From positions 64,001 through 128,000 of IMG/VR virus record IMGVR_UViG_3300019850_000189: DNA of 64,000 nucleotides; one strand, given 5' to 3'. Below the pieces are notes generated by a model, which did no database searches, had not been told where the DNA came from, and worked only from the letters and a program-made list of their open reading frames with translations. Of this stretch, positions 1 through 64,000 are shown in pieces. How positions within the stretch are numbered: position 1 is the first letter of the stretch; every line of letters begins with the position of its first letter. This DNA comes from a virus. The position numbers were made by a program, and so were the translations under genes.

Positions 1-1
1 A

Positions 2-1096
2 TTAGTAGACATAATAATATCAGTAGGCCCAAATTTCTTTTACAATGCTACACTAGGATGTATGCTATGGTTTATTGATAAGTCTAAATCAACAAGCGAT
101 AGGGCTGATGATATTTTATTTATAGACGCCACAGGGATATCTGTTAATGATATTGGCTCTTATAAGAAATTCTCAAAAGAGCAGATTAGTCGAATCGCAG
201 AAGTGGTTGAAAGTTATAGAGATGGTATTATAGATAATTTGCCGAATTTCTGCAAGATTACTAAGATTAAGGAAGTAGCCAAAAAGAGTTTTTCACTCAA
301 TCCTAGAAAATATATTATAATATCTAATACCAATTTTAGTGAAAAAAAGCTAAACTCTATAAGGAATGATGTAATCGCAATATCGCAAAATTCAAAAAAT
401 ATTGAAGATTCGCTTTTGCATAATATAGAAGGAGTTATTGAAAACAAGAAATTTGTGGCGCAGGTCCCATCTATGGATATATTTACCCTATCTAAAAAAT
501 ACAGAGAAATTTATAAATGGTTTCCCAAAATATTATTTCATAAATGGTTTGAATTATATAATTTCCCGGGAGCCGATGAAATAAATTTCAAGAAGACAAA
601 AATGGGGGTTATACCATCTAACTTTAAAATTGTTAATTTAGCTGATATAGTAGATTTCATAAAGGGGATTGAACCAGGGCGAAAGAACTATAAAGATTAC
701 TCGCCTAAAAGATTAAAATTTATAAGAGTCGGAGATATTGGCACCAGACCATCTGATATATGGATAGAAAAGGACATAGTGGGCAATAAAATATTAATGC
801 CAAAAGATATTGTATTAACTTTAGATGCTACAATTGGACTAGTGGCTACGGGCCTTTATGGTTCTTATGCGTCTGGCATAAGAAAATTAGTTATTAAAGA
901 CTGTTCTAAGATTAATAAAACATTCTTGTTTTATTTATTACAGTCTGATTATATACAGAATACGATAACTAGTTATGGAAAGGGGACAACAATACAACAC
1001 GCGAGCTCGGTTGTTAACAACTTTAAATGCGTAATTCCTCCATTAGATTTGCAAAACAGCTTTGCTAATATAGTTTCTCCGATAATAAAATTTTAG
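2..1096 (+). CDS. Type I-like R-M methyltransferase C-terminus fused to a single HsdS target-recognition domain (5' end outside window)
   Basis: Frame is open from base 2 (LVDIIISVGPNFFYNATLGCMLWFIDK...ILFIDA...SLNPRKY, HsdM C-terminal pattern), followed by an HsdS-like TRD (GVIPSNFKIVNLADIVDFIKG...GTTIQH...IPPLDLQNSF). Confidence 0.75.
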   Translation, partial: LVDIIISVGPNFFYNATLGCMLWFIDKSKSTSDRADDILFIDATGISVNDIGSYKKFSKEQISRIAEVVESYRDGIIDNLPNFCKITKIKEVAKKSFSLNPRKYIIISNTNFSEKKLNSIRNDVIAISQNSKNIEDSLLHNIEGVIENKKFVAQVPSMDIFTLSKKYREIYKWFPKILFHKWFELYNFPGADEINFKKTKMGVIPSNFKIVNLADIVDFIKGIEPGRKNYKDYSPKRLKFIRVGDIGTRPSDIWIEKDIVGNKILMPKDIVLTLDATIGLVATGLYGSYASGIRKLVIKDCSKINKTFLFYLLQSDYIQNTITSYGKGTTIQHASSVVNNFKCVIPPLDLQNSFANIVSPIIKF

Positions 1097-1097
1097 A

Positions 1098-1126
1098 TTT
1101 ACAAAAAGAGCATTTCGTGTTATACT
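1098..1126 (+). promoter_or_regulatory. sigma70-type promoter
   Basis: TTTACA-17 nt-TATACT upstream of the 1146 ORF. Confidence 0.7.
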
Positions 1127-1145
1127 TATATACAAGGAGCGTTTT

Positions 1146-2027
1146 ATGGATAAAAACAAATATTTTGAAACTAACGAAAAATTAATAGAAGAAGGCATAA
1201 GAGAACTTTATTTACGGCCTAGATTGAAAAGAATGAAATGGTCTAAAATTACAAACCAGTCTATACAAGCAGATGCTTATGTTGGCCAGCAAATAGTTTC
1301 ATTAGTTACTGGTATTAAGGGTACGGGTTCCAGAGGGCGGGGTGATGATCTTGCCGATGAGAGCGAAATCAAATCTGCTATTAGAATAGATCAAATGTGC
1401 AGATGCAATGATTGTAAATATACATTCCCATCTCTTCTAGATAAAGAATGCCCAAAATGCGGTTCTAAAAATTACAATCAACCAAAAGATTCACATGCGA
1501 GCATAAGATTAGCCACAAACCATGATTTAGAAACTTTAATAAATCTTCCGGCCATTTATAATCTTTTAATAGACGCCTCAGAGGATAAAGAAAACCATAT
1601 AAGAATTAGAATATGGAAAATCGATCCCACAAGAGAAAAAGCGAAAGAATTTTTTAAAGGTTCTCTTGAAAATAACAAAACAAAAGGAAGCAGCAATGTC
1701 AATTTTCATCCCTTAAAGCGACAATGGCATTTGATGGAGCCCGAAATGATCTTCTTGGCAGAAACTAATGAGACAGGAGCTGATTTTAAAACAAAATTTT
1801 ACAATCTTGATTATCCTGAAAAAGAATTAATGCCAATTAAATTATTAAATATAGAGGAAATAAAATCTCTTTACCCAAATGTGATTTTTAAGAAAAATTG
1901 TAGTAAGGTGGAGATGATAAAGCAAATTGGCACCGAATTTTTGTCAGAGGAGCTAATGAGTAAAGTTGAAATGAAAGTGGGAAACACTTTTACTTATAAA
2001 AATCCTTATGATAGAAGAAAAAAATGA
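1146..2027 (+). CDS. MamI-family type II restriction endonuclease
   Basis: LRPRLKRMKWSKITNQ...GQQIVSLVTGIKGTGSRGRGDDLADESEIKS and CNDC...CPKCGS zinc ribbon match the MamI family pattern as recalled. Confidence 0.7.
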   Translation: MDKNKYFETNEKLIEEGIRELYLRPRLKRMKWSKITNQSIQADAYVGQQIVSLVTGIKGTGSRGRGDDLADESEIKSAIRIDQMCRCNDCKYTFPSLLDKECPKCGSKNYNQPKDSHASIRLATNHDLETLINLPAIYNLLIDASEDKENHIRIRIWKIDPTREKAKEFFKGSLENNKTKGSSNVNFHPLKRQWHLMEPEMIFLAETNETGADFKTKFYNLDYPEKELMPIKLLNIEEIKSLYPNVIFKKNCSKVEMIKQIGTEFLSEELMSKVEMKVGNTFTYKNPYDRRKK

Positions 2028-2277
2028 GAGTAATTACAAGAGAAAATTTTATAATCCGGCCAGCAAGAATGGAGTATGGCTGGCTGAAATTATTAAAAGG
2101 CTTATGGTTTGTATAAAGAGCATATATACTAGTGATAATGTCGATGAATGTAAGCTCCGTCTTTATAAAATAGTCAAACCTCTTTTATCCAAACAAGAAC
2201 GAAAAGAGGCCCAAGAAATACTAAATAGAAATATAGTTTGTGCAGACGCATTAACTTATGATTATAGTTTTAAATAG
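2008..2277 (+). pseudogene. truncated/degenerate adenine methyltransferase-like fragment
   Basis: FYNPASKNGVWLAEIIKR resembles a decayed motif I; DNVDECKLRL...ILNRNIVCADALTYDYSF resembles the C-terminus of short phage MTases; only 89 aa. Confidence 0.4.
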
Positions 2278-2291
2278 GGGGAGGCAACAAA

Positions 2292-2909
2292 ATGAGAAAG
2301 ATAGCAAAGATGTTGGGACTGGTTATACTGATTATATCAATATTCAGTATTGCCATGGCAAAAAATGAGTATGTAGAATATTTGGGTAGTCTATCGCCAA
2401 CCTTACAGATAAGCATGGAGGGTCAAAGACTGATTGTTCAGCATGTTTTTACAAACGACAAACCTCCATATAATACTGAATACTATAATAATGGTTTCAC
2501 AGATTATTACCATGTAAACCATGGTATTCTCAAAATAGAATATAGTAGATATATTCGGATTAACGGAGACTTTAAGCGTGATGGTTTCGGAGCATCCAAT
2601 GCTGGTATTGTCAAGAAAGAAAACGATAAACTGCCTGAAAATAATGTGAGTAATGTCTTTAATGTATTAGGGTTATTTTCTCATGCCTTTCCAGGAGATA
2701 TTGAATATCAGGTAATAATAACAGATAAGCTTAGCTCGAAGTGGTATCAAGTAGATAATATTAAAGACATAGTCATACCTGATGACAAAAGTTTTGATAT
2801 TCAGGTTTTTATGTATGATGATCCTGATTATTTACAAGTGATGCTTACTTATAGCCCAGAGACTCAAAAATATATAATACTTGGAATGGATATAGCGATA
2901 TATCAGTAA
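2292..2909 (+). CDS. exported hypothetical protein
   Basis: 205 aa ORF with RBS (GGAGG) and N-terminal signal peptide MRKIAKMLGLVILIISIFSIAMA. Confidence 0.7.
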   Translation: MRKIAKMLGLVILIISIFSIAMAKNEYVEYLGSLSPTLQISMEGQRLIVQHVFTNDKPPYNTEYYNNGFTDYYHVNHGILKIEYSRYIRINGDFKRDGFGASNAGIVKKENDKLPENNVSNVFNVLGLFSHAFPGDIEYQVIITDKLSSKWYQVDNIKDIVIPDDKSFDIQVFMYDDPDYLQVMLTYSPETQKYIILGMDIAIYQ

Positions 2910-3057
2910 AATAGTGCGCGCTTATCTTTCTCAAGGATAAGTGCGGCGTCGCACAGGTGCAGGGTGATGGTGCATAAATGGCAGTGATATATTCTGGCCG
3001 GAGGACAAATTAAAAGTAACCTTCAGATAGCCTGTATGCGTCAGACAATAATATAAT

Positions 3058-3256
3058 ATGAAAGTAATTCACACATATCTCCAGTTTATAACCGCGATTC
3101 CATTAAAGCCAATGGCATAATCCCAACTAAAGTGAGGCGCCTAGACCATCAGAGATATGATTTTCTGCAAAGTATGGATTCATCCCAGAAATGATATGTA
3201 CAATTTGTATGACCAGGAATATATTGATTTCAGAAAGGTATTTGATAGAAATTTAT
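3058..3256 (+). pseudogene. degenerate partial duplicate of the 4117-4647 gene
   Basis: Near-identical DNA to 4117-4207 joined to the stretch from 4297 onward; early frameshift and an 89-bp internal deletion at a CATC microhomology. Confidence 0.85.
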
Positions 3257-3257
3257 A

Positions 3258-3929
3258 TTAATTTTTCTCAGATATTGGCAACCAGTAATGTGCCTTTAAA
3301 TTAGGTATATTCCAAAGTAAAATTTCATTATGAAATTCAACATTTGGAAATACGTCCAGTGGTAAAGATACAATAGAAGTTATCTCAGCACTACAATTAT
3401 CTCTAAAATATTTCCACCTCTTTGAGATTACTCTTTGATTCAGTCTAAAACCCATAGGACTAAATAATACTACCGGTGTATCTTCACCATATAATTCAAA
3501 TATCTTTTTTATAAACAACTCAGGATAAAGTTTTTTCCTATATTTTTTTGATTCACTATTAAAATTAAATGGCGGATTACATAACACTAAACTAATTTCA
3601 TTAATATTATATGTTAGTTTTATATGTTCAGGTGTTAAAGTTAAAAAATCAATTTTATGAAATATATCTGTCCATTGTCGATTTGGGTCATCATGAATGT
3701 CATATCCTATAGTAAGAATTTTAGACTCAAAAGATTCTTTAAAATTAGCTAAAAGATTTGCTGAACCAACTGCTGGGTCAATAATAATTCTTTTTCCATT
3801 ATTTATATTTGTTTTAATATGTTCAGATAAGGTATTAAATAAAAAATTACAAATATTTTTTGGAGTATAAATAATATTATTTTTTTTATTTTCATGATAT
3901 TTATTTCTGGAAGTGGATAATGGATTCAT
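3258..3929 (-). CDS. orphan N6-adenine DNA methyltransferase
   Basis: IYTP, motif I IIIDPAVGSANLL, motif IV LCNPPF. Confidence 0.85.
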   Translation of the reverse strand: MNPLSTSRNKYHENKKNNIIYTPKNICNFLFNTLSEHIKTNINNGKRIIIDPAVGSANLLANFKESFESKILTIGYDIHDDPNRQWTDIFHKIDFLTLTPEHIKLTYNINEISLVLCNPPFNFNSESKKYRKKLYPELFIKKIFELYGEDTPVVLFSPMGFRLNQRVISKRWKYFRDNCSAEITSIVSLPLDVFPNVEFHNEILLWNIPNLKAHYWLPISEKN

Positions 3930-4116
3930 ATATGATGTCTTTGCCCTTTCATTCTAATTGTAATTCCTTTACCGTGGTCATATTCATGTTGGAAAACTGC
4001 TGCCTACATGCCACTTATTTTTTAACTACCACGCAAGGTTATTGAACATGGTATTAATATATATGTTATGTGAAGTTGTGACATATGTATAATATACCAA
4101 AGCAAAAGGCGATAAT

Positions 4117-4647
4117 ATGAAAGTAATACACATATCTCCAGTTTATAACCGTGATTCCATTAAAGCCAATGGCATAATCCCAACTAAAGTGAGGCACCTA
4201 GACCATCTAGCATATTTTGTGGAACGCGATATTTGCACAAAAGATGGGAAAGCAATATATACTTGGCAAGATTCTATTGATAACGAAAAATTCATCAGAG
4301 ATATGATTTTCTGCAAAGTATGGATTCATCCCAGAAATAATATGTATAATTTGTATGACCAGGAATATATTGATTTCAGAAAGGTATTTGATAGAAATTT
4401 ATGCAATTATAATTATATGTTGTATGATGTATATGTTATAGAAACTCCTGATAGTAACTCATGTGATTACCACATACAACTACCAAGCGATAATATATTC
4501 AGCACATTGTGGAATATGCCGGGGGAGTATGCCCATGATCATAAACGCCTTTTTATTTTTAAGAATCCTTTAAAAAGCATAAAGATTATTGGACAGGCGC
4601 AATATTATTTTGATAATAATAAATATCATATTAAAATTTTAAAATAG
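4117..4647 (+). CDS. hypothetical protein, possible ADP-ribosyltransferase-fold
   Basis: 176 aa ORF; N-terminal HISPVYNRDSIKANGIIP resembles the H-x-(S/T)...N..SI...G(L/I).P start of ART/Tpt1-fold proteins. Confidence 0.55.
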   Translation: MKVIHISPVYNRDSIKANGIIPTKVRHLDHLAYFVERDICTKDGKAIYTWQDSIDNEKFIRDMIFCKVWIHPRNNMYNLYDQEYIDFRKVFDRNLCNYNYMLYDVYVIETPDSNSCDYHIQLPSDNIFSTLWNMPGEYAHDHKRLFIFKNPLKSIKIIGQAQYYFDNNKYHIKILK

Positions 4648-4681
4648 CTTTACAAAACCTCTAGAGTGTGATATATTTATA
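4648..4681 (+). promoter_or_regulatory. sigma70-type promoter, copy 1 of an identical 34-bp repeat
   Basis: CTTTACAAAACCTCTAGAGTGTGATATATTTATA; TTTACA-17-TATATT; identical at 5615-5648. Confidence 0.75.
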
Positions 4682-5003
4682 TCATAGGAGGCGACATGCC
4701 GAACAATAATGAATCATTAGAGATACAGGATAAAAATGAGCACGAATCTACTATTCAAAAGCAAACAAATAACTAAGGAGGCAATAAAATGGCAGCATTA
4801 ATTCTTTATGCTTTTTCATGTATCACAACAACTTTTGCAGGATCTTATATAGTTTTATCTGATCAGGTTAGTGGATTAACCAATGCACAGATAAATCATA
4901 TAATTGTAGAACTGAAAGCGGAAGATAAATGAAATAAGAATTCGAATGGAGCAAGAATAATTCTCTTGTAATGTGCAATAAATTAATTTTAATTTAGGGG
5001 AGT

Positions 5004-5612
5004 TTGTTTATGAAAAGGCTATTTATAATGATAGTGTTAACTGTGGTATTTATTTTCCCGGAAGTTTTACATGCTAGTGACTGGCCTATAGAGGATAACT
5101 TATCTAGCGTGGTTTTCAGTCTCCACATACGCGGATCGAGAGCGAATTTGAAAACACTTGAGCTTTTAAAAACGGATGGATATAACTCAACAATTGAAAA
5201 TCAATTAGGCAGCTTTATATATTTCGTAATAAGTAAATACACGAACAAAGTTAAATATCAAAATCTAGCTGAATTTCATAGTGAAAATAACAAATACCGT
5301 ACTCCGACTACTCTCTGGATTATATTTGAAATATCATATAATATATGGCCTAAAAGAGATTCATCAGGTAAAATCTTGCCTGGTCTCGAAGAGTATACGG
5401 GTAGTTATAGAATAGAATTTCGACGGGAATGTACGCTAACGGCTATTGAAGATTACAGTTGGTGGTTAATTTATCACTACAACACAGGTGCAAAATTTCC
5501 TCTTACGTCTGACCAAAATTATAATAGTATAAGTTCTCTATTGGCTGACATGGAAGATTTTATAGGCATGGACTTAGATTATGAGCTCAAGAAAATTGAG
5601 TTCGTAAAATAG
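5004..5612 (+). CDS. exported hypothetical protein
   Basis: Signal peptide MKRLFIMIVLTVVFIFPEVLHA; ATG at 5010 is an alternative start. Confidence 0.7.
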   Translation: MFMKRLFIMIVLTVVFIFPEVLHASDWPIEDNLSSVVFSLHIRGSRANLKTLELLKTDGYNSTIENQLGSFIYFVISKYTNKVKYQNLAEFHSENNKYRTPTTLWIIFEISYNIWPKRDSSGKILPGLEEYTGSYRIEFRRECTLTAIEDYSWWLIYHYNTGAKFPLTSDQNYNSISSLLADMEDFIGMDLDYELKKIEFVK

Positions 5613-5614
5613 AA

Positions 5615-5648
5615 CTTTACAAAACCTCTAGAGTGTGATATATTTATA
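5615..5648 (+). promoter_or_regulatory. sigma70-type promoter, copy 2 of the 34-bp repeat
   Basis: Identical to 4648-4681; lies upstream of rIIA. Confidence 0.75.
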
Positions 5649-5673
5649 ATATACCATAACAAAAGGTGATAAT

Positions 5674-7725
5674 ATGAAAGTAAGAAAAAATGTTCGCAAC
5701 ATTAAAACAAATACAAAAGATTCAACCCCATTTACCATCAAAACATCCGGCAAGGCTTTTAAAATTCTCTCCGATAATCTTTATTCAGATAAACACGCGG
5801 CAATTATAAGAGAACTAAGCTGTAATGCTTATGATTCTCATATAGAGGCGAATAAAGAAAATGTTCCTTTTGAAATACACCTACCAACAAAATGGCAGCC
5901 CTGGTTATCCGTTAAAGATTACGGAGTTGGAATGTCCCATGAACAGATGCTGAATCTTTATACCTCTTATTTCGATTCGGATAAAACAGACACAAATGAA
6001 TTGACTGGTGTCTTAGGCCTTGGCTCAAAAAGCCCTTTTGCCTATACTGATGTTTTTACTGTTACATCTATTCATGGAGGTAAAAAGCGAATATACAGTT
6101 GTTTTATTGATAGTGACGGAACTCCTAACATAACTCTTATGGATGAATCCGATACAGATGATTGCAGTGGTGTTGAAGTCAAATTAACAGTTAAACCAAA
6201 TGATTTTGATGATTTTTCACGGAAAGCCGGCCATATACTATCTGTATTCAAGGTTAGACCCAAGGTGACAGGCCCAAAAGAATTCACTTATGACAAAGTA
6301 AAGACTATATTTTCAGGCAAGGACTGGAGTTTCAACAATAGCATAAGCCATGTACCTCGTGCTATTCAGGGGAATGTTTTTTATCCTATAAACTACGAAA
6401 GTGTTAAGGGCCAGCTCAATGATAAACAGCTGTTTGTGTTGCAAAATAGATTTGATATAAACTTTGATATAGGCGAGTTGGATGTTGCTGCGTCAAGGGA
6501 AGATCTGAGTTATGATAACATAACAAGCGAAAATATAAAAAATAAAGCGAAAAAAGTATATGATAGATTCCACAGTACGGTTACAAGGCATCTAAATAAA
6601 TGCAATACATTATGGGAAGCCAAATTGTATATTAAGAAAATCATAGGAAATATGTATTACCATACTGGGTTCAAGTTCTTTTATAAAGGAAAGGAAATTT
6701 TTGATAATGACTTTCAGGCCGGCCATGTGAATGGCGTCAAGATTATTTCATACTCCACGCAGTACAGCAATATTATAAAAAGAACGGATTTGTCACATGA
6801 ACCTTATATCAGAATAGCAGCCTCGGAAAGTAAGTGTTTTATAATTAATGATGAAGAAAGAAAAGGAATTTCCAAGGCAAGATATTTGGTCTCCACAGAT
6901 AGAAATGTAAGAATAGTTTATTTGATAGAGGGCGATCACAAAGCATTTTTTAATCTCATAGGCAATCCCCCTTATAAGATGGCATCTTCGATCCCAACAC
7001 CCCCCAAAATCACAGGCCTATATACGCGCGATAGTAAAAGAATATTTGCTCCCATTACGTATGGTCAGTTTGACAAAGGAAAATCTGTATATTATGATTC
7101 TATTAAGGAACAAAAAAGAATATTTTATATGGCCACGAAACATAATACTATATACGGTGGGGGAGAAAAGTTGAGCTTCGCCATGGTGAGAAATTATATA
7201 AAAACTGCGAAGCAATTAGGAATTATTAATAGTGATACAGTTGTTTATGGAATATCTACATTTAACATCAAGCGAAATAAATTGGAATCTCAAAAACAGT
7301 TCAAGGAATTTTTTGCATATACAAAAAAAAGGGTAATATCTAAGATCAATAAATTAAAAGATGAGATTTTAGAGCATAAAAAGATTGTCGCTAATTATGA
7401 ATATATAAAGCCCGATATCGAGCTCTGTAGAATCATGGGTAATGATGAAAATATTGCAACAGTGTTGCGCGGATCGAGATTCATAAAAATAAAGGAAGAA
7501 CACGATAATATAAAAAAATTGTATTATAAAAATGATGAGATCATTAATGCATTAATTAAAATGGTTACATTTTTCGGCCTAAACATTGATATCGACGTCC
7601 ATGATGATATTGAATTGATAACAGATAGATATCCGCTCTTAAAAATAATTGAGCATTGGAATATGCGTCGTAATTTTGATGAAATATGCGAATATATCAA
7701 GCTCGTGGATGATAACTTGAAATGA
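5674..7725 (+). CDS. rIIA: rIIA-like protein (GHKL ATPase N-terminus)
   Basis: AIIRELSCNAYDSH, VKDYGVGMS, GLGSKSPFAYTDVF GHKL motifs; 683 aa; LDVAASREDLSYD. Confidence 0.85.
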   Translation: MKVRKNVRNIKTNTKDSTPFTIKTSGKAFKILSDNLYSDKHAAIIRELSCNAYDSHIEANKENVPFEIHLPTKWQPWLSVKDYGVGMSHEQMLNLYTSYFDSDKTDTNELTGVLGLGSKSPFAYTDVFTVTSIHGGKKRIYSCFIDSDGTPNITLMDESDTDDCSGVEVKLTVKPNDFDDFSRKAGHILSVFKVRPKVTGPKEFTYDKVKTIFSGKDWSFNNSISHVPRAIQGNVFYPINYESVKGQLNDKQLFVLQNRFDINFDIGELDVAASREDLSYDNITSENIKNKAKKVYDRFHSTVTRHLNKCNTLWEAKLYIKKIIGNMYYHTGFKFFYKGKEIFDNDFQAGHVNGVKIISYSTQYSNIIKRTDLSHEPYIRIAASESKCFIINDEERKGISKARYLVSTDRNVRIVYLIEGDHKAFFNLIGNPPYKMASSIPTPPKITGLYTRDSKRIFAPITYGQFDKGKSVYYDSIKEQKRIFYMATKHNTIYGGGEKLSFAMVRNYIKTAKQLGIINSDTVVYGISTFNIKRNKLESQKQFKEFFAYTKKRVISKINKLKDEILEHKKIVANYEYIKPDIELCRIMGNDENIATVLRGSRFIKIKEEHDNIKKLYYKNDEIINALIKMVTFFGLNIDIDVHDDIELITDRYPLLKIIEHWNMRRNFDEICEYIKLVDDNLK

Positions 7726-7910
7726 AATACATTATAACAGAAAATTCAATTAATGTGTGTATCGGTAGTCGAACATTCATTTGCGATAACACCTATAAAT
7801 ATTTTGATGACATTAAAAAAGCCCTGGAGAGTGGCGGCCCAAAGTCAAAGATTATTCATTTATTTCGCAAACAAACTATAGCAGCAGCAAAAGCATTGTT
7901 AGTGAAATGA
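7722..7910 (+). pseudogene. probable N-terminal fragment of rIIB
   Basis: Translationally coupled to rIIA; MKYIITENSINVCIGSRTF...YFDDIKKALE resembles rIIB N-termini; ends after 62 aa at a convergent endonuclease gene. Confidence 0.45.
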
Positions 7911-8645
7911 GAAGTCTCGTTCGCGAATTCTTATAAATTTAAAATCCGGAAAATACTTTTCTATCTCTTTTTGCCTTCTGACATCTTTTTCTAATAATTT
8001 TCCATCTTTATAATGCCTTTCTTCATCCCACTCCATGATGAGTTTTTTATCAAAATTTATATAATCTACCCAATACCCCAGCTCTTCTGTGTAGTATTCT
8101 CCTCCATTGGTGGCGTACTGACCGATAGTGTTGTTCAATCGATCGAATTTCTTGAAATACTCACAACCCCTTTTACTCCAGTTGGGAAATATTTGCGTTC
8201 CCTTCTTGTTGCTTATATATTTTATCATAGATATCCGCTTTTTTAGCCTAATATCTGCTTCTTTCTTACCATATATTTCTTTGTAGGTTTTGCCTTTCAT
8301 CCTTTTGGTAATATGGGGACATTTCTTGCCCATTTGAGCTCTTGATATGGCTTCTTTTGTTTTCTCTGACCGCCTTTTACCGTACATTGGGTGATTTGTT
8401 CCTGAGATGTCGAAATGATTTTCCTTTATTTTCCTACGGCTTTCTATTGTATGTTTCTTTTTATAAAAGTGGTTTAGTGGCCCCTTTGCTCTGCAAGATT
8501 TACACAAATCTTTGCCTGTTTTCTTTCTGATTATACTATTTTTGTAGTTTTTGACAATAGATACCCATTCTTTGCCACAATCATCGCATTTTAATACAAT
8601 TTTAGTTCTGCCGGCAGTGCCCTCTGAAAATGTTGTGAGTAACAT
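7899..8645 (-). CDS. free-standing homing endonuclease (Zn finger + NUMOD3 + DUF559/Vsr-like nuclease)
   Basis: CDDC/CKSC, NUMOD3-like KHTIESRRKI and MYGKRRSEKTKEAISRAQMGK, C-terminal GYWVDYI...MEWDEERHY...KDVRRQKEI. Confidence 0.8.
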   Translation of the reverse strand: MLLTTFSEGTAGRTKIVLKCDDCGKEWVSIVKNYKNSIIRKKTGKDLCKSCRAKGPLNHFYKKKHTIESRRKIKENHFDISGTNHPMYGKRRSEKTKEAISRAQMGKKCPHITKRMKGKTYKEIYGKKEADIRLKKRISMIKYISNKKGTQIFPNWSKRGCEYFKKFDRLNNTIGQYATNGGEYYTEELGYWVDYINFDKKLIMEWDEERHYKDGKLLEKDVRRQKEIEKYFPDFKFIRIRERDFSFH

Positions 8646-8708
8646 AAAAAGTCCTTTACAATTATGCTTATATATGTTATCTTACATATATACACTGTGG
8701 AGGACAAT

Positions 8709-9458
8709 ATGAATTACATTAATAAAGATTATAAGTCAGAAAGCTTTAAAAATCGTATTGAGGTATCTCTTGCAAACGTTTCAGTCTCTCCAAATGATGA
8801 ATTTAGATTGATTAAGACTAGCTACCAACCCTTCAATTGCGAGCTGTGTGGGCATGTTGGCTGCGTTTATCAGTTCACAATAGAAAATCTGAAAACCAAA
8901 AAACAGATTAATGTTGGCTCGGAGTGTATCTCGCACTTTAAAAATTCTGGTGTAGATATCAATCTTGCTATGGGACTTTTAAAAAGAGTACAGAAGACAG
9001 TTCTTAAAGCAAGAAAAGATATGAGGTTAGATATTGATAAGGGCGACTATGATAAGCTATCTATCGATAAAAAGAGAGATCTTACTCTCAAATATTTTAT
9101 GAGAGCTCAAGCAAAAGAATTACTTTTCGATGTTAGAATTGGCAAAGCCACTTTGTCAAGGCGACAGGTGAATGACATTTTGGATCTGGGTCTCGATAAG
9201 GAACTTAAGCGCGCACAGGATAGTGCTGATAGAATAAGAAAAGCAAAAGAGCAATTGGCGAGGCGCGCCGAGAGACATAAATGGCTTATGGATTATTCGG
9301 GTGATAATTTATTTATCAAAGGCTTAAAAAATGGCCTGCGACGATATAGTCACCTAACCGAGAAACAAGAAAAGTATCTACAGATCGTGATTAACCAAGA
9401 AAAAGCTAGAATTATTAGAGCAAAAAAAGCCGAGCAATATCATAAACTCGCTTTATAA
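8709..9458 (+). CDS. hypothetical protein with Cys/His zinc-binding motif
   Basis: CELCGH...VGSECISHF; RBS GGAGG before ATG 8709. Confidence 0.65.
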   Translation: MNYINKDYKSESFKNRIEVSLANVSVSPNDEFRLIKTSYQPFNCELCGHVGCVYQFTIENLKTKKQINVGSECISHFKNSGVDINLAMGLLKRVQKTVLKARKDMRLDIDKGDYDKLSIDKKRDLTLKYFMRAQAKELLFDVRIGKATLSRRQVNDILDLGLDKELKRAQDSADRIRKAKEQLARRAERHKWLMDYSGDNLFIKGLKNGLRRYSHLTEKQEKYLQIVINQEKARIIRAKKAEQYHKLAL

Positions 9459-9532
9459 ACAGTATCACAATAAGGGATACATATCACATAAACAATCAAG
9501 AATTTTATATAACATATATAAATCTATAAGGA

Positions 9533-9895
9533 GTGAAAAAAATGAGATCCATTGAAACAACAACAACATCATTAGGCGCTGATTATGATGGCATAACTGA
9601 TATCAGCCTTCGGCATCTCGAGCAATTTAGCAACAAAAAACTTGTTTCCGTGCGCATTACCCATGGTGATATTGACACAAAATGCGCATTCATATTCGAA
9701 GATATGACTTCTTATGTAGCTTCCGGTTTTGCCATAGGCTATGGCGGTGAGGGCCCTCATGGGCTTTGGAAAGCTATTCGCATGTGGCATCCGAACAAGA
9801 TCTCAGCTGATTTTTGGGAAACTGAAATACCAAAACTGCTTATTAACAAAAATTATACATGGACAGCTGATCATGGTTTTGAGGAAACAGTATAG
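9533..9895 (+). CDS. hypothetical protein
   Basis: 120 aa ORF with AGGAG RBS. Confidence 0.6.
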   Translation: MKKMRSIETTTTSLGADYDGITDISLRHLEQFSNKKLVSVRITHGDIDTKCAFIFEDMTSYVASGFAIGYGGEGPHGLWKAIRMWHPNKISADFWETEIPKLLINKNYTWTADHGFEETV

Positions 9896-9983
9896 AAGGA
9901 TTAAAATGTTACATATAGGTTTATCTAAATATTTTACAGATTCAAAGAACACTTTTAAGAATTTGAAAGTTGGAGGTAAATAA

Positions 9984-12137
9984 ATGTCTATTATTCCTGT
10001 TATATGCGTTCATGCCGCTACAATCGCTCAGGCTCATGAGAAAGCCTTAAAAGAATTATGGAAAAACGGCATTAGGATTAAAACTCAATATGATGGCCCT
10101 GAGGATCCTCCATCAATAGATGCTACTGCTAATATAACTATTGATGACCCATTGGCAGACCCTATGATTCATAAAGCTTTTCCAGGAGGGATCGAAGATT
10201 TACGCGAATACGTCATGGAACTGAGTGGTCTCAAGGATCATTGGGTGAGAAATATGAATGATGCAGATGATAAACGCTGGGAGTATACATATCATTCCAG
10301 ATTTGCGGATTGGGGCTCTCACTACGAATTGGTTTCCGGTAATCGCACAATAATTTCTCCTTTTGATGGTGAGATTGATCAGATTGATATAGTCGCTAAA
10401 AAACTGGCGCAATGCTCCTATACAAGAAGGGCACAGATGATAACATGGATGCCATATATGGATAATGATATCGAAGATCCGCCATGTTTCGCCGCGGGAA
10501 CTCTTGTATCTACACCATCTGGTCCCATTCGCATAGAAGAACTTCGCGAATCGGATAGTGTTTATGTATACGATTTATCAGCCGGAACATATTATATTAA
10601 TCAAGTGCGCAAACCGTTTAAGAAGAAGAGTGATTGTGTAAAAATAAGCACTCCGCATGCAAGTGCAGAGGTTTCTGAAGAACAATACATGTTCACAAAA
10701 GATGGTTGGATTATGGCTCGCGATTTGCAACCCGGAATGGAAATACGTATGCCAACAATTTGTACTGGCTCAGATGTGTCGGATAGTATGTTTGTTGGAT
10801 TTATGTTTGGGGATGGTTGGTTATCTAGTGGTTTTATTAATAGAAAAAACAGAAAAAAACCTATAAAACGTTGTCAAGTTTCATGCTCAATACATCCGGA
10901 ATCCAATGATTTATGGATAAAAGAATATTTTAATTATCATTCAAACAACAAGGTTCAAATATATGAACAGCGCACAAATAATAAAAAATACGGTATATGT
11001 GGTGTTTCAAAAACCGTATCTATTACAGATAGGAATTTATGGGAAAAATTGATTGATGCTGGTTGTCCTGTGGGTAGAAAAGGGGGGAAAGTTGGTTGGG
11101 ATATGAATGGCAAATCAGATGCTGATTGCAAGGATTTTTTGACTGGCATATTTTCGGCCGAAGGGAGTATTTCTTGGGCGGCGTCTGGTAATAGACCAAA
11201 TATATCTATCAGTATGAAATGGCCAGAAGCAATTAAATTGGTTAGAGAATTATTGAACAAATTTAACATACAACATAAATTTTATATAACATCAACAAAC
11301 GGTTTACATCAACTGCAAATAATGGGCCATGCTGCCATAGAAAAAGCATTAGAAACATTCGATTTTAGGTTGGATAGTAGAAAACAAGCTAAATTTATGT
11401 TGTTAAAAGCCAAGCTGATGAGTTCGAAGATGGCTTTGTTTGAGCGCGCTTCGCGCGTGCGCGAGGCACGCCGTCTAAAAAAGGAGGGAGCTACGCAGCG
11501 TAAATTGAGGGAAAGCATTAAAGGGTTTTATAATCGTTGGCTTGATGAAAGTTATGTCCCATCCTTCAGGTGGCAACCGATTCACGCCGATGAACAGACT
11601 CATAATTCAGTTTGGTCGCCTATTATCAGCAAGATATTCACCGGCTCTAAAGATGTTTATGACTTTGAGGTTGAGCACAAAGATCATGCCATCATTGCTA
11701 ATGGCTATGTGGCGCATAACTGTATACAATCATTATATTTTAGGATTACCGAAGAGATTACAGAAGATATGATGACAGTGTGGCATCTTCATACTAATGT
11801 GAGAATCAGGTCTAATGATGCCTGGGGAGCCTCCTTTATGAATTTGTTTGGTATTACAATGTTTGTTCGAGATGTAATAATCCCAAAAATTAATGAGTAT
11901 CGCGATGTGCCAAGTGAAATATACATGGCAAGATTAAATTGGCAGGCTGATTCATATCATATTTATGGAAAAGATATAAGTGATTTTAAAAAGAGATTCA
12001 TTGATAAGATTGGGATTCAACCACCAGAAAAAAGGTTTTATAATTTTTATGATCCACTTATACAGGAAATATACTCGGAGGCCGAAGAGAAAGTACTTAA
12101 AAAGATAGCGGACTATGACGCAACTCATCCAAGATAA
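9984..12137 (+). CDS. thyA: thymidylate synthase-family protein containing an intein
   Basis: EYTYHSR, RRAQMITW...DPP[C]IQSL, RSNDAWGASFMN, ADSYHIY motifs once the intein is removed. Confidence 0.85.
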   Translation: MSIIPVICVHAATIAQAHEKALKELWKNGIRIKTQYDGPEDPPSIDATANITIDDPLADPMIHKAFPGGIEDLREYVMELSGLKDHWVRNMNDADDKRWEYTYHSRFADWGSHYELVSGNRTIISPFDGEIDQIDIVAKKLAQCSYTRRAQMITWMPYMDNDIEDPPCFAAGTLVSTPSGPIRIEELRESDSVYVYDLSAGTYYINQVRKPFKKKSDCVKISTPHASAEVSEEQYMFTKDGWIMARDLQPGMEIRMPTICTGSDVSDSMFVGFMFGDGWLSSGFINRKNRKKPIKRCQVSCSIHPESNDLWIKEYFNYHSNNKVQIYEQRTNNKKYGICGVSKTVSITDRNLWEKLIDAGCPVGRKGGKVGWDMNGKSDADCKDFLTGIFSAEGSISWAASGNRPNISISMKWPEAIKLVRELLNKFNIQHKFYITSTNGLHQLQIMGHAAIEKALETFDFRLDSRKQAKFMLLKAKLMSSKMALFERASRVREARRLKKEGATQRKLRESIKGFYNRWLDESYVPSFRWQPIHADEQTHNSVWSPIISKIFTGSKDVYDFEVEHKDHAIIANGYVAHNCIQSLYFRITEEITEDMMTVWHLHTNVRIRSNDAWGASFMNLFGITMFVRDVIIPKINEYRDVPSEIYMARLNWQADSYHIYGKDISDFKKRFIDKIGIQPPEKRFYNFYDPLIQEIYSEAEEKVLKKIADYDATHPR
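10485..11720 (+). mobile_element. 412-aa intein with LAGLIDADG homing endonuclease
   Basis: Starts CFAAGTLV, ends VYDFEVEHKDHAIIANGYVAHN followed by Cys; FVGFMFGDGW and FLTGIFSAEGS LAGLIDADG helices. Confidence 0.9.
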
Positions 12138-12157
12138 TATAAAATGTTGAGGCAATC

Positions 12158-12523
12158 ATGGATTATACAGATGATGTTGTGTGTCCGAGGTGTGGCTATG
12201 AAATGGCATCGCTAGAGCATGATGCTGGTGACGAAATTGGTGAGCTATATTGTTTGCTATGCGGGTTTGGCGCGCGGGTTTCTCTTAAGACTAGGAAAAT
12301 AAAAGAAGTGATATTAGAGCCACCTCTACAAATGATTAAGATATCCAAGATATTGCAAGGTATTCTTTCCACACTAGAAGAAGCTGATAATTTCTGGGAT
12401 TTTATATACAACTTTACATGGCTTGATAGTGTGTATGATAAGAAAAAGCTTAATGTCAACCGCGAAGTTAAAACGGCATTGTTAGGTCTCAGTACTGAGG
12501 GGCATATATTAAAAGCCGAATGA
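12158..12523 (+). CDS. hypothetical zinc-ribbon protein
   Basis: CPRCG...CLLCG. Confidence 0.6.
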   Translation: MDYTDDVVCPRCGYEMASLEHDAGDEIGELYCLLCGFGARVSLKTRKIKEVILEPPLQMIKISKILQGILSTLEEADNFWDFIYNFTWLDSVYDKKKLNVNREVKTALLGLSTEGHILKAE

Positions 12524-12795
12524 TGGACTACAAAAAAGATTTTTGTGAACATATAGATTGCCCAGAACATCCAAACCATTATGAACATAAAGATGGTTTG
12601 ATCTCACATGCAAATGAAGGCGATCATCTGCTTGGCACCACTATTGAAGACGTAATGCGCAATGCTACTCATGTTGTTATACAAATAAATGGCATTATAA
12701 TTCCCTTTGCCTGCTCCGTCTGTTCCAATCACAAAGAAATAGATATGGAGTCTCTCATGAAAAGAGAGGCAGCAAAAAAAGAGCTGAAGAAATGA
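12520..12795 (+). CDS. hypothetical protein
   Basis: Coupled ORF with CxxC-type motifs. Confidence 0.55.
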   Translation: MMDYKKDFCEHIDCPEHPNHYEHKDGLISHANEGDHLLGTTIEDVMRNATHVVIQINGIIIPFACSVCSNHKEIDMESLMKREAAKKELKK

Positions 12796-13640
12796 TAATA
12801 TCCCCATTAAAATGGAACGGTTCAAAGGCCAAGCTTATCGAGGCAATACTAGAGATAGTTCCACAACACTATAACAGATATTTTGAACCATTCATGGGCT
12901 CTGGATCTGTAATGCTCAATATAAATCCGCAGAAAGCTTACTGCTCCGATATAATAGAAGAGCCAATTAACACAATGCAAGTTATCAAAGATAAACCAGG
13001 CGAACTTATAAATGAATTTGTGAAATATGCATCTATTTTGTGGGAAGATAGCGGCCAGTTTTATTATGAAGCACGAAATGAATACAATAGAGACAAATAT
13101 TCTATGCCCGCAATAGACAAGGCGGCTGCCATTATGTTTCTCTTAAGGTCAGGTTTTAATGGATTAGTTCGTTTTAATAAGGATGGTTGTTGGGATGTTC
13201 CTTGGGGGAAACGTGGTACTAAGGATACTGGCAATCCAATATTCAACAGTGATTATGAGAAATTAATTCTTGAAACCAGCAATATATTAAATCAAGGTGA
13301 TAAACAATTTGTTGTTTGCTCATTTGAGCAAAGCATAGCACAAGCTCAGGAAGGCGATTTGGTGTATGCGAATCCTCATTTAAATACCGATTACAATTCG
13401 TATAGTGGTTATGATTGGACAAAAGAACAAGAAAAATTATTATATGATGAATTGCTGAAGGCCTCTGATAGAGGCGCAAAATTTATTCTGAGCAACGTTT
13501 ATATATACAAAGGCAAAAAAAATAAAAAGTTGCTTAAAATCTTCGGAAATTTTCACCACACTATTATAAATCATCAATATATTATGGGGCCCATGGGCCA
13601 TAAAAGGCCCTTGGTTTCAGAAATACTTATTTATAATTAA
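12792..13640 (+). CDS. dam: Dam-family (D12 class) adenine methyltransferase with altered catalytic motif
   Basis: SPLKWNGSK, YFEPFMGSGSV, GFNGLVRFN, FILSN; motif IV reads VYANPHL instead of VYxDPPY. Confidence 0.8.
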   Translation: MIISPLKWNGSKAKLIEAILEIVPQHYNRYFEPFMGSGSVMLNINPQKAYCSDIIEEPINTMQVIKDKPGELINEFVKYASILWEDSGQFYYEARNEYNRDKYSMPAIDKAAAIMFLLRSGFNGLVRFNKDGCWDVPWGKRGTKDTGNPIFNSDYEKLILETSNILNQGDKQFVVCSFEQSIAQAQEGDLVYANPHLNTDYNSYSGYDWTKEQEKLLYDELLKASDRGAKFILSNVYIYKGKKNKKLLKIFGNFHHTIINHQYIMGPMGHKRPLVSEILIYN

Positions 13641-13657
13641 AACACATATATAGCAAT

Positions 13658-14089
13658 ATGAAAAAAATATATACATTTTCTGGAAATTTCTGCTCAGAGG
13701 ACTTATCAAGGGATGTTCATTTGCCTATTCATAGATTTCCTAACTGTGTTTGGGATGATGATATAGATAGTCTTATGAAATATATACGTAGAGAGTCAGT
13801 AAAAATGACGGAATGGTCTATAAAAAATATTGGCTATTATCCCTCAATGGTGGTTCTCGATGGAATGATCAATACATTTAATATCAAGCATAACAAAATT
13901 GAAAGTAATATATGGCATGTTTTTTCTATACATTTGATCAATTTGAGGGAATGTGGAGACATATATAAAGGTAAATACGGGGTTGTTTCATTTGCTAAAA
14001 TGCAGAAACTTATTGAGAAAAACAACCTGGACAAAAAAACCCTAAAGATAAACAATAGAACTGTGGCAAAAGGAAAGAAAAGCAGATGA
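13658..14089 (+). CDS. hypothetical protein
   Basis: 143 aa ORF. Confidence 0.5.
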   Translation: MKKIYTFSGNFCSEDLSRDVHLPIHRFPNCVWDDDIDSLMKYIRRESVKMTEWSIKNIGYYPSMVVLDGMINTFNIKHNKIESNIWHVFSIHLINLRECGDIYKGKYGVVSFAKMQKLIEKNNLDKKTLKINNRTVAKGKKSR

Positions 14090-14180
14090 TTATATTTTCT
14101 CTCACGACTATGAATACCAATAATACAGAAGATGATGAAGGTATGCTCATGAGGGAGTAATCGACTTGGTATCGTTGCAG

Positions 14181-14210
14181 CTCCCTCTTATTAAAAAGAG
14201 GGAGTTTTTT
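14181..14210 (+). terminator. intrinsic terminator
   Basis: CTCCCTCTT-loop-AAGAGGGAG + T6. Confidence 0.75.
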
Positions 14211-14279
14211 GGCATATATGATTTCACTTTATAAATTGTTCTTTGACATACATATATATTATATAATAAGAGGCAAAAA

Positions 14280-14507
14280 ATGACTGTAAGATTCCGTAAT
14301 GTTCTTCACCGTATCAAAAATGAGGAAGAACTTTTCAAATTTTTTGAGAAAAATGCTAGATTTGTTTCTGAAGGAATTTATTATTGTGCCGGTATTTATG
14401 CCAATGACACAGCAGATCTATTTGAGGATCTCAAAAAAGCCTGGAAGAAGAACAAGAAAGAATACAAAGCTGGCTCAGCAAGAAAGTTGCTTGAAAATAT
14501 TGCTTAA
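14280..14507 (+). CDS. hypothetical protein
   Basis: 75 aa ORF with GAGG RBS. Confidence 0.55.
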   Translation: MTVRFRNVLHRIKNEEELFKFFEKNARFVSEGIYYCAGIYANDTADLFEDLKKAWKKNKKEYKAGSARKLLENIA

Positions 14508-14637
14508 GAAAACACATCAAGCAAAGAGACTTCTAAAATTTGTGTATTTTTTGTGGAGAACCTGAAGAAAGAAAATGACGAAGAGAAAGTGCGCTGTAAA
14601 CTTGTCCCCTTTGGAAGATATCAATAAAAGATTTAGC

Positions 14638-14709
14638 GGCCCCGTCGGCTAGTGGTTAGGCCGCCAGATTCTCAATCTGGAAATAGCAGTTCAATCCTGC
14701 TCGGGGCTA
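14638..14709 (+). tRNA. tRNA-Glu(CTC)
   Basis: Cloverleaf; anticodon arm CCAGA TT CTC AA TCTGG. Confidence 0.9.
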
Positions 14710-14868
14710 AAGAGTGGGGATGGAACAAGACCATCGGGAAAATTGAATGTCTATAGTTTCCGAGTGATAGGATGGATCAGAAAAAAATTAGGCCACCGTA
14801 GAATAATGGTAGTTCACTGGACCTTCAATCCAGAGATTCCGGATCATTACCGGCCGGTGGCAATTTTC

Positions 14869-14898
14869 TTTACAAAAATGCTTTTTTCGAGGTATAAT
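14869..14898 (+). promoter_or_regulatory. sigma70-type promoter
   Basis: TTTACA-18-TATAAT just upstream of ATG 14905. Confidence 0.6.
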
Positions 14899-14904
14899 AT
14901 AAAT

Positions 14905-15717
14905 ATGAAAAAGTTATTAGGATTTCACATAAGCGGAGCTTCAAAGAATTTGATAGCGAATAGGGATTTCCTAAAGAAAACTGGATTGAGGAATTTTCAG
15001 GTTTTTGTTTCTTCTCCAGCTTCAGGCGCAATGCCAAAACTGTCACCAGAAATGATAGAACTCATGAAGAATTATCATGTGATAGTTCATAGTCCTTATT
15101 GGGTAACATTATCCAGGAAAAAGAGTCTTGGATTTAATCTCGAGTGGGTAATTAGTTTGTTATATCAGGTAGCTGATAATGGATTAAGTATAGATTATGT
15201 AACTCATTTAGGATATCCAGATAAGAGAGCAGGAGAGTATGTCTCTTATGAGGAATCTATCGAAAATACAGTGGATTATTTAAGAAAATTACTTGTTAAA
15301 TGGCCAAAGCATCTTAAGAATACCAGAATTCTGCCGGAAACCGATTCTGGTTCAAAAAATGGCAATGGATTTTCAGGCCTGAAGGGAATAAAGAAAATTG
15401 TCCAAAGAATAAATGATTCTAGAGTTGGAATATGTTATGATACCGAGCATTTATATGCGGCAGGTGAAGATGATCCAACAGAAAAGGATTGGAATTTAAT
15501 CAAGCTGGTTCATCTTAATTCAATTCCGGATAAGGTAGAGAAAGGATCTCATTTGGATAGGCATGGAAAGACATTGATAACTGAATGTAAGGAAGGGCCA
15601 GATTGGGTTTTGGATAAAGCAAGAGAAGCATATAAAAGAAAAATTCCAATGATTCTTGAAAGAAGCGATATGGATGTAGTTTTGAAGGATATAAAATTTA
15701 TATTGGAGCATATATAA
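14905..15717 (+). CDS. endonuclease IV / AP-endonuclease-2 family TIM-barrel protein
   Basis: LGFHIS, VHSPYWVTL, VTHLG, LPETDSG, ICYDTEHLYAAG, LVHLNS...GSHLDRH metal-ligand pattern. Confidence 0.8.
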   Translation: MKKLLGFHISGASKNLIANRDFLKKTGLRNFQVFVSSPASGAMPKLSPEMIELMKNYHVIVHSPYWVTLSRKKSLGFNLEWVISLLYQVADNGLSIDYVTHLGYPDKRAGEYVSYEESIENTVDYLRKLLVKWPKHLKNTRILPETDSGSKNGNGFSGLKGIKKIVQRINDSRVGICYDTEHLYAAGEDDPTEKDWNLIKLVHLNSIPDKVEKGSHLDRHGKTLITECKEGPDWVLDKAREAYKRKIPMILERSDMDVVLKDIKFILEHI

Positions 15718-15721
15718 TATT

Positions 15722-15961
15722 ATGAAAGCCAAACTCGAATTTGATTTACCAGAAGAAAAAGATGATTTTAAGATGGCCACCAAGGGACCAGATTATTACT
15801 TCACTTTATGGGCCCTTGATCAAGAAATAAGGAATATTCTGAAGTATAATAAATTTCCGTCGGATAAGGTTAAGACACCAGGTGATATGGCAGAGCATAT
15901 AAGAGATGTGCTATATCAGATAATGGAAGATAGAAATTTAATCTTTAATGAAATAAGCTAA
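15722..15961 (+). CDS. hypothetical phage protein
   Basis: MKAKLEFDLPEEKDDF, a common phage small-protein start. Confidence 0.65.
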   Translation: MKAKLEFDLPEEKDDFKMATKGPDYYFTLWALDQEIRNILKYNKFPSDKVKTPGDMAEHIRDVLYQIMEDRNLIFNEIS

Positions 15962-15964
15962 TGC

Positions 15965-16037
15965 TGCGGATTAGACTGGAGTGGCTCCAGCGCGGTCTCA
16001 TAAGCCGACTACCCCTGTTCGACTCAGGGATCCGCGA
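15965..16037 (+). tRNA. tRNA-Met(CAT)
   Basis: Acceptor TGCGGAT/ATCCGCG; CGGT CT CAT AA GCCG; T-loop TTCGACT. Confidence 0.8.
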
Positions 16038-16122
16038 AATACAATGAAAAAATCTAGCCATTGGATTATTGGCGTAGATTGAGCGATCAATTGATATAGC
16101 CTTCGAAGAAAGGGTAATTTTC

Positions 16123-16428
16123 ATGTTAAAAAAAATAATAATTGTTTTGCTGTGTCTGATTGTATTGAGTGCCGTCTGTTCCTTGGGAAACAGTGCCTAT
16201 GATGCTATAAAGAAAGCGCGCTACGCTAGGGCTGAAAAAATTTACTTTAATTTTATAATAGAGATATCCAGGAGTTCCATACGCTATTACAATATATTTT
16301 ATAATCCTTACTCAAATCGGTATAATATTAAAATAATAGACAGTAATTACGTGCTGCATGAATATAATAAGGTTAGATTGAATTATCTGCCTTCGATTTT
16401 AGAAGACATCAGCAATAAGCCTCAGTAG
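16123..16428 (+). CDS. membrane or exported hypothetical protein
   Basis: Hydrophobic N-terminus MLKKIIIVLLCLIVLSAVC; stop lies inside the following tRNA. Confidence 0.55.
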   Translation: MLKKIIIVLLCLIVLSAVCSLGNSAYDAIKKARYARAEKIYFNFIIEISRSSIRYYNIFYNPYSNRYNIKIIDSNYVLHEYNKVRLNYLPSILEDISNKPQ

Positions 16429-16490
16429 CCAAGTGGTTTGGCACTCGGCTCATATCCGGGAATACGGGGGTTCAAATCCCTCCTGAGGCA
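16419..16490 (+). tRNA. tRNA-Met/Ile2(CAT)
   Basis: GCCTCAG/CTGAGGC; CTCGG CT CAT AT CCGGG. Confidence 0.85.
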
Positions 16491-16534
16491 AATGAACGGA
16501 TTATTCCCGTATAAGAAGGTAAGATAATTATGTT

Positions 16535-16792
16535 ATGTTGTCTGAAAATGCAATATATGTTATCCAAAATCAGAAAAAGATCAGAGAAGGATATTTACGC
16601 TATAAATATATCATACTTAAATACTGGGATGGATTACACTGGATTGTAAGATTTCTAAAGAATGGCAATACTAATTGGATTGCGCTAACAGAAACCAGGC
16701 TTGTGAATATGATTGGTGACGGGACTATTAGAATTCCTGACGCGCATGAAAGATTAGAGGCAATGATAATGGAGAATAAATTGGGGTATTAA
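16535..16792 (+). CDS. hypothetical protein
   Basis: 85 aa ORF. Confidence 0.5.
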   Translation: MLSENAIYVIQNQKKIREGYLRYKYIILKYWDGLHWIVRFLKNGNTNWIALTETRLVNMIGDGTIRIPDAHERLEAMIMENKLGY

Positions 16793-16858
16793 TGATGTCG
16801 CAAAAGAAAATGGGGAATAATGAAATATTTTATCAAAAATATAGGGGGATAAAATGAT

Positions 16859-17125
16859 ATGGAAGAGAAACAGAAGACAGGACCTGTAGAAGACGTATTA
16901 AATAACTTAAATGATACGGTAAAGCAATTAGACGTCCTTGTTAATAAATTGCGAGGGCAACTAAAACCCGTATTGGAATCAGAAGGGGAAGAAGATAAAG
17001 AAGAGTTAAAACAACCTTCGGTACCTGTGACTTGTCCCCTTGAACGAGCACTTATGAATACACAGGAGAGTGTAAATAATATAAAATTTAATATCGATGA
17101 AATATTGCGCAGATTAAGAGTTTGA
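16859..17125 (+). CDS. hypothetical coiled-coil protein
   Basis: 88 aa ORF with GGGGG RBS. Confidence 0.55.
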   Translation: MEEKQKTGPVEDVLNNLNDTVKQLDVLVNKLRGQLKPVLESEGEEDKEELKQPSVPVTCPLERALMNTQESVNNIKFNIDEILRRLRV

Positions 17126-17169
17126 AAGATTAGAGACAATGATAATGGAAAATAAATTGAGATATTAAT

Positions 17170-17240
17170 GCTTCCATAGTACAAAGGCAGTGCAGTAGGT
17201 TGCCAATCTACGAATGCCGGTTCGATTCCGGCTGGAAGCT
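17170..17240 (+). tRNA. tRNA-Gly(GCC)
   Basis: GTAGG TT GCC AA TCTAC. Confidence 0.9.
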
Positions 17241-17254
17241 CACGGGGCTATACT

Positions 17255-17575
17255 ATGAAAGCGATATTATATAAAATCAAAGTCTATGAAAGCTTTCTGT
17301 CTTTTAATCATAGTATGGGCCAGGAAATTTGGGAAATTTACATTCCAAGAGAGCACATGTGCATTAATGAGAAAGCTGGAGTTTTCGTAAGTGAAGAACC
17401 AAGAGACAATAAGTATAAAACCGAGATAGAAATATCGCACAAGAGTATTGATATACTTGAAGAATTTTTGCGCGCACAAAAAGATATGCTATCGGAAGTT
17501 GAACATATATTTGATAGTCTTAGAGATGTGGGCCTGGCAGCAAAGCCTAAACCTTCTGGACTTGTCAAGCGATGA
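17255..17575 (+). CDS. hypothetical protein
   Basis: 106 aa ORF between tRNAs. Confidence 0.55.
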   Translation: MKAILYKIKVYESFLSFNHSMGQEIWEIYIPREHMCINEKAGVFVSEEPRDNKYKTEIEISHKSIDILEEFLRAQKDMLSEVEHIFDSLRDVGLAAKPKPSGLVKR

Positions 17576-17579
17576 AAAT

Positions 17580-17650
17580 GGAGCATTTGTGTAGTGGTAG
17601 CACGCAGGCCTGTCTAACCTGAGGCAGGGGATCGTTCCCCCTATGCTCCG
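17580..17650 (+). tRNA. tRNA-Asp(GTC)
   Basis: GGAGCAT/ATGCTCC; CAGGC CT GTC TA ACCTG; atypical T-loop ATCGTTC. Confidence 0.8.
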
Positions 17651-17672
17651 CATGAATAAAGAGAGGGATAAT

Positions 17673-18350
17673 ATGGAATTAGGCGGCGACGTATCAGAGA
17701 TTTTGAATGTAAGACGCTATCGTAAATATGGCTATCAACTTGTTTACTTTATGACAACTGGTCATGGCTTTAGTAAGGAGCCATTTAAAATGTGCACAGC
17801 GCTTACGTGGCCTGAAGGATTATATATAGGTGATAAAAAAACGGCTTATTTTCTTTGTGTAAAAAAAGGAATAAAACCCGAAAAGATTCCCAAAAAGCCG
17901 TTGCCCAAGTCAGATAAAGCAAAAAGGCTTTTAGAAAATATTGATGGAGATATTACGCCGTGTTCAATCGGTTTTTGTGATAAAGATCAAAAGTGGTATG
18001 GATGGTCTCACAGAGCCATATATGGCTTCGGTATTGGTAGCAGAGTTAAAAAGGGTGATTGCGGTTATATACCATTTAGTCCCGAAGATATGCTGGAGGA
18101 TATGATTAGATTTGATAGTGATGACAATCACGTTATACTGGGACATTCTCTTCGTGCTGAAGATCCAAATCATGAAATAGAAGGGTTTGGTATACTTGTC
18201 AAAGAGGAAATTAAGTCTAAAAGCGGCAGATCTATATTAAGTACTGATTGGGAACCATATCCCGTTCCTTGGGGTAAGGGGGAATGGAAAGCTAAAACTC
18301 TTGAAGATGCCAAGCAGATGGCCATAAATTTTGCTCAAGGTATTGCATGA
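17673..18350 (+). CDS. hypothetical phage protein
   Basis: CSIGF...QKWYGWSHRAIYGFGIG...AKTLEDAKQMAINFA; GAGGG RBS. Confidence 0.65.
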   Translation: MELGGDVSEILNVRRYRKYGYQLVYFMTTGHGFSKEPFKMCTALTWPEGLYIGDKKTAYFLCVKKGIKPEKIPKKPLPKSDKAKRLLENIDGDITPCSIGFCDKDQKWYGWSHRAIYGFGIGSRVKKGDCGYIPFSPEDMLEDMIRFDSDDNHVILGHSLRAEDPNHEIEGFGILVKEEIKSKSGRSILSTDWEPYPVPWGKGEWKAKTLEDAKQMAINFAQGIA

Positions 18351-18553
18351 GAAGAAAGAAGAAATTAGAATTAGCCAAAAGACTTTTATGTAATAAATGC
18401 TGCGGCACATGCTATAATCGTTTAGGTAATGGTTATTGCCGTTTATTATTGGATAAAGGTGCTAATGTTTCTCGCGTGAGCGATAATCAATATTGCAAAA
18501 ACTGGAAGCCGGATGTTGAAGGCCGTATTAAATTCAGCTTAACTTGGGGATAG
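18347..18553 (+). CDS. small Cys-rich protein
   Basis: LAKRLLCNKCCGTC...YCKNW. Confidence 0.5.
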   Translation: MRRKKKLELAKRLLCNKCCGTCYNRLGNGYCRLLLDKGANVSRVSDNQYCKNWKPDVEGRIKFSLTWG

Positions 18554-18566
18554 TGGAGGTTTAACT

Positions 18567-18860
18567 TTGGGAGTATATGACTGCTATGGTAATTGTCAAC
18601 TTAAAATTGGTCCATGTGAATTAGATGTTTATGATATAGGAGATAAAGTTCCAATCACAGATGGAATATATTTGGATTATGGTGGAGCAGTTGTTATTAA
18701 AGATGGAATATTTGTCGCAGAGTTCAAAGAGTTAACCGATAAATATGGCGGTTCTATAGATATAGAACAAGTGGCCAATGAAAGGAATCCATTATATGAA
18801 TTGACACAACAAGTTACTAAAAACGCCAAGAAACAGACGGGCCCTACAGATAAATTATAG
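18567..18860 (+). CDS. hypothetical protein
   Basis: GGAGG RBS, TTG start. Confidence 0.6.
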   Translation: MGVYDCYGNCQLKIGPCELDVYDIGDKVPITDGIYLDYGGAVVIKDGIFVAEFKELTDKYGGSIDIEQVANERNPLYELTQQVTKNAKKQTGPTDKL

Positions 18861-18898
18861 ATAGTAGGATTGTAGTTGATGCTGGCGAATCCGGATGA

Positions 18899-18970
18899 TC
18901 CTCTCTGATGAAATGGGTATCATAGTTGACCGTTAATCAACCTTTTATGGTTCGAATCCATAGGGAGGAG
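18899..18970 (+). tRNA. tRNA-Asn(GTT)
   Basis: TCCTCTC/GGGAGGA; GTTGA CC GTT AA TCAAC. Confidence 0.9.
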
Positions 18971-19192
18971 AATGAGAAGAAACACAAAAAAATGTCCTAA
19001 ATGCGGTCGCCTTGTGGGCTTGAGAAATTATAAGAGAAAAAGAAAAGCAAGGTCGGGCAGTAAAACAAATAGAAGTATATAGAGTCCTTAGGGATCAGGG
19101 AATGATTGTTCGCATGAGAGGAGTGTTGATAGTATTTGAGAAAATATCAAAATTTGTGCCAAAAAATAGGTTAATGTAGCATATATACAAAT

Positions 19193-19427
19193 ATGGGCAG
19201 GTTCCGTTATAATGCACTAGCAGAGGAATAAGCGCGGCGGTTCGGAAAGACGAACTTAGATTATCAGGTGACTGCCGGCAATAGTTCGGCGCGCCATCTA
19301 ATGCGAGGTTTAATTTAAAACCTCATCACGGCGATTTAATTGATTTAGGCCTGTGGCTGCGAATGCCAATAATCGAAACCAATAGAGATCGCAAAGCGAA
19401 TAATCCGTTGGAAGTCCGCCTGCCCAT
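19193..19427 (+). ncRNA. unidentified structured RNA (~230 nt)
   Basis: Terminal 9-bp stem ATGGGCAGG/CCTGCCCAT enclosing several hairpins (GTTCG-GAAA-GACGAAC, GCCG/CGGC, GAGGTTT/AAACCTC, TCGC-AAA-GCGA); GC-rich against an AT-rich background. Confidence 0.6.
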
Positions 19428-19446
19428 TATTATATTAGGATATGAT

Positions 19447-19623
19447 ATGAATCTTCAAGAAGCGAAAGCACTCGTCGGAAAAACAGTTGAATTTTCCGGG
19501 GCTTTCAGACACATTTACAAGGCCAAAATATTTAAAGTGCGAGAGTTTAGTGACATTATCGTCGCCGAACTGGATGATGGATCGACCGTAATTAATATAG
19601 AATTATTAAGACTGTTAGATTAA
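19447..19623 (+). CDS. hypothetical protein
   Basis: MNLQEAKALVGKTVEF..., likely true start downstream of the structured RNA. Confidence 0.5.
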   Translation: MNLQEAKALVGKTVEFSGAFRHIYKAKIFKVREFSDIIVAELDDGSTVINIELLRLLD

Positions 19624-19627
19624 TAGT

Positions 19628-19699
19628 GCCCCTCAAGCATACTCGGTGATGTGCCGGTTTTGTACGCCGGAGAAGGGAGTTCGATTCTCCCGGGGGGCT
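19628..19699 (+). tRNA. tRNA-Thr(TGT)
   Basis: CCGGT TT TGT AC GCCGG. Confidence 0.9.
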
Positions 19700-19718
19700 G
19701 ATTGAATATTGATTTCAT

Positions 19719-19791
19719 GCCCTCGTAGCTTAATAGGTAAAGCAATTTCTCGGTAAGGAAGAGAGTCCGGATTCAATTTCCGGCGAGGGCT
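19719..19791 (+). tRNA. tRNA-Thr(GGT)
   Basis: GCCCTCG/CGAGGGC; loop TC GGT AA. Confidence 0.8.
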
Positions 19792-19813
19792 CACAGATGT
19801 CTATACATATTAC

Positions 19814-19885
19814 GCCCACATAGCTTTAATGGAAAGCGGGAATTTCGTAAGTTCCAAGTTGCCGGTTCAAATCCGACTGTGGGCT
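19814..19885 (+). tRNA. tRNA-Thr(CGT)
   Basis: GGAAT TT CGT AA GTTCC. Confidence 0.9.
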
Positions 19886-19932
19886 TAATTTTATGCCCAT
19901 AGCATATATAACAAATAAAGGGAGGTGCAAAA

Positions 19933-20109
19933 ATGAGCGATATTAATGTTGAAAAGGAAGACAACATACGTAAGCTTACAGAGCTTAGGTCAACCTTACA
20001 AGTGCTAGGATCAGTTAACCCTAACACGGATGAGGAAGTATGTAAAAGATTGTCAGCTATTAAAAGAAGTATACTTGACAAGATTGATAAACTTGTTGAA
20101 GAGATATAA
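19933..20109 (+). CDS. small hypothetical protein (58 aa, not in ORF track)
   Basis: GGAGGT RBS then MSDINVEKEDNIRKL...LVEEI*. Confidence 0.6.
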   Translation: MSDINVEKEDNIRKLTELRSTLQVLGSVNPNTDEEVCKRLSAIKRSILDKIDKLVEEI

Positions 20110-20114
20110 AAGTC

Positions 20115-20143
20115 TTTACAAATTGGCAATTATGTGTTATACT
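20115..20143 (+). promoter_or_regulatory. sigma70-type promoter
   Basis: TTTACA-17-TATACT. Confidence 0.7.
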
Positions 20144-20155
20144 AAAGAAGTGAAT

Positions 20156-20593
20156 ATGAAAGAATACCATAGATATCATCATTTAGAACTAGCATTAGAA
20201 AGATTTGACATATCAAAAAAAATAATAAAAAAAAGCTTTACAAAAGAACAATTCTATTGTATAATTATAAATATGAAGGAAAAAGGCAAAATGGAAGCAA
20301 TAGATGACTTTTTGTGGTTCTCTGAACTGCAACTAAGTACGGGCATTTGCTTGGTTTTACAAAGTGACCGAAACCTGCCATCCGAGGGCTATACTATCCC
20401 CAAGCGAATATCGGATGAAAAAACCCGGTTACCAGTGAGCTTTCGCCTCCTTCATCGACTTGAGGCTGATGACCGAAGTACATTTCCCCAATTGAATGAA
20501 AATGCCAATGGTATTTCATCTCAATTCGCTTTAAAGGGATTAGTGGAAAACCCGGTTGATCTTGTAGGCTCAGTCTCATTCAGTCGCAATTAA
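20156..20593 (+). CDS. hypothetical protein
   Basis: Likely start at ATG 20156 directly downstream of the promoter. Confidence 0.45.
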   Translation: MKEYHRYHHLELALERFDISKKIIKKSFTKEQFYCIIINMKEKGKMEAIDDFLWFSELQLSTGICLVLQSDRNLPSEGYTIPKRISDEKTRLPVSFRLLHRLEADDRSTFPQLNENANGISSQFALKGLVENPVDLVGSVSFSRN

Positions 20594-20644
20594 GGTGACA
20601 ATTTGCCACTTTAAAATAAAATATTTCCTTGACAGGGGGATCTC

Positions 20645-21106
20645 GTGAAAAAGATCACATTATTTCTAGTAGCATTGTTGTTTATTTTGGCAGTTGGAGT
20701 TGTGGCATTTGCAGACATGAAGCCTGCTGACATCGTTGGTAATTGGCTGATTATGCAGGAGTCAAGTGCGGATCAGGATGGCCTTACGCTCTACGAGAAA
20801 GGCTCTGATAGTTATGTCATCTTTAAGTTCAAAGATGATATAATTTGTGCTCCTGCTTTCAATAAAAATGGTGTCAATCATGTTGCCACTTATGATTCTG
20901 GTGAGTATGTAACTGTTAGTAAAGTTAGCATATTTACTGATTCATATGGTAAAAAATGGTATCACTTCTATGACAATTGGTATAACATAGATGTTATGTT
21001 AAAGTTTCATAACAAAGATATCGTTTATGGTTATGCGATCAATGATGACTGGACATTGAAAATAGTGCTCAAGAGATCAGGCACATTCGACTTGAAAAGT
21101 GAATAA
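20645..21106 (+). CDS. exported hypothetical protein
   Basis: Signal peptide MKKITLFLVALLFILAVGVVAFA. Confidence 0.7.
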   Translation: MKKITLFLVALLFILAVGVVAFADMKPADIVGNWLIMQESSADQDGLTLYEKGSDSYVIFKFKDDIICAPAFNKNGVNHVATYDSGEYVTVSKVSIFTDSYGKKWYHFYDNWYNIDVMLKFHNKDIVYGYAINDDWTLKIVLKRSGTFDLKSE

Positions 21107-21125
21107 TTAAAATAGCAATGAGTTG

Positions 21126-21155
21126 AAAGCCTCGGATATTCGAGGCTTTTTTTTT
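21126..21155 (+). terminator. intrinsic terminator
   Basis: AAAGCCTCG-loop-CGAGGCTTT + T run. Confidence 0.8.
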
Positions 21156-21184
21156 GCCAAAATAATTATGTTATGGAGGATAAA

Positions 21185-21431
21185 ATGCAATTAAAGAAAT
21201 ATGAGCGTCAGACAAGATCTTGGTGAAGAAAGTTTTGATGGCAAGACTGGGAAATATTTATTTGACTTTGTCTATGAATATACTAGATAATGTAAAGATA
21301 ATCCTGTTATGGGACTATACGAACAATCTAGAAATACAAAGCAGTATAAACTATTGATTGATGCTGGTTTTAAGGAAGTTACGCCAGTAGTTACTCGTAA
21401 GCGTGGTTCTTTTACTGGGGGAGCTAAATAA
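21185..21431 (+). pseudogene. disrupted small gene
   Basis: GGAGG RBS + ATG; one frameshift after MQLKKY and one internal TAA give a continuous protein ...KVFDGKTGKYLFDFVYEYTR*CKDNPVMGLYEQ...GGAK*. Confidence 0.45.
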
Positions 21432-21692
21432 AATTTTTCTGGATGCATATATACAGGTATGTTATGAGTGAGTGAGTGTGGTTAATGTATTTGGGAAAAT
21501 ATATTTGATTAGCAAAAATAAACTTTCTTGGAATTATTGCCAAGATAATTTCACCAAAATAAAGAGTGAGAAATTATTATGAATAGATTATCTTCAAAGC
21601 CGCAACAGTTTAGTATTAATTGGTCACATTCCGCGATAGCCGGAGTACATCCAATTATGCGATTGTAAGGACGAATTACTCTTTTTCTCGGT

Positions 21693-21722
21693 AAGCCTTC
21701 CTTACATGGAAGGCTTTTTTTT
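21693..21722 (+). terminator. intrinsic terminator
   Basis: AAGCCTTCC-loop-GGAAGGCTT + T run. Confidence 0.75.
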
Positions 21723-21729
21723 GACTATA

Positions 21730-21802
21730 GCAGCCATAGTGTTTAATGGTAGCACACGATCCTTCCAAGTTCGATGTGGGGGTTCAAATCCCCCTGGCTG
21801 CT
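21730..21802 (+). tRNA. tRNA-Gly(TCC)
   Basis: CGATC CT TCC AA GTTCG. Confidence 0.9.
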
Positions 21803-21807
21803 CATGA

Positions 21808-21882
21808 GCGTCCGTAGCTCTAATTGCGCAGAGTGCCGATCTCCAAAATCGGATGTTGCAGGTTCGAATCCTGCCGGACGTG
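21808..21882 (+). tRNA. tRNA-Trp(CCA)
   Basis: CCGAT CT CCA AA ATCGG. Confidence 0.9.
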
Positions 21883-21885
21883 ATA

Positions 21886-21959
21886 CGGGAAGTGGGCTAA
21901 AGGTGAGCCGCCTGGTCAGGGGCAGGACATCCAAGTGGATTCGATTTCCACCTTCCCGA
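21886..21959 (+). tRNA. atypical tRNA-Pro (AGG or GGG; 4-bp stem, 8-nt anticodon loop)
   Basis: CGGGAAG/CTTCCCG-A Pro-type acceptor; anticodon arm CCTG GTCAGGGG CAGG is one nucleotide short of canonical. Confidence 0.6.
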
Positions 21960-21990
21960 ATGATTTATGAAAATTGCAATAAAGGTACTT

Positions 21991-22076
21991 ATGCCGGTGG
22001 CAGTTTTTGTTGCCAAGAATACGCAGAGCGGCAGTCCCAAAACTGTTGGTTGCAGGTTCGAATCCTGCCGGCCGTG
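21991..22076 (+). pseudogene. degenerate tRNA-Trp-like copy
   Basis: 3' end TTGCAGGTTCGAATCCTGCCGGCCGTGATA differs by one base from the Trp tRNA 3' end; 6-nt loop CCCAAA; disrupted D-arm. Confidence 0.6.
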
Positions 22077-22248
22077 ATACATAGATAGCATTACGAGACA
22101 AGATTAAAAAATATAGTAGAAAGGCAGGAATTATTATACGAAAAGGTGTCCGATATGTGGCAAAGAAATCCACAACAAATATAGAACATTTTGTTCTAAT
22201 AGTTGTTCATCCAAAGCAAAGTGGCGAGATGCTCAATACAGAAGCAAG

Positions 22249-23088
22249 ATGCTTAGTGCTCTCTCAAAGCAATCTGTAAGAGTACAGAAAACATGTCCTT
22301 TATGTGGCTCTGTCTTTTATGTTGAACGCAAAGTGCTTAATGGTATGCCACATCAAAAATCTAAAGAACGTAAGTTTTGTTCTATAAAATGTGCTCGTGC
22401 TTATTCTACAATCGGCGATCGTGGAAAACACAAGATAGCGGCTTGTATTGTTTGTGGTAAGCCTATAATTGTAGGTAAAAGAACGGACGTTTCTAGGGTT
22501 AAGTGCGATAATTGTAAGTCAACACGAACGCACAACAAAAAGTCTTATACCTGTAAAGTTTGCGGTAAAAGCATAGGCAAGACAAAAACCGGACTTTGCG
22601 CGTCTTGTCTGCATAAATCTAAAGAATATAAAAAAAAGTTGTCGGATTCACAAAAACGTCTCGTTAAAAACGGCACTCATATCGGGTGGCAAGTAAGATC
22701 AAAGCTTAGCTATCCAGAAAGGTTTTTTATCAATGTATTGAAAATAAATAGCTTGAACGAACAGTTTATAGTCAATCATCCGGTCAAAAAAAACTCTTTA
22801 GGAGTGCAGAGCTCAAGTTGTTATTTTTTGGATTTCTTTTTTCCTGATAAGATGATTGATTTAGAAATTGACGGTAAACAGCACAAATACAAGGACAGAA
22901 AGCAAAGCGATAAAGTGAGAGATAATCTATTACGTAAATCCGGCTACAATGTTTTTAGAATTGAATGGAAATCTATTAATAATGATACCGGCAAACAGTA
23001 TATTCGAGAAAGAATTTCTGAATTTTTGAAATTCTTTCATTCGACTGGGAGTAGCGCAGTTAGGAGCGCGCAGCGCCTGGGACGCTGA
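22249..23088 (+). CDS. free-standing endonuclease (Zn-ribbon repeats + DUF559/Vsr-like domain)
   Basis: Multiple CxxC pairs; YFLDFFFPDKMIDLEIDGKQH...DKVRDNLLRKSGYNVFRIEW. Confidence 0.8.
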   Translation: MLSALSKQSVRVQKTCPLCGSVFYVERKVLNGMPHQKSKERKFCSIKCARAYSTIGDRGKHKIAACIVCGKPIIVGKRTDVSRVKCDNCKSTRTHNKKSYTCKVCGKSIGKTKTGLCASCLHKSKEYKKKLSDSQKRLVKNGTHIGWQVRSKLSYPERFFINVLKINSLNEQFIVNHPVKKNSLGVQSSSCYFLDFFFPDKMIDLEIDGKQHKYKDRKQSDKVRDNLLRKSGYNVFRIEWKSINNDTGKQYIRERISEFLKFFHSTGSSAVRSAQRLGR

Positions 23089-23117
23089 GGTCGTGGGGGC
23101 AGAGCCCACCTCCCAGA
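23045..23117 (+). tRNA. tRNA-Pro(TGG)
   Basis: CTGGGAG/CTCCCAG; CAGCG CC TGG GA CGCTG; atypical T-loop GGCAGAG. Confidence 0.8.
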
Positions 23118-23231
23118 CATTCGATCTTTGACATAGAAAAGACTTAAAATATTTGATCCTGGAAGCATATATAATAATAGTATCACATAAGTTCTTTGAG
23201 ATTATTATTAACGTGGCTTGACACGGATAGC

Positions 23232-24038
23232 ATGTCGCAAGGCATGTAAAGGCGGCTTGGCAACCGCCACCGATCGCAAGATCGGCCAATTCAAACAAGC
23301 TGACATCCCTATGGCTTCGCATGCCTGCGGAGCTTGCACCGACATTGGACGAAGACAGCATAGACTGAGGGTAACACTGTAAGCTTATGTTTCTCGTGGA
23401 AAGGATTATTCGTAACCATAACCAATTAGATGTTAGGATGAACAGTAGTTATATTGTCTGAGCTTTTGCCAGCAAGGGCTTTATAGCAGTTTGATAGGTT
23501 GGTGGACATCCAGTACACCGGTCTTGAAAGACGGTTTAGTATCCGGCAGGAGAAAGACAGACAGCGTCCGGCATTTTGTAGGTCAAAAGCCTATGAAACT
23601 GGTGGATCAGCGCGTTGTCGCTATGGGGAGACCCATTTTTCAATGATAGCTCAAAGGTAGAGCACATGTCTTAGAAACACATTATGCTGTTGGTTCAACT
23701 CCAACTCATTGGCTTTATCCGCAAAGACTGGTCCGGTATTGAGTGAAAGCAGCTTAATTCCATGCCCTTCGGGAACATGGACTTTCCGAGGCTCGCAAGG
23801 CTAAAGAAAGTTAGTTGTAAGAAGCACGGCGAGGTTAGCGCCTCCTTATAGCTCGCAAGGCTGACGGTATTCTGAGAACTGAGTAGCTCAATGCGTCACT
23901 GGAAATGCCGCCAGTATAAAAAGGCAGTTGTGTTGATTTACCGTTCCTGGAACGGTGGATAAGTTCTTAAGGCCCGGTTAGCGGCCGAGCTGTACGAGGG
24001 CAAAAGGATTGACATATAGAGTTGTAGTCTCAGGCTTT
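23232..24038 (+). ncRNA. GOLLD-like large structured RNA (~800 nt; ends approximate)
   Basis: Region with no plausible + strand ORF, dense in GCAA/GAAA/TTCG-capped hairpins, inside a tRNA cluster; segments GCAGGAGAAAGACAGACAGCG, TGAAACTGGTGGA and 3' TTGTAGTCTCAGGCTTTA resemble GOLLD as recalled. Confidence 0.7.
23640..23713 (+). tRNA. tRNA-like module embedded in the GOLLD-like RNA (loop CT TAG AA, weak anticodon stem)
   Basis: TCAATGA/TCATTGG acceptor, GCTC/GAGC D-stem, GTTGG TTCAACT CCAAC T-arm; only 3 bp in the anticodon stem. Confidence 0.6.
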
Positions 24039-24302
24039 ATAAATTTTTTGGATAATTCAATGCTTACAAAAGGTTTAAAGAAAGATGATTTTTTTGAACT
24101 TGCTAAAGTCTATGAAATAAGCTGGACAAAATATCAATTTGTTGAAGAACTTACCAAATTATGCCAGATTTGATGGCATCCTGCATACAAGCAATTTTAA
24201 GTATTTACTTTGATGGCAATATGGTTATATTAAATGACATGATCACAAAGAGCTATGTTAAACTAGCAAATAAAACTGCTCAGGTCAAATATGGACTTAT
24301 AA

Positions 24303-24377
24303 GGGGCTGTAGCTCAATTTTGGGAGAGCGTCTGACCTGCAATCAGAAGGTAAGGGGTCCGAATCCCCTCAGCTCCA
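24303..24377 (+). tRNA. tRNA-Ala(TGC)
   Basis: GGGGCTG/CAGCTCC with G3-U70; TCTGA CC TGC AA TCAGA. Confidence 0.9.
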
Positions 24378-24385
24378 CAAATGAC

Positions 24386-24414
24386 TTTACAAAATTGTTG
24401 TTATGTGTTATAAT
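24386..24414 (+). promoter_or_regulatory. sigma70-type promoter
   Basis: TTTACA-17-TATAAT. Confidence 0.75.
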
Positions 24415-24436
24415 ATGTGTACTCAAGGAGAACATC

Positions 24437-24661
24437 ATGGCCCAAAAACTGAAATGGTTTCATTATATCGTTGATGGCATGGATGCCAGAAAGGCGGTCA
24501 TGATTAAAAAAGCTTTGCTTGGCGCCGTTCCTCAGATTATAAATGTGTATGTTAGTTTACGCGAATCAAAAGTTTCAGTGTATTCCATTAAACCATTTGA
24601 GAAGCAGGTTAAAATGGCAGCAGAAGTGGCGAATGCCAGCTTTAGAACAAAACTCAAATGA
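24437..24661 (+). CDS. small ferredoxin-like/HMA-like fold protein
   Basis: AAGGAG RBS; HYIVDGMDARKAVMIKKALLGAVPQIINVYVSL resembles HMA topology without the CxxC. Confidence 0.55.
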   Translation: MAQKLKWFHYIVDGMDARKAVMIKKALLGAVPQIINVYVSLRESKVSVYSIKPFEKQVKMAAEVANASFRTKLK

Positions 24662-24662
24662 A

Positions 24663-24735
24663 TGGCCCGTAGTTCAACAGGAAGAGCGCCAGACTTTGAA
24701 TCTGGAGGCTAGTGGTCCAAATCCACTCGGGCCAG
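24663..24735 (+). tRNA. tRNA-Gln(TTG)
   Basis: TGGCCCG/CGGGCCA; CCAGA CT TTG AA TCTGG. Confidence 0.9.
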
Positions 24736-24740
24736 AACAT

Positions 24741-24812
24741 GGTGGTATTGGTGTAGAGGTCGCACGCAGGTCTGTGGAACCTGAGGGCTCGGCTCAATTC
24801 CGGGATACCACC
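24741..24812 (+). tRNA. tRNA-His(GTG)
   Basis: G-1:C73; CAGGT CT GTG GA ACCTG. Confidence 0.85.
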
Positions 24813-24973
24813 CACTTATTATACTAAAGGAAAATATAATGAACCAAAAAAATCTGCGCTGAGTGTCGGATTATTTGAGGGCAAAGGAACAATTACAAAA
24901 CGAACTAGTAGAAATAATTAGGGGTGCACCCAACGGTTGTAGGGGAAATCAAATTTGGAGAGGAGATAATTAG

Positions 24974-25183
24974 ATGAAAAAATATAGAGTTGTGGAATAT
25001 GAGTATTGTAAACATAAAATCTTTGAAGTGCAGAAGAAATCTATGTTTGGATTTTGGTATAATCCAGACAATGTAGATGGGAATCTTACTAGATATTATG
25101 ATACAATTGAAGAAGCAAAAGAAATTATAAGAAGAAAAATAGCACTAACAACTAAAAGAGTAGTATATGAATCTCCACTTTGA
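24974..25183 (+). CDS. hypothetical phage protein
   Basis: MKKYRVVEY...FEVQKKSMFGFW. Confidence 0.6.
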   Translation: MKKYRVVEYEYCKHKIFEVQKKSMFGFWYNPDNVDGNLTRYYDTIEEAKEIIRRKIALTTKRVVYESPL

Positions 25184-25227
25184 GGCATAAATAGATAGAA
25201 ACAGAACAAGTTATTTTGGAGATAGCA

Positions 25228-25389
25228 ATGACATTAAGAGAACAGTTTGAAAAAGAGTATCATAAACAACCAGTAGAACCTTATCCAGAAAGTGAAGATT
25301 CAGAGCAATGGTTAAAGATTGTTGCATGGGAAGAAAAATATTTAACATGGCTTAAAAATAAACTTCTTCAAAGTATAGATTGGAAATAA
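25228..25389 (+). CDS. small hypothetical protein (53 aa)
   Basis: GGAGA RBS; MTLREQFEKEY...IDWK*. Confidence 0.5.
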   Translation: MTLREQFEKEYHKQPVEPYPESEDSEQWLKIVAWEEKYLTWLKNKLLQSIDWK

Positions 25390-25463
25390 AGATGAGTTAG
25401 GGAATGGGAATATGAATAATGTAGATTGTTATTTTGATAAAAATGGTAGAGAGGTAATGAAAA

Positions 25464-25658
25464 ATGGAAGGTAGACATAAAGGGAGTGACAATTCTCATA
25501 GTATAGGGCATAATACTGATACAGAGGAAATAGATAAAATTATAGAAGAAGGTAAATTTGAGGAGACATTAAAAGAAATTATCGTTAAAATGGCAAGTAT
25601 AGATTTTAAGGAAGAGCTAAATAAAATAAAGGGGCCCAATAAAAAATGGCAGATTTAA
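25464..25658 (+). CDS. hypothetical protein
   Basis: 64 aa ORF. Confidence 0.4.
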   Translation: MEGRHKGSDNSHSIGHNTDTEEIDKIIEEGKFEETLKEIIVKMASIDFKEELNKIKGPNKKWQI

Positions 25659-25864
25659 TAAAGATTAAAAACAGGTTTTTAAACCTTGATAAAGTGAGAG
25701 AGATTCATTTTTTAGATAAAAGAATAATTTTGAGTTATGATAATATTGATCGGGAATGGGTTGTAGTTCCTGATAATGAAATTGGAGGTTATCACAAAAT
25801 CACTAAACAGGATTATAAGATGATATCGCAGGAATTACAAAAAATCTCTCACGTAATTATTTAG
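25646..25864 (+). CDS. hypothetical protein
   Basis: MADLIKIKNRFLNLDKVREI. Confidence 0.55.
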   Translation: MADLIKIKNRFLNLDKVREIHFLDKRIILSYDNIDREWVVVPDNEIGGYHKITKQDYKMISQELQKISHVII

Positions 25865-25879
25865 TAGAAGAAGAATGTT

Positions 25880-26077
25880 ATGACAGATGAGGAAATAAAA
25901 ACAATTAAGACAATTAATCAAATGACTCAGAGGGAAATGGCCTCCTTATGGAGATTTGCACCATCAGGACATCCATATTTTGACAAAACTAAGCCATATT
26001 GGAAGGTATTCAAAAATAGGTTTTTTGATGAACTTGGAGGTTTTACTCCTGAAATATCAAAATCTATTGGGTGGTAA
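25880..26077 (+). CDS. hypothetical phage protein
   Basis: MASLWRFAPSGHPYF...GGFTPEISKSIGW. Confidence 0.65.
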   Translation: MTDEEIKTIKTINQMTQREMASLWRFAPSGHPYFDKTKPYWKVFKNRFFDELGGFTPEISKSIGW

Positions 26078-26144
26078 AATATTAACATAAATTATATCCG
26101 TTGAGGAAGAGAGAACAAGAACGAAAATATATTTTAATAGTTAT

Positions 26145-26219
26145 TGGCCTGTGGTGCAAATTGGTAGCACGACTGACTCTGGATCAGTAGATTTGAGGGT
26201 TCGAATCCTTCCAGGCCAG
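26145..26219 (+). tRNA. tRNA-Gln(CTG)
   Basis: ACTGA CT CTG GA TCAGT. Confidence 0.9.
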
Positions 26220-26292
26220 AATGAGCTTTAATTGTAAATATTGGTGGAAAATTAAAATACCCAGTAATTTTTAGAATAACAGGGAGATTTTA

Positions 26293-26526
26293 ATGCAAAA
26301 AAATAAAGAGGCAAAAAGCTTGAATAATATTAGTTGCCGTTATTTTGATAAAAATGGTAGAGAGGTTAAAGAAGGTGATACAATCCAGTTTACTCTATAT
26401 GAGGGAATACCTAACAAGAAGGAAGTGGTAAGGAAAGATAAAAAAATGAAAAAGTTTGGAATCGTGGGATTGTATCCGCCAATGATGAAATATTTGGAGT
26501 TTGTCATTGTTGATAATGGTAAGTAA
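26293..26526 (+). CDS. YopX-like small protein
   Basis: YFDKNGREVKEGDTI resembles the YopX DKNGKEIYEGDI motif. Confidence 0.5.
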   Translation: MQKNKEAKSLNNISCRYFDKNGREVKEGDTIQFTLYEGIPNKKEVVRKDKKMKKFGIVGLYPPMMKYLEFVIVDNGK

Positions 26527-26770
26527 CGAACGAGTATGAGGAGATTTTATATAATGTATGTATTCGGATTATTTGAGGCGTTTTTTGTAGGGATGGCAAT
26601 AGGAATGATAATTGATTATGTGAGTAGAGAAAGAAAAGTAGAATAAATTATTTCATTAAAATATAAAATAAAGGTGGGTTAAAAAAGCTCGAAGAGGAGG
26701 AAACTAAAATGAATCAAAAACAACTGTAACAGAAATGATGACAGGAAAATGACAGTGAGCCGTAATATAT

Positions 26771-26858
26771 GGAGGCGTGTGATAATGGTAGTCGGGCCGC
26801 CTTGAAAGCGGTTGATCGGTGCTGAGCCGGTTTGGGGGTTCAAGTCCCTCCGCCTCCG
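26771..26858 (+). tRNA. tRNA-Ser(TGA)
   Basis: GCCGC CT TGA AA GCGGT; long variable arm. Confidence 0.9.
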
Positions 26859-26915
26859 AAAAAAATTATTAATAAAAATCATCCATATTTAGTGGAAACA
26901 TTTTAGAGAGTTTAC

Positions 26916-27006
26916 GGAGGCGTACTCAAGTTGGTGAAGAGGCTGGTTTGCTAAACCAGAAGATCGGTTAATAGCCGGTGCGAGAGTTCGAGTCTCTCCG
27001 CCTCCG
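26916..27006 (+). tRNA. tRNA-Ser(GCT)
   Basis: CTGGT TT GCT AA ACCAG; long variable arm. Confidence 0.9.
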
Positions 27007-27096
27007 CATAAATATAGTTGATGATTTTTTAAAAAATCTTGGATATTATAACATAGCCGGTGTAGACGAAGTGAATTTATATTTTTGAAATTCCTT

Positions 27097-27179
27097 GGAG
27101 GCGTGTGATAATGGTATTCAGCCAGTTTCGAAAACTGGTGGCCGCTCGCGACTTGCAGGTTCGAATCCTGCCGCCTCCG
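27097..27179 (+). tRNA. tRNA-Ser(CGA)
   Basis: CCAGT TT CGA AA ACTGG. Confidence 0.9.
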
Positions 27180-27190
27180 AATATATACAT

Positions 27191-27276
27191 GGAGCTGTGT
27201 GATAATTGGTAGTCAGCTTGACTGGAATTCAAGTGCCCGCGTAAGTGGGTTGCAGGTTCGATTCCTGCCGGCTCCG
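27191..27276 (+). tRNA. tRNA-Ser(GGA)
   Basis: CTTGA CT GGA AT TCAAG. Confidence 0.9.
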
Positions 27277-27376
27277 AGCATATATACTAAGTGAAAGTCA
27301 TTGAACAAAACGCTTCATGAAGCATATTTATATTTAGATTGTATATATATAATAATAAAATACCTAGGAGAAGAAA

Positions 27377-27844
27377 ATGAAAAGAATATTTTTAATATTG
27401 CCAATTTTATTAATGATAGCAGGATTTGCATCAGCAGCAGATGTTCATAGTTATACTGCTATAAAAGTTGGCTATGGAAATGAAACTGGAGGAGCAGGAA
27501 TAGGAATAGAAAATAAATATCACTTTTTTGGTTTTACGGGTGGTATTGGTTATTTTAACGATAAAATATGTTGGAATTTTGGGTTTAAGGGTTATCTTGA
27601 TTTAGGCGAAGTAGCCACAGTATATGGTGGATTAAACTTTGGAATTTTAGGTTATGAGTGGTCTTCATTGGATAATGTATATAAGTATATTTATGGTCCA
27701 TATTTTATGATTGGGGCAGCTTTTGTTGGAAAAAATGGTTTTTATGCAGATATTGGCGGCGGCTATGGCGGATCAAAGACAGAATATTTTGGCAAACTAG
27801 AATTTCCTACAGTGCAACTTTCAGTAGGATATGCATTTAATTAA
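27377..27844 (+). CDS. small outer-membrane beta-barrel protein
   Basis: Signal peptide, alternating Gly/aromatic strands, C-terminal VQLSVGYAFN barrel signature. Confidence 0.7.
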   Translation: MKRIFLILPILLMIAGFASAADVHSYTAIKVGYGNETGGAGIGIENKYHFFGFTGGIGYFNDKICWNFGFKGYLDLGEVATVYGGLNFGILGYEWSSLDNVYKYIYGPYFMIGAAFVGKNGFYADIGGGYGGSKTEYFGKLEFPTVQLSVGYAFN

Positions 27845-27890
27845 AATATAATGGGGAGATTATAATCTCCCCTGCTCAAAAGAGTAAAAT

Positions 27891-28256
27891 ATGAAAAAAC
27901 TTTTTTTATTAACAATAATTATAGGAGTACTAATAATTCTTAGCAATTGCTCAGTAACTAATGATGTACATACGCCTACTCTTGTTACGCCTACTACTAG
28001 TAGCGCTAGAGTAATGGTTGTAAATGAGTATGATGGAATTGAAGATTATACTGCTATATACAAAAATGATTCGTATTATGTTCCTTCTGGTTGGGATTCA
28101 TTTGTTTATATTTATATCGAATGGAGTGGCAGTGATAGTAATCATGTAACAATAGATATTTGGGATGGTACAAGGTTTGTTTATGAACAAAACTTTGATT
28201 TAAACGATGGTGATGAAGCTATGATATGGATAGTAGATGGTAGTTATCATCCATAA
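27891..28256 (+). CDS. putative lipoprotein
   Basis: Signal peptide with lipobox-like LSNC. Confidence 0.65.
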   Translation: MKKLFLLTIIIGVLIILSNCSVTNDVHTPTLVTPTTSSARVMVVNEYDGIEDYTAIYKNDSYYVPSGWDSFVYIYIEWSGSDSNHVTIDIWDGTRFVYEQNFDLNDGDEAMIWIVDGSYHP

Positions 28257-28541
28257 TCAAAAGAAACTATTAATGAAGATCTTATAAAAAGCGGCAACTG
28301 AGATTGTTAAATCTCTTTATAGAGGTCAAATAAAAGAAAAAGGATTTGTGAAAATTAAGGAGCTTAGATGCATATTGTAATAAATGTTTTAATGATTTTC
28401 GGATTGCTTGGTGTATTATGCCTTGAGTCAATTTATGTAGATGTCATGTGGGACAAAATTGACAGGTGGTCAGAAGACCGTAAAAGAGTGGGCAGGAACT
28501 TGATTGCCAGGAAGTTCAAACGGCATTAGATTCTGTGTTTA

Positions 28542-28613
28542 GCGCGCGTAGTTCAATGGTAGAACAGCGTCCTTATAAGGCGTAATTTCCCCGTCCAAAT
28601 CGGGGCGTGCGCA
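28542..28613 (+). tRNA. tRNA-Ile(TAT)
   Basis: GCGTC CT TAT AA GGCGT. Confidence 0.85.
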
Positions 28614-28626
28614 AGATGAGTGATAT

Positions 28627-28863
28627 AGTTTGACGGTTCCGGTTCTACGCTGTATATGATAACATATATAGAGGAAACACCGAACATCTCTGCTCTAATG
28701 CAGGAGGCGAAAGCTGTTTGGACTGCAGAGGATGCGACCACAAATAACTCTAGGTGGTGAGCAGGCCAATGATGAGATGGTAGTGGGCAGCTGAAAAGCC
28801 AGTTGAAAAAACTGAGATAGATGTAGAACAAAAACAGAATTCGGGTTATAGGAACCGTCAACT
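28627..28863 (+). ncRNA. rnpB: compact RNase P RNA (~235 nt)
   Basis: P1 TTGACGGTTCC/GGAACCGTCAA; P2 GTTCTAC/GTAGAAC; P3 hairpin; CR-I GAGGAAACACCGAAC pairing with CR-V ACAGAATTCGGGTTA (P4 with bulge); P5 CATCTC/GAGATG; P7 TGCTC/GAGCA; CR-IV-like AGATAGATG. Confidence 0.85.
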
Positions 28864-28879
28864 TAATATAGCATAAGGA

Positions 28880-29122
28880 GTGAAAATGTCTTTAGAAGAT
28901 GAAATTGTCGAGCATCTTAAACAGGACTTCACGGGTCATGAATTTAGTATTACAACCCAAGGCGATGTGAGAAATATACTTATGGATGGTGTGTCTTGTT
29001 TGACCTATGATGATATACAGATTGACTCCCTTAAAAAATCTTATTCTGCAGCAGCTGAAATGGCATTTGATGAGTTTTATGGCCTGATAGAGCAATCAGT
29101 TAAAATGGTTCTGAATAAATGA
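28880..29122 (+). CDS. hypothetical protein
   Basis: AAGGAG RBS; 80 aa. Confidence 0.55.
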   Translation: MKMSLEDEIVEHLKQDFTGHEFSITTQGDVRNILMDGVSCLTYDDIQIDSLKKSYSAAAEMAFDEFYGLIEQSVKMVLNK

Positions 29123-29307
29123 TTTTAAATATATCAGGATATTTTCTTGGATATATTTAAATTTATAATAGTAGTTTTTCTTATTTATTTGTTTATAAAA
29201 TATATGTAGAAGGAAATAATGATTTTTAATTCCGAAACAGCGGCGTGGATTCTTGTCGGGTTTGGTGTAGCTACATTTGTGTTTGCGGCTTTATGGCAGA
29301 GGATTAA

Positions 29308-29378
29308 GCACCTGTAGTTCAATGGTAGAACCGGCGAACGATAATCGTCAAACGAAAGTTCAACTCTTTCCGGGTGCA
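29308..29378 (+). tRNA. tRNA-Ile(GAT)
   Basis: GGCGA AC GAT AA TCGTC. Confidence 0.85.
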
Positions 29379-29588
29379 CAATGAAACCTAAAACTCAGGC
29401 CGCGAAGATGCTTTTGCGTTTTGGCAAGAAGTGTTGGAATTGCGGTAATCTTGATCTTGGACGGAAAAATTCATTTTGTTGCTGCCGTATAATCCAAGCT
29501 TCTATACTCGGTCCTATGAAATAGAAAAAGGGACATGGGAAGGCCCTAATGAATTTGATAAATTTATAGAAACAATTAGGAGTAAAAA

Positions 29589-29783
29589 ATGAGCTACAAT
29601 TCATCAGCTGGTGGAGATTTTGGCATAGGAATGGTTTTATTTATAGTTTTTCTAATATTGAAACTGACACACACTATAGATTGGCGCTGGATTTGGGTAT
29701 GTTCTCCATTGTGGATTTTTGCTGGTTTTGTTATTTTCGTGCTTCTCGCTTTGGGCGTAATAGCCGCAATATCGAGAATGTAA
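29589..29783 (+). CDS. two-TM phage membrane protein
   Basis: LFIVFLILKLTHTIDWRWIWVCSPLW, a common phage membrane-protein pattern. Confidence 0.7.
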   Translation: MSYNSSAGGDFGIGMVLFIVFLILKLTHTIDWRWIWVCSPLWIFAGFVIFVLLALGVIAAISRM

Positions 29784-29785
29784 TA

Positions 29786-29859
29786 GGGTCCTTGACTCAA
29801 TCAGGTAGAGTACTGGCCTCTTAAGCCAGGATGTGAAGGTTCGATTCCTTCAGGGCCCA
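29786..29859 (+). tRNA. tRNA-Lys(CTT)
   Basis: CTGGC CT CTT AA GCCAG. Confidence 0.9.
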
Positions 29860-30120
29860 ATGATTGGTTTTAAGATAGAAATAGAGAGAAAGAAATTAGC
29901 GAAGCGACTTCTGCAAGATAGGACTTGCGAAAATTGTGGGATACCACTTAGCTTGATGTATGAAATGATTAACAAAGATGAAATAGAAAGAGCATTAAGA
30001 GAGCGTGGTTGCCAGTTGCGAGTGAAGTATATAAAAGACAATAAGCTTATTATGAAATCTCCATTTGAAAGAACTTGTAGCAGTTTTACGGAAAAAAATG
30101 ACAACAATCGAAGTAGCTAA
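29860..30120 (+). CDS. small Cys-containing protein
   Basis: MIGFKIEIERKKLAKRLLQDRTCENC; start placed after the tRNA. Confidence 0.45.
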   Translation: MIGFKIEIERKKLAKRLLQDRTCENCGIPLSLMYEMINKDEIERALRERGCQLRVKYIKDNKLIMKSPFERTCSSFTEKNDNNRSS

Positions 30121-30173
30121 GAATTTATTAAAAATAAAACTTGTGATAGGAAGTTAATTGTTGAGTATAAGTA

Positions 30174-30246
30174 GGCTGGGAAGCTCAATTGGTAGAGCGG
30201 TGGGTTGAAGACCCGCGCGTAGGCAGTTCGATACTGTCCCCAGCCA
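30174..30246 (+). tRNA. tRNA-Phe(GAA)
   Basis: GTGGG TT GAA GA CCCGC. Confidence 0.9.
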
Positions 30247-30249
30247 ATA

Positions 30250-30324
30250 GCGGGGTTGGCTCAGTTGGTTCAGAGCGGTAGTCCTACAAACTACAGGCCG
30301 AAAGTTCGAATCTTTCACCCCGCA
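30250..30324 (+). tRNA. tRNA-Val(TAC)
   Basis: GTAGT CC TAC AA ACTAC. Confidence 0.9.
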
Positions 30325-30357
30325 CATAGGTAAGATTCATATGAATAGGAAAGAACA

Positions 30358-30765
30358 ATGATTAAGCAAGTTATTGCAGTAAGAAAAGATCTTGACATGA
30401 ATAATGGAAGAATGGCGGCGCAAGTGGCCCATGCCGCTATGAAAGTTTTCCTTGATAGGGCTGCCGCCATCATACCACTGAATCTTGAGAGCGACGAATG
30501 GTGGATTTCTATAAAAAATGTAACTGGGCCAATGGCAAAATGGTGTAAAGATAATTTCACTAAAGTAGTGGTTGGTATCAATGCGGAAGATGATATATAC
30601 AAACTCAAAGAAAAAGCCGATAATGCTGATATACCAAATGCCATAATGGTTGATAATGGATTCCCAGAGTGCTATCATGGTAAGACAGCTACATGCATTG
30701 CCATAGGCCCTGATATATCCGAAAAAATTGATGCGATAACTGGCAATTTAGAGCTTATTCAATAA
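30358..30765 (+). CDS. pth2: peptidyl-tRNA hydrolase 2
   Basis: KQVIAVRKDLDMNNGRMAAQVAHA...KVVVG...DNG...TATCIAIGP...IDAITGNL. Confidence 0.9.
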   Translation: MIKQVIAVRKDLDMNNGRMAAQVAHAAMKVFLDRAAAIIPLNLESDEWWISIKNVTGPMAKWCKDNFTKVVVGINAEDDIYKLKEKADNADIPNAIMVDNGFPECYHGKTATCIAIGPDISEKIDAITGNLELIQ

Positions 30766-30876
30766 AGGTAACATAAAGCGAAATAAAAGGGGTATGTATA
30801 ATTATGAATTTATCTCTGTGTCATAAACGTTATCTCTTTGGAGGACAACCATAAGCAGGCCGTGTTATATTTATAT

Positions 30877-30902
30877 ATCCGCCTGAAAAGGCGGATTTTT
30901 TT
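30877..30902 (+). terminator. intrinsic terminator
   Basis: ATCCGCCT-GAAA-AGGCGGAT + T run. Confidence 0.8.
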
Positions 30903-30904
30903 GC

Positions 30905-30933
30905 TTTACAGATAGCAATTAGTAGTTTATAAT
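30905..30933 (+). promoter_or_regulatory. sigma70-type promoter
   Basis: TTTACA-17-TATAAT immediately after the terminator. Confidence 0.7.
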
Positions 30934-30939
30934 TACAAT

Positions 30940-31122
30940 ATGAAAGTTATAATTAGATGCTCAAAATGCGGTAAGGATATTCGCGAAGGAGAATGGCCGG
31001 ATAATCCAAACTATAAGGAGCCGGTTGTCTCTCACGGCTATTGTGACGAATGTTATAAAATAGTCATGAAAGATGCTGAAGCTGATTTTATTGTTATTGA
31101 GAAGAGGGTCAGTAAAGAGTAG
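30940..31122 (+). CDS. small zinc-finger protein
   Basis: CSKCG...VSHGYCDEC; stop lies inside tRNA-Tyr. Confidence 0.6.
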   Translation: MKVIIRCSKCGKDIREGEWPDNPNYKEPVVSHGYCDECYKIVMKDAEADFIVIEKRVSKE

Positions 31123-31193
31123 CGGCGAACTCCCCTGTCTGTAAAACAGGAGCCTTAAGGCAAACATCGTAGGTCCGAGTCCTACCTGGCCCA
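31106..31193 (+). tRNA. tRNA-Tyr(GTA)
   Basis: GGGTCAG/CTGGCCC; CCTGT CT GTA AA ACAGG; long variable arm. Confidence 0.85.
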
Positions 31194-31282
31194 AACACAT
31201 ATGTATGTCCAATGAGAGGTATTTGCATATGTTAGTAGAACATAAAAAGTAGTTTTTATTGGCGACTTGAGCCATATATAAA

Positions 31283-31498
31283 ATGATGGAAAAGCGTGTT
31301 TTTATAGATACTAAAAAGAAGATGATATATATCCAAGTGCCATCTAATGTAAAATTGAAGAGTGATGTATTTTTGAAGATTTATAGTAAAAAAATCAAAC
31401 TTTTCAAGAATAAGGAAAAGTATGATGTATATACCATAAAGTGCTCTAATTTATCAGAGGCATTTAATCTTCAAGAAAGTCTGCTTAATAGTTTATGA
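31283..31498 (+). CDS. hypothetical protein
   Basis: 71 aa ORF. Confidence 0.45.
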   Translation: MMEKRVFIDTKKKMIYIQVPSNVKLKSDVFLKIYSKKIKLFKNKEKYDVYTIKCSNLSEAFNLQESLLNSL

Positions 31499-31572
31499 GG
31501 GTCAGTGACGCAATATGGTAGCGTAATCGGCTTTTAACCGATAAGTTGGGGGTCCAAATCCCTTCTGGCCCA
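31499..31572 (+). tRNA. tRNA-Lys(TTT)
   Basis: ATCGG CT TTT AA CCGAT. Confidence 0.9.
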
Positions 31573-31620
31573 AAAAGAGAGTATAGTTAAGTGTATATTT
31601 TATATAAAAAGAAATATATC

Positions 31621-31694
31621 GAGCCAGTAGCTCAGCGGATTAGAGCACAAGTTTGCGGAACTTGAGGTCATGGGTTCGAGTCCCATCTAGCTCA
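31621..31694 (+). tRNA. tRNA-Arg(GCG)
   Basis: CAAGT TT GCG GA ACTTG. Confidence 0.85.
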
Positions 31695-31706
31695 ATAGGA
31701 GATAAA

Positions 31707-31904
31707 ATGAAAAGAATAACAATAACTATTACAGCTGAGCATTATGCGGAGGCCATTAGTCAGGCTTATGAGGCCGGATATAAGTCTGCATCTTCAGTGC
31801 TTGCGGTCTCTTCTCTATCTGTGAAATCTGAGAGACTTAAAAATTATGTACTGAAAAAGTGTAATGAATCTATTCGGAGAAAATACGGTAATGCACATAG
31901 ATGA
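31707..31904 (+). CDS. hypothetical protein
   Basis: AGGAG RBS before ATG 31707. Confidence 0.5.
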   Translation: MKRITITITAEHYAEAISQAYEAGYKSASSVLAVSSLSVKSERLKNYVLKKCNESIRRKYGNAHR

Positions 31905-32250
31905 GCATGATAGAAAAATATATGCATGGATGGAGGGGCTTTTAGCTCTTTATGAGACATTCGGAACAGAGTGGTTCTCGACCACAGAAGGAGTAGAAGC
32001 TATGCGAGGAAGAATGGCAGATAGTAAAAGCGATGCTAAAAAGGCATACATATTTGTACTTAAGAAAAAGAGGATGTTGAAAGATTCTTGGTGGCAAGTA
32101 GCTCAGCCAAACGCTCGCGGTTCTGAAAAACTTGCAACTTACTACAAATTAACTCCGATTGCATATGTTGCATTAGCTAAATATTTTGATATAGAAATTC
32201 CAAAGGAATGTAGAAGAGAAGCAGCAAAATTGATTTTAAATGAAGGATGA
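31891..32250 (+). CDS. hypothetical protein
   Basis: Coupled ORF ending just before tRNA-Leu. Confidence 0.55.
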   Translation: MHIDEHDRKIYAWMEGLLALYETFGTEWFSTTEGVEAMRGRMADSKSDAKKAYIFVLKKKRMLKDSWWQVAQPNARGSEKLATYYKLTPIAYVALAKYFDIEIPKECRREAAKLILNEG

Positions 32251-32332
32251 GCCGGTGTGGCGTAATTGGCAGCCGCGCCAGATTTAGGATCTGGTGCTTA
32301 CGGGCGTGGAGGTTCGACTCCTCTCACCGGCA
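32251..32332 (+). tRNA. tRNA-Leu(TAG)
   Basis: CCAGA TT TAG GA TCTGG; long variable arm. Confidence 0.9.
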
Positions 32333-32398
32333 AAACACGAAACAGATGATTGAAAATGCTATCAATGAAATCTATACATGTAGAAACATAAATCACAA

Positions 32399-32474
32399 AC
32401 CCCTGTGGGCTAATCTTGGTAACGCCATCAGATTTAAAATCTGTTGAATCTCGGTTCGAGTCCGAGCAGGGGTA
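32399..32474 (+). tRNA. tRNA-Leu(TAA), short variable loop
   Basis: ACCCCTG/CAGGGGT; TCAGA TT TAA AA TCTGT; 5-nt variable region. Confidence 0.75.
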
Positions 32475-32496
32475 AAGATAACTCAAGGAGAGACTC

Positions 32497-33075
32497 ATGG
32501 TTAACCTATACGCGCCAGTTTTAGCACTTAATTCAGGAATGGTGCCAATTGATGTTTATAATGTTAAAGAGGCTGTATGCTCACTGGTTTCGGGCAAGTC
32601 CCGCTCAATCCGGAATGATGAAGACCAGCCAATTCGATCACAGTATCTATCAATTCCGTTACCAAGAGTCATTATGCTTTTGAATTTCAATAAGATTCCA
32701 AAGCGGAAGGTTGTATATTCTCGATTAAATATCATATATCGCGATGATATGAAATGTATGTATTGCGGCAAACGTTTTAAGATAAATGAACTCACCATTG
32801 ACCATGTTATCCCCATTAGTAGATGGCGAGAAATACCATCAAGAGCCAAACCGGATCATGTCAACTCCTGGGAGAACCAGGTCGCGGCTTGTATGGAATG
32901 TAACAGAAAGAAAGGCAACAAACTCCTCAAGGAGGCTAATATGCATTTGATTCGGAAACCATTTGAGCCTAAATACATGCCTTTCCTTGTAATTTCAAGA
33001 GATAAGGCAGAGAAATTTGGATGGATGGATTTTTTGAGTTTCAACGCCAGAGTTGTTGAATCTATTGAGACATAG
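32497..33075 (+). CDS. HNH endonuclease (McrA/HNH_5-like)
   Basis: VLALNSGMVP...SRLNIIYRDDMKCMYCG...LTIDHVIP...WENQVAACMECNRKKG. Confidence 0.9.
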   Translation: MVNLYAPVLALNSGMVPIDVYNVKEAVCSLVSGKSRSIRNDEDQPIRSQYLSIPLPRVIMLLNFNKIPKRKVVYSRLNIIYRDDMKCMYCGKRFKINELTIDHVIPISRWREIPSRAKPDHVNSWENQVAACMECNRKKGNKLLKEANMHLIRKPFEPKYMPFLVISRDKAEKFGWMDFLSFNARVVESIET

Positions 33076-33082
33076 ATAGATA

Positions 33083-33265
33083 ATGATGAAGAGTCTAAAA
33101 GCAAAATTGTTGTTGCAGGAAATTGAACCTTCCTGCAACAGCTGCGATTATCTACGGCCTATTACAGAACAAGGACCATGGAATTACTGTCGCTATCATA
33201 GAGAAAAACCAGACAATGAATTATGTATTCATTGGAAACATGGAAGCGAAAAGCAATCAAATTAA
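33083..33265 (+). CDS. small Cys-rich protein
   Basis: CNSCDY...YC...CIHW. Confidence 0.45.
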   Translation: MMKSLKAKLLLQEIEPSCNSCDYLRPITEQGPWNYCRYHREKPDNELCIHWKHGSEKQSN

Positions 33266-33268
33266 AGC

Positions 33269-33345
33269 GGCCCTGTACTCCAACTTGTGGCAGAGAGGCT
33301 GGATTCAAAACCCAGATGTTTGCGGTTCGACTCCGCACAGGGCCA
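33269..33345 (+). tRNA. tRNA-Leu(CAA), short variable loop
   Basis: GGCCCTG/CAGGGCC; CTGGA TT CAA AA CCCAG; 5-nt variable region. Confidence 0.8.
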
Positions 33346-33388
33346 ATAAAAATTTAAGAAGTGCATTTAAATGCACTTGGAGGTAAAA

Positions 33389-34174
33389 ATGAGTAATAGT
33401 ACTCTGAAAACTTATGTCGCTATTATTTTAGATAAGAGCGGTAGCATGGATGGTATTCGAAATGAAGCTCGAAACCATTTTAATGAGCAGATTGAAGCGC
33501 TCAAGGAGGAATCTAATTCTCCAGCAAAAGTAGCAAAAAATCTATTGAAAGGAAAAAAGACCCAAGGTTTAGAAACAAAGGCGACTTTTGTAACATTCAA
33601 TGAGAGCATAGACATGCCAATTTTCAATGAAGATGTTAACTCTTTGAATGAATTAAAACCTAAAGATTACATCCCTGGCGGCATGACAGCTCTTTATGAT
33701 GCGATGGGATTTACTATCCATAAGTTTCTTGACGAAATTCCAGATATAAATGATCCCAATGTTGCTGTCCTCTTTACAGTAATCACTGATGGACAGGAAA
33801 ATGCATCATCCGATTACAGTGGCGAGGAAGGCCGGAAAAAGCTAAAGTCACAAATAGAAGATTTGCAGGCGACTAATCGCTGGACATTTACATATCTCGG
33901 GGCAAATCAGGATGTATTAGAAGAGGCTGTTAAAGGGCTGTCATTTATGGCGAATAATGTGCAAGCCTGGGTTTCTGATCCTTCAGGTACGCGTAACGCA
34001 ACAATGAGACAAATTAGCGGAACGAGAAGTTATTATACAGCTAGAAAAATGGGTCGTACTTCCGTGGCTAATTTTTATGATGTCCCAGATGCGGATAAGG
34101 ATGATGATGTTTCAAAGACAGATAGTGCCTTGACTGCGGAAACGACTATTAACAAAAAGCCCGCTGTTAAATAG
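33389..34174 (+). CDS. von Willebrand factor A (TerY-like) domain protein
   Basis: MIDAS motif ILDKSGSM, GMTALYDAMG, VITDGQENAS. Confidence 0.85.
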   Translation: MSNSTLKTYVAIILDKSGSMDGIRNEARNHFNEQIEALKEESNSPAKVAKNLLKGKKTQGLETKATFVTFNESIDMPIFNEDVNSLNELKPKDYIPGGMTALYDAMGFTIHKFLDEIPDINDPNVAVLFTVITDGQENASSDYSGEEGRKKLKSQIEDLQATNRWTFTYLGANQDVLEEAVKGLSFMANNVQAWVSDPSGTRNATMRQISGTRSYYTARKMGRTSVANFYDVPDADKDDDVSKTDSALTAETTINKKPAVK

Positions 34175-34222
34175 AAATGTTATGATTGCCGGCCTTGATG
34201 ATATAATTTATCAGGAGGAGTT

Positions 34223-35203
34223 ATGAAAAGTGAAAAGCTTTGGTTAAGGCATCGGATAAATAATATATTAATTGTTGAAGACGAATCCGACACTATGGGC
34301 GTCCTCACTTACGCTCTTAAATCTTTTTTGGAAGACGATATAAAAATATATCAGGCGGGCGGTTGTCAAGAGGCTATTGGCATTTCCCATAGGATCGATT
34401 TAGACTTAGCAATCATAGATTACAAGTTGCCTGATGGATCTGGTATAGAACTCATTAAAGAAATAAAAAAACAAAATAATCTTTTACCTGTTCTGATGAT
34501 TACAGGGTATGGTAATACAGTCAAGGAAGACGCTCTGGAGTCAGGCGTCAATGTGTTTCTCGACAAACCTATTGAATTAACTGAATTTCTGAGTTTGAGC
34601 CGCAATTTATTATCGCTCAGTAGGACAAGAAAAAGACTTGTTGACGCTGAGAATATGATTACAGCACTTAACCGTGCAATTGAAGCTAGAGATGTGTATA
34701 CAGAAGGCCATTCTGCCAGGGTTGCTGCTTATAGTTTAATAATATTTGATAATGCTAATATCGGCAATGGCGATAAACGCGAGGCATTACACATGGGATG
34801 TATTTTACATGATATAGGAAAAATTGGTATACCAGATGAAATTCTCAAATCCAATAAAACACCGCTATCGTCATCCGAATATGATGTCATTAAACAACAT
34901 CCAACTAAGGGCTATGATATATGCAAGGATTTGAGTAGTCTTAAGGCCTCTTTGCCGATTATAAAACATCATCATGAAAAGTTGGATGGTTCCGGGTATC
35001 CGGATGGATTAGTAGAAAAAGAGATTCCAGAGATTGTACAGATATCGACAATCGCTGATATTTATGACGCTTTAACTTCAGATAGGAGCTATCGTAAGCT
35101 CAATAGTCCTAAAGAAGCCATTGATATAATGCAAAAGGAAGAAGTGGATGAAGGTAAACTTAATAAAGATTTTTTCGATATATTAAGATTTAAAATGATT
35201 TAG
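34223..35203 (+). CDS. REC + HD-GYP cyclic-dinucleotide phosphodiesterase (RpfG-like response regulator)
   Basis: ILIVEDE...AIIDYKLPDGSG...FLDKP receiver; RDVYTEGHSARVA, LHDIGKIGIP, HHHEKLDGSGYPDGL, IADIYDALTSDRSYR. Confidence 0.92.
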   Translation: MKSEKLWLRHRINNILIVEDESDTMGVLTYALKSFLEDDIKIYQAGGCQEAIGISHRIDLDLAIIDYKLPDGSGIELIKEIKKQNNLLPVLMITGYGNTVKEDALESGVNVFLDKPIELTEFLSLSRNLLSLSRTRKRLVDAENMITALNRAIEARDVYTEGHSARVAAYSLIIFDNANIGNGDKREALHMGCILHDIGKIGIPDEILKSNKTPLSSSEYDVIKQHPTKGYDICKDLSSLKASLPIIKHHHEKLDGSGYPDGLVEKEIPEIVQISTIADIYDALTSDRSYRKLNSPKEAIDIMQKEEVDEGKLNKDFFDILRFKMI

Positions 35204-35204
35204 T

Positions 35205-35233
35205 TTTACAATTCGTCAAAAGTGTGTTACAAT
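35205..35233 (+). promoter_or_regulatory. sigma70-type promoter
   Basis: TTTACA-17-TACAAT. Confidence 0.7.
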
Positions 35234-35252
35234 ATATTTAGGAGGAGTTAAA

Positions 35253-35573
35253 ATGCAAAAAAAATATTGGATAGCACATTTTGAGAGGTTAGCAATGAAG
35301 AATATGCATCAAAGGCGCCTGGAGCTTTCTAAAAAAATCAGATCCATAATGGCTAAGTGGTCCGAAAAAGAGTCAAAGCCGAATATACGCGAAATGAAAA
35401 AGCTTATGACACAAGCTAAGAAAAAAGATGAAGCTTTTTCGAAATTGATGCGTGCATTAATGGAAGATGGTAATTTATTAATGGATATATATCTCAAGAG
35501 TTGGTCTCTCTTTGGCTCTAAGCCGAGGATAGCAAAATCATCACTGTTAACAATGATGCGACGTTCATTATAA
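35253..35573 (+). CDS. hypothetical protein
   Basis: AGGAGG RBS. Confidence 0.6.
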   Translation: MQKKYWIAHFERLAMKNMHQRRLELSKKIRSIMAKWSEKESKPNIREMKKLMTQAKKKDEAFSKLMRALMEDGNLLMDIYLKSWSLFGSKPRIAKSSLLTMMRRSL

Positions 35574-35738
35574 AAGATAGTAGCAGACGTTTAAGGATGT
35601 GCAATAATCCAAAGCCTGGATGGCATAATAGGTAGCCGCGCAAGATCGAGATTTTTATAATCTTGAATTGTAAGAGCTCGAATTTCTCCGGGCAATTAAG
35701 GATAAATAATTGAATACTTAAAATCCATAGGGAATGCA

Positions 35739-35963
35739 ATGCGAATAATTGATGCTCGCTGGACAAAACATGTAAATTATTTATTAATTGAATGTGAATG
35801 TGGTAATAGATGGTGGCACAGGGCAGATCGTCGCAAAGTTGTATGTAACAAATGCTTGTCAATGGAAGATTTATTAGATTTAAAAGCCAACAAGGATGTT
35901 AATATGAAAGGTATCTTTGATAAGGATATGGACCAGAAAGATTTTGATAAAGAACAAGATTGA
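35739..35963 (+). CDS. small zinc-ribbon protein
   Basis: CECG...CNKC. Confidence 0.55.
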   Translation: MRIIDARWTKHVNYLLIECECGNRWWHRADRRKVVCNKCLSMEDLLDLKANKDVNMKGIFDKDMDQKDFDKEQD

Positions 35964-35975
35964 GTTAAGAATAAA

Positions 35976-36052
35976 GGCCAGGTGGCTGAAATGGAATAGG
36001 CACTCGGTTGCAACCCGAGATTATGCAGGTTCAAGTCCTGTCCTGGTCTCCA
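35976..36052 (+). tRNA. tRNA-Cys(GCA) with encoded CCA
   Basis: CTCGG TT GCA AC CCGAG; U73 then CCA. Confidence 0.9.
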
Positions 36053-36126
36053 GCCCCCGTAGCTAAACGGAACAAGGCGCTGCGCTTCGAACGCAGATAT
36101 TCCAGGTTCGAATCCTGGCGGGGGTA
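36053..36126 (+). tRNA. tRNA-Arg(TCG)
   Basis: CTGCG CT TCG AA CGCAG; abuts tRNA-Cys with no spacer. Confidence 0.9.
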
Positions 36127-36142
36127 ATAAGAAGGAATCAGT

Positions 36143-36388
36143 ATGGATGCTAATAAACTTAGTAGGCTTCAAGAAATAAATTATAGAGTTTGTAAGGTAT
36201 GCGGTCTTTGTCAACATGGAAACTTCCCGAATAATGAATGGGGAACTTGTGATTTATATAATTATGAGCACTTAAAACACAGCAAAGTATTAAGAGAACT
36301 AAGTATCAACAAATCGGGCTCGTGTGATCATTTTGATTTAGATGAAGTAAAAGCCACAAAATTAGGAGCTTATAAAGGTCTTATTTAA
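36143..36388 (+). CDS. small Cys-rich protein
   Basis: CKVCGLCQH...GTC...GSC. Confidence 0.6.
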   Translation: MDANKLSRLQEINYRVCKVCGLCQHGNFPNNEWGTCDLYNYEHLKHSKVLRELSINKSGSCDHFDLDEVKATKLGAYKGLI

Positions 36389-36421
36389 CGGAACACAACT
36401 AGTTCAATAAATGGATAGAAT

Positions 36422-37228
36422 TTGATTATAGTGAAACCGATGCAGATGCTTTGGGACATATATAATGGAGGACATAATAGAGTTAATGCGAGATATTGCG
36501 AGGGATTTGCGGTATTTCCAAAATATAAATATCGCTTAAGGAAATTATCCATGGAAACTAAAGGAAATGAGCATTTACCGGATTACTTAGATGATAAGAC
36601 GCCATTTTTAACCTTAGTGAGGTGGAAATTAGAAAACATATGGTATTCTTTGAATAATGTTAAATGGTTTTTTCAGAAGGTTTTTAGAACTTATCACGCT
36701 TCTGATAGCGATTTATGGGGATTATATGAACACCTGGCTCCAATAATTTTGAAAAAATTAAAAGCCTTTAGATCATATCCGCTATCTGGATACCCTACGG
36801 ATTTTTCTGAATACGCAGAGAACGAATGGAAATCTAAAGATGAGTATGATAAGGCGAAAGCTGATGGCCAGTTTGTCGGTGGCGAGATGGAAGCGTGGCT
36901 AGCCACTCTTGACAAAATGATCTTTGCGTTCGAATTTATTATTATGCACGACCATCGTAATGAAAAGAAGCGCCAGAAACTTTTTGACAAATATGGACTC
37001 AAAGACCCTAATGCCATGATACCAGAAAATAAACATGTTAGTTATATTTATAGAACCAGTGATGGCACAACAACTTTTTTGAACCGGGCCCCAGAGGAAG
37101 AAAAAGATAAGACATATTTGGGCGAGAATGTTTTTTACTACAATGTGGATCTTGAACAACAGTATTGGGATAGAGTTCAAAAGGGACTTCACCTATTCGC
37201 CAAATACTTTCTGGGTCTTTGGGATTAA
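36422..37228 (+). CDS. hypothetical phage protein
   Basis: DLWGLYEHLAPIILKKLKAFR...LDKMIFAFE...GLHLFAKYFLGLWD; exact start uncertain. Confidence 0.7.
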   Translation: MIIVKPMQMLWDIYNGGHNRVNARYCEGFAVFPKYKYRLRKLSMETKGNEHLPDYLDDKTPFLTLVRWKLENIWYSLNNVKWFFQKVFRTYHASDSDLWGLYEHLAPIILKKLKAFRSYPLSGYPTDFSEYAENEWKSKDEYDKAKADGQFVGGEMEAWLATLDKMIFAFEFIIMHDHRNEKKRQKLFDKYGLKDPNAMIPENKHVSYIYRTSDGTTTFLNRAPEEEKDKTYLGENVFYYNVDLEQQYWDRVQKGLHLFAKYFLGLWD

Positions 37229-37236
37229 ATATATAA

Positions 37237-37308
37237 GCCCGCGTAGCCCAACGGAGAAGGCTGCAGTCTTCTAAACTGCAGATGGTGGTTCAATTCCACC
37301 CGCGGGCG
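37237..37308 (+). tRNA. tRNA-Arg(TCT)
   Basis: GCAGT CT TCT AA ACTGC. Confidence 0.9.
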
Positions 37309-37350
37309 CTCGGCCAGTTGGCCGGAAATTTATTTGGAGGTTTAAGTTTT

Positions 37351-37551
37351 ATGCAGGAAGGTTACGTGAAATGGTTTGATGAAAAGAAGGGATTTGGCTT
37401 CATTAGCAGAGATGATGGCGATGATCTTTTCGTTCATTATTCCGAAATTCAGAATGAAGGATTTAAAACATTAGCCGAGAATCAAAAAGTTTCTTTTGAA
37501 ATAAAAGAAGGTCCTAAAGGTTTGCAAGCTTCAAATGTAAAAATTCTTTAA
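37351..37551 (+). CDS. csp: cold-shock protein
   Basis: [15 protein letters not shown]...[16 protein letters not shown]...[18 protein letters not shown]. Confidence 0.95.
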
Positions 37552-37554
37552 TCG

Positions 37555-37588
37555 AAAAGATGGCCCCAATATTGGGGCCATCTTTTTT
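37555..37588 (+). terminator. intrinsic terminator
   Basis: AAAAGATGGCCCCAA/TTGGGGCCATCTTTT inverted repeat. Confidence 0.85.
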
Positions 37589-37590
37589 AA

Positions 37591-37821
37591 ATGGAAATAA
37601 TCATGAAATTTAATTTAGGTGATGAATTGAAAATTAAAGCTATAAGAGAAAAAAACAACCAACTCAAAAGCCAGATTTTATCCGCTTCAACTTCGGAGCT
37701 GCCTTTGGAAATTGCGCATATCTTTAAGTTCCTGGAGAATATTAATGAACAAGTTAGAGAATTATTAGAATTACTCAAAAAAGCTAATTCAAATGGCATG
37801 AGCCATATGAAATCAGATTGA
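37591..37821 (+). CDS. hypothetical protein
   Basis: 76 aa ORF. Confidence 0.45.
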   Translation: MEIIMKFNLGDELKIKAIREKNNQLKSQILSASTSELPLEIAHIFKFLENINEQVRELLELLKKANSNGMSHMKSD

Positions 37822-37894
37822 GCTCCTGTAGTCTAGCTGGAAAAAATGCGGGTTTCCTAAACCTGATCCGCGGGTTCGAATCCCGCCAGGAGCA
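37822..37894 (+). tRNA. tRNA-Arg(CCT)
   Basis: CGGGT TT CCT AA ACCTG. Confidence 0.85.
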
Positions 37895-37930
37895 AATTAA
37901 TTTAATATAAAATATTTTAGGGGAGTTATT

Positions 37931-38848
37931 ATGCATGTTTTTTATCACTGCAGAGATCTTGACGGGCGTTGTTCCGGCGCAATCGCCAGATACTATCATG
38001 AGAATACAAAAAAAAATAGTAAAGTTGTAATGCACCCATTTGATTATGGATATTCATTTCCATTTGATGAAATAACTGACGGCGAGAAAGTATGGATGCT
38101 TGATGTATCTACCAATCCATATGATATAATGTTAGAAATTAATAATAGATATGATCTCACGGTTATAGATCATCATGCATCATTTATAAATTCTGGAATC
38201 CCTGAGAAATTAAATGGAAAGTTTGAAATCGGCAAGGCTGCCTGCGAACTTACTTGGAAGCACTGTTATGGTTATGGTTCTGGGATGCCAAGATTGGTTC
38301 ACTTATTAGGACGCTATGATGTCTGGGATAAATCAGATCTAGATATTTGGAACAAATACATTCTTCCAACACAGATGGGCGTACAACTGAAAAATGTGGA
38401 TCCAAAAGATGGTTTCGAATTCTGGAAGATGTATTTTGATGATCATTTTGGAACAGGCGACACGGGTATTGTTGAAACTACGATAAATAAACAGGGTTCT
38501 ATTGTTTTAGCTTATCAATATCAAATGGACAAAAAAAATGTGAATCTGAATTCTTTCGCTGCTAAGTTTTTAGATTTTAATGCCATATGTTTAAACTCGG
38601 CGCGTTCCAATTCACAAGTTTTCGAATCCGTATGGGATCCTAATAAATATGATCTTATGTTTTTCTGGAGTAGCGTAAAGGGAGAAAGATACACATGCTC
38701 TATAATTACCGATAAACCCAATATAGATGTCAGTAAGATAGCAAGTGCCTTCGGCGGAGGTGGCCACAAGCAGGCGGCAGGATTCCAATGCAAAAATGTA
38801 GTGATTTCTTCAGAATCAGAAGGTAAAAGAATTATCATAAATATGTAA
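37931..38848 (+). CDS. DHH/DHHA1-family phosphoesterase
   Basis: FYHCRDLDGRCSG, WMLD, VIDHHAS, GGGGHKQAAGF. Confidence 0.88.
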   Translation: MHVFYHCRDLDGRCSGAIARYYHENTKKNSKVVMHPFDYGYSFPFDEITDGEKVWMLDVSTNPYDIMLEINNRYDLTVIDHHASFINSGIPEKLNGKFEIGKAACELTWKHCYGYGSGMPRLVHLLGRYDVWDKSDLDIWNKYILPTQMGVQLKNVDPKDGFEFWKMYFDDHFGTGDTGIVETTINKQGSIVLAYQYQMDKKNVNLNSFAAKFLDFNAICLNSARSNSQVFESVWDPNKYDLMFFWSSVKGERYTCSIITDKPNIDVSKIASAFGGGGHKQAAGFQCKNVVISSESEGKRIIINM

Positions 38849-39057
38849 TATATATATTATTAAACCACCAAGAATACCAAGATAAACTTTCTATCCCTTA
38901 AAGTAAACAATGCTTACTTTAAAAAGTAGGGTGGTGTATGGCAAAAACCATTAGCGCGAAAAATAAAAGACAAGAATTTTTCTGTAAATATTGTGGTGGC
39001 AAAATAGATGTCTTCGCAGAATAAAAAAAAACATATAGAAGTCAAAGGGAGTGGTAA

Positions 39058-39303
39058 ATGAGTTGGACAGTTATGTGGCGTGATATATTCACACCTATTG
39101 TTTTAGTCGGTCTCTTTTCTATGAATTTTATTACTTTATTCATAGCTATTCGTCGAGAGAAAAGGGATACCAAAAGAAACAGAGAAAATATAGTAAGAAA
39201 CGCGAAGCAAATTGCGAGAAATTACAAATTGTTAAAAGAAGCTTCGCGTGGCCACGCAGCACTAGAAAAAAAGCAGTTAAAACAAAACCTTCCTATGAAT
39301 TAG
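39058..39303 (+). CDS. single-TM membrane protein
   Basis: Hydrophobic N-terminal segment followed by a coiled coil. Confidence 0.55.
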   Translation: MSWTVMWRDIFTPIVLVGLFSMNFITLFIAIRREKRDTKRNRENIVRNAKQIARNYKLLKEASRGHAALEKKQLKQNLPMN

Positions 39304-39363
39304 CATCGGAAATTTATCTGAAAAACGGACGTTAAAAAGCTGAGTAAGAACTTAAACAACATT

Positions 39364-39696
39364 TTGCTCAAAGATAACTGTATGAAGCTAAAGATGGGTG
39401 ATATAGTAATAAAACAAATGAGCAGTCCGAAAGGCCGTAATATTTATGTGTTTATAAAAAAGGAACATAATTCTCCTTTCTCCAAGGTATTCTATATCGG
39501 AGATACTCTATTTAAAACAGATGAATCGAGTGCTATTATATTTAAAAGGCCCAGTGACATAAAATATTTTAGTATTATACTACATAGTTTTTGGAAACCA
39601 ACTCCAGAGGAATTAGCTGAATTATTCCATGGAAAATCGTTATTGGTACCAAAGCAGACTATTGTTAAAATTATGACGCAATTAGATGAATTCTAA
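39364..39696 (+). CDS. hypothetical protein
   Basis: 110 aa ORF; start uncertain. Confidence 0.45.
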   Translation: MLKDNCMKLKMGDIVIKQMSSPKGRNIYVFIKKEHNSPFSKVFYIGDTLFKTDESSAIIFKRPSDIKYFSIILHSFWKPTPEELAELFHGKSLLVPKQTIVKIMTQLDEF

Positions 39697-39707
39697 TATG
39701 TTAAGAA

Positions 39708-39977
39708 GTGTTTAAAATGAATTTTAATAATGCCTTAGAAGAATCTTCATGGGTTCAAGGAGTTACCACATCATCAACTTCTCCACCAAGGGGTATTTTT
39801 TCTAAAAGTGCTGAAGAGGTTGCCAAGGTTATGACAAAAAAAAGTATTAGCCCGAAAGGTCCTGGATCTGCCATTAAAATGATTCAGTATTTTATTAATA
39901 GAGCCGGCAAAAAATTAAGCGCAAAAAGAAAACGAGAATTAGAAAAAGCTAAAAAGATAATTCAGACAAAATCATGA
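39708..39977 (+). CDS. DUF3175-like protein
   Basis: GSAIKMIQYFINRAGKKLSAKRKRELEKAK resembles DUF3175 as recalled. Confidence 0.55.
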   Translation: MFKMNFNNALEESSWVQGVTTSSTSPPRGIFSKSAEEVAKVMTKKSISPKGPGSAIKMIQYFINRAGKKLSAKRKRELEKAKKIIQTKS

Positions 39978-40099
39978 TACATATATATAACCGTGATAAT
40001 TCTTACGGTATATGATGGGGGACACAATGACATAGTCAGCAAGAGGACCTTGAATATCTCCTGTTTGCCAACCTAAATTAAACAATAGGAGATATTAAA

Positions 40100-40570
40100 A
40101 TGACGAAAGAAAAATATTTAGAAATTAAGCAGGAACTTAAAAACCTCGCAAAAAAAATCAAAAAAACAAAACCAATCTTTAGGCGAGCTCAGAGAGATTT
40201 TTCACTGTTCCAGAATGTCAATGGCACATATGCGCAGCTGATGAATTCTGGCAAATGGTCTAGAATAAGAGATGAATATCGTGAACTTGAAGATGCTCCC
40301 AGTGAAACAAATCTCAAACATTACCAATTTGTATATAGGCATAAACACATTGCATACTGTTTATTGCGAGGAAGAACTCGCGATGAGATTGAACGGCCTA
40401 GCAATAGCAATAGCAATATGCCATCTGAGTATGAGATCATGATGATCCTTAAAAAATGGGGTGTCAGCACAAAGCAGACAAATGGTCGCAACATTATTGA
40501 TTGGGCAAAGGAAGAATTTGTTCCAAAGAGAGCAAGAAGATCAGTCGCGAAAGAGGCCTTGAAAGTATGA
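40100..40570 (+). CDS. hypothetical phage protein
   Basis: RHKHIAYCLLRGRTRDEIE; AGGAG RBS. Confidence 0.7.
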   Translation: MTKEKYLEIKQELKNLAKKIKKTKPIFRRAQRDFSLFQNVNGTYAQLMNSGKWSRIRDEYRELEDAPSETNLKHYQFVYRHKHIAYCLLRGRTRDEIERPSNSNSNMPSEYEIMMILKKWGVSTKQTNGRNIIDWAKEEFVPKRARRSVAKEALKV

Positions 40571-41136
40571 AGGTAAAAGATTTCATAGCTATGCTCCAGA
40601 AAGAGAACCTTGAGGATCACGTCAGGGTTCCCGGTGGGGCTGTGCTTTTTGCCGAGTCGAAGCCAGGATATTGGGATGGCGCTTACAGCTATCGCGATGG
40701 CGAGAATTTTGTTATCTCCACACGTGGGTCAAAGGTTGATATTATTACTCAAGATGCTGATGATTTTATTTGGGAAAATGATGGCGATTATTCAAAGATT
40801 ATTTTGGATTTTCATGGTTATAGCGGAGAAACATTAAAACGTCACATAAAGAAATATAAGGATAAATTTGAAGAAACAGCTCAGCAAGTTAAGCAATTTC
40901 ATCAGCGTTCTTTAGAATCACATTTCTATGCTGTGGCAAAGAAGCTGAAAGAAGGTTGGAAAATCCGTGAGGATAAGAATGAAAAATCACGGTCAAAAAT
41001 GACTATGTCTTATGTTAAAGATGGAAAGAAAGACAAAAGAATGTGTATGGGTGATTGCCAAACTGTGCACAAAAGTGGCTTATTTGTGTCTTATGATGAA
41101 GGTAAAAGATACAGGTATTGGAAAATAGCCGCATAA
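40567..41136 (+). CDS. hypothetical protein
   Basis: MKVKDFIAMLQK start coupled to the upstream stop. Confidence 0.6.
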   Translation: MKVKDFIAMLQKENLEDHVRVPGGAVLFAESKPGYWDGAYSYRDGENFVISTRGSKVDIITQDADDFIWENDGDYSKIILDFHGYSGETLKRHIKKYKDKFEETAQQVKQFHQRSLESHFYAVAKKLKEGWKIREDKNEKSRSKMTMSYVKDGKKDKRMCMGDCQTVHKSGLFVSYDEGKRYRYWKIAA

Positions 41137-41148
41137 AGCGCGCTGTGT

Positions 41149-41220
41149 GTGCCCGTAGCTCAGTTGGTGTAGCTGGAGGCTCTAACCCTTCGTGTGTGGG
41201 TTCGAATCCCACCGGGCACT
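41149..41220 (+). tRNA. amber-suppressor tRNA (anticodon CTA)
   Basis: GTGCCCG/CGGGCAC acceptor; GGAGG CT CTA AC CCTTC; GTGGG TTCGAAT CCCAC. Confidence 0.8.
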
Positions 41221-41229
41221 AATATTCAC

Positions 41230-41258
41230 TTTACAATATGTAAGATATATATTATAAT
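41230..41258 (+). promoter_or_regulatory. sigma70-type promoter
   Basis: TTTACA-17-TATAAT. Confidence 0.7.
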
Positions 41259-41276
41259 AAGAGTAGGAGAAAACAG

Positions 41277-41687
41277 ATGGGCAACTGGTCAACTTTCATT
41301 ATTAATAGTTATGGCAAGGTTACCGATAAAATCAAATTTAAAAACATGCGCGTAGAGTTTAATAGGGGACATCTTGTTTTTCATGAGAATAGCATAAAGA
41401 GAACTAATTTGGCTGTGAATGAAGGTATGCTATCTTACAGGGATTTGATTATATTAGTCAGAAGATATGGACAATGTTCCTTCTTTACTCTATGGAGCAA
41501 TAATAGAGGCGTTGTTGGCATCAATCGTCGCAATATAGATGATGATATACGTAAAAAAGATATATCGCAGCTCAAAAAGTTCCTTAATACTTACAAGGAT
41601 AACATTCCTGAAAATTTGTCTGAAATAGATGTGGTCGGGGTATATAAGGCTTATATTAAAAGGAAAAAAAGTGCAGATAATAGATAA
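41277..41687 (+). CDS. hypothetical protein
   Basis: AGGAG RBS. Confidence 0.55.
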   Translation: MGNWSTFIINSYGKVTDKIKFKNMRVEFNRGHLVFHENSIKRTNLAVNEGMLSYRDLIILVRRYGQCSFFTLWSNNRGVVGINRRNIDDDIRKKDISQLKKFLNTYKDNIPENLSEIDVVGVYKAYIKRKKSADNR

Positions 41688-41994
41688 AATCGTTGACAGA
41701 ATGTGGGATTATATTGTGTCGCGTCCTATGGAGCGCAGCTTAAAATATATGGATGAACACCGCGGTGGGAAACAGAATCTAAAAGTTCAATCTAATTGTG
41801 ATAAATTGGCTTCCATGGGACTGGGTATGGATACATATATTGGGCTTCAGGCTAAAGCCCAGGCTAAAGCCGAATCAATTATAGGCAATATGAGCAATAG
41901 TAAGCTATTTAAATTTTACTTTACTTTATTTTTTCATTTTTATAGGATTCTAGCCTGGTTCAAGAGACCATTCTTTCTGTTTGAGATATTTTAA
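41629..41994 (+). CDS. hypothetical protein
   Basis: 121 aa ORF; start may be GTG 41671. Confidence 0.45.
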   Translation: MWSGYIRLILKGKKVQIIDKIVDRMWDYIVSRPMERSLKYMDEHRGGKQNLKVQSNCDKLASMGLGMDTYIGLQAKAQAKAESIIGNMSNSKLFKFYFTLFFHFYRILAWFKRPFFLFEIF

Positions 41995-42377
41995 GCCTCT
42001 TGGTAAAATGGCCTTGATTTCCTCTTAGCAGCACCTTTCATTTTTAAACCTATTTCTCTTTTCTGTCGGTTCATTTCTTTTTCATATTCCACCTTTCCCA
42101 TGTAGCTGGAAAATGTTCTGTCGGCAGCTGCCTGTATTTTTTGAGCAGATGGATCATCCTCACTCATACCGGCATTTGTCAGCCTTGATATAACTTGATT
42201 ACCAGAAAGTGGTTTCCCAGTTGCATCATCTCTAACAACTCCTATAAGTCTGACAAGAGCGTCTATACCGACTGGAATTCTTTTGGATTTCCATAGAGAA
42301 ACAACTTGACTTATTTTAGATTCATTAAGTCTCACAATTTCAGAGACTATTTCATTTAATTTCATATTTTTATCCAT
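41991..42377 (-). CDS. hypothetical protein
   Basis: MKLNEIVSEIVRLNE-type start. Confidence 0.6.
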   Translation of the reverse strand: MDKNMKLNEIVSEIVRLNESKISQVVSLWKSKRIPVGIDALVRLIGVVRDDATGKPLSGNQVISRLTNAGMSEDDPSAQKIQAAADRTFSSYMGKVEYEKEMNRQKREIGLKMKGAAKRKSRPFYQEA

Positions 42378-42727
42378 CCCTTGAAGACTTCAATTATAGC
42401 ATTTTGTTTATTGTATGATGTCACGCCATTTTCACCTATAAAAACCCAGTCGCTTCTATCAATTAAATTGCGCATCAAATAGAAATTAGGACCTTTCGGA
42501 TGTTTGAACTGCATAATCTTTTCATAAGGAAATTCATGCCTGGGCAGTTTATTTTTTGCTTCTTCGGAATATCTCTCTATATCAACACGAAGATCTTTTG
42601 GCACCTTTTGCCATTTTTCATGAGGAATGTAATATGTCTCTTCTGGAACACCCAAGAAGATTGTGTCATATACCCAGTCATCATTTACTATTTGATATAT
42701 TTGTGGTCCTGTTTTATTTGATTTCAT
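42362..42727 (-). CDS. hypothetical protein, paralogue family member 1
   Basis: YEKIMQFKHP...LIDRSDWVFIGENGV. Confidence 0.65.
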   Translation of the reverse strand: MKSNKTGPQIYQIVNDDWVYDTIFLGVPEETYYIPHEKWQKVPKDLRVDIERYSEEAKNKLPRHEFPYEKIMQFKHPKGPNFYLMRNLIDRSDWVFIGENGVTSYNKQNAIIEVFKGWIKI

Positions 42728-42763
42728 ATTTTATCCGCATCGACAATTCGCCACTTTTTTCGA

Positions 42764-42958
42764 TTATTCTATTTCCTTAATTATCTTAGTTTTGGCAGCA
42801 CTTTTGACGGCCTTTATTCCATTTAAACATGCTTGATACGAATTATATGATTCTCCAATAGCCACTATCTCATGATTAGTAGCCTTGAGGCGAAATCTCC
42901 ACTTTTTATTTTTATCTCGGATTATTTCGAAATAGCCTTTTCTTCTTCTAAGTTTCAT
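42764..42958 (-). CDS. YegP/DUF1508-family protein
   Basis: YFEIIRDKNKKWRFRLKATNHEIVAIGESYNSYQACLNGIKAVK. Confidence 0.85.
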   Translation of the reverse strand: MKLRRRKGYFEIIRDKNKKWRFRLKATNHEIVAIGESYNSYQACLNGIKAVKSAAKTKIIKEIE

Positions 42959-43302
42959 TTATATCCTCTTTTGAATGTATAAATCATAGCGTCTTTTTTA
43001 TTTTTCGTTGTCAAACCCTCAAAACCGATAAAAACCCATTCGGAAGGGTCTAATAACTCCTGTAAGAGCGCGATGTATACATCATACTTTTCTACACTCG
43101 AAGGGTGTTTGAATTTAGTCACTAATCTATAAGGTCTATATTTTTTCCCGTGTTTTCGAGCACAGCTTTTTGATGCTTGAGAGATTAATGTTTTAAGCGG
43201 CTCAGATAATTTGTCAACAATGTGCTTAAGGTAGTCCCCGCAGAAAATGTTGCTGTATGTAAATCCAGGTTTTTCTATATAATATATTTTATCATAGTCC
43301 AT
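42955..43302 (-). CDS. hypothetical protein, paralogue family member 2
   Basis: YRLVTKFKHP...LLDPSEWVFIGFEGL. Confidence 0.65.
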   Translation of the reverse strand: MDYDKIYYIEKPGFTYSNIFCGDYLKHIVDKLSEPLKTLISQASKSCARKHGKKYRPYRLVTKFKHPSSVEKYDVYIALLQELLDPSEWVFIGFEGLTTKNKKDAMIYTFKRGYK

Positions 43303-43642
43303 GATGTCTGCCCTCTATCAGCTTTTGTATAGCATAAGGTTTTGTTACTGCTTTTACGCCACTTGCACCAACAAAAACCCAATCAGAGGCATCAAAGAGA
43401 CTTTGTAATAATATAACTTTTACAGATTCATGTTCCTTAAAGTGATTAAAACTAATTATTTTTACATAGGGAACATCCAGCGAGCCCATGCGGCTTTGGT
43501 CTGTTTTGCCGGCACGAATAATAGATGATTTAAGCTTCTCTGGAATTTTATCGAGGATGCTTTTAATGAGAGCAAGACTATGGAAAATTATATCGTAAGT
43601 ACTGCCAGTATTTGTTATAAAATATATTCTTTGCATTATCAA
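43292..43642 (-). CDS. hypothetical protein, paralogue family member 3
   Basis: YVKIISFNHF...LFDASDWVFVGASGV. Confidence 0.65.
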   Translation of the reverse strand: MIMQRIYFITNTGSTYDIIFHSLALIKSILDKIPEKLKSSIIRAGKTDQSRMGSLDVPYVKIISFNHFKEHESVKVILLQSLFDASDWVFVGASGVKAVTKPYAIQKLIEGRHHGL

Positions 43643-43744
43643 TTTATCTTTGGAATTACACCAATATATTTTAATGTTTGCGAAAGATAATGTAACGAAG
43701 TCATGGTCTCATAATTGATTTTTCGAAGGCGCGGGAGCAATTAA

Positions 43745-44044
43745 ATGGGGTTCGAAATTGGAGATTTACTTATTCAAGGGGATGAGAGTCGTCCACCAGG
43801 TTCTTCTAGAGCTATACTTTTTGTTATCCGTAAAGCAGGAAGATTTAAACCGTCTTTTTTGATACTTGGAAGGTTTATTTACGATCAATATCTTAAAAAA
43901 AGTGCTATAATTTACAAACGATATCAAGACCTTTATAATACCAATGATATAAAAAAGATAACTCCAGGTGAGAGGAAACTTATTTATAAGGCAATGTCCA
44001 AAAAACCGCAATTTAAAAGAAAAATTATAGATTTTCTATTTTAA
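43745..44044 (+). CDS. hypothetical protein
   Basis: MGFEIGDLLIQ; GGGAG RBS. Confidence 0.55.
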   Translation: MGFEIGDLLIQGDESRPPGSSRAILFVIRKAGRFKPSFLILGRFIYDQYLKKSAIIYKRYQDLYNTNDIKKITPGERKLIYKAMSKKPQFKRKIIDFLF

Positions 44045-44174
44045 GAGTAAGTAGTGAATAAGTGGATGGATGCTATGATATTATTTATTCCTGGTTTCCG
44101 AAAAAGCACAAAATGAGATTTTATAAAAGTATTTAATATTTATCTCAAAGATAAGACATAGATATATATCGTAG

Positions 44175-44519
44175 GGGGGTGAATTGGCTTCGACAGAGAG
44201 TAACTGACACTAAAATTTATGCCAAGGTTCGCCAGGCCTTGTAAAACAGGGCGACTTATTAAAATAAATGCTGATGAAAATTTAGCACTTGCCGCTTAAT
44301 TAGCGGCTGTTCTTCTATTATTTGTTTTTGGTAGTAGAAAGAGCATCAGAAACAAAAACTCGTCAACTTACTCAAACTTGTAGGTAAGATGATTAAATTA
44401 TCCAAGATATTCTTTCTTTGGTCGCTTGAGAACCAAGATAGAAGAAAATAATCTCAAGATAAGCATATAAAAAGTAGTGGATTTCTCTCTGGACTCCGGA
44501 TCGTTACCGGACACCTCCA
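44175..44519 (+). ncRNA. ssrA: tmRNA; tag peptide (A)ADENLALAA* at 44270-44299
   Basis: 5' GGGGGTGAATTGGCTTCGAC, 3' GGACTCCGGATCGTTACCGGACACCTCCA with G3-U70; tag ORF ending LALAA*. Confidence 0.92.
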
Positions 44520-44583
44520 TATTATTAACCATTATAGGAGAATATTATAAAGTGTATGCTTCAGCCTGTTCCCAGGGGTATTA

Positions 44584-44889
44584 ATGCCATTAAAAAAAGA
44601 TTATTCAAAACCTAAAGTAGGTGATGTTCGATATTATATTTTTGGAAATCCCGATCCGTTTCAAATGACAATGATGGTTGTAGATGTGGTGGATGTAATA
44701 AGAAGTCCAGCTTATTTTAGAATGGTCGATGTTGAAGTAAAAAATGTGATAATAGACGACAACCCAATAGAAATACGAGAGCCGGGTTCTACCTTTGAGG
44801 CTCCGCGGGAATATTTGGTAGATACACTACAAAATGCCAAGCGTCGACTTATACAAATGACTTTGGCCACGAGACAATATAAAAAGTAA
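44584..44889 (+). CDS. hypothetical protein
   Basis: 101 aa ORF. Confidence 0.55.
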   Translation: MPLKKDYSKPKVGDVRYYIFGNPDPFQMTMMVVDVVDVIRSPAYFRMVDVEVKNVIIDDNPIEIREPGSTFEAPREYLVDTLQNAKRRLIQMTLATRQYKK

Positions 44890-44912
44890 AAAAATAAAAG
44901 AAGGAGAATAAT

Positions 44913-45137
44913 ATGAAACTAGACGAATTATTAAAAAAACTAGCCGAAGGATTTAATCAACGAGGAGTAAGAGATGGCACCGGGCCCTTTAAAGGCAGTG
45001 CTATGGCATCTTCTGGGAGAGTAGGTCCAAGAACGGGAAGACAACTTGGCGATTGCCCAATACGAAATGATTTTAAGAGTGATGAGGAATACAATAAGGC
45101 CCTTACTAAATGGAAGAAAACGCAAAAACAATCTTAA
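44913..45137 (+). CDS. hypothetical protein
   Basis: AAGGAG RBS; RDGTGPFKG...GPRTGRQLGDC. Confidence 0.6.
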   Translation: MKLDELLKKLAEGFNQRGVRDGTGPFKGSAMASSGRVGPRTGRQLGDCPIRNDFKSDEEYNKALTKWKKTQKQS

Positions 45138-45826
45138 TATTTTTCGTAATCTCCATCGATTTCCTTAGGCCCAGGAGTTACTGCTATTTCGATATCAGAT
45201 AGTTCAAATGGTGATGTCAATAAGTCAAGTTTATCCATATACTTATCCGATTCTTCAACATCAAATTCGAAAATCGCATCTAGAATTTCACTTACGATTT
45301 CTTTCGCATAATCATCAAAAGTATATGGGTAACTATCTATAATACGCTCGAGAGTTCGAGACCATACATCCATTAGGCTCTGAATCTCTTTATTGTTTTT
45401 GGATACTATTGGTTTTATAAAATCTATACAATCCTTGATTGCTTCCAATTCATCTTTACTGATCTCATTGAAGTTTTTATTAAGACCAAAATCATATCTA
45501 TCATATAATGTTCCCTCGCGCAGGATGTAATTGGTTTGATCGAAAAATTCTTTGAGACTTTTGCCTCCCTTTCTATTTTTCTCTGCTTCTGCCTTTTCCT
45601 TTTTTATGCTCTTTGCCATCGCAAAAACATCCTTGACGGATTTCTTCAACTTTTTAGCCCGTTCAATCTTGACAGCCGCTTTTCTGAGAGCATCAATCAC
45701 TTCATCCCTCATAGTTTGCCATAATCTTCGCTGTTTAAGGGCACCGAGCTGGTCATTTTCCAGTGTGTCAATTTTGTCAATTGGATCGTCTTTAATTGGT
45801 TCAGATTTTATTTTGGATAAGTCCAT
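45134..45826 (-). CDS. hypothetical acidic/coiled-coil protein
   Basis: 230 aa ORF with GAGG RBS. Confidence 0.6.
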   Translation of the reverse strand: MDLSKIKSEPIKDDPIDKIDTLENDQLGALKQRRLWQTMRDEVIDALRKAAVKIERAKKLKKSVKDVFAMAKSIKKEKAEAEKNRKGGKSLKEFFDQTNYILREGTLYDRYDFGLNKNFNEISKDELEAIKDCIDFIKPIVSKNNKEIQSLMDVWSRTLERIIDSYPYTFDDYAKEIVSEILDAIFEFDVEESDKYMDKLDLLTSPFELSDIEIAVTPGPKEIDGDYEKY

Positions 45827-45892
45827 TTATTCTTCCTCACTTAAATCTATTTAGTATTATCTTTTTTAATAAGTGGTCTTTGGTGACAATAT

Positions 45893-46459
45893 TCACTGGA
45901 TACTTCGCAATTTGTCTAGTATGCCCTTATATCTTTGTAAGCAAGCTATGAAAGGTTCTACTGCGGATGGCTTTCTTATTAGGTAAGATGGGTGATATAG
46001 TGGCAGCCACAGAAACCAAAGACCGCACCATTTTGCTTCTTGCATTTTGTATATATTATAAGATTGATTAACTATTCTTGATAACCAATCCGATGGAACA
46101 CGGCCAGCTGTTAATACTAGTTTTGGTTTAATTATAAAAAATGTTGCTTCAAGGTGTGGAAAACAAGCTTCCTGCTCCTGTGGCTTTGGATTTCGGTTAT
46201 CGGGCGGCCGGCACAAAACCGTATTGGATACCCATGTATCTTTTTCTAGGTCTAAATAATCAGATAATATATCCCGTAATTTCTTGCCGGACCTTCCAAC
46301 GAATGGCTTGCCTGACATTGACTCATCTTTTCCAGGAGCCTCCCCCATCAATATTATTTTGCTTGCTGGGTTACCAGTTCCCCATACGATCTTACCATGA
46401 TTTTCTTCTCTATATTTGCCAAGATCACATTTCATACAATTTGTCATTTTTCTAACCAA
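45893..46459 (-). CDS. udg: uracil-DNA glycosylase, family 4
   Basis: LMGEAPGKDESMSGKPFVGRSG, NTVLCRPPDNRNP, LYHPSYLIR, N-terminal CxxC. Confidence 0.92.
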   Translation of the reverse strand: MVRKMTNCMKCDLGKYREENHGKIVWGTGNPASKIILMGEAPGKDESMSGKPFVGRSGKKLRDILSDYLDLEKDTWVSNTVLCRPPDNRNPKPQEQEACFPHLEATFFIIKPKLVLTAGRVPSDWLSRIVNQSYNIYKMQEAKWCGLWFLWLPLYHPSYLIRKPSAVEPFIACLQRYKGILDKLRSIQ

Positions 46460-46679
46460 ACACCAGCTTGACTATTCTTTTAGCCAGGCCATTGCTTACC
46501 TCCCATTCCAAACTGTCACGATCTTGTAATAAAGCTATAGCGAATTCCCTTTTAAAATCTAGATTATCATGGATCAAACAGGAGATATTTGCAACATAAG
46601 CAAATTCAAAATTAGGATCTTTTTCAAATGCCTCACGAATAGTTGCTCTCGCTTTTTTAATTTCGTTCATATCATTCAC
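46452..46679 (-). CDS. hypothetical phage protein
   Basis: FAYVANISCLIHD. Confidence 0.55.
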   Translation of the reverse strand: MNDMNEIKKARATIREAFEKDPNFEFAYVANISCLIHDNLDFKREFAIALLQDRDSLEWEVSNGLAKRIVKLVFG

Positions 46680-46971
46680 TTGTTATTGGATTTGCTTTTT
46701 TTTCATTATTTCTATACCAACTTAGTGCAATAATTCCGAGAACAATTATATCTTTCATTGTGTCCTCTAGTGTTTCATCTGAAACATGTATCTTTTTATT
46801 TTCCCAGACATTGAAAAGCCTGACTGCTTTATCAACCAATCTGGTAGATATGCCGGTTAGACCTGTAATTCTGAAATTCAAATATGGATCTTCTTCCGAA
46901 GCATAATCTGAGGATTTAATTTTGTGTAGTTCGCGGCATTCTTTAACAATATCATCAAAGTCTTTTATCAA
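46672..46971 (-). CDS. DUF1599 / nucleotide-modification-associated domain protein
   Basis: KSSDYA...NF...GISTRLVDKAVRL...DETLEDTMKDI. Confidence 0.65.
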   Translation of the reverse strand: MIKDFDDIVKECRELHKIKSSDYASEEDPYLNFRITGLTGISTRLVDKAVRLFNVWENKKIHVSDETLEDTMKDIIVLGIIALSWYRNNEKKANPITSE

Positions 46972-47017
46972 TTTTATCTCCTGTGGATATATTGTCTATA
47001 TATGTATTGGTAGGGCA

Positions 47018-47821
47018 TTATTGGATTGTGAATTCCGGCACCAATTCATTGATTTTATCTATTAATTCATCATAATCAGCTTCTGGATTTTCCTTGAAAG
47101 CTTTATTTAAAGCATTCTCAACTTCGGGCTTTAATGGACCGGCTTTGAAAGGGGCCTCGAGCCCGGTGAGGAGTTCTTTTTGGACTTCTTTATAAGCTTG
47201 TGTTTTCTTTACAGGCTTACTGGTTGTCGCCGGTAGCTGCTTTGGCGCTTCTTCTTTTGCTTTTTTAACTTCCTTTTCTATCTTTTTTTCAACTTCCTTT
47301 TTTACTTCCCCTGGCTCTTCTTTTACTTTGCTATCTATATAAGATTTTAAGTTCGCGGTTATCTCTTTTTGCATTTTATTCAAGAATCGTTCCAGATCAC
47401 CTTTTGTTGCCGGCGAAGACTTACGCGCGGTCATTGGATGGTATTTTCGTCTTAGTTTAGCGGTAGATATTATATTATTCTCTTCTGGTTCAGGCTCTTC
47501 GGCCGAAGTTTCCGGTTTCGGAACCGGATTAATGTGTTCTTTATATTTTTCCAAAGTTTGGGTAACGTTGTTTTTTTTATCTTCGAGGTCAGAAATAGCT
47601 GAATCTAGACCTGCTATCTGACCAATCAGTTTAGCCGCTTTCTTAGATTTTGCTGACGAAAGTTGCCGTTTAAGGCGAGCTCTCTCGCTCTTCATCTTAT
47701 TAATTGACTTGTTATATTTATTTATTTTATTATAGAGTTCGACAGTTCGTTTGCTCAATGCTTTTTTAATCTGCCTGGACTCATGCTCGATCGATGCCTC
47801 AACTATATCAGAAAACTTCAT
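47018..47821 (-). CDS. coiled-coil, Lys/Glu-rich hypothetical protein
   Basis: 267 aa ORF, coupled via TAATG to the upstream gene. Confidence 0.65.
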   Translation of the reverse strand: MKFSDIVEASIEHESRQIKKALSKRTVELYNKINKYNKSINKMKSERARLKRQLSSAKSKKAAKLIGQIAGLDSAISDLEDKKNNVTQTLEKYKEHINPVPKPETSAEEPEPEENNIISTAKLRRKYHPMTARKSSPATKGDLERFLNKMQKEITANLKSYIDSKVKEEPGEVKKEVEKKIEKEVKKAKEEAPKQLPATTSKPVKKTQAYKEVQKELLTGLEAPFKAGPLKPEVENALNKAFKENPEADYDELIDKINELVPEFTIQ

Positions 47822-48117
47822 TATAATTCTGCTCCGACCTGAGATTTGATAAATTTAGTAACTTCTTTCGATACAATTTCCTTTATTTGTTTTATCTGAT
47901 CGGCGGTAAATGCTGCCACAGCTTCTTTTTTAGGTTTTGGTGCTGGCGGCGCCGGTGGGACTTCCGCGACTTTACGAGTTGGAGCCTGTGCCGGAGTTGG
48001 AGCCTGTGCCGGAGCTTGCGCCGGAGATGTTGTAGCTTGGGTGCCTGGTGCTCCTCCGAATCCTGTTTGTTGAGTTGGTTGTTCTGATATTATATTCAAA
48101 AATTTGCTTATTTTCAC
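47821..48117 (-). CDS. Pro/Ala/Gln-rich hypothetical protein
   Basis: QAPAQAPTPAQAPT repeats; in frame with the upstream TAG-terminated gene. Confidence 0.6.
   Translation of the reverse strand: MKISKFLNIISEQPTQQTGFGGAPGTQATTSPAQAPAQAPTPAQAPTRKVAEVPPAPPAPKPKKEAVAAFTADQIKQIKEIVSKEVTKFIKSQVGAEL
47978..48025. repeat. in-frame tandem repeat (18 bp x2 plus a 12-bp variant)
   Basis: GTTGGAGCCTGTGCCGGA twice then GCTTGCGCCGGA. Confidence 0.8.
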
Positions 48118-48120
48118 TGT

Positions 48121-48600
48121 CTAAACCCCCATTTGTTGAATCATACGAAGCATCAATGATCTTGCTTTCTGATCGCCTTGATTTGCTCTCGAGACTATAC
48201 TTGACGTTCCTTTCTGAAATTTAGCCGCAACCGCTGGAGAAACAGGTTGCGCTTTTTTAGGTGCTTGTGCCGGTGCTTGTGCCGGTGCTTGTGCCGGTGC
48301 TTGACCAGTTGCAGCCGCCGCTTGGCCTACCGGTTGCTCTGCAGGTTCTGCTTTATATTGTTGAGCCGCATTTTGTCTTTGTTGCAACAACGCGTTGCGT
48401 TGAGACATTAATCCGGCACGCTTTTTACCTTCCGGCGTAGTTCTTAATTGGGTATCCAATTTTTGTATCTGTTTATCTATAGAACTTATTGCCTGGCCTT
48501 GCTCGCCTAATTCCTGCCTGTTCATACCATATGTATCATATAAACCTTCAGTATAAACATCCTCAATTATTTCATTGATTACATCTAATTCGTATCCCAT
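48121..48600 (-). CDS. Gln/Ala-rich hypothetical protein
   Basis: 159 aa, QAPAQAPAQAPAQAP; ends in TAG. Confidence 0.65.
   Translation of the reverse strand: MGYELDVINEIIEDVYTEGLYDTYGMNRQELGEQGQAISSIDKQIQKLDTQLRTTPEGKKRAGLMSQRNALLQQRQNAAQQYKAEPAEQPVGQAAAATGQAPAQAPAQAPAQAPKKAQPVSPAVAAKFQKGTSSIVSRANQGDQKARSLMLRMIQQMGV
48260..48303. repeat. 12-bp tandem repeat (~3.7 copies)
   Basis: GGTGCTTGTGCC repeats encoding AQAP on the minus strand. Confidence 0.85.
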
Positions 48601-48604
48601 TTTT

Positions 48605-48766
48605 TTATCCTGTAGAAATTGATGTTGGTGGAGAAGATTGAATTTTGCCCATTTCAGCTTTTGGTGTCTTATCTGGGTCTAAAGCAAACATAGTTACGCC
48701 TTTTTCTTTATCTGAATCTTTTTCCTTCTTTTTGTTTAACTGCTTTAACAACTTCTCTAAATCCAT
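48605..48766 (-). CDS. small hypothetical protein (53 aa)
   Basis: GGAGA RBS; MDLEKLLKQLNKKK...STG*. Confidence 0.5.
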   Translation of the reverse strand: MDLEKLLKQLNKKKEKDSDKEKGVTMFALDPDKTPKAEMGKIQSSPPTSISTG

Positions 48767-48835
48767 AATTATCTCCATTGTTTTCTATTATCTTTATGGA
48801 AACATATATAATGATGTATAGTAATGTGACAAATC

Positions 48836-50134
48836 GTGAGGCACGCATTGAAACAATCCCCAGAATTCAGTTACGAGTTAGAACTTGAAATATTAAACTA
48901 TTCATTACATGATCGATCTTTTTGGCTTTTGATGGTGAATTCTTTACAACCGCATTATTTTGATAACCGCATAACAAAATCTATTTTCGTTGCTTTTCGT
49001 GTATCTTTTGAGAAGTATAATAAACTGCCGGGCCGCTCAGTTCTTCATGACCGCCTAAAGAAGCTTGGTTTGGATGATAGTCTACAGCAAAAAGCTTTTG
49101 ATGTTGTTTATGATACTGATATGTCTCAAAAGGATAAACAATACCTGTTAGATGAAGTAAAAAGCTTTGCTAAAAAAGCCAGGATGCGCGATGCGCTTTA
49201 TAAATCAGTTGATTTACTTCAAAAGGATCAATTTGATGAAATAAGCGAATTGGTTAAGGACGCTTTGTTATTCAATGTAGATATAAATTTGGGCATTGAT
49301 ATATGGAAAATAGATGAACGATATGAAAAAATAAATCAATTACATCTAGATAAGGTCACCACAGGCTGGAGCCTTTTGGATAAAATTCTGGGAGGAGGTG
49401 TGGAGAAAAAGGGTTTATTTTGTTTTGGTGCTCCTGCCGGAATCGGCAAATCTATTTTTCTTGTCAATATAGGCGCAAATGCTTTGCTTGCTAATTACAA
49501 TGTCGCTGTCTATACCCTTGAAATTTCTGAAGAGCGATTAAGTATGCGATATGATGCCTGCCTGAGTCGAATTCCTTCGCACGAATTAAGAAGTCAGATT
49601 CCCGAATTAAAGAATAAAATGAATGAAATAAAAGCTCGTACCAATGGTAAGCTGTTTATTAAAGAATTCGCAACAAAGCAGGCATCAGTAAATACTATTA
49701 GGGCGCATTTAGAAAAATTGATCGTTTATGAAGAATTTGTGCCTGATATAATAATAGTTGATTATGCAGATATACTCCGGCCATCACACAGATATGGTTC
49801 CAAATACGAAGAGCTTGGCAACATATATGAAGATCTGCGCGGTCTTGCTGTTGAGATGAAAGTTCCAATCGTAACAGCATCTCAGACAAATCGTGAATCA
49901 ATGAGCAAAGACGGCGGGACAAAAGAAATCATAAGCGGAGCCCTAATTGCTGACTCTATCATAAAGTTGCAGATATTAGATTTCTTTGCCACAATAAGCC
50001 AAAGTATTGGAGATAGAGGTCAAAACAAATTAAACTTATTCATCGCCAAAAATAGAAATGGTGAAGCCAGTAATACAATTGAATTCAGCATTGATTATGC
50101 CACATTTCGTTTAACACAATTGTTAAGCTCATAA
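48836..50134 (+). CDS. DnaB-family (T4 gp41-like) replicative helicase
   Basis: Walker A APAGIGKS, YTLEISE, IIVDYADIL, TASQTNR, KNRNG. Confidence 0.92.
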   Translation: MRHALKQSPEFSYELELEILNYSLHDRSFWLLMVNSLQPHYFDNRITKSIFVAFRVSFEKYNKLPGRSVLHDRLKKLGLDDSLQQKAFDVVYDTDMSQKDKQYLLDEVKSFAKKARMRDALYKSVDLLQKDQFDEISELVKDALLFNVDINLGIDIWKIDERYEKINQLHLDKVTTGWSLLDKILGGGVEKKGLFCFGAPAGIGKSIFLVNIGANALLANYNVAVYTLEISEERLSMRYDACLSRIPSHELRSQIPELKNKMNEIKARTNGKLFIKEFATKQASVNTIRAHLEKLIVYEEFVPDIIIVDYADILRPSHRYGSKYEELGNIYEDLRGLAVEMKVPIVTASQTNRESMSKDGGTKEIISGALIADSIIKLQILDFFATISQSIGDRGQNKLNLFIAKNRNGEASNTIEFSIDYATFRLTQLLSS

Positions 50135-50215
50135 AAAAAATTAAAAAACGTGACAAGATAATATCAAAAAGAATATTAAAAAAGATATTCCAAAAACTAG
50201 TAAGGCAAATATCAC

Positions 50216-50244
50216 TTTACAATTTCTTCGGACTGTGGTATAGT
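50216..50244 (+). promoter_or_regulatory. sigma70-type promoter
   Basis: TTTACA-17-TATAGT. Confidence 0.7.
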
Positions 50245-50250
50245 ATAGTT

Positions 50251-50316
50251 ACGGCAATCTTGGAGATGTCCTGTAAAAAGGGATAGGTCATGGTTCGACT
50301 CCTGGCATTGCCGCAC
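50251..50316 (+). ncRNA. small tRNA-like RNA lacking a D-arm
   Basis: CGGCAAT/ATTGCCG stem, GTCCT-GTAAAAA-GGGAT hairpin, TTCGACT T-loop in an imperfect stem; begins at the expected +1 of the promoter. Confidence 0.45.
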
Positions 50317-50338
50317 TCTTAAAGGGGGAATTAATTCA

Positions 50339-50494
50339 ATGCATGATTATAATGAGAGGAAAGCTAAAGTTCTGGCCAAGCTTATTGTCAAATGGCGAAA
50401 AGAGGGCAAAGTTGAATTAGCTGAATTTCTCAGAGAAAGATTAGAAAAAAGAGGCGATTTGTCTTACGAAGAAATAGATGCTTTTGGCAAGTAA
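50339..50494 (+). CDS. small hypothetical protein (51 aa)
   Basis: GGGGGA RBS; MHDYNERKAKVLAKL...FGK*. Confidence 0.5.
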   Translation: MHDYNERKAKVLAKLIVKWRKEGKVELAEFLRERLEKRGDLSYEEIDAFGK

Positions 50495-50593
50495 ATGTCT
50501 GAACAGGTTAACAGCCCCGGCAAGAGTGTTTACCGTGAGAAGCTTTCCAAACTCTTGCCTCTTTTATTTGTCCTTGAAACATATATAGGTTAA

Positions 50594-51490
50594 ATGGATC
50601 ATTTATTGACTAATATTAAGATGCGCAACAGAACGATTGTAGATTTGCTGGCTACCAAATATCAAAACGCATCTGATATTAAAAACAGAAATATCCAGCT
50701 CTTTGTTGATTCAATCTCCAGATCAGTTTACTACCAGATCAAAGGTTTAGTGGCAAATACTAAATTTATACTTAAAGATGCCAACTTTTTTTGGGACCAA
50801 ATACTTGAGGTTAAAAAACCATCTCATTATATACTTGATCATTATAACAATTATTGGACGGAGAACGATTGTATTTTTTTCGACAAAATGTATAACCTTA
50901 TAGATACAAAGATCGGAAATGAGTATATACGCGCGTTTCTCTTTTCTGCTTTAATTGAGCTTATGATAAATCAGTCAATTTATGGTAGATTTAATATTTC
51001 CACTGAAGGATATATGTCAGAGAAAGAATCGTTAACAAAAGATAAATTTTTATTTATCATTGAAGACTTAAAGAATAAGATAAAAAGTGGCGGGAATGTG
51101 ACAGTAGTCAATATGCCAATAGAAAAATTCATAAAAAGTATAAGCAATGCCGGAATTATTTATTTTGAAACCCCAACTAGAAATGTCTTCTATGACTACC
51201 ACCCAATATATGATGTTTTCGAAAATTACAACAAGGGCACATTTATTGATAAAAAGTTACACATTTCACAGGAAATAAAAAATAAAGCTGATCATTATAT
51301 ATATCGCGGTGACAAGTTTATTAAAAGATGGTCCAATTTGTTATATTATGTTATGGATGTTGATTTTGAATATCTGATCTTCGGCCTGAATAACAAAATG
51401 GATATAGAGAAAGAGTGGCTTCATGAAAAACTTGCCAAGTATGGCAGAGCAGAATATATAAAACCTAATTATGTAATGTTAAATAAATAA
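50594..51490 (+). CDS. hypothetical protein, possibly a degenerate adenine-MTase fold
   Basis: VTVVNMPIEKFIKSISNAGIIYFETP parallels N.D...F.....D.IY.DPPY of D12-class MTases but lacks the DPPY motif. Confidence 0.4.
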   Translation: MDHLLTNIKMRNRTIVDLLATKYQNASDIKNRNIQLFVDSISRSVYYQIKGLVANTKFILKDANFFWDQILEVKKPSHYILDHYNNYWTENDCIFFDKMYNLIDTKIGNEYIRAFLFSALIELMINQSIYGRFNISTEGYMSEKESLTKDKFLFIIEDLKNKIKSGGNVTVVNMPIEKFIKSISNAGIIYFETPTRNVFYDYHPIYDVFENYNKGTFIDKKLHISQEIKNKADHYIYRGDKFIKRWSNLLYYVMDVDFEYLIFGLNNKMDIEKEWLHEKLAKYGRAEYIKPNYVMLNK

Positions 51491-51530
51491 CATTTCCTCA
51501 AAGTGTCTGAGAATATAAGGCGATGAATAT

Positions 51531-52601
51531 ATGAAATTTCCATCCAACGTCATCGAAGCTTTTCTTTATGACCATTTTAATAAGTATATCGTAAAGAATG
51601 GCCCTAATGGACGAGAACTTTGCTTTAATGGACCATTTGAACCCGATACACGATTTAGAATGTCTGTGAATGTCCCGCTTAACCTTGCCCATGATTTTAA
51701 TACTGGATATTCGAATAATTTTATCGGCTTTGTAGGAGATTTGTTAGATATGTCTCCAGAACAAGCACAACGTCATATTATCAAGACTTATTTTGAATAT
51801 TTGTCGTTCAAGGAAATTATTAAGCCATACAGACTACCGATAAAAGTGATAGAGCTGGCAGAAATAAATGAACCTCCAGGCTTATCTAAAATCACAAATA
51901 AAACCGAATTGGGCATAATGACAATTCAATTTCTCTATAGAAAGAATATCGCTCCAGAACTGATTAAACAAGCCGGCCTCAAGTATTTCTCAAGTGGATA
52001 TTACAAAGCCAGATTATATATACCATTCTATATGAACGGCAAACTTGTGTTTTTTCAGGCGCGCGATATACTGGGAACGAAATTATTCTTTAAAGTACAT
52101 AAACGCAAAAAAAAGTATCAAAAGTATCTTAATCCAAAGGGTATTCAAAAGAGCCAAATAATATACAACTACGATTATATTAAAAAGGGAAAAGATGTTG
52201 TTGTTGTCGAAGGTCCCTTTGATGCAATGACAGTAAATAATGGTATTGCTATGCTTGGTCATACTATTTCAAAAGCCCAAGCAAGAAAGATTATTGATAA
52301 ACAACCCAAAAAGATTATATTTATACCGGACAATGATAAAGCAGGACAGGATACTCTCGAAAGAAATATCAAAACAGTTCGTGAATTGGCGCCAGATTTG
52401 GAAGTCGGTTATTATGAGTTAGATAAAAAATATAAAGATGCTAATGAAGCTGGATTAAAAGAAATAAATAGTGAAGAAATCAAGAAAGATGCCAGGTTGG
52501 AAAGAATAAAGTCGAATCTAAAAAACACCTCAATAAAAAGCTTTGCAATGGCTAGCAATCCAGATTTTGAAACAATTAAGAAGAGAATCCAAAAAGTATG
52601 A
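51531..52601 (+). CDS. DNA primase (T4 gp61-like TOPRIM)
   Basis: RLYIPF...FFQAR, KYLNP, VVVEGPFDAM, IPDNDKAG, KDANE. Confidence 0.9.
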   Translation: MKFPSNVIEAFLYDHFNKYIVKNGPNGRELCFNGPFEPDTRFRMSVNVPLNLAHDFNTGYSNNFIGFVGDLLDMSPEQAQRHIIKTYFEYLSFKEIIKPYRLPIKVIELAEINEPPGLSKITNKTELGIMTIQFLYRKNIAPELIKQAGLKYFSSGYYKARLYIPFYMNGKLVFFQARDILGTKLFFKVHKRKKKYQKYLNPKGIQKSQIIYNYDYIKKGKDVVVVEGPFDAMTVNNGIAMLGHTISKAQARKIIDKQPKKIIFIPDNDKAGQDTLERNIKTVRELAPDLEVGYYELDKKYKDANEAGLKEINSEEIKKDARLERIKSNLKNTSIKSFAMASNPDFETIKKRIQKV

Positions 52602-52731
52602 AGACATAAAATGACTAGTTTTCTAAGTGATCCGGATGAATAAAATAGCTGTTTTCATTATACAAACCTTCAGTCTTTGTTGGGGGCTGCAGATAACATA
52701 AGAAAAAACAATAAATACTAAAATAAAAAGC

Positions 52732-52760
52732 TTTACTTTTTTTAAAAACTATGTTATAAT
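52732..52760 (+). promoter_or_regulatory. sigma70-type promoter
   Basis: TTTACT-17-TATAAT. Confidence 0.65.
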
Positions 52761-52782
52761 ATAATAAAGGAGAGAATAAAGC

Positions 52783-53112
52783 GTGCATAATATGCTGAGT
52801 GCATATGATATAATATATGATGCGGAGTATAAAGAGTATTGGTGTATTGTTGGTTTTGGTACTCTAAAACACCATAGGCCCACAGATGATGAAGATTTAC
52901 ATTATCCTGAGACTGTGGTAACCACTTTACATTATTTGTGCACAAATGGACGGGCCCGGATCCGGACGGCACCGGAAGACTTTGTGTATATACGTGCTAT
53001 GACATGGGTTAACGATAATATGACTTCGGGGAGATTGAAACTCGCTTCTAATAGCGAGGCTAAGAAGGTGTTGGCGAAGATATTGTTAAAGGAGGCACTC
53101 CCGATTGTCTAA
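52783..53112 (+). CDS. hypothetical protein
   Basis: AAGGAG RBS, GTG start. Confidence 0.55.
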   Translation: MHNMLSAYDIIYDAEYKEYWCIVGFGTLKHHRPTDDEDLHYPETVVTTLHYLCTNGRARIRTAPEDFVYIRAMTWVNDNMTSGRLKLASNSEAKKVLAKILLKEALPIV

Positions 53113-53195
53113 GAAGAAAAGGCAAGCGAATTTTAATACATATAAACCCTTTTATGATTATTTTAAGGATAAAGAAAGTACTATAATTAAGTCAT

Positions 53196-53441
53196 TTGAG
53201 GGAGAAAAAGTTGAGGAGACCAAAAATAGGGGACATGCTAATAAGCAAGAGCGCGTTCGAAATAGACCTGGTAATAGAGGCAAAACGGAACCACGTTCTG
53301 ATACAAAGACCCGGCATGAGGATAAAAATCCTGAAAAGCGCGTATGAGAATTTGCTCAATAGAAAACTCTTTAAAATAACAAGCAAGGGAGAAAAGATAA
53401 AACTTTTTTTACAGCTTGGCCAAATTAAAAAAAATGATTAA
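53196..53441 (+). CDS. hypothetical protein
   Basis: KIGDMLISK pattern; competes with the overlapping 53105-53347 ORF. Confidence 0.4.
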   Translation: MREKKLRRPKIGDMLISKSAFEIDLVIEAKRNHVLIQRPGMRIKILKSAYENLLNRKLFKITSKGEKIKLFLQLGQIKKND

Positions 53442-53462
53442 AAATTATTTACTGGAGATAAT

Positions 53463-53957
53463 ATGAATATTAATAAGAAAGCTATGGATATGCTTTACAA
53501 GCAACGGCAGGATCCTGAGAAAATGCAAAAACTTCTTGAGAATTTCTATGAAATGGGTAGCCAGATAGCGCATCATTTCGATATTCCTTATTCGATGCGC
53601 GCCGACTATATCCAAAGCGCAGTCATTTTATCCTGGAGAAAATTGGATAAATTTGATCCTATAAAGAATAAGCACGCGTTTTCTTATTTCTATCAAGTTA
53701 TCCGGCGAGATTTTATGGACAACATGCGCAAGGCTAAAAAGCGTAGCTCTATAGCCAAAATGATTAGCTCTGATGATTCGAGGAATGACTGGTTAAAAAA
53801 TATGAAATATTTTGATCATCAATATGAAGTTGTGGAACACGATTTTAATAAACAGATATTAACAGGTCTTAAAAAAATAATGTGGACAGAACTCGACAAA
53901 ACGTCCTCCGATAAAAAAACTTCCGATAATAAAACATCTGTTGTATCATCTCCATAA
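53463..53957 (+). CDS. phage late sigma factor (T4 gp55-like)
   Basis: DYIQSAVILSWRKLDKFDPIKNKHAFSYFYQVIRRDFMDNMRKAKK matches the region-2 pattern of gp55-like sigmas. Confidence 0.7.
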   Translation: MNINKKAMDMLYKQRQDPEKMQKLLENFYEMGSQIAHHFDIPYSMRADYIQSAVILSWRKLDKFDPIKNKHAFSYFYQVIRRDFMDNMRKAKKRSSIAKMISSDDSRNDWLKNMKYFDHQYEVVEHDFNKQILTGLKKIMWTELDKTSSDKKTSDNKTSVVSSP

Positions 53958-54231
53958 TATCATTCCGGAAATGGTATTTGTGGAAGTTACTGCTGCTAAT
54001 TTTCCTTCGTAAAACCAGGGAATATTTCCGTTCTTGGCACTCTGTGATTATAGCCGAGCGAAACAACTTATCGCAACGCTTAAAAACAGTAATGCCAAAA
54101 AAAATATTTTTTTATATGGGCCTCCTGTTTCTGAAACATATATATAGGAAAACTATTGTTATGCATATGAATGAAAACCTAGAGAGAAAGTTGTTTGATC
54201 GGTTTGATTTTTTACATCAGAAAGAGGTATA

Positions 54232-55461
54232 ATGGATAAATTTATTAATTTGCATGTTCACACAGATTCCAGCACGTTGGATGGATTTGGCACAAAAGAA
54301 GCGCGATTTAAATATGTTATCGAGGTCTTGGACCAATCCGCGCTGGCTATTACAGACCATGGAACGATGTCTGGTATATACGACTTCTGGAATATAGCGC
54401 AACAATATAATGTGAAGCCACTATTGGGAGTAGAAATATATTTTGTAAATAATCTCAAAAAACGCGAGAAGAAAGAAAAAAGATATCATCTTGTATTACT
54501 GGCTAAAAATTTAAAAGGCTACAAAAATATAATGCAAATTCAATATATAGCACATAAGTATGGTTTCTATAAAAAGCCAAGGGTGGATCGTGATGTACTA
54601 AAAAATTATTCTGACAATGTCATATGCCTATCGGCATGTGCTGCCAATGATATTAGTGTGGCGCTTGCAGATAATGATATAGCCCTCGCGAAACGGCGAA
54701 TAGATTGGTATAAGGAAACATATGGTGATGACTTCTACTTAGAGTTCCAGCCATATCAATCAGAAAAGTTAAGGCGGATAGATATAAAGCTTTATAAACT
54801 ATGGAAAAAGATACATCATATTAAAGCTGTCATAACCTCTGATGCTCATTATATACAGAAAGAGCAGAGCGAGGATCATGCTAAATTGCTATTAATTAAT
54901 ACAAGGGGAAAAGTTAATGACAATGGCTCTAATAAGTTTAGTTTTAACGAACATAATCTATATTTGCATTCCAGAAATGAGATTATAAATGAGGGATTCC
55001 AAACAGGATACGACAAAAATGATATTGAACAATGGTGTGATACTACAATTGAGGTTGCTGATAAAATTGAAGCTTATGATATAAGACAACAGAATTATAT
55101 AGTTCCGCCAATTCCTGAATTTATGGGTGCCGATCTAAATAAAATATTACGCAAGAAATGCCTTGAGGGATTGAAACAGAAAAAACTATTCGATGATATC
55201 TATATGAAAAGATTGGCTTATGAACTTAAAATAATATATAATGCCGGTTTTTCTTCTTACTTTCTAGTAGTAGCGGACATAGTTAATTGGGCCAAAAGGG
55301 AAGGTATTTATGTGGGCCCTTCCCGCGGATCCGCTGGCGCCTCGCTTACTGCTTATGCTCTGGGGATTACAGCTGTGGATCCTATTAAGCATGATTTACA
55401 ATTTGAGCGCTTCCTCAATCCGGAGCGCCTGGGTGGCAAAGTACTTAAATTTATTGAATAG
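54232..55461 (+). CDS. dnaE: DNA polymerase III alpha (DnaE), N-terminal part (PHP + start of palm)
   Basis: FINLHVHT, AITDHG, YHLVLLAKN, TSDAHY, GPSRGSAG, DLQFERFLNPER. Confidence 0.92.
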   Translation: MDKFINLHVHTDSSTLDGFGTKEARFKYVIEVLDQSALAITDHGTMSGIYDFWNIAQQYNVKPLLGVEIYFVNNLKKREKKEKRYHLVLLAKNLKGYKNIMQIQYIAHKYGFYKKPRVDRDVLKNYSDNVICLSACAANDISVALADNDIALAKRRIDWYKETYGDDFYLEFQPYQSEKLRRIDIKLYKLWKKIHHIKAVITSDAHYIQKEQSEDHAKLLLINTRGKVNDNGSNKFSFNEHNLYLHSRNEIINEGFQTGYDKNDIEQWCDTTIEVADKIEAYDIRQQNYIVPPIPEFMGADLNKILRKKCLEGLKQKKLFDDIYMKRLAYELKIIYNAGFSSYFLVVADIVNWAKREGIYVGPSRGSAGASLTAYALGITAVDPIKHDLQFERFLNPERLGGKVLKFIE

Positions 55462-55487
55462 TACAACTTTAAGAAGGAGTGATTATC

Positions 55488-55991
55488 ATGAGACCATCTT
55501 GGACCGAGCTATTTTTAAATATAACGCGTCTTGTTGCGCAGCGAAGCACATGTGCGCGCCTGAAGGTGGGCGCCGTCCTGGTAAAAGATAATCGTATCAT
55601 TTCTATGGGATACAATGGTGTTCCGCAAGGGCTTGAACACTGCGAAGATCACTTCAGGAAAATATACAATAACAAGGTTAGAATTCAAGACATGTCATGG
55701 GAAGAATATATAGCATCGCCCTTTTTTATGCAGGAACATCACGAATTTTCTACTCATAATGAAATACATGCGGAAACAAATGCGCTAATGTTTGCAGCGT
55801 ATAATGGTGTTAGTACAAGAGGAGCCGATATTTACGTATCATATACGCCGTGCATCCATTGTTCAAAACAAATTCTGCAAGCTGGTATCAACCATGTTTA
55901 TTATGATAAGCCGTATGATCGCGATATGACTGCGATAAAATTTCTTGAAGAGAACGATATAGCGTGCCAGCAAATTGGGGATGACAGTTGA
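55488..55991 (+). CDS. dCMP deaminase
   Basis: RSTCARLKVGAVLV, GYNG, HAETNAL, PCIHC. Confidence 0.92.
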   Translation: MRPSWTELFLNITRLVAQRSTCARLKVGAVLVKDNRIISMGYNGVPQGLEHCEDHFRKIYNNKVRIQDMSWEEYIASPFFMQEHHEFSTHNEIHAETNALMFAAYNGVSTRGADIYVSYTPCIHCSKQILQAGINHVYYDKPYDRDMTAIKFLEENDIACQQIGDDS

Positions 55992-57868
55992 TTATTGACA
56001 AAAACCGATTTAAAACAATTATGGATATTCTGCAAGGCTGGTATTGGGAAATTGACGAAAATAACGTTTATGTTTATTCCGCCGGCAAATGCAAAGAATT
56101 ATTGGGAGTTGAGCCAGAATATGTCTTGGGAAAAACTATATTTGATTTTATGGATGATGAAGAGGCGATAAGAATAGAAAAAGTTCTCAAACAATTCCGA
56201 GACGAGAGAAAAGATTTTACATCATTAGAACACGAGCTCATTAACAAAAATGGTTCCGTGATTACAGTTGAGAGCTGGTGCGCACCCATTTTTAATGATA
56301 AAGGTAAATTCGATGGATATTCTGGAATTGATTATAATATTACAGAACGTAAAAAGTGGGAAGAGGGCTTTCGCGAGCGTGAGAGAAAATTAAGTGTAAT
56401 AATTGCCAGTATAAGCGATGCAGTTATTGCGGTTGATTCGAAAGGGAATATCATTTTATTGAATCAGCGCGCTGAAGACATTTTAGGATGGCAACAGGCA
56501 GATGTTGTTGGCAAGAATCATGATGCTATAATTAATTTATTTGATTGCAATAACGATATTATGAACAGTCCATTGAAACAGGTTTTAGAAACGGCCAAAA
56601 TGGTCACGATAAAAGATAATACCACTTTAATTGCTAAAAATGGTAAAAATATAATGGTGGGCGCTGTTGCATCTCCTGTAAAATTGGATGGCAATATTAT
56701 TGGCGCCGTTATGATTTTTCGTGATGTTAGTATGCAAAAGATGGTAGAAATAGAACTATCTAAAACACAGAAACTCGATGCCGTTGGGGTCCTGGCTGGC
56801 GGCATGGCTCATGATTTCAATAATATATTAACAGCGATAAGTGGCCATATGGAAATTGCCAGGATGTTATCTCATGAGGATAAAGTTGTTGAACATCTCA
56901 GAGAAGCGCTTGGAGCCTGCAAGAGGGCAAAAAGCGTTACGCAACAATTACTCACATTTTCAAAAGGCGGTATGCCACTTCCCAAGCCTACTTCAGTTTC
57001 CAGCGTTATTAAAGATACAGCAAAATTTATTTTAACTGGTACAAATGTCGCAATTGAATATAATATAGATGAAAATATATCTGCTATTGATGTTGATGCC
57101 GAACAAATTTCGGAAGTGATACAAAATATAATAATAAATGCAATTCAGGCAATGCCAGATGGTGGGGTAATGCAACTAAGTGCACAGAATATTTATACTC
57201 CATTCAGAAATCTATGTGATAACTATGTGTCACCAGGTAAGTATGTTAAAATATCAATATCTGATACAGGTAGAGGAATTCCTAAAGAGCATCTATCCAA
57301 GATTTTCGATCCTTACTTTACCACCAAAAGCACCGGGAATGGTCTTGGCCTGTCAGTCGCATATTCTATTATTAAGAAGCATGGGGGATGTATATACGCC
57401 GATTCGAAAATTGGCCACGGCTCTATTTTCAATATATATCTTCCATCAACTGATAAAAAGGCAGAAATAGTAAGCGTCAAGAAGCCTATTAGAGGTACCG
57501 GCCGAATACTGTTTCTGGATGATGAATATTCCGTGAGAGAAACGGGCAAGGTATTGATTGAAAGTTTGGGATACACTGTAGATGTCGTTCGGAATGGTAG
57601 ATTGGCTGTTGAGCACTATAAAAAAGCACTTGAAGATGGGCAACCATTCAGAGCTATTATTGCGGATCTTACAATTCCAGGTGGTATGGGCGGCGTTGAA
57701 GCTATAAAAGAAATCAAGAAAGTAGATCAAAATGTAAAAGCTATCGTTTCAAGTGGCTATTCTACCTCTAATGTCATGAGCGAATACAGGAGCTACGGAT
57801 TTTCGGGGGCTCTCAGAAAGCCATATGATCTCGCAGAACTATCCAAAGCACTTCACGATGTGACATAA
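55988..57868 (+). CDS. cytoplasmic hybrid sensor histidine kinase (PAS-PAS-HisKA-HATPase-REC)
   Basis: Two PAS domains, H-box LAGGMAHDFNNILT, QNIIINA, ISDTGRGI, FDPYFTTK, GLGLS, receiver ILFLDDE...ADLTIPGGMGG...KP; no TM segments. Confidence 0.93.
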   Translation: MIIDKNRFKTIMDILQGWYWEIDENNVYVYSAGKCKELLGVEPEYVLGKTIFDFMDDEEAIRIEKVLKQFRDERKDFTSLEHELINKNGSVITVESWCAPIFNDKGKFDGYSGIDYNITERKKWEEGFRERERKLSVIIASISDAVIAVDSKGNIILLNQRAEDILGWQQADVVGKNHDAIINLFDCNNDIMNSPLKQVLETAKMVTIKDNTTLIAKNGKNIMVGAVASPVKLDGNIIGAVMIFRDVSMQKMVEIELSKTQKLDAVGVLAGGMAHDFNNILTAISGHMEIARMLSHEDKVVEHLREALGACKRAKSVTQQLLTFSKGGMPLPKPTSVSSVIKDTAKFILTGTNVAIEYNIDENISAIDVDAEQISEVIQNIIINAIQAMPDGGVMQLSAQNIYTPFRNLCDNYVSPGKYVKISISDTGRGIPKEHLSKIFDPYFTTKSTGNGLGLSVAYSIIKKHGGCIYADSKIGHGSIFNIYLPSTDKKAEIVSVKKPIRGTGRILFLDDEYSVRETGKVLIESLGYTVDVVRNGRLAVEHYKKALEDGQPFRAIIADLTIPGGMGGVEAIKEIKKVDQNVKAIVSSGYSTSNVMSEYRSYGFSGALRKPYDLAELSKALHDVT

Positions 57869-57881
57869 CATATATATTAAT

Positions 57882-60521
57882 ATGAGAAAAAAATTATATG
57901 AACATCTGAAAGAAAAGGGTATAGATGATGCCAAACATCGCGAACGTCTTGAAATGGAACTTAAAGAATTTAAAAAGTATGAAACTATTAATCACACTAA
58001 ATTGATAGTTGAAATAGACAATGGTGCGGAACCAAGCAAAAGGATTCTGATATGGTATTTGTTGGGGTATATCCATAATGACCCTATTGATAAAATTCCG
58101 GAAAATATAGTGGTACCTGGAAAGGCGCCAGATATAGACCTGGATTTTGAAGATGCCGAAAGAGGCAGAGTTATTGATTATATTAAGCGTCGATTCGGAT
58201 ATAATAATGTTGCTCAGGTTTGCAATGTGGTTACCTACTCTATCAAATCTGCTTTTCAAGATGCCGCCCGTATATATGGCATCCCGGCCCAAAAGGCTAT
58301 TTCCATATCCAAAAACATCAATGATGATAACTGGAATCAAAGCGATGCTTATACGCGATATCCTGAAATTTTTAAGTTCGCAGAACATCTCCTCGGTCAA
58401 ATGCGAAATTATGGCAGACACGCCGCGGCAATCATAATAACAGATAAACCAGTTCAGAAATATATACCATGTCAATATAATAAAGATGATGATATTCTGC
58501 TGGCCGAATTTACCGGTGCAGCTATTCAAGATATTAAATTATTAAAACTTGATATACTCGGGCTTTCAACTTTAAAAATTATGAAAGACACCATCGAACA
58601 TATCAAAGAACGCCATAATAAGGAAATATCATTAGGAGATATAGATTTTAACGACCTATCTGTTTTTAAGTTATTCAGTCACGGTTTAACTACCTCTATT
58701 TTCCAATTTGAAAGTCCATCTATGAAGGGTTATCTGCAGAAGCTTAAACCGAAAGAGCTAGAAGATATAGTAGTAATGAATGCTCTTTTTAGACCAGGCG
58801 CTATTCCAATTATTAATAATTATATTAAAAGAAAGCATGGCAAAGAAAAAATAGAATACGGGCACTCTGTATTAGAAAAAGTTTTAAAACCAACTTTTGG
58901 TCTTCTGGTATTCCAGGAAGAAACTATTATGATAGCTCATCTTGCATCCGGAATAAGCTTAGGTAGAGCTGATATGCTGCGCCGCTATATGGAAAAATGG
59001 AATTCCAAATATAAGAATGATATTAAGGGAAAGAAAAAATGGGAATCAGAATTTTTTCAAGGTTGCCAGAAGCAAGGCTTGAATTCAAAGGAATCAAAAT
59101 ATATTTGGGATTACCTGATTAAACAAACCGGATACCAATTCAATCGCTGCGTGTCTGGAGACTGCATCATCGATGCCGATACATCTAACAAATGGCGGCC
59201 TACTATTGGTGAGATGTATCGTATTAAAAATGATACTAAATATGCCAAAGAAACAAATCATTACCCGTTAATGAAACGATATTGTGGTAAAAAGGGCTAC
59301 GGTAAAAGTTATTCATTGTGTGAAGATGGACTTTTACGACTAAACAATATAGTAGATATCTATTATGAAGGTGACCGCGAAGTATTTGAAATTCTTCTGG
59401 AAGATGGTAAGAAAATAGAAGTGACAGGCAATCATAACTTTCCACTCCCAAATGGCCAAAAACTTAATATAGATAATGGGCTGAAGGCTGGGGACCATCT
59501 CTATGTTAACGAAGGATATAAGAAGAGACCCAAAGGACAAAAAGTCAATGAGCCAACCTTGAGACAAATTGTATCAATCAAAAGCGTAGGGATCAAGGAT
59601 ACGTACAATATAGAAATGGCAGCTCCTAATCACACTCTATCTATTAATGGCATTATAACTTCTAATTCTCATGCTCTTTCATATGCCGTCATCGCATATC
59701 AAACGGCATGGCTGAAGGTACATTATCCTGTTGAATTCATGTGTGCATCTCTCAATTCAGATAAAACCCCTATTGACAAGCTCACAGCAGAATGCGCACA
59801 GTTGGGGATTAAGGTGCTATACCCTAATATAAATAAGAGTAAAATAGGATTTAGTATTGTGGATGATAGAACCATTATTTATGGATTGAGCAGTGTTAAA
59901 AACTGTGGCGAGGTTCCGGCGCAATGGATAACTGCGCATGCGCCTTACGAAAGTGTTACCGAGTTTTTTACAAAGCTCAAAGATGATAAATTTGGAACAA
60001 AGGTGAATAAAAGAGTATTGGACAGTCTCATTCTATCCGGCGCATTTAGCGACCTTTATAAAAATACTAAAACATTATTTAATAATTATAATGAGTGGCG
60101 GAAGAAATGGGGCAAGACTGATTTTGAAACATACATAAAAGGCAAAGAAGTTGAAGACTATAATGATGATGAAAAATCGAATTTCCTTCAGGATTTACTA
60201 AGTATCGATACATCCATGGCATTATTTGAGAAGAAAAGCAAAGAAATTAATCAACTTAGGCAATTACTTGGAAAAGGATATATAATTGGGATTATTACGG
60301 ATTTTGTCCGAAAACGCGACAGAAACGGAAATATGATGGCTTTTGTGAGCATAAGAGATGGCAATGGCATCAGACGATATCCTCTTTTCGCCAGGCAATT
60401 TGCGAATAATAGTAAAAATTTGATTAAAAATAAAATATTAGCATTTAAAATGTCTAATATGAGAGATGGAGATCGCTTGATAACAAGTATCATGCAACCG
60501 GATACATCAATCAATGGGTAA
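57882..60521 (+). CDS. dnaE: DnaE C-terminal part (palm/fingers/HhH/OB) with a mini-intein
   Basis: PDIDLDF, GRHAAA, KLDILGL, FQFES, LFRPG, LVFQEE, FNR/SHA, YGLSSVKNCG, DRNGNMMAFVSI. Confidence 0.92.
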   Translation: MRKKLYEHLKEKGIDDAKHRERLEMELKEFKKYETINHTKLIVEIDNGAEPSKRILIWYLLGYIHNDPIDKIPENIVVPGKAPDIDLDFEDAERGRVIDYIKRRFGYNNVAQVCNVVTYSIKSAFQDAARIYGIPAQKAISISKNINDDNWNQSDAYTRYPEIFKFAEHLLGQMRNYGRHAAAIIITDKPVQKYIPCQYNKDDDILLAEFTGAAIQDIKLLKLDILGLSTLKIMKDTIEHIKERHNKEISLGDIDFNDLSVFKLFSHGLTTSIFQFESPSMKGYLQKLKPKELEDIVVMNALFRPGAIPIINNYIKRKHGKEKIEYGHSVLEKVLKPTFGLLVFQEETIMIAHLASGISLGRADMLRRYMEKWNSKYKNDIKGKKKWESEFFQGCQKQGLNSKESKYIWDYLIKQTGYQFNRCVSGDCIIDADTSNKWRPTIGEMYRIKNDTKYAKETNHYPLMKRYCGKKGYGKSYSLCEDGLLRLNNIVDIYYEGDREVFEILLEDGKKIEVTGNHNFPLPNGQKLNIDNGLKAGDHLYVNEGYKKRPKGQKVNEPTLRQIVSIKSVGIKDTYNIEMAAPNHTLSINGIITSNSHALSYAVIAYQTAWLKVHYPVEFMCASLNSDKTPIDKLTAECAQLGIKVLYPNINKSKIGFSIVDDRTIIYGLSSVKNCGEVPAQWITAHAPYESVTEFFTKLKDDKFGTKVNKRVLDSLILSGAFSDLYKNTKTLFNNYNEWRKKWGKTDFETYIKGKEVEDYNDDEKSNFLQDLLSIDTSMALFEKKSKEINQLRQLLGKGYIIGIITDFVRKRDRNGNMMAFVSIRDGNGIRRYPLFARQFANNSKNLIKNKILAFKMSNMRDGDRLITSIMQPDTSING
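59148..59666 (+). mobile_element. 173-aa mini-intein (no endonuclease)
   Basis: Starts CVSGDC, ends DTYNIEMAAPNHTLSINGIITSN followed by Ser; removal restores YQFNR-SHALSY. Confidence 0.9.
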
Positions 60522-60542
60522 AGTTCATGATAAAATACTACT

Positions 60543-60848
60543 GTGATTTTTTGTTCAGCAGAAATGAACGAAAATAAATATAAGCGAAACTCTAAAAAAT
60601 TGATGGATATAATCTATGAGCATCGGGCTTCATATTTGTTGTATGAGAATAAATTTCAGAAAACTCCTGAACACTGTGCATGCGATGAATGTCTCGCTTT
60701 CATTGAAGAAAAAATGAACAAGTTTAATATAGATCAAAAGGAATTTTTCGATAATTGGAAAAAGGAATTTATCAGAGATGTCAAACTTCATGCTGCACCA
60801 ACAAAAACAGGCAAAGCAAAAGTATTATTGGATGGGGAAAATTCATGA
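60543..60848 (+). CDS. hypothetical protein
   Basis: 101 aa ORF. Confidence 0.5.
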   Translation: MIFCSAEMNENKYKRNSKKLMDIIYEHRASYLLYENKFQKTPEHCACDECLAFIEEKMNKFNIDQKEFFDNWKKEFIRDVKLHAAPTKTGKAKVLLDGENS

Positions 60849-61201
60849 ATATAATGATTTTGGAAGATTCACCAGAGCGTTGTGAATTCTTTCGAAAATT
60901 TTTGAGCGGCAATGTTCTGTATTTTTATGATAATGCAGAGGCTGCAAAGACGGCCCTGGAAGTTCAAGAATTCGATATGATATTTCTGGACCATGATTTA
61001 GAAGGCCAGGTTTATGTTAATTCTGATTACGAGAACACTGGTTACCAGGTGGCAAAATATATTGCGGATAAAAATATAAAAACTCAAGTAATTATACATA
61101 CGATGAACTATTCCGGAGCCCGTCGAATGCTGTCTGTTTTGCCAAATTCAAAATGGGTCGCTTTTAATCAGCTGTTGGAAGCATATAAAATTGACAGATG
61201 A
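60845..61201 (+). CDS. stand-alone receiver-like protein (cyclic-phosphate-processing receiver family)
   Basis: ILEDSPER...IFLDHDL...NTGYQVA...IIHTMN..GARRM. Confidence 0.7.
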   Translation: MNIMILEDSPERCEFFRKFLSGNVLYFYDNAEAAKTALEVQEFDMIFLDHDLEGQVYVNSDYENTGYQVAKYIADKNIKTQVIIHTMNYSGARRMLSVLPNSKWVAFNQLLEAYKIDR

Positions 61202-61229
61202 GACATATATAAAAGTATATGGATAGTGA

Positions 61230-61418
61230 TTGGAGCGTATTGTGAGTGATAAGAGTGAAGTGGCATTTAGCTGGTTCTATAATCAGGCTGAAAAAAAGAT
61301 TATATTTGTCGGAATGACCGGAAACCAACCGTCTTGGGTTTTGCCTAATAATGAAAAGAAAAGGATAGTGGCCAAAAATCTTCTTAGGAAGTATAATAAT
61401 GACAAAGCAGATAACTAA
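61230..61418 (+). CDS. hypothetical protein
   Basis: 62 aa ORF. Confidence 0.4.
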   Translation: MERIVSDKSEVAFSWFYNQAEKKIIFVGMTGNQPSWVLPNNEKKRIVAKNLLRKYNNDKADN

Positions 61419-61605
61419 AGCGGCTAGGAACTTGCTCAAGACGAATCATATTCAACTTATTAATCAAGCTCCGCATAGAATCACTTTGCGTATTAAAGGC
61501 AAAAATTATATATTGGAACCAGCTGGCACACTCAAGACGGAAGGCTACACTCCAGAAATAAAACGTTTATTGAGAGATGGCATACTGGGAATATATGGTT
61601 CTTGA
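61399..61605 (+). CDS. hypothetical protein
   Basis: 68 aa ORF. Confidence 0.5.
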   Translation: MTKQITKAARNLLKTNHIQLINQAPHRITLRIKGKNYILEPAGTLKTEGYTPEIKRLLRDGILGIYGS

Positions 61606-61933
61606 TAATATCTTTGAAGTAAAAACCGAAGCTATTAAAGCCTTGTTTAAAAATGTTCCAATTAAAATTGTAGAGGCCATCCTATACAAAAAAAAGGAAA
61701 TATGGGAGAATAAGATGAAAATGCCATTTGCCAAAGGCAAAACTATAAAAGACGCTTCTGAAAAGCCTAAAGAAGATACACACATATTAAAGGTGGTTTC
61801 TAACTTCAGGAAATTGTATCAAAAAAAGAATTCTAATGAAACATATATAGAAAGTAAGAAAGAAAAATTAGAGGAGCAAAACAAAAATGAATTCAAGAAG
61901 AACAAACATCGAAAAACTCAGAGAAATGTATGA
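61577..61933 (+). CDS. hypothetical protein
   Basis: 118 aa ORF, start uncertain. Confidence 0.35.
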   Translation: MAYWEYMVLDNIFEVKTEAIKALFKNVPIKIVEAILYKKKEIWENKMKMPFAKGKTIKDASEKPKEDTHILKVVSNFRKLYQKKNSNETYIESKKEKLEEQNKNEFKKNKHRKTQRNV

Positions 61934-62729
61934 GAAGTCTAAGACGAATAGCAACTTTTCAAATAATTTTTGGTATCCTCCCGATGAGGAGAATATAATT
62001 AGAATTCTCCCTCCGCTAGAGGGCAAGGATGTATTTTACAAAGCAACGGGGACCCATAAATTTGGAGACTATTTCTTTTGGTGCCCAAGATTAACGGAAG
62101 GTAAGCGATGCCCAATTTGTGAAGAGAGAAAGCGCAGGTATGAATCTGGCACCGATGTGGATCGCGAAGTTGCCTACAAACTTAAAGGAAAGAAAAAGTA
62201 TATTTACAACATAATAGACCGAAAAGGTGATGATCCTATAAAGGTGCAACAGTATATTACAGGTCCCAAGGTCTGGGAAAAAGTTCTTTCGTATTACTTT
62301 GATGAGGAATATGGAGCTCTAGATGATATAGAAAAGGGCTACGATTTTAAGTTGATTAAAAAAATGATTTCTTCGTCAGAGGGAGAATTTGCCAATTACG
62401 ATGATTCTCGACCAATGAAGACCGCCTCCAAGCTGGCAGATAGCGATGAGGACATTGCGGAGATACTTTCTAATTTGAAAGACCTGGATACAATAATCAA
62501 TCTGAAAGATTACGACACAATGAAAGCCGCTTTGGACCGCTTCCTGGTAGAATACTATAATGCTAGCACTTCTGATAATGAAGAAATAGTTTCCACCCCC
62601 GAGATTAAAACCAAATCAAAGGATAAGAAAAAGCCCGAACCAACACCAACTATCGAAAATGAAGATGAAGCAGATATTGATGATTTTGAAGCCAAGCTGA
62701 TGAAAGAACTCGCTGAAGATGATGAATAA
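61887..62729 (+). CDS. single-stranded DNA-binding protein (T4 gp32-like)
   Basis: FWYP...IRILPP...H...CP...CPICE, NIIDR, GYDFKL, NYDDS, acidic tail. Confidence 0.85.
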   Translation: MNSRRTNIEKLREMYEKSKTNSNFSNNFWYPPDEENIIRILPPLEGKDVFYKATGTHKFGDYFFWCPRLTEGKRCPICEERKRRYESGTDVDREVAYKLKGKKKYIYNIIDRKGDDPIKVQQYITGPKVWEKVLSYYFDEEYGALDDIEKGYDFKLIKKMISSSEGEFANYDDSRPMKTASKLADSDEDIAEILSNLKDLDTIINLKDYDTMKAALDRFLVEYYNASTSDNEEIVSTPEIKTKSKDKKKPEPTPTIENEDEADIDDFEAKLMKELAEDDE

Positions 62730-62758
62730 AGGACAAATTTAGGTCCTAATCCCACCAA

Positions 62759-62785
62759 ATGCCCGGATGTTCCGGGCATTTTTTT
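62759..62785 (+). terminator. intrinsic terminator
   Basis: ATGCCCGGA-TGT-TCCGGGCAT + T run. Confidence 0.8.
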
Positions 62786-62786
62786 A

Positions 62787-62815
62787 TTTACAAAAGTTGT
62801 CTTCTGCTATATAAT
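62787..62815 (+). promoter_or_regulatory. sigma70-type promoter
   Basis: TTTACA-17-TATAAT. Confidence 0.7.
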
Positions 62816-62835
62816 ATTAACAGGAGGTAAACATA

Positions 62836-63801
62836 ATGCCACAGGAACATCAAGTTGAAGTTAAAAAATATATTTTTAGAGCTCGAGTTGGTTCTCACCT
62901 TTATGGACTTAATACTCCAGAATCAGACGAAGATTTTGTGAGCGTATTTATTCCTGGGGAGGATTATATTCTTGGTCTCAAAAATGTGGATGAGATTGAT
63001 CGCTCCACTAAGAAATCAGATGCCAAACGTCGAAATAGTCCAGAAGATATCGACGATAAAGCTTATAATATTCAGAAATTCCTCAAACTTTTAATTAACA
63101 ATAATCCCAACATTGTGGAGATCTTATTTGCTAGGCCCGAAAATATTATAATCTTAGAACCAGAGTTCAAAGAGCTTATCGATAATTATGAAAAAATTGT
63201 CAGCACTCGTGCCTTTTGGACTTTTACTGGTTATGCTTACTCACAGAGAAAGCACCTTATTATAAAGAGCGAGCGTTTCAGAGGTCTCACTGAAGCTGTA
63301 GAATATCTTGAGAGCATTGGTGTTAATCCGCGCGAGATCACTGAGCTTGAATCTTCAGAGCTCAATCATTTTCTTAAGTTCTATAAGGGGGAAAAAGGTA
63401 ATACAGAATTTTTCCACAAAGGAATGCCTCTTGAGCATATTTATAACCGTGTTAAGTCCGAGCTTGATATGTATGGCTATCGGATTAAGGAGCTTAACTT
63501 TACTGGCAAAGGCGGAGAGCTATATGATTCTAAATTCGCTTACCATTTAATTCGGCTTCTCGATGAGGGTAGACAGCTTCTTGAAACAGGCCATATTGAA
63601 TTTCCAATTTCTGGAAAAGCTCGCGATGATATTCTAAAGATCCGAAATAAGGAAGTGCCTTTTGAGGATCTCCTGGAACTTTATGATAAGTATAACTCCG
63701 AAATTAAAAAAATTAATGAGAAATCTCCTATCCGCAAAAAGCCAGATTTTAACTGGGCTAATAAATACCTTGTGAGGATTTTGAAAGAGAGTCTTTTGTG
63801 A
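62836..63801 (+). CDS. RlaP/NrdC.11-like nucleotidyltransferase
   Basis: VGSHLYGLNTPESDED Pol-beta motif, NNPNIVEILF, YDSKFAYHLIRL, LPKKPD-like C-terminal IRKKPD. Confidence 0.85.
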   Translation: MPQEHQVEVKKYIFRARVGSHLYGLNTPESDEDFVSVFIPGEDYILGLKNVDEIDRSTKKSDAKRRNSPEDIDDKAYNIQKFLKLLINNNPNIVEILFARPENIIILEPEFKELIDNYEKIVSTRAFWTFTGYAYSQRKHLIIKSERFRGLTEAVEYLESIGVNPREITELESSELNHFLKFYKGEKGNTEFFHKGMPLEHIYNRVKSELDMYGYRIKELNFTGKGGELYDSKFAYHLIRLLDEGRQLLETGHIEFPISGKARDDILKIRNKEVPFEDLLELYDKYNSEIKKINEKSPIRKKPDFNWANKYLVRILKESLL

Positions 63802-63983
63802 GGAAGAGCAAAAAAATAGATATAGCAAAAACCCTCCTAAATGGTGGGATATGGGTTAAGCCCACTCCCGTCAAAAATTTCTTTATCAAACTGAAAGAGA
63901 GAACTATAACGAGAATAGAGTGTGGGCTATGGATATATAGGAATTACTTTCTGTTTGTACTTAGCCTACTATTTAGCTGGTAG
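63798..63983 (+). CDS. small membrane protein
   Basis: GTG coupled to the upstream stop; hydrophobic C-terminus. Confidence 0.35.
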   Translation: MRKSKKIDIAKTLLNGGIWVKPTPVKNFFIKLKERTITRIECGLWIYRNYFLFVLSLLFSW

Positions 63984-64000
63984 CCATAATTTGTATTATA

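Follow-up and report, generated by a model that had tools for sequence, protein, structure and literature searches.

The stretch of DNA analysed here (the window, 64,000 nucleotides) is bases 64001-128000 of a 189,375-bp viral contig in IMG/VR (completeness estimate 79%; 35.6% G+C). The gp23-like major head protein of the contig has at most 35% identity to that of any GenBank phage, thus the contig belongs to a distant, uncultured T4-like phage. The window carries a tRNA array at 14.6-41.2 kb, which contains 36 tRNA genes, every one of them on the + strand. One tRNA with the anticodon CTA (41149-41220) is an amber suppressor and was called as tRNA-Pyl by ARAGORN. The window also encodes three recognizable non-tRNA RNAs, namely a GOLLD RNA, a miniature RNase P RNA and a tmRNA (Table 1). 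A tRNA-Leu(TAG)-like gene is embedded in the GOLLD RNA at 23640-23713, and a GCATATATA motif lies upstream of it at 23165. The miniature RNase P RNA is directly 3' of tRNA-Ile(TAT). Its P1-P4 helices and CR-I/CR-V are intact, while approximately 110 nt, most of the specificity domain, are gone.

Several protein-coding genes of the contig are of note. A 235-aa protein encoded within the tRNA array (17643-18350, + strand) matches the Pfam family Tad6, a type I Thoeris inhibitor (E 1.9e-42). Its gene lies 1 kb upstream of the RNA element described below and is kept in L026 and L030-32 (L-numbers label homologue loci and contigs). Also within the array is an unusual phage signalling protein, in which a receiver domain (response regulator) is fused to an HD (HD_5) domain (34223-35203, + strand). 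A 717-aa ORF (9984-12137, + strand) contains Hint and LAGLIDADG domains and thus encodes an intein-containing host protein. Elsewhere on the contig (L003) are two large HNH homing-endonuclease genes and a portal gene with an HNH insert.

Between tRNA-Asn and three tRNA-Thr genes lies an RNA element at 19195-19425 on the + strand. The initial annotation of this region described a structured, GC-rich RNA of no known family within an AT-rich genome, and these points hold. The sequence and its end-to-end pairing, ATGGGCAGG (19193-19201) with CCTGCCCAT (19419-19427), are as it gave them, and the element has a G+C content of 47.7% against 35.6%. A cmscan of window positions 19000-19650 against the 4227 families of Rfam 15 (permissive filters, E ≤ 10) returned no family match on the element. 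The lone match was to the SNORD104 snoRNA (14.3 bits) on the - strand, and was due to chance. The five relatives, searched against Rfam at E ≤ 1, matched only tRNAs, along with chance matches outside the element. No tRNA-like module was detected within the element by ARAGORN or the tRNA model. The single-sequence fold of the element has an energy of −76.2 kcal/mol, with z = −2.58 on the + strand and z = −2.98 on the - strand. Since these z-scores are modest and do not tell the strands apart, the case for a structured RNA rests on comparative data and not on thermodynamics.

Table 1. Window coordinates of the RNA element's parts and of the RNA and protein genes around it.
Feature	Position	Strand	Remarks
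tRNA-Asn(GTT)	18899-18970	+	Conserved upstream neighbour of the RNA element
Promoter-like GCATATATA	19179-19187	+	Ends 6 nt before the RNA; putative promoter
P1, 5' strand GGGCAGGU	19195-19202	+	Pairs with 19418-19425; 8 bp, 4 positions covary over five types
H2	19203-19227	+	Hairpin UCC...GGA with variable loop; conserved AUA follows at 19228-19230
P3, 5' strand GCG	19232-19234	+	Pairs with CGC at 19390-19392
H4	19239-19256	+	Hairpin with invariant GAAAGA loop; 3/6 pairs covary
P5, 5' strand GAUUAU	19259-19264	+	Long-range; pairs with AUAAUC at 19369-19374; 5/6 pairs covary
H6	19267-19295	+	GGUG (19267-70)/CGCC (19292-95), enclosing H7; tentative
H7	19273-19291	+	Hairpin with loop (C/G)AAUAG(U/A), CAAUAGU in the window; 6/6 pairs covary over five types
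H8	19305-19324	+	Hairpin GAGGUUU...AAACCUC, length and loop vary; window, L014, L030
H9 and conserved GCUGCGAAUGCCA block	19326-19368	+	UCACGGC/GCCUGUGG; variable periphery
3' tail AAUAAUCCGUUGGAAGUCC	19399-19417	+	Tail plus P1 3' strand: 27 nt identical in window and L014
P1, 3' strand GCCUGCCC	19418-19425	+	U-run next in L014, L030 and L039, not clear in the window, absent as a conserved feature in L027
58-aa ORF	19447-19623	+	AGGA Shine-Dalgarno at 19438-19441
tRNA-Thr (three genes)	19628-19885	+	Conserved downstream neighbours of the RNA element
GOLLD RNA (RF02032)	23559-24036	+	162.6 bits; approximately 4 kb downstream of the element, same array
Miniature RNase P RNA	28631-28864	+	234 nt; RF00010 end to end, 62.7 bits, E 7.6e-19, under the gathering score of 100
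tmRNA	44175-44522		Phage-encoded; tag ADENLALAA

Homologues of the element were found through its neighbours and not through its own sequence. A BLASTN search against GenBank phages found no homologue. Scans for exact or gapped DNA patterns, run on viral, metagenome and genome collections, returned only chance matches, mostly in GC-rich coding DNA. The patterns were the 18-mer of the 3' end, CAGGTGAC...GTTGGAAGTCC, ATAATCCGTTGGA...CCTGC and ATCCGTTGGAAGTCCGCC (metagenome contigs), and further GGAAAGAC...GGTGAC...AATAG (viral contigs) and GGAAAGAC...GGTGAC...GAATAG (genome contigs). Six viral-contig loci from the scan ending in AATAG (31-62% G+C) were rejected by eye, and the covariance model R1, which was built without P1 and fails to detect the most diverged type (L027), had zero matches in the loci from both GGAAAGAC scans. 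A search for related loci with three neighbouring proteins found none, and a search with the major capsid protein found just short fragments of the capsid region. The relatives were reached via neighbouring proteins on approximately 10 metagenome contigs. A single close homologue of the 58-aa ORF lies on an ENA contig of 2.4 kb (L014), the 97-aa protein encoded upstream of tRNA-Asn has 31 homologues, and a profile search with the small ORF found ten additional homologues. Distant homologues of the 97-aa protein (P0010, P0021, P0025, P0030) occur in other gene contexts that lack the RNA.

The relatives represent five distinct sequence types, here called the window, L014, L030, L027 and L039. 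The window type includes L026, in which the RNA is 98% identical. The RNAs of L030, L031 and L032 are mutually identical, on contigs of 191, 149 and 4.7 kb, and L033 and L038 are partial copies of the same type. The RNAs of L027, L028 and L029 are also mutually identical. The element is 200-260 nt long across all types. Its surroundings are conserved as well. The order tRNA-Asn, RNA, small ORF, tRNA-Thr is kept in the window, L014, L026, L027 and L030-32, and in four types tRNA-Asn immediately precedes the RNA, which starts 7 nt after the tRNA in L027 and 33 nt after it in L030. In the available sequence of L039 the upstream neighbour is an ORF and not a tRNA; the small ORF and a tRNA are downstream. 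The window and L014 share 73% identity in the RNA, as compared to 58-62% in the flanking spacers and 64-70% in the adjacent ORFs.

Because MAFFT misaligns the 3' half of the element, the five types were aligned manually by helix register, using sequence indices. The resulting alignment has eight helices and 43 base-pair columns (188 cells), with 95.7% of the cells canonical, a figure to be read in light of a hand-made alignment that leans towards pairing and holds five independent sequences from one phage clade. Both sides changed in 26 columns and one side in three, while 14 columns are invariant. When the 3' partners were slid by 1-3 nt as a control, 32-39% of the cells were canonical and 3-6 columns appeared to covary. 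MAFFT combined with RNAalifold on four types independently recovered five of the eight helices (P1, H2, H4, H7, and H8), in which 12 pairs have both positions changed; RNAalifold on two sequences gave nine such pairs. The helices contain 16 G-U pairs vs. four A-C mismatches, which fixes the + strand. The types share no ORF in any frame or on either strand, and their indels are not multiples of three.

In the predicted fold the helices are stacked one within another. P1 surrounds H2 and P3, P3 in turn surrounds H4 and P5, and within P5 lie H6-H9 and the UGCGAA block. P1 joins the two ends of the element and has an A-U to G-C change in L027. H2 is UCC/GGA in the window, CCC/GGG in L014 and L030, CCCCU/AGGGG in L039 and CCCA/UGGG in L027. 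An alternative pairing of a 5' UUCC with a GGAA in the 3' tail was dropped, as the covariation favours the local H2 hairpin. P5 is the best-supported helix. It has five different sequences in the five types, with GGCUAA/UUAGCC, GGCCAU/AUGGCC, GUCGUC/GACGAU and GCUGU/ACAGC in addition to that of the window. Even in a hand-made alignment, P5, H7 and P1 can be taken as secure. P3 can form in all five types (GGCA/UGCC, CGCG/UGCG, GGC/GCU and GCA/UGC in the others), and its 3' strand is always followed by a run of (N)AAGAG-like purines. At 3-4 bp, it is the weakest of the predicted long-range helices. The invariant unpaired positions are AU(A/U) after H2, GUGAC before H7 (19268-19272, 5/5 types), the H7 loop AAU(U)AG, the H4 loop GAAAGA and the AAGAG-like purines that follow P3 at its 3' strand.

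The periphery of the fold is plastic, and H6, H9 and H10 are not universal. H6 forms in three types (window, L014 and L030), where one G-C pair has been exchanged for A-U; it has another partner in L027 and is missing in L039. H8 is probably also present in L027, as CAAAU/AUUUG. H9 occurs in three types (window, L014 and L030), where one C-G pair has become U-A, and is missing in L039 and L027; H10 is likewise missing in L039. The UGCGAA block is common to the window, L014 and L027. A 13-nt portion of the 3' tail, AUAAUCCGUUGGA, is identical in L030 too, is replaced by a hairpin in L027 and is missing in L039. H4 is absent in L027. L039 has a tandem duplication (L039:527-572 and 573-607) of a unit of approximately 21 nt, which consists of the GAAAGA-loop hairpin and the GACAG on its 5' side. 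This duplication shows the predicted H4 hairpin acting as a movable module.

Four of the six helices of the initial annotation can be recognized in this fold. Its 9-bp closing stem is conserved in the inner 8 bp (P1, 19195-19202/19418-19425), but the outer extension is not, and the second outer pair is already broken in the near-identical L026. Its GTTCG-GAAAGA-CGAAC, GCCG/CGGC and GAGGTTT/AAACCTC hairpins correspond to H4, H7 and H8, each of which has compensatory changes in the relatives. The remaining two helices are replaced by the long-range P3 and P5, the latter of which had been overlooked. An inner helix of GCGCG (19232-36) with CGCGC (19290-94) can form in the window, but is impossible in L039 and L027 and clashes with H7 in L030; its 5' strand pairs instead with the 3' strand of P3. 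A TCGC-AAA-GCGA hairpin is absent from every other type, and its CGC is the 3' strand of P3. Parts of these two discarded helices thus belong to P3, H6 and H7.

The RNA is followed in all five types by a gene for a small protein (58-62 aa, 42-60% identity), and in all five an ORF with a Shine-Dalgarno sequence begins 18-32 nt beyond P1. L030 and L038 carry an additional ORF, for an unrelated 120-aa protein with a signal peptide, which lies between the RNA and the small ORF and overlaps the start of the latter. In L026, a 124-nt internal deletion cuts the small ORF to 12 codons (L026:1900-1950 vs. 19447-19623). This may be a true deletion or an error of assembly, and it may also be too young to be informative. 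L014 has an AGGAGG followed by an ORF of 14 codons, which was rejected as coding for want of conservation. AlphaFold2, run on an 11-sequence alignment, predicted the 58-aa protein as a short N-terminal helix and a small beta-barrel (pLDDT 93.7), and the protein is thus confidently modelled as a beta-barrel of the SH3/Tudor/Sm/KOW kind. No family was found for it in Pfam, PHROG, PDB-sequence or Atlas searches. Foldseek against the PDB gave only non-significant matches (best E 0.08), every one to a small barrel (Tudor, Gemin6/7, Hfq-like, Spt5 KOW, the OLE-RNA-binding OapB and L35Ae), and the sequence profile touches archaeal L35Ae at a likewise non-significant E of 0.08. Many members of the small beta-barrel fold class bind RNA, but small beta-barrels also serve many roles unrelated to RNA. 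RNA binding by the modelled protein is a lead and not a finding.

A GCATATATA motif ends just upstream of the RNA in the window, and the motif also precedes the RNA in L014 and L039. The window has seven copies (2120, 15708, 19179, 19902, 21445, 23165, and 27278), all on the + strand, vs. 1.4 expected. Across the contig there are 14 copies on the + strand and two on the - strand, mostly just upstream of ORFs and the GOLLD region. The usual context is purine-rich (A/G) before the motif, with an ORF or RNA gene within tens of bases after it. The late-promoter box of T4, TATAAATA, resembles GCATATATA. The motif is probably the phage's own promoter box, perhaps of the late type.

These observations suggest how the RNA may be made. 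The element is likely to be produced together with the phage tRNAs. In the window, transcription would start from the promoter-like site 6 nt upstream of the RNA. In L027 and L030, the RNA would be part of a tRNA-Asn co-transcript and be freed by 3' processing of the tRNA; with only 7 nt between the two in L027, the RNA there must presumably be cut from the tRNA precursor. P1, by joining both ends, would stabilize the RNA. The element would then act as a folded RNA or a small RNA-protein particle and not as a message, and its most obvious partner would be the small beta-barrel protein, the gene for which accompanies the RNA in every type.

Judged from the comparative alignment, the element is a real, uncatalogued and strand-specific multi-helix RNA that is narrow in its distribution, limited to phages and to one clade. 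A conserved spacer with a structure due to chance, or a protein-coding or relic sequence, would agree with folding z-scores that are modest and equal on both strands, and with homologues that all come from one phage clade. Such an origin is nevertheless highly improbable given the 26 compensatory pairs, the five different sequences of P5, the asymmetry of G-U vs. A-C, the lack of a shared ORF, and indels that do not fall in threes. Chance structure is effectively excluded. For the function, we give about an even chance to a stable folded RNA that is made with the tRNAs and acts as an RNA or small RNP, perhaps with the small protein. We favour it because the ends are joined by P1, because the RNA has either its own promoter-like site or abuts the tRNA directly, because no expression platform ties it to the ORF, because the gene directly downstream is not constant, and because the RNA survives where the ORF is truncated (L026). 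What counts against it is the ORF 18-32 nt after P1 in all types, as the RNA may instead be the 5' leader of an mRNA. This is the main rival, and a possible one, even if we consider it less likely than a stable RNA. The element would then be a cis-acting leader of a small-ORF operon. It could act as a regulator (riboswitch-like, or responsive to a protein or tRNA), be bound by the beta-barrel protein for autoregulation, or stabilize the mRNA at its 5' end. Besides the position of the Shine-Dalgarno ORF, a leader is suggested by the co-occurrence of the small ORF family with the RNA in every type, by a promoter-like motif upstream of the RNA in the window with no terminator hairpin found between P1 and the ORF, by the U-runs after P1 in L014, L030 and L039 that could make P1 a terminator-like switch, and by a multi-helix junction with invariant unpaired bases that resembles an aptamer. 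However, no conserved expression platform is seen; no conserved partner sequesters the Shine-Dalgarno sequence, and the window and L027 do not keep the U-run. The first downstream gene in L030 and L038 is the unrelated signal-peptide protein, and the RNA is intact in L026 even though its ORF is truncated. The free gain and loss of peripheral domains (H4, H9, H10) would be unusual for a ligand pocket, though it is tolerated in some riboswitches, and 230 nt is large for a leader of a 58-aa protein.

A catalytic or processing role, or a role as a decoy, is conceivable but lacks specific support, and we consider each of them quite unlikely. In the former, the element would be a self-cleaving ribozyme of the tRNA operon or a trans-acting helper, e.g., a substrate-binding module for the miniature RNase P RNA. 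The same phage has this RNase P RNA without most of its specificity domain, the element lies within tRNA transcripts and abuts tRNA-Asn in L027, and it contains invariant unpaired nucleotides. Its 3' tail includes GGAAGUCCG, which by eye only is loosely like CR-I of RNase P. But this sequence lies at the wrong (3') end, and L030, L039 and L027 have not kept it. A P4-type pseudoknot was looked for and not found, and at E ≤ 10 the element matched none of the ribozyme or RNase P models. As a decoy or sponge in host takeover or counter-defence, the RNA would titrate, e.g., a host RNA-binding protein, a nuclease or the ribosome. Phage tRNA arrays may themselves serve to counter defences that target tRNAs, the anti-Thoeris gene of the Tad6 kind is only 1 kb upstream, and each molecule carries purine-rich loop motifs (one or two copies of GAAAGAC, two or three of AAUAG/AAYUAG and one to three of UGAC). 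This evidence is purely circumstantial; the motifs are short and do not allow a target to be identified. A more specific form of the stable-RNA reading is a new phage RNP in which the RNA and the beta-barrel protein act on tRNAs or the translation apparatus, e.g., complementing the miniature RNase P as a tRNA-binding or processing module. We regard this as doubtful, if slightly less so than a catalytic or decoy role. If it is true, the element would be a new functional RNA class and not another orphan motif. If the element proved to be an RNP, or a regulator that senses tRNAs or a metabolite, it would reveal a new way in which phages control the translation of their hosts.

Several known RNAs share features with the element. 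A group I intron or self-cleaving ribozyme was rejected, since no model matched and the flanks are intergenic with no split gene. Cobalamin and M-box riboswitches, SRP, 6S, Y RNA, T-box and the RNase P S-domain were compared by hand, and the resemblances were short, due to chance and had no Rfam support. Riboswitches and ribosomal-protein leaders resemble the element in that it is directly upstream of an ORF, and thus in the position of a 5' UTR in all five types, and in its P1-closed multi-helix junction with invariant junction nucleotides. The five sequences contain no terminator-like hairpin between P1 and the ORF and no conserved anti-Shine-Dalgarno pairing, with U-runs in three of the five types, and the distribution of the element is narrow and phage-only in contrast to these regulators. 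RNase P type A (RF00010) is similar in the size of its 234-nt miniature copy, its ends joined by P1, its nested long-range helices and its tRNA context. RNase P is defined by a P4 formed from CR-I GAGGAAAGUCCGG and CR-V ACAGAA..CCGGCUUA and flanked by P1-P3, and the element does not have this CR-I/CR-V P4 pseudoknot. The element did not match the RNase P model at E ≤ 10, while the real miniature copy 9 kb away was found with an E of 7.6e-19, and membership of the RNase P family was therefore excluded.

The closest analogues are the T4 RNA C and RNA D (species 1 and 2; rnaC and rnaD), stable non-tRNA RNAs of the T4 tRNA cluster that are co-transcribed with tRNAs and whose roles are unknown (PMC3014915). 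The element is also located inside a phage tRNA cluster, and the analogy is one of place and not of membership. The two T4 RNAs measure 119-139 nt, with a tRNA-like T-arm and acceptor at the 3' end, whereas the element is approximately 230 nt and has no tRNA-like module. Homology was rejected, as there is no similarity in sequence or structure; a cmsearch of T4 69000-74000 with R1 and the filters off had a best score of 7 bits, located off rnaC and rnaD. GOLLD and ROOL are structured RNAs of phages and prophages found near tRNA islands, also of unknown function (PMC12286853). The element shares their tRNA-island neighbourhood, but GOLLD and ROOL are 500-800 nt and form homo-oligomeric cages, while the element is approximately 230 nt, has no evident self-complementary loops and, like its five relatives, does not match the GOLLD or ROOL models. 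At present, it is an orphan structured RNA family of phage tRNA islands in a narrow, uncultured clade. Phage tRNA arrays are emerging as holders of many folded non-tRNA RNAs (T4 RNA C and D, GOLLD, and ROOL), which have been without a function so far. The element joins these as a well-supported family whose nested architecture is unusually clear and which has a candidate protein partner. A phage with its own miniature RNase P RNA, tmRNA and 36 tRNAs thus offers a tractable case for the role of non-tRNA RNAs in translation islands.

Follow-up and report, generated by a model that had tools for sequence, protein, structure and literature searches.

The window analysed here is a stretch of 64,000 nucleotides, bases 64001-128000 of a 189-kb IMG/VR record with an estimated completeness of 79%, and all of its 36 tRNA genes, like its tmRNA and its GOLLD RNA, lie on the plus strand. 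Within the 36-gene tRNA cluster of this large uncultured phage sits a gene for a miniature RNase P RNA (mini RNA), the only copy of it in the 189-kb record, and the tRNA gene just upstream of it likely belongs to the same transcript.

28542..28613, plus strand: tRNA-Ile(UAU), ending 16 nt upstream of the mini RNA
28630..28862, plus strand: miniature RNase P RNA gene, 233 nt, matched by RF00010 and by the family model R1

A first-pass annotation made from the letters alone had read this locus as an RNase P RNA carried by a phage inside a tRNA array, its catalytic domain intact and its specificity domain much reduced, and covariance models, compensatory base changes and the genomic context all support that reading. 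The phage itself is remote from those in culture, its polymerase having at most 33% identity to that of any cultured phage. Searches by blastn of GenBank phages gave no match to the window region, nor to the DNA of one family relative. The nearest relative by polymerase (74% identity) is a 131-kb fragment that has neither an RNase P match nor similar DNA and carries no tRNAs at all; it is uninformative since the corresponding genome region is absent from the fragment. The immediate neighbour ORFs, including a small ORF directly downstream of the mini RNA, match no Pfam or PHROG family, and the small ORF has no relatives among viral contigs.

Several other RNA genes of the window deserve description. 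The GOLLD RNA lies at 23559-24036 (RF02032, 162.6 bits) with a tRNA-Leu(UAG) nested within it at 23640-23713. The tmRNA lies at 44175-44522 (RF00023, 145.6 bits), specifies the tag peptide ADENLALAA, and its precursor is a further possible RNase P substrate. An amber-suppressor tRNA (anticodon CUA) is found at 41149-41220, and counterparts occur in two relatives that both have a mini RNase P (L055:4924-4996 and L159:3605-3680); such tRNAs hint at TAG recoding.

Homology and anatomy of the miniature RNA

RNase P RNA is the ribozyme that trims the 5' end of new tRNAs, and it is treated as cellular, essential and nearly universal. Judged by covariance models, the match of the phage RNA to it is far beyond chance. 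The first-pass annotation had proposed searching with the two bacterial models, and of these RF00010 (class A) is the best Rfam match at 62.7 bits, full-length over model positions 1-367 (window 28631-28864; E-values 6.8e-20 in a genome search and 4.9e-18 in a scan of locus L001), with RF00011 (class B) giving no match at E <= 0.001. The RF00010 score stays under the gathering score of 100 bits because around 140 model positions of the specificity domain (S-domain) are deleted, the mini RNA having about 39 nt there in the alignment, and an Rfam scan at gathering thresholds reported nothing at 28627-28863. In a sensitive scan the archaeal RNase P model RF00373 also aligned full-length (31.3 bits, E 1.9e-7, window 28630-28861). 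No match was found with RF02357 (archaeal type T), a weak negative since that model equally matched none of the control genomes. The family model R1, built here, gives 178.6 bits over model 1-207 (28630-28862), a score that is partly circular because the window copy was included in the R1 seed alignment. The plus strand folds with a z-score of -4.27, well under the shuffled controls. Rfam 15 holds no dedicated family for phage mini RNase P RNAs.

The anatomy was taken from the RF00010 alignment and then checked base by base, every helix being made of standard pairs; pairing figures and compensatory changes are those of the family described in the following section.

28630-40/28851-61, plus strand: P1, 11 bp, closing every family member, 11/11 pairs compensatory
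28642-48/28823-29, plus strand: P2, 7 bp, 89-92% paired in the family, 6-7/7 pairs compensatory
28651-58/28663-70, plus strand: P3 hairpin, 8 bp, loop AUAA, aligned to P3 of RF00010
28671-85, plus strand: CR-I, GAGGAAACACCGAAC, that is GAGGAAAC-A-CCGAAC, aligned to CR-I of RF00010 and RF00373
28676-78 and 28680-84 with 28840-47, plus strand: P4, 8 standard pairs between CR-I and CR-V with bulged A28679, 98-100% paired in the family, 4-7/8 pairs compensatory
28685-88/28731-34, plus strand: P5, 100% paired in the family, 4/4 pairs compensatory
28690-95 (J5/7) with 28759-64 (P17 loop), plus strand: P6 pseudoknot, 100% paired, 2 compensatory pairs
28699..28727, plus strand: specificity-domain remnant, a P7 stub enclosing GAG, a 2-bp GAAA hairpin (28707-14) and UGUUUGGA
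28699-703/28723-27, plus strand: P7, 5 bp, 97-98% paired in the family, 4/5 pairs compensatory
28735-37, plus strand: J5/15, C-G-A, the family and bacterial consensus being C-A-A
28738-41/28783-86, plus strand: P15, standard pairs
28748-50/28774-76, plus strand: P16, standard pairs
28753-54/28766-67, plus strand: P17, standard pairs
28779-81, plus strand: L15 GGU, in 20/20 members of a sample not chosen for GGU
28790-99 and 28800-14, plus strand: two small hairpins at the P18 position, GCU-GAAA-AGC and CAGUU-GAAAA-AACUG
28815-23, plus strand: CR-IV (J18/2), AGAUAGAUG, aligned to CR-IV of RF00010
28834-39, plus strand: CR-V, ACAGAA, then the P4 3' strand UUCGGGUU and an A, to 28848

P1, P2, P3, P4, P5, P7 and CR-IV, which the annotation had listed in claiming all elements of the catalytic domain (C-domain), hold up both in the pair check and in the RF00010 alignment. 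Absent from its list were the P6 pseudoknot, P15, P16/P17, the two hairpins at the P18 position and the L15 GGU, the motif that pairs with the tRNA 3' CCA. Family comparison bears on several of the single-stranded elements also, in that the CAGAA of CR-V is nearly invariant in a sample not selected for CR-V and CR-IV is conserved even among members collected without CR-IV as query. By inspection P15 occurs across the family as CAC/GUG, CUC/GAG, CCC/GGG, CGC/GCG, CCA/UGG and CGA/UCG. The two-hairpin insert at the place of P18 is shared with L068 and L041 and is missing in most family members.

What the RNA lacks is nearly the whole of the S-domain. In the RF00010 alignment P8-P14 together with CR-II and CR-III are missing, and these are the readers of the tRNA D- and T-loops in bacterial RNase P RNA (PMC4919922). 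Just 19 nt are enclosed between the P7 strands (28704-28722) and 42 nt between those of P5. The annotation had put about 63 nt between the P7 strands, a figure that does not survive the homology-based placement of P7, and so the reduction of the S-domain is larger than was stated there. Two relatives have a T-arm-like hairpin with a canonical T-loop in place of the lost S-domain, GTAAAG-TTCGAAT-CTTTAC in L052:796-1047 (minus strand) and CAGG-TTCAAAT-CCTG in L165:2307-2606 (minus strand); such a hairpin might derive from a tRNA fragment that was captured, or might serve as a substitute T-loop module that binds the elbow.

A family of reduced RNase P RNAs in large phages

The family comprises more than 45 sequences collected from large-phage contigs, mostly from inside same-strand tRNA arrays. 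Degenerate patterns spanning CR-I, the L15 GGU and CR-V yielded 16 loci in IMG/VR, and a clade-specific pattern yielded 6 further distinct loci in metagenomes. The loci from the first two pattern rounds are all RNase P-like RNAs, 197-284 nt long. Six of the first seven loci individually reach significance with Rfam models, and at 118.5 bits the 207-nt L046 lies above the RF00010 gathering score. Members of the window's clade share an architecture which the window copy also has, namely a GCUUAA-type P6 strand in J5/7, the P7 stub and a GGUGAGC P17 loop, and R1 aligned all members end to end. R1 scores are 124-195 bits for clade members and 50-90 for other reduced phage types, the best cellular match reaching 76.8. 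An exact scan of viral contigs for the CR-I 15-mer gave 34 matches, which were set aside as chance, CR-V being missing downstream.

The first-pass annotation had also called for homologues to be gathered and their covariation tested, and the collected family has compensatory changes in P2, P4 and P5. When the window helices were mapped onto 16 members of its clade (alignment A2), 84% of pair cells were paired as against 32-42% with the partners slid, the covariation score was 0.471 as against at most 0.122 for slid partners, and P4, P5 and P6 were 100% paired, with compensatory changes. A clade-only alignment (A4) gave 90.2% paired versus 32-41% slid, with both sides changed in 46 of 55 pairs. 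Because CR-I and CR-V were part of the earlier search patterns, a further sample (A5) was drawn with J5/7, the P17 loop and CR-IV as its only anchors, and it is the sole sample free of bias from CR-I and CR-V. It brought in 20 further members, many of them from contigs that span 160-530 kb; in this sample 92.9% of pair cells are paired versus 27-43% slid, and P4 is paired in 97.9% with 7/8 pairs compensatory. P4 and P6 are pseudoknots lying outside the covariance-model structure, and so their pairing is no artefact of model fitting. The window RNA genuinely belongs to this family of phage mini RNase P RNAs, which appears to be undescribed.

The same comparison bears on two quite different readings of the locus. 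A decaying and functionless host rnpB fragment picked up by the phage would go some way to account for a score under the Rfam threshold and for the loss of half of the molecule, and is nevertheless most improbable: more than 45 diverged copies are reduced in the same way and have compensatory changes in all helices, the deletion falls exactly on the boundary between the domains, and the clade-specific pattern found no match in 185,579 species-representative genomes, the covariation by itself already contradicting decay. Protein coding is less credible still, and close to being dismissible. There is a 102-aa ORF on the minus strand across the gene (28553-28861), but it has no Pfam or PHROG match, and overlaps the tRNA-Ile, and relatives differ by indels whose lengths are not multiples of three and by paired substitutions.

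The setting of the window copy recurs in its clade, with 12 of the 16 clade loci lying in same-strand tRNA arrays. In L042, L059, L061 and L064 the mini RNA fills or abuts an inter-tRNA spacer, and in the window, L042, L055 and L064 it is preceded by tRNA-Ile(UAU). CheckV completeness values imply genomes of about 200-700 kb.

Differently reduced phage RNase P RNAs were also encountered (L046:10595-10800, L047:2250-2469, L048-L050, L053 and L054), several of which keep the bacterial GAGGAAAGUCCGGGC consensus; L046 keeps P8/P9-like hairpins and a CR-II-like ACAGAAAG, with P15-P17 apparently missing. A broad pattern gave 64 matches in cellular genomes: RNase P RNAs of archaea, chance matches among isolates and, in bacterial metagenome-assembled genomes (MAGs), a few minis of other types, none of them clade-like. 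The bacterial-MAG RNase P-like RNAs are 215-255 nt long and score 25-77 bits with R1 (L101:1015-1269, L084:4852-5087, L098:2633-2855, L119, L104, L087 and L082); seven of the bacterial-MAG loci are reported without tRNAs on the locus, L101 having two at a distance of about 1.1 kb. Either mis-binning of phage DNA or reduction of a cellular form could account for these RNAs.

Protein partner, substrates and proposed role

The RNA is homologous to RNase P RNA, has a structure supported by covariation, belongs to a family and is positioned in a tRNA array. Since every C-domain element has been kept, catalysis of 5'-leader removal on the phage's own pre-tRNAs is its most likely role, and the reading as a whole, that of a miniature RNase P RNA gene whose product would be the catalytic subunit for 5' processing of phage pre-tRNAs together with host RnpA, appears probable. 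The mini RNA would be co-transcribed with the tRNA array, released by the processing of tRNA ends, and would then fold and bind host RnpA; in several relatives its gene occupies an inter-tRNA spacer exactly. Leaders would be removed from the 36 phage pre-tRNAs and perhaps from the tmRNA precursor too. With no S-domain the measuring of the T-loop/D-loop elbow would be impossible, and the choice of cleavage site would fall to the acceptor stem, the leader, the protein and a 3' CCA supplied by the phage's own CCA-adding enzyme. Precedent for such an activity comes from the isolated bacterial C-domain, which can cleave pre-tRNA alone or together with RnpA, though more slowly and with weaker affinity (PMC4919922).

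The protein subunit seems not to come from the phage. That rnpA is missing from the window was rightly noted in the first-pass annotation and holds for the whole 189-kb record, and RnpA (PF00825) was found neither in that record nor in 15 related records, two of which are at least 96% complete. When the ORFs lying up to 4 kb from 23 loci were compared all against all, no family was shared beyond one close-relative trio. With no phage rnpA, use of the host RnpA by the mini RNA is the simplest inference.

The 3' CCA presents a related problem of supply, being encoded in one of the 36 window tRNAs. Contact of the L15 GGU with nearly all of the phage tRNAs would therefore need prior CCA addition. 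Beyond the window the same phage encodes a nucleotidyltransferase of the CCA-adding type (PF01743, 136.8 bits, G000:C1:183669-184025), and so the L15 GGU could engage its substrates after CCA addition. An enzyme of this type also fits with tRNA genes that lack an encoded CCA. The lone CCA-encoding tRNA is a tRNA-Cys that abuts tRNA-Arg(UCG) without a spacer (window 35976-36126).

In the first-pass annotation the loss of the S-domain was held to fit the many non-canonical T-loops among the phage tRNAs. Non-canonical T-loops do occur, with 27 of the 36 window tRNAs having the canonical TTC and 5 having TCC, but the proposed fit stands as a weak trend across the family, canonical TTC making up 79% near clade members versus 87% near phage forms with a partial S-domain. 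Eight unusual T-loops lie between 14792 and 31572, with TCC in Ala, Gln(UUG), Ile(UAU), Tyr and Lys(UUU) and ATC or CTC in Glu(UUC), Asp and His.

Retention of particular elements can be read in another way also. CR-IV, CR-V, P3 and P15, which are the contacts of RnpA in the Thermotoga holoenzyme, are all among the regions retained, and with no phage rnpA any function of the RNA must run via the host protein; this could suit a non-catalytic mimic that, by binding host RnpA or the leaders of pre-tRNAs, would divert or throttle the processing of host tRNAs as the phage takes over. The window copy is moreover without the metal-binding U of P4 (PMC3488217). Such a mimic is unlikely, however, given that the family keeps elements that serve catalysis and docking alone, with the bulged U and the L15 GGU each in 20/20 members of the unselected sample and J5/15 and CAGAA kept there as well, and given that a location among the arrays of its own substrates suits an enzyme better than a decoy.

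The base at the P4 bulge is the first of two peculiarities of the window copy. It is A28679 there and U in about 46 other members (A in 1 of ~47), the bulge position having been left free in most search patterns, and U is found in all 20 of the sample collected without CR-I or CR-V. The bulged A noticed in the first-pass annotation is therefore real in the sequence, and it is peculiar to the window copy and no trait of the family. The bulged uridine (U69 in E. coli, U52 in T. maritima) is universally conserved and binds a catalytic Mg2+ via its O4 (PMC3488217, PMC12710915). In T. maritima the U52C change lowers kcat/KM to 0.08 of wild type, a cost of about 13-fold, and the residue was described by the authors as 'not irreplaceable' (PMC3488217). 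With A28679 in place of this metal-binding U, the window copy may be slower than its relatives.

A28679 could be natural and tolerated, could be a recent mutation that impairs the RNA, or could be an error of assembly. The latter two lead to the suggestion that the family is catalytic and the window copy crippled or mis-read, through a recent inactivating mutation or an error in a single contig. An A in one of about 47 sequences is in keeping with that, as is the fact that no second copy of the window genome was retrieved. Against this, the window copy departs at 2 of the 72 columns that are conserved in 15 or more of 17 members (family range 0-9) and all of its helices are intact, so that by sequence the gene is otherwise intact with no sign of decay; further, about 8% of the activity remains in U52C and deletion mutants (PMC3488217), so that an A variant could still serve. 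A crippled or mis-read copy is improbable.

The second peculiarity is in J5/15, which is CGA in the window copy and CAA in 18/20 unselected members. The G is common also to L059, L068, L159 and L165, and a last viral scan for GCGAC members gave 13 matches of which 2 were true members. In E. coli the J5/15 adenosine contacts N(-1) of the pre-tRNA. Next to members with J5/15 CAA the tRNAs have U at N(-1) in 65% (109/168), an enrichment that is specific to this position, U being at 21-41% from -2 to -6 and A(-2) at 70%; the counts cover the window tRNAs at 14638-41220 and those of loci L042-L165. At the CGA loci U(-1) was counted in 7/36, 0/7, 0/2 and 1/10, and in 6/8 in L165, that is in 19% or less at four of five loci including the window, L165 being the exception. 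Several CAA relatives of the window are likewise low in U(-1). A link between the J5/15 G and N(-1) fits four of the five CGA loci, is confounded by relatedness, and is best taken as a lead. A bolder proposal is that the window copy is active without the bulged U, and that A28679 and the G in place of the first J5/15 adenosine are co-adapted to this phage's pre-tRNAs, which have mostly A or C at N(-1) where U is usual, so forming with the missing S-domain a private 5'-maturation system for the phage's own unusual tRNAs; this we regard as unlikely.

Comparison with known RNase P RNAs

No report of a phage-encoded RNase P RNA was found in full-text literature searches, and in a 2024 historical review phages appear only as substrate sources. 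The present family would raise the testable question of a phage takeover of tRNA maturation that extends across tRNAs, a CCA-adding enzyme, a tmRNA and a 5'-end ribozyme. For studies of structure and mechanism it also supplies minimal ribozymes from nature by the dozen, each of about 200 nt, and A28679 is an experiment made by nature at the active-site nucleotide that is conserved most strongly.

With the class A RNase P RNAs (E. coli M1/rnpB, T. maritima; RF00010) the phage RNA shares P1-P5, P6, P15-P17, the L15 GGU, CR-I, CR-IV and CR-V, and the one-base bulge of P4 is common to both, being A in the window copy and U in class A. It differs in its size of 233 nt as against 340-420 nt (PMC4919922), in being without P8-P14, CR-II and CR-III, in having two small hairpins that replace P18 and CGA in J5/15, in an RF00010 score that is under the gathering threshold, and in being encoded by a phage within a tRNA array.

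Reduction of RNase P RNA has been met with elsewhere. The type T RNAs of Pyrobaculum and Thermoproteaceae (also type P; RF02357; Lai et al. 2010, as cited in PMC4919922) are, as far as that citing account describes them, like the mini RNA in being about 200 nt and in keeping the C-domain with nearly no S-domain. They are however archaeal in sequence and work with several archaeal proteins, in contrast to the phage RNA, which is of bacterial type A in its P6, P15-P17 and L15. The RNase P RNAs of Mycoplasma fermentans and some CPR bacteria (PMC8172020) are bacterial like the mini RNA and have lost the peripheral helices P12, P13, P14 and P18, the loss of P12 alone being called highly unusual in bacteria (PMC8172020). 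Those RNAs are chromosomal and essential, and retain P8-P11 along with the S-domain core that reads the T-loop, whereas the phage RNA has lost the whole module. Alike in parts list are the engineered constructs consisting of the C-domain only (refs 75-77 of PMC4919922), which in the outline given there have the same elements as the mini RNA. Those constructs are laboratory truncations, whereas the phage truncation is natural, conserved and diversified, and the large-phage family shows a catalytic domain kept alone by selection in nature and in a bacterial setting.

Follow-up and report, generated by a model that had tools for sequence, protein, structure and literature searches.

A phage-borne receiver–HD-GYP protein, a candidate phosphorylation-gated c-di-GMP phosphodiesterase of very large phages

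Introduction

RpfG of Xanthomonas campestris, whose kinase is RpfC, and PA4781 of Pseudomonas aeruginosa (PDB 4r8z) both carry a receiver domain in front of an HD-GYP domain, and both are established as regulators under the control of a sensor kinase. The sensor domain differs in PmGH of Persephonella marina (4mcw/4mdz), a GAF-HD-GYP protein in which residue E185 bridges a third iron (Bellini et al. 2014, PMC4159591). According to the same work, HD-GYP domains of the Y/F subgroup are predicted to hold a binuclear centre, and the site of PA4781 is bimetallic. V-cGAP3 of Vibrio cholerae (5z7c) and PmxA of Myxococcus xanthus are 3′3′-cGAMP phosphodiesterases. PmGH reads guanine through its R314xxK317 motif, the RxxQ motif of PmxA makes that enzyme cGAMP-specific, and the Q518R substitution turns PmxA to c-di-GMP (Wright et al., bioRxiv 10.1101/600031).

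Small enzymes that are always on, or sponges, are known means by which phages disrupt the nucleotide signals of their hosts. Acb1 and Apyc1, two proven phage degraders of immune nucleotides, have a 2H phosphoesterase fold and a metallo-beta-lactamase fold, respectively, and neither is known to have a regulatory domain. For HD-GYP proteins across jumbo phages (e.g. QDB70412.1), Iyer, Anantharaman, Krishnan, Burroughs and Aravind (2021, PMC7824862) predicted a role against SMODS/CBASS and CRISPR signals. A phage-borne HD-GYP and the anti-CBASS idea are already published and not new; the searched passages of that paper make no mention of a fusion to a receiver, of a clade specific to phages or of histidine kinases in the same genomes. 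A literature search returned no phage histidine kinase paired with such an enzyme and no experiment on a phage HD-GYP.

Here we describe a receiver–HD-GYP (REC-HD-GYP) protein encoded in a 64,000-nucleotide window. This window covers bases 64001-128000 of an IMG/VR virus record that is linear, 189,375 bp long and an estimated 79% complete. What is new is a branch found so far only in phages, its persistence in very large phages, sensor kinases encoded by the virus and, in one relative, a cyclase.

Results

The REC-HD-GYP gene occupies positions 34223..35203 on the forward strand of the window in the list of open reading frames and encodes 326 amino acids, from an ATG start to a TAG stop included in the coordinates. 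Direct reading of the sequence shows a strong ribosome-binding site, the Shine-Dalgarno sequence AGGAGGAG (34213..34220, forward strand), which ends 2 nt before the ATG. The phage is distantly T4-like: its capsid protein is of the Gp23 type, it has gp32, its DNA polymerase III alpha is split, and it encodes 36 tRNAs and one tmRNA. An earlier note on this DNA had placed the gene among tRNA genes, and it does lie within the 36-tRNA array, flanked by tRNA-Leu(caa) (33269-33345) 0.9 kb upstream and tRNA-Cys (35976-36052) 0.8 kb downstream. It is present in a single copy in the 189-kb record, and its local G+C content of 0.36 matches that of its surroundings. Comparison with a 95%-identical copy from another sample (L002) gave 26 synonymous and 15 non-synonymous changes, with a dN/dS of 0.14. 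The gene is real and under purifying selection, and is not a chance reading frame.

The receiver domain spans residues 13-123 (34259..34591, forward strand), as judged by Pfam, the predicted fold and conservation in the clade described below. Pfam Response_reg (PF00072) matches residues 15-123 (E 4.8e-19, 69 bits against a cut-off of 30.2), and the set of residues used in phosphorylation is complete: E19/D20, the acceptor D66, T94, F112 and K115-P116. The acceptor aspartate, a Thr or Ser at position 94 and the lysine at position 115 are each conserved in 51 of 52 clade members; the phosphorylation control that the earlier note had proposed is therefore well supported.

We modelled the protein with AlphaFold2 from 65 sequences (mean pLDDT 92.2). 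The receiver strands of the model (13-18, 40-45, 62-66, 90-94 and 111-114) alternate with helices in a (beta-alpha)5 arrangement, and a long helix of 38 residues, assigned by DSSP (residues 119-156; 34577..34690, forward strand; pLDDT 79-97), links the receiver to an all-helical catalytic domain. In Foldseek searches the receiver part matched Spo0F and KdpE at an rmsd of 1.4-1.7. The best matches overall were PmGH (4mcw), c-di-GMP-bound DvhD (9rbz) and PA4781 (4r8z), all with probability 1.00, followed by receiver domains. The nearest named NCBIfam family is a response-regulator c-di-GMP phosphodiesterase, to which the protein scores far below the cut-off. Pfam matches were confined to Response_reg, HD_5 and HD, with no homology to Acb1 or Apyc1, and no PHROG family matched the HD-GYP half.

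The HD-GYP domain covers residues 149-307 (34667..35143, forward strand), the extent of the Pfam HD_5 match (PF13487; E 4.3e-31, 108.4 bits against a cut-off of 27.2), and aligns with PmGH (4mcw) and V-cGAP3 (5z7c). It carries D157, Y159, H163, H196-D197 (the HD motif), K200, H226, H250-H251-E252 (HHE), G258-Y259-P260 (GYP), D279, D282 and R288xxR291. To read these positions we carried over, by HMMER alignment, the residues tested in PmGH (Bellini et al., PMC4159591). The PmGH metal ligands H189, H221-D222, H250, H276-H277 and D305 correspond to H163, H196-D197, H226, H250-H251 and D279, its catalytic D183/K225 pair to D157/K200, its D308 to D282, and its GYP motif to G258-Y259-P260. The metal ligands, D157/K200 and GYP are invariant in all 52 aligned clade members, and D282 is kept in 51. 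Pfam domains, phospho-acceptor and catalytic residues were all found, in agreement with the earlier reading of a phage-borne, catalytically intact fusion of receiver and HD-GYP. All sequence and fold tests mark the protein as an ordinary member of the REC-HD-GYP family.

Seven of the eight PmGH metal ligands are present, and the eighth, E185, is replaced by Tyr159, which is invariant across the clade. The trinuclear-iron subgroup has a carboxylate followed by T-G (E/D-T-G) at this place; here the residues are Y-T-E, beginning with Y159. The tyrosine at the E185 position therefore assigns the metal site to the Y/F subgroup, and the centre is probably, as predicted for that subgroup, a two-metal one.

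The motif that would read guanine is R288-S-Y-R291, which aligns with R314xxK317 of PmGH. Across the clade this motif is RxxR in 45 of 52 members, RxxH in six and RxxN in one. The protein thus has RxxR where PmxA-class, cGAMP-specific enzymes have RxxQ/N in place of Rxx(K/R), and by this motif it is not a PmxA-type enzyme. V-cGAP3, however, also carries RxxR, so 3′3′-cGAMP may be a substrate too. V-cGAP3 is the top PDB sequence match (E 1.5e-28), marginally ahead of PmGH, with domain scores of 92.5 bits for V-cGAP3 and 96.3 for PmGH. The preference of V-cGAPs for 3′3′-cGAMP is not known to have a sequence signature.

A relative in the clade, G002, encodes a 224-residue membrane-anchored GGDEF protein with a GGEEF motif and an RxxD I-site. 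This predicted, active-looking cyclase points to c-di-GMP proper as the signal in use between these phages and their hosts; in the phage studied here, neither a GGDEF nor a PilZ gene was found. The sequence fits both roles offered in the earlier note, c-di-GMP modulator and anti-CBASS enzyme. We lean towards a guanine-reading enzyme of c-di-GMP type because of the RxxR motif, because the closest folds are c-di-GMP enzymes or binders and because a relative encodes the GGEEF cyclase, and on these grounds c-di-GMP has somewhat better than even odds of being the substrate.

A search of 5.8 billion proteins returned thousands of REC-HD-GYP matches, among which the top 58 protein clusters stand apart, at 40-95% identity to the query; the clade that they belong to counts at least 58 clusters. 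The best match listed in GTDB (one genome per bacterial or archaeal species) has 39% identity, against 44-95% within the clade, and the nearest bacterial REC-HD-GYPs among the matches listed come from Acidobacteriota, Elusimicrobiota, Thermodesulfobacteriota and others. When 109 sequences, including the 30 best GTDB genome matches among those listed, were placed in a maximum-likelihood tree, a clade of 65 rows emerged (SH-aLRT 100, stem 0.46). It comprises the query, 57 of the first 60 metagenome proteins and seven further loci from IMG/VR; none of the 30 GTDB rows placed in the tree falls inside it.

All 13 clade contexts examined are on phage contigs, of up to 732 kb, with gp32, DnaE, T4 gp13 and HNH genes represented on contigs of 57, 191, 250, 388 and 732 kb. 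A 16.7-kb contig (P0001) is syntenic with the query, and a 57-kb contig (P0005) encodes T4 gp13. On four larger ones, P0012 (250 kb), P0013 (732 kb, Ga0673036_0000002), P0016 (up to 388 kb) and P0131 (191 kb, Ga0111033_1154059), gp32 and DnaE lie ~3 kb upstream of the REC-HD-GYP gene. Flanking genes are common only to the closest relatives, L002 and, by gene order, L254. Relatives at 44-57% identity have the REC-HD-GYP gene alone in common with the query, most of them with gp32 ~3 kb upstream, so the gene itself is what is kept. Among the 13 contexts examined the branch is seen only on phage contigs; it is old and persists across very large phages. As a member of this branch, the gene does not look like a recent acquisition from a host.

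The region had no megablast match among 50,697 phage records, and tblastn against phage records found unannotated human-gut 'Bacteriophage sp.' fragments at up to 47% identity and Microcystis phage MaAM05 at 31%, so the phage has no cultured close relative in that set. Its capsid protein is closest to that of an uncultured phage of 595 kb (35%), with Rhodothermus phage RM378 next (31%). An Atlas search for the host gave only generic bacterial clusters. Beyond this clade, HD-GYP genes recur in ~60 IMG/VR contigs of several lineages.

The candidate phosphodonor is a hybrid sensor kinase of 626 residues, identified by a genome search and Pfam, with the architecture PAS-PAS-HisKA-HATPase_c-REC (55988..57868, forward strand). 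Its translation contains an H-box (AHDFNN), a G1 box (DTGRG) and a G2 box (GNGLGL), and the gene, together with one for a dCMP deaminase, separates the two parts of the split gene for DnaE (DNA polymerase III alpha). The kinase gene lies 21 kb downstream of the REC-HD-GYP gene. In relatives the distance is 11 kb to ~80 kb and the two are never adjacent, so they do not form one operon. Identities of the kinase to cellular homologues are 40-47%, against 46% to a phage homologue.

Outside the kinase itself, REC-HD-GYP is the only canonical receiver encoded by the phage, because a third receiver-like reading frame (60845-61201) has a cREC domain (PF20274, E 9.5e-13) and was rejected as a two-component receiver. 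In the searched passages of Iyer et al. (PMC7824862), cREC domains are tied to NAD/RNA-repair systems.

Each of the three near-complete genomes of the clade encodes at least one PAS hybrid kinase, and a fourth genome probably does so too. The 250-kb genome G001 has three kinases, two of them PAS hybrids, and the 388-kb genome G002 has one; the pair of kinase and REC-HD-GYP persists across regulator identities from 95% down to 48%. On G006, the gene order is deaminase, kinase, DnaE-C, cREC and gp32, and REC-HD-GYP is apparently absent because the contig ends before the place where it would be expected. The G006 kinase is 100% identical to P0135, and the longest P0135 contig and the P0131 contig with REC-HD-GYP are both 191,071 bp long. 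No DNA overlap that would join G006 to the P0131 contig was found, nor one between L003 and G011. Four further samples contain a kinase fragment together with a fragment of a clade REC-HD-GYP.

A hybrid kinase ordinarily depends on an Hpt protein; searches of G000, G001, G002 and G006 turned up neither an Hpt nor a ChpT-like gene. Strict co-occurrence of kinase and HD-GYP was rejected, as HD-GYP is present in three and absent from 12 of 15 large kinase-bearing phage contigs, and kinases are absent from five HD-GYP phages belonging to other lineages. These results, the distance between the two genes and the equally close cellular homologues of the kinase all speak against a fixed pair. The phage kinase and REC-HD-GYP make a candidate pair for phosphotransfer, to which we give a little under even odds.

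Some way downstream, on the same strand, lies a gene for a predicted DHH/DHHA1 phosphoesterase of 305 residues with DHH and GGGH motifs (37931..38848). Its Pfam match is below the cut-off, and it matches PHROG 4771, 'DHH phosphoesterase', with E 3.7e-25. The enzyme could clear linear dinucleotides; its link to the HD-GYP protein is weak. As a fixed partner of HD-GYP it was rejected, with a homologue only in G002 and, weakly, in G008.

Discussion

We give a probability of about 0.5 to the reading that this protein is a phosphorylation-gated phosphodiesterase of c-di-GMP type, probably fed by the phage kinase, that lowers host c-di-GMP. In the course of events that we infer, from the transfer between kinase and regulator to the choice of substrate, the timing and direction of the host effect and the benefit to the phage, D66 of the receiver would be phosphorylated, most likely by the cytoplasmic PAS-PAS hybrid kinase that the phage itself encodes (55988-57868). 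The long linker helix would then switch the C-terminal HD-GYP domain, a metal-dependent phosphodiesterase expected to open guanine-containing cyclic dinucleotides, most likely c-di-GMP. By these means the phage might read an intracellular cue early in infection or during replication and then lower the c-di-GMP of the cell. Motility, matrix, surface or cell-cycle state could be altered in its favour. The phages that retain this branch are large and T4-like and have gp32 and a split DnaE. A fuller version, in which the PAS hybrid kinase senses the cell, phosphorylates REC-HD-GYP and so sets host c-di-GMP, a complete virus-encoded two-component pathway to which one member adds a cyclase, is tentative, and we think it rather unlikely to hold in all its parts.

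Two other accounts keep the enzyme and change its purpose or its wiring. The HD-GYP domain may serve counter-defence, destroying CBASS-type cyclic nucleotides and stopping abortive infection while the receiver merely tunes its activity. Its targets would be 3′3′-cGAMP or, where a CdnE-STING type system uses it, c-di-GMP itself; in a host whose immunity does signal through c-di-GMP, the reaction we propose would serve counter-defence as well, so this account overlaps with the reading we prefer. HD-GYP genes are reported from all three groups of jumbo phages, with such a role predicted (Iyer et al. 2021, PMC7824862). The best PDB sequence match is the cGAMP phosphodiesterase V-cGAP3, HD-GYP genes recur in several phage lineages (~60 IMG/VR contigs), and an Apyc1-like anti-Pycsar gene lies a few kb away in the relative G001 and also in L006/L007, although none is present in this phage. 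Set against this are the missing cGAMP-specific RxxQ/N signature, the GGEEF cyclase of a relative, which fits signalling better than signal destruction, and a canonical receiver kept in 51 of 52 members. The anti-signal enzymes Acb1, Apyc1 and ring nucleases are small and are not known to be regulated, and by that comparison the conserved receiver leans towards a signalling role rather than that of the known always-on anti-signal enzymes. No paper in the library searched shows a phage HD-GYP acting against CBASS. Counter-defence seems to us distinctly less likely than not. As to the wiring, host histidine kinases or acetyl phosphate may phosphorylate D66, with the phage kinase serving another target. 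Such an arrangement would suit the absence of an Hpt/ChpT-like relay from four phage genomes, the separation of the kinase and regulator genes, the far wider spread of phage kinases than of phage HD-GYP, and the HD-GYP phages of other lineages that have no kinase. It sits less well with the presence of at least one PAS hybrid kinase in every near-complete clade genome, with a pair that persists while the regulator falls from 95% to 48% identity, and with a phage that has no other canonical receiver protein to take the phosphate of the kinase. We rate host wiring a little above counter-defence, and still well short of even.

That the domain is non-catalytic and serves, in the manner of DvhD or Bd1817, as a receptor for c-di-GMP or as a regulator that binds proteins is very improbable. 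DvhD (9rbz) is among the best structural matches, but it lacks the HD and HH metal ligands (PMC13090378), whereas all 52 members of the clade keep H163, H196-D197, H226, H250-H251, D279, D157 and K200. More improbable still is that the gene is host DNA, brought into the contig by misassembly or recent transfer and with no role in the phage. The REC-HD-GYP family is overwhelmingly bacterial, but this gene lies between phage tRNA genes at the G+C content of its surroundings (0.36), is found again beside the same neighbours in two further samples (L002, L254), falls in a clade seen only in phages and has a dN/dS of 0.14.

If a regulated enzyme does work together with virus-encoded sensor kinases in these phages, the virus would run its own sensory second-messenger circuit inside the host, and some large phages would take a measured decision on a signal, beyond blocking it. 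This would matter for how biofilm, motility, receptor display or abortive-infection signalling come under the control of huge phages in anaerobic and sediment communities. The two-gene set of kinase, regulator and enzyme (626 and 326 residues) would offer compact, testable material for the study of viral sensing. Were the role instead anti-CBASS or anti-STING, this would be the first nuclease of HD-GYP fold with such a role demonstrated, and a test of the 2021 prediction.

With Acb1 and Apyc1 the protein possibly shares a purpose, to remove a cyclic-nucleotide signal; the folds are unrelated. The HD-GYPs of Iyer et al. are likewise phage-borne, found in very large phages and predicted to act against host nucleotide signals, and the searched passages of that paper describe for them neither a fused receiver nor a phage-specific branch nor accompanying histidine kinases. 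V-cGAP3 and PmxA belong to the same HD-GYP family, but V-cGAP3 has tandem HD-GYP domains with no receiver in the matched part, and PmxA-class enzymes have RxxQ/N against RxxR here. PmGH, the best structural and second-best sequence match, shares with our protein the GYP motif, the catalytic pair D183/K225, the contacts to guanine made by R314xxK317 and seven of its eight metal ligands; it differs in its GAF sensor, against a receiver here, and in E185, which serves the third iron and is a tyrosine in the phage protein, where a two-metal centre is expected. The closest in design are RpfG and PA4781, with the same order of receiver and HD-GYP; the HD-GYP domain of PA4781 is a top structural match, and its bimetallic site is of the kind predicted here. 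Unlike either, the gene described here is viral and lies on a separate phage-only branch, at no more than 39% identity to bacterial species representatives among the matches listed, and its candidate kinase is a soluble PAS-PAS hybrid encoded 21 kb away rather than an adjacent membrane sensor.

Genes flanking the REC-HD-GYP gene

Upstream of the REC-HD-GYP gene (34223-35203) lies a gene (33371-34174) encoding a 267 amino acid protein with a vWA-like DxSxS motif (ILDKSGSM), which had no match in a Pfam search and falls in PHROG 7371/26613, of unknown function. A gene encoding 262-265 amino acids occupies the position immediately upstream of the REC-HD-GYP gene in two close relatives, L002 and L254; the L002 protein is 91% identical to the 267-residue protein, and the L254 counterpart is assigned by position and size. 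This upstream gene was not found in distant relatives. A DHH/DHHA1 phosphoesterase with DHH and GGGH motifs (37931-38848) is encoded 2.7 kb downstream of the REC-HD-GYP gene and has a homologue (40% identity) in the 388-kb phage genome G002. Linear dinucleotides, pGpG among them, are possible substrates of this enzyme.

Further downstream are a tRNA with a CTA anticodon (41149-41220), of the amber suppressor type and called as tRNA-Pyl by ARAGORN, and a phage-encoded tmRNA (44175-44519) with the tag peptide ADENLALAA. Despite the CTA-anticodon tRNA, TAG terminates 25 of the 127 long ORFs in the phage genome, including the REC-HD-GYP gene, where read-through would add only 15 residues.

Split DNA polymerase III alpha

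DNA polymerase III alpha is encoded by two separate genes within 54232-60521: the first (54232-55461) covers the PHP domain and the initial 98 profile positions, and the second (57882-60521) the remainder of the profile, with a weak intein-splicing match at residues 441-683. Between them lie a dCMP deaminase gene (55479-55991) and the hybrid kinase gene (55988-57868), an arrangement also present in the relative G006 (locus L083). The same locus keeps the order of three genes further along the window, encoding a small cREC domain protein (60845-61201; PF20274, E 9.5e-13), gp32 a short way downstream (61887-62729) and the RNA-repair nucleotidyltransferase RlaP (62836-63801).

A short way upstream of the split polymerase, a 164 amino acid ORF (53463-53957) matches sigma-70 region 2 (E 2.6e-6) and may encode a phage sigma factor.

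Signalling genes in related phages

G002, a member of the REC-HD-GYP clade, encodes a 224 amino acid GGDEF protein on the minus strand (L257:1483-2157, about 336.1-336.8 kb) with two N-terminal membrane helices. Its GGEEF motif is intact and an RxxD I-site is present; the protein resembles a working diguanylate cyclase carried by a phage. The 250-kb relative G001 carries a second signalling cluster at 151.6-156.8 kb (L079, L081, L265), in which the gene for a Cache-HAMP histidine kinase is followed directly by those for a stand-alone receiver and for a REC-PAS-HisKA-HATPase-REC kinase; an Apyc1-like gene lies at about 34.6 kb. Apyc1-like genes, with gp32 and GIY-YIG genes, also occur in the 21-kb surroundings (L007) of clade member P0013, which is carried by a 732,019-bp contig (jgi 3300082197 Ga0673036_0000002). 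If this entire contig is a single phage, it would be among the largest phage genomes reported.

Follow-up and report, generated by a model that had tools for sequence, protein, structure and literature searches.

Introduction

Two characterised systems resemble the locus described here most closely. The hybrid kinase CckA, which controls the cell cycle of Caulobacter and Brucella, has the domain order PAS-PAS-HisKA-HATPase-REC and an H-box of the form AHDFNNxLT, and the Xanthomonas pair RpfC-RpfG consists of a membrane-bound hybrid kinase and a REC-HD-GYP c-di-GMP phosphodiesterase. Characterised hybrid kinases of this architecture, CckA and RpfC among them, relay onward. Sensor kinases have also been described on phage contigs of soil viromes, where phoR-type auxiliary genes have conserved ATP-binding motifs and a dN/dS below 1; these are of the PhoR type, non-hybrid and linked to phosphate (PMC10987575).

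The kinase analysed here is encoded in a window of 64,000 nucleotides, positions 64,001 to 128,000 of the viral record IMGVR_UViG_3300019850_000189. Unlike the soil-virome genes it is a PAS hybrid, encoded in an operon of replication genes that lacks any Pho context. The phage kinase has the domain order and H-box of CckA, among solved structures it comes closest to the DHp-CA domain of CckA (5idj, E = 7e-29), and the NCBIfam CckA model aligned to its aa 70-625. Still, scores of 254.6 and 187.8 bits are below the CckA equivalog cut-offs of 1000 and, unlike CckA, the present kinase is phage-encoded, has no N-terminal membrane anchor and has no ChpT-type transferase beside it in the phage (no PF10090 match). 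By score, anchor and partner it is not a CckA. At the position of Trp523 in the c-di-GMP site of CckA, the aligned residue in the phage kinase is Cys, so binding of c-di-GMP cannot be carried over from CckA. As with RpfC-RpfG, a hybrid kinase and a REC-HD-GYP gene are found in one genome, the latter having the intact acceptor Asp and the HD and GYP motifs of RpfG, and adjacent pairs of a hybrid kinase with Hpt and a REC-HD-GYP gene are seen in three other (pro)viral records (G019, G022 and G027). Unlike RpfC, the phage kinase has no Hpt domain, with none elsewhere in the phage, and it carries a soluble PAS pair; the two phage genes are also 21 kb apart in separate operons. Phosphotransfer within the phage pair would be a prediction.

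Results and Discussion

A hybrid kinase between the two halves of DnaE

The initial annotation had described a cytoplasmic hybrid kinase with intact H, N, G1, F and G2 boxes and a receiver Asp, and this description held. All Pfam domains were above threshold (Table 1) and every catalytic residue was invariant across the phage and cellular homologues in our alignment. These residues are the H-box H275-D-F-N-N279 with the putative phospho-acceptor His275, which is kept in six aligned homologues and in all three phage proteins, N380 and N384 of the N-box, the G1 box D426-x-G428-x-G430, F440 and F444 of the F-box, the G2 box G450-x-G452-x-G454 and, in the receiver, D511, D512, D560, S588 and K611. 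With a DHp domain that carries the H-box and a CA domain of the Bergerat fold, the protein is classed as a Class I HisKA-type kinase, and the fused receiver with its acidic pair, acceptor Asp, Ser/Thr and Lys makes it a predicted hybrid kinase. Kyte-Doolittle analysis gave no transmembrane segment in the kinase (maximum 19-residue score 1.36). Translation from the TTG gives the length in Table 1, and a public gene call chose the ATG at 56021 instead (615 aa).

Table 1. Coordinates in the window of the kinase, its domains and the genes discussed with it.
Feature	Position	Strand	Size or extent	Evidence
REC-HD-GYP phosphodiesterase gene	34223..35203	+	326 aa	Response_reg E = 4.8e-19; HD_5 E = 4.3e-31
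DnaE N-terminal half	54232..55461	+	409 aa	PHP and DNA_pol3_alpha profile positions 2-98
dCMP deaminase gene	55479..55991	+		Pfam dCMP_cyt_deam_1, E = 6.5e-23; phrog_174
Hybrid histidine kinase gene	55988..57868	+	626 aa from TTG	
PAS1	56072..56329	+	aa 29-114	Pfam PAS_3, E = 2e-12
PAS2	56390..56728	+	aa 135-247	Pfam PAS, E = 1.3e-22
HisKA/DHp	56792..56968	+	aa 269-327	Pfam HisKA 31.0 bits, cut-off 26.9
HATPase_c	57095..57448	+	aa 370-487	Pfam E = 1.2e-21; N, G1, F, G2 boxes
C-terminal receiver	57506..57853	+	aa 507-622	Pfam Response_reg, E = 5e-15
DnaE C-terminal half	57882..60521	+	879 aa	DNA_pol3_alpha profile positions 100-260, finger, HHH
cREC gene	60845..61201	+	118 aa	cREC_REC (PF20274) 48.3 bits, cut-off 27

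The AF2 model of aa 1-260 reached a pLDDT of 92, and the tandem PAS model was folded like DosP, FixL, NifL and MmoS (TM 0.6-0.73, ~18% identity). By inspection, as opposed to residue-level structural alignment, the predicted F-alpha helices of the PAS domains (aa 57-73 and 195-202) have no His, and inspection of the PAS sequence revealed no LOV Cys of the NCRFL type.

The proteins encoded on both sides of the kinase are one DnaE, divided, as seen from the Pfam profile positions of the two halves, and DnaE of the relatives is divided at the same point. The kinase begins with a TTG codon that shares nucleotides with the TGA stop codon ending the dCMP deaminase gene, and GGGGA lies 9 nt upstream; both this overlap and the position inside the split dnaE bear out the initial annotation. 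At the same junction in a distant relative the overlap is ATGA. In the run of DnaE-N, dCMP deaminase, kinase and DnaE-C the genes are separated by 17 nt, a 4-nt overlap and 13 nt, and no convincing terminator was observed within this run. Scans for promoters and terminators gave matches no better than in shuffles. The GC content of the kinase gene (~0.37) is that of the neighbouring DNA. The kinase is probably produced along with the replication genes. PADLOC returned no match for it.

Retention and selection in related phages

Chimeric assembly had been named as an outcome that would undo the annotation. The same gene junctions were, however, recovered in assemblies made independently from five further samples, which cover a strain at 89% and a lineage at 46% identity, and the kinase locus is not an assembly artefact. 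The order deaminase-kinase-DnaE-C with the overlapping start is repeated in L006, whose kinase is 89% identical (sample ERR15087767), and in L003, L004 and L005 of the 46% lineage, which come from three samples. In the L004 lineage there are nine extra small ORFs between the DnaE halves. The genome of the phage is roughly 190 kb.

The three phage kinases are of single origin within their clade (SH-aLRT 99), which stands apart from the cellular hybrid kinases. This was further seen in a profile search of 1.84 billion cluster representatives, where two phage representatives scored 1275 and 1153 bits and the next protein 726 bits. Between the window and L006 the dN/dS was 0.27 for the kinase as a whole and 0.21-0.28 within PAS2, DHp, CA and REC, which shows that the kinase is under purifying selection, although core genes had lower values (0.05-0.10). 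Concurrently, the identity between lineages is 46% for the kinase as compared to 63-74% for gp32, DnaE, primase and RlaP, and the gene has been kept with its catalytic residues intact since the lineages diverged to this degree. Taken together, we regard the kinase as a real, vertically inherited phage gene that is predicted to be functional.

Few further relatives were found. The locus had no nucleotide match among 50,697 INPHARED phage records, no isolated phage matches DnaE-C at more than 33% identity, and attempts to enlarge the clade by DnaE-N, a profile of DnaE-C, a degenerate DNA pattern for FQFESPSMKGY and a profile of gp32 yielded no more than G001, G002, G003 and G008.

Cellular homologues and hybrid kinases of other huge phages

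In cells, the family of this kinase is very large (242,954 cluster representatives at E <= 1e-30). Its nearest members are 40-48% identical from PAS2 to REC, have all motifs in common with the phage protein and are spread over many anaerobe-rich phyla, often with many paralogues. They are uncharacterised hybrid kinases (Desulfobacterota, Spirochaetota, Methanosarcinales and others) of REC-PAS-HisKA-HATPase-REC or multi-PAS type, and in the aligned forms of ~635 aa (P0050, P0074) a receiver occupies the N-terminus, where the phage protein has PAS1. The best genome matches, at no more than 44% identity, were in Spirochaetota, Desulfobacterota, Chloroflexota, Verrucomicrobiota, Acidobacteriota and archaea; being scattered across phyla, the nearest genome matches point to no single lineage as donor or host.

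Kinases of this kind had been called foreign to normal phage cargo, which proved overstated. The kinase matches PHROG families with profiles of PAS-HK-REC length (phrog_5982, E = 1e-79), and related hybrid kinases were found on 44 IMG/VR viral contigs, including complete phages of 300-500 kb. Hybrid kinases are thus a recurrent, little-described cargo of huge phages, and the literature that we searched held no description of the class. The order PAS(-GAF)-HisKA-HATPase-REC, on viral contigs of 230-500 kb, is seen in G002, G003, G013, G024, G040, G064, G065, G070 and phrog_5982, and the H-box of the huge-phage kinases is of the same type as in the window. Yet the kinases on the IMG/VR contigs are only 24-31% identical to that of the window, their genomic positions differ, and none of them sits inside a split dnaE.

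A common origin of the viral kinases was considered, as a tree with 45 other viral kinases placed all viral rows on one side of a branch (SH-aLRT 97). It was rejected, because the cellular rows were the best matches of the window kinase, and the other viral kinases, at 24-31% identity, had been entered with their own cellular relatives left out. The tblastn match 'Microcystis phage MaAM05 sasA' in INPHARED was also dismissed as a precedent, its neighbours rnhC, coaE and aspS looking bacterial, and the other INPHARED matches to the kinase were bacterial contigs filed as phages.

The REC-HD-GYP gene as a candidate partner

The initial annotation proposed that the phage encodes its own phosphorelay, in which the kinase acts together with the REC-HD-GYP gene and a receiver-like gene at 60845. 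A hybrid kinase normally needs a transferase of the Hpt or ChpT type to reach a second receiver. Neither Hpt (PF01627) nor ChpT-like (PF10090) profiles gave a match at E <= 1 in G000, which is an estimated 79% complete, or in G001, with positive controls, so that a self-contained multistep relay is not encoded. The gene at 60845 does exist, with an ATG that overlaps the stop codon of the upstream gene and with conservation in relatives, but it is a cREC and not a canonical receiver, Response_reg scoring 26.2 bits against a cut-off of 30.2. RlaP lies 1.6 kb downstream and provides the RNA-repair/NAD context. According to the authors who defined the cREC family, its members are never found in histidine-kinase systems and are predicted to be cyclic-phosphate-processing enzymes (PMC7824862), which makes this gene a poor candidate for a phosphorelay. 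It is outside the kinase path proposed below.

This leaves the REC-HD-GYP protein, the only canonical receiver in the genome besides that of the kinase itself, as candidate phospho-acceptor. Its receiver motifs (E19/D20, D66, T94 and K115) and HD-GYP motifs (H163, H196-D197, H226, H250-H251-E252, G258-Y259-P260 and D279) are in place, and the acceptor pocket, like the metal and GYP motifs, is intact, with no variation among 18 phage homologues. Syntenic orthologues were identified in L021 (95%) and L112 (62%), and the order HNH, orf267, REC-HD-GYP, orf106 is kept in both relatives. The HD_5 profile had no match in G001, which ends before the syntenic site; the orthologue of the 46% lineage was found at that site further along a 191-kb contig. 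Kinase and REC-HD-GYP thus occur together in all three known members of the clade, as a check of the annotation had called for, although this is weak evidence since the genomes are syntenic overall and everything is co-inherited. The two genes are in separate modules (replication and tRNA region) rather than in one operon, at a distance of ~21 kb in the window and ~34 kb in a relative.

Evidence from outside the clade points in both directions. G002 (250 kb) and G003 (388 kb) share gp32 and an orthologous REC-HD-GYP with the window phage and both have PAS hybrid kinases, that of G002 being 28% identical to the window kinase. Among viral records at least 85% complete, a histidine kinase was present in six of seven with REC-HD-GYP as compared to two of seven with a receiver-less HD-GYP (one-sided Fisher p = 0.05; the records are few, phylogenetically non-independent and in part proviruses), and in G019, G022 and G027 the REC-HD-GYP gene directly adjoins the Hpt-bearing kinase. 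Other huge phages pair a hybrid kinase with REC-HD-GYP or with stand-alone receivers. On the other hand, the link is not obligate: an HD-GYP domain was present in only 3 of the 42 kinase-bearing IMG/VR records searched and missing from 39, and in two complete genomes of huge phages, G040 (358 kb) and G064 (308 kb), neither of which has an HD-GYP, the hybrid kinase is the only receiver-containing protein. A response regulator from the phage is therefore not a requirement for kinases of this kind to work. Helix alpha1 of the HD-GYP receiver (S-D-T-M-G-V-L) is unlike that of the kinase receiver (Y-S-V-R-E-T-G), and was discarded as a specificity signal as its sequence varies freely among phage HD-GYPs.

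A possible pathway and its alternatives

From these features we infer a kinase activity, a cue and a path of phosphotransfer. The tandem PAS would bind or sense an intracellular cue of the infected cell, and the cue would set the balance between autophosphorylation of His275 and a phosphatase mode that the H-D-x-x-N motif may allow. The phosphoryl group would move from His275 to Asp560 of the kinase itself, and the kinase would set the phosphorylation state of the phage REC-HD-GYP at Asp66, either directly from His275 or via a host Hpt protein. In this way the breakdown of cyclic di- or oligonucleotides (c-di-GMP, or signals of the CBASS/CRISPR type) would come to depend on cell state. As relatives retain the kinase gene, the phage probably senses the condition of the cell it infects. 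That the output is the phage's REC-HD-GYP, and not host relay proteins, is the reading that we tentatively prefer. It may further be, though we find this less likely than not, that huge phages repeatedly build a two-component circuit of their own, in which REC-HD-GYP is switched by a soluble PAS hybrid kinase according to the metabolic or redox state of the infected cell, so that c-di-GMP or cyclic nucleotides of defence would be destroyed only at the right stage or host condition. Such a circuit would have been kept in the window lineage while core proteins of the two lineages drifted apart to ~65-74% identity; the kinases of G002 and G003 are different and were probably captured independently.

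Next in our ranking, and quite conceivable, is that the partners of the kinase are host Hpt proteins or response regulators. The kinase would then feed a two-component pathway of the host with phosphoryl groups, or draw them off, and so reprogram host regulation during replication, and REC-HD-GYP would be controlled separately by host kinases or small phospho-donors. The lone hybrid kinases of G040 and G064 and the 39 records without HD-GYP agree with this, as does the missing Hpt; a copy captured from so large a cellular family could plug into a host relay, and the faster evolution of the kinase relative to the core genes fits the tracking of changing host partners. However, a canonical receiver-output protein is kept in all three clade members, near-complete phages with REC-HD-GYP usually carry a kinase too, and no host partner can be named. 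The missing Hpt and the lone kinases of complete huge phages would equally suit a protein in which D560 is the sole acceptor, and which acts through a conformation that depends on phosphorylation, either in contact with a protein of the phage or the host or chiefly as a phosphatase or phosphate sink, with no downstream phosphotransfer. The phosphatase-competent H-D-x-x-N motif is intact and nothing direct opposes such a role, but CckA and RpfC relay onward and the conserved surface residues of the DHp would be superfluous for a pure binding switch; we consider it improbable.

That the kinase is a passenger with no role in the phage, be it a recent bacterial capture, a decaying gene or a chimera of assembly, is by far the least probable reading and is largely refuted. 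In its favour, genes for kinases like this one are typical of bacteria, insertions are tolerated between the DnaE halves, as the extra ORFs of the L004 lineage illustrate, and the dN/dS exceeds that of core genes. Nevertheless, the junctions recur in other samples, the gene has been retained with all catalytic residues since the core proteins of the two lineages diverged to 63-74% identity, the dN/dS itself indicates purifying selection, the GC content matches the surroundings, and the nearest cellular homologue is only ~45-48% identical.

Phages known to sense the state of the cell do so mostly by receptors for small peptides or quorum signals. A complete and conserved sensor kinase encoded within a replication operon of lytic type would represent a different route, the bacterial phosphotransfer system itself, and our survey suggests, with 44 viral contigs, that it is not a one-off. 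If the kinase controls the HD-GYP enzyme, the two would form a regulated module for counter-defence or for manipulation of c-di-GMP, and if host relays are its target, the result would be host takeover of a new kind. Since every component is soluble and of known sequence, both readings of the output are open to standard phosphotransfer assays.

A minor observation concerns the downstream polymerase half. DnaE-C contains an intein-like insert of 170 aa (aa 426-595, nt 59157-59666), which is missing from the 702-aa orthologue in L004.

The kinase locus and its gene product

The window corresponds to positions 64001-128000 of one IMG/VR virus record of 189,375 bp. This record (GC 35.6%, 79% complete by CheckV estimate) is a phage, because it encodes the large terminase, gp32, a DnaB helicase, a Toprim primase, a small sigma factor and 36 tRNA genes together with a tmRNA. 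In its replication region the kinase gene is the third of four, in the order DnaE-N, dCMP deaminase, kinase and DnaE-C, with successive spacings of 17 nt, a 4-nt overlap and 13 nt, and a terminator scan of this run gave nothing convincing. The TTG start of the kinase overlaps the TGA stop of the deaminase and is preceded by GGGGA.

All five Pfam domains of the kinase scored above their cut-offs, and in an alignment with the two other phage proteins and three cellular homologues no functional residue was missing and all were invariant. None of its 19-residue windows reached transmembrane hydrophobicity and the protein is therefore cytoplasmic. The initial annotation of the kinase and its setting was right in every detail checked (ORF, domains, residues, overlap and split dnaE).

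An AlphaFold2 model of residues 1-260 (mean pLDDT 92) showed a long helix connecting two PAS folds, and it superposes on the tandem PAS domains of DosP, FixL, NifL and MmoS with TM 0.6-0.73 at about 18% identity. By inspection only, neither a proximal histidine on the predicted F-alpha helices nor a LOV cysteine was seen in the PAS modules. The closest solved structure to the kinase is the DHp-CA domain of CckA (5idj, E = 7e-29); the NCBIfam CckA models gave 255 and 188 bits against cut-offs of 1000, and the kinase reached no NCBIfam equivalog. Taken together, the gene very probably encodes a functional sensor kinase that the phage has kept and expresses with its replication genes.

Features of the window (kinase residue numbers refer to the 626-aa product with TTG start)
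Feature	Position	Strand	Details
tRNA array	14638-44519		36 tRNA genes, nearly all amino acids covered
CTA-anticodon tRNA	41149-41220		amber suppressor, 'Pyl' in ARAGORN call; within tRNA array
tmRNA	44175-44519		tag ADENLALAA
REC-HD-GYP	34223-35203		canonical; intact acceptor pocket E19/D20, D66, T94, K115
DHH/DHHA1 phosphoesterase	37931-38848		phrog_4771, E = 3.7e-25; weak Pfam DHH/DHHA1 matches
DnaE-N	54232-55461		PHP and DNA_pol3_alpha profile positions 2-98
dCMP deaminase	55479-55991		second of four tightly packed genes
Hybrid histidine kinase	55988-57868	+	626 aa from TTG; public gene call ATG 56021, 615 aa
PAS_3	aa 29-114
PAS	aa 135-247
HisKA	aa 269-327
H-box	His275		in AHDFNN; also fits phosphatase motif H-E/D-x-x-N/T
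HATPase_c	aa 370-487
N-box	N380, N384
G1 box	D426-x-G-x-G430
F-box	F440, F444
G2 box	G450-x-G-x-G454
Response_reg	aa 507-622		D511, D512, D560, S588, K611
DnaE-C	57882-60521		DNA_pol3_alpha profile positions 100-260, finger, HHH
DnaE-C insert	59157-59666		aa 426-595, 170 aa, between finger and HHH
RNA-repair-flavoured cluster	60845-63801		cREC, gp32, RlaP
cREC	60845-61201		PF20274 48.3 bits; Response_reg 26.2 bits, under 30.2 cut-off
gp32	61887-62729
RlaP	62836-63801

Assembly integrity and the split dnaE gene

A chimeric assembly had been raised as a concern, and the locus is no such artefact, as gene order and overlap recur in two sets of independent assemblies. One is a close relative (L006, Logan assembly of ERR15087767) with matching gene order and an 89%-identical kinase; the other is a distant lineage, in which three further samples (L003, L004 and L005; SRR3085435, JGI 3300008516 and 3300028837) share the order and encode a 668-aa kinase, 46% identical to that of the window, with an ATGA overlap at its start.

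DnaE-N and the deaminase are separated in the distant lineage by nine small ORFs of 52-126 aa that have no Pfam matches (L004 7148-9392; also in L003 and L005). The close relative shares the 170-aa insert of DnaE-C, and the 702-aa orthologue in the distant lineage lacks it; the insert matches Pfam Intein_splicing weakly (E = 1.5e-4, below cut-off) and is probably a mini-intein. The nine ORFs and the insert-free DnaE-C of the distant lineage imply that the split is old and that the gap tolerates insertions; it behaves as an insertion hot spot.

Origin and selection

A search of 5.8 billion proteins returned thousands of cellular relatives of the kinase at 40-48% identity, and only the two phage proteins were closer. 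In a profile search run exhaustively over 1.84 billion cluster representatives, the phage representatives reached 1275 and 1153 bits and the next protein 726 bits. The three phage kinases formed one clade (SH-aLRT 99) in a maximum-likelihood tree of 120 sequences, and the simplest history suggested by these comparisons is a single capture before the two lineages separated. No donor lineage could be named, as the nearest genome matches (at most 44% identity) are scattered across many phyla. The aligned cellular forms of similar length (homologues P0050 and P0074) carry an N-terminal receiver at the position of the phage PAS1.

Between the two lineages gp32, DnaE, primase and RlaP are 63-74% identical and the kinase only 46%. 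Comparison of the window with L006 gives the kinase a dN/dS of 0.27, against 0.09-0.10 for DnaE and 0.05 for primase, which points to purifying selection that is relaxed about threefold relative to DnaE or primase.

Candidate partners and the path of the signal

The genome holds three receiver-fold domains and one histidine kinase, and no Hpt, ChpT-type transferase or GGDEF domain was found in it. The gene at 60845 had been suggested as the stand-alone receiver-like member of a possible phage phosphorelay; it is a poor candidate, as it scores as cREC and falls below the Response_reg cut-off. According to the authors who defined the family, cREC never occurs in histidine-kinase systems, and they predict it to be an enzyme of RNA-repair and NAD contexts that acts on cyclic phosphates (PMC7824862). 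Because of that description and the surroundings here, near gp32 and RlaP, we leave it out of the candidate relay partners; in both lineages it does lie 3 kb from the kinase. Other RNA-related genes in the relatives are an extra RNA ligase (PF09414) near the HD-GYP gene of the distant lineage (L112 11578-12246) and a PTH2-type peptidyl-tRNA hydrolase in the tRNA region of the close relative (L021 5602-6009).

In REC-HD-GYP the HD, HHE and GYP motifs are intact, and most residues of the motifs and the pocket do not vary across 18 phage homologues. A 95%-identical REC-HD-GYP lies in a matching neighbourhood of the close relative, and the distant lineage has a 62%-identical orthologue at the exact syntenic site of a 191-kb contig (HNH, 83% identical; 265-aa ORF; REC-HD-GYP; 104-aa ORF). 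The proposed check for co-occurrence of kinase and HD-GYP genes in related phages thus had a positive outcome, with kinase, REC-HD-GYP and cREC in 3/3 known clade members, which is weak evidence because the genomes are syntenic throughout. Further afield, relatives of the HD-GYP occur on 56 viral contigs of IMG/VR. Among the closest (44-50% identical, receiver present) are G002 (250 kb) and G003 (388 kb), both with the gp32 type of this phage. PAS hybrid kinases are encoded by both, by G013 (234 kb, PAS-GAF-HK-REC) and by G024 (293 kb); identity to the kinase of the window is 28% for that of G002 and 31% for that of G024. In G002 the REC-HD-GYP is accompanied by a stand-alone receiver and three kinase-like ORFs. 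In records with a completeness of 85% or more, a histidine kinase was present in six of seven with REC-HD-GYP versus two of seven with a receiver-less HD-GYP (one-sided Fisher p = 0.05). An arrangement like RpfC/RpfG, with the REC-HD-GYP gene adjoining an Hpt-carrying hybrid kinase, was seen in three (pro)viral records.

Where the signal goes can be read in several ways. Tentatively, and with somewhat less than even confidence, we propose that the kinase would control the phage REC-HD-GYP, with His275 acting on it directly or by way of a host Hpt, because this is the only canonical acceptor encoded by the phage, is co-conserved with the kinase, belongs to a type whose phages tend to have kinases, and has a precedent in RpfC/RpfG. 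That the partners are instead host relay proteins is a possibility to which we give only slightly less weight; it is favoured by lone hybrid kinases in complete phages, by the lack of an Hpt in this phage and by the fast evolution of the kinase gene. A self-contained switch or phosphate sink appears improbable, and a passenger gene or artefact is given very little weight. HD-GYP enzymes of jumbo phages have been viewed as counter-defence against cyclic-nucleotide signalling (PMC7824862); if the link to REC-HD-GYP is true, the kinase would make this counter-defence conditional on cell state.

Downstream of the REC-HD-GYP gene, at a distance of 2.7 kb, is a gene for a putative DHH/DHHA1 phosphoesterase. 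Such enzymes degrade pGpG and other short linear oligonucleotides, and it could finish what HD-GYP starts.

Hybrid kinases in huge phages

Such kinases had been regarded as not normal phage cargo, a view shown to be overstated by hybrid kinases with the same H-box type on 44 viral contigs in IMG/VR and by PHROGs families of this architecture, already present without function (phrog_5982, E = 1e-79). An HD-GYP domain occurred in only 3 of the 42 kinase-bearing contigs searched. In the complete phages G040 (358 kb) and G064 (308 kb) the hybrid kinase is the only receiver-containing protein, and G039, G065 and G070 have beyond it only small stand-alone receivers or a second kinase. The 44 contigs, the lone kinases and the PHROGs families show that hybrid PAS kinases are recurrent in huge phages and that a phage response regulator is not needed. 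As a protein the kinase is unremarkable within a very large family, and what is unusual is its setting; the wider pattern is the more interesting lead.

PAS(-GAF)-HisKA-HATPase-REC kinases were seen in G040, G064, G065 (500 kb), G070 (417 kb), G002, G003, G013 and G024 (loci L170-L173, L203-L239). The sasA gene of 'Microcystis phage MaAM05' (INPHARED MW495066.1, L109) was rejected, as the flanking rnhC, coaE and aspS look bacterial, and many of the other kinase matches from that collection come from bacterial contigs that had been entered as phage. No paper in the literature searched treats hybrid kinases of phages as a class. The closest comparable cases are phoR-type auxiliary genes from soil viromes (PMC10987575), and the sole mention of histidine kinases in a survey of 224 jumbo phages is that cREC is not linked to them (PMC7824862).

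Other features of the genome

Both relatives carry a gene for a FecR-domain (anti-sigma-like) protein between DnaB and primase (L004 16-717; L006 654-1358), near a small sigma-70 region-2 protein; the window holds only about 460 nt at that position (50134-50594) and the gene may be missing. The close relative encodes a tubulin-family protein (PF00091; L006 18595-19435) about 9 kb downstream of the kinase, and the counterpart region in this genome lies past the window end. TAG serves as stop in 46 of the 265 long ORFs of the genome.
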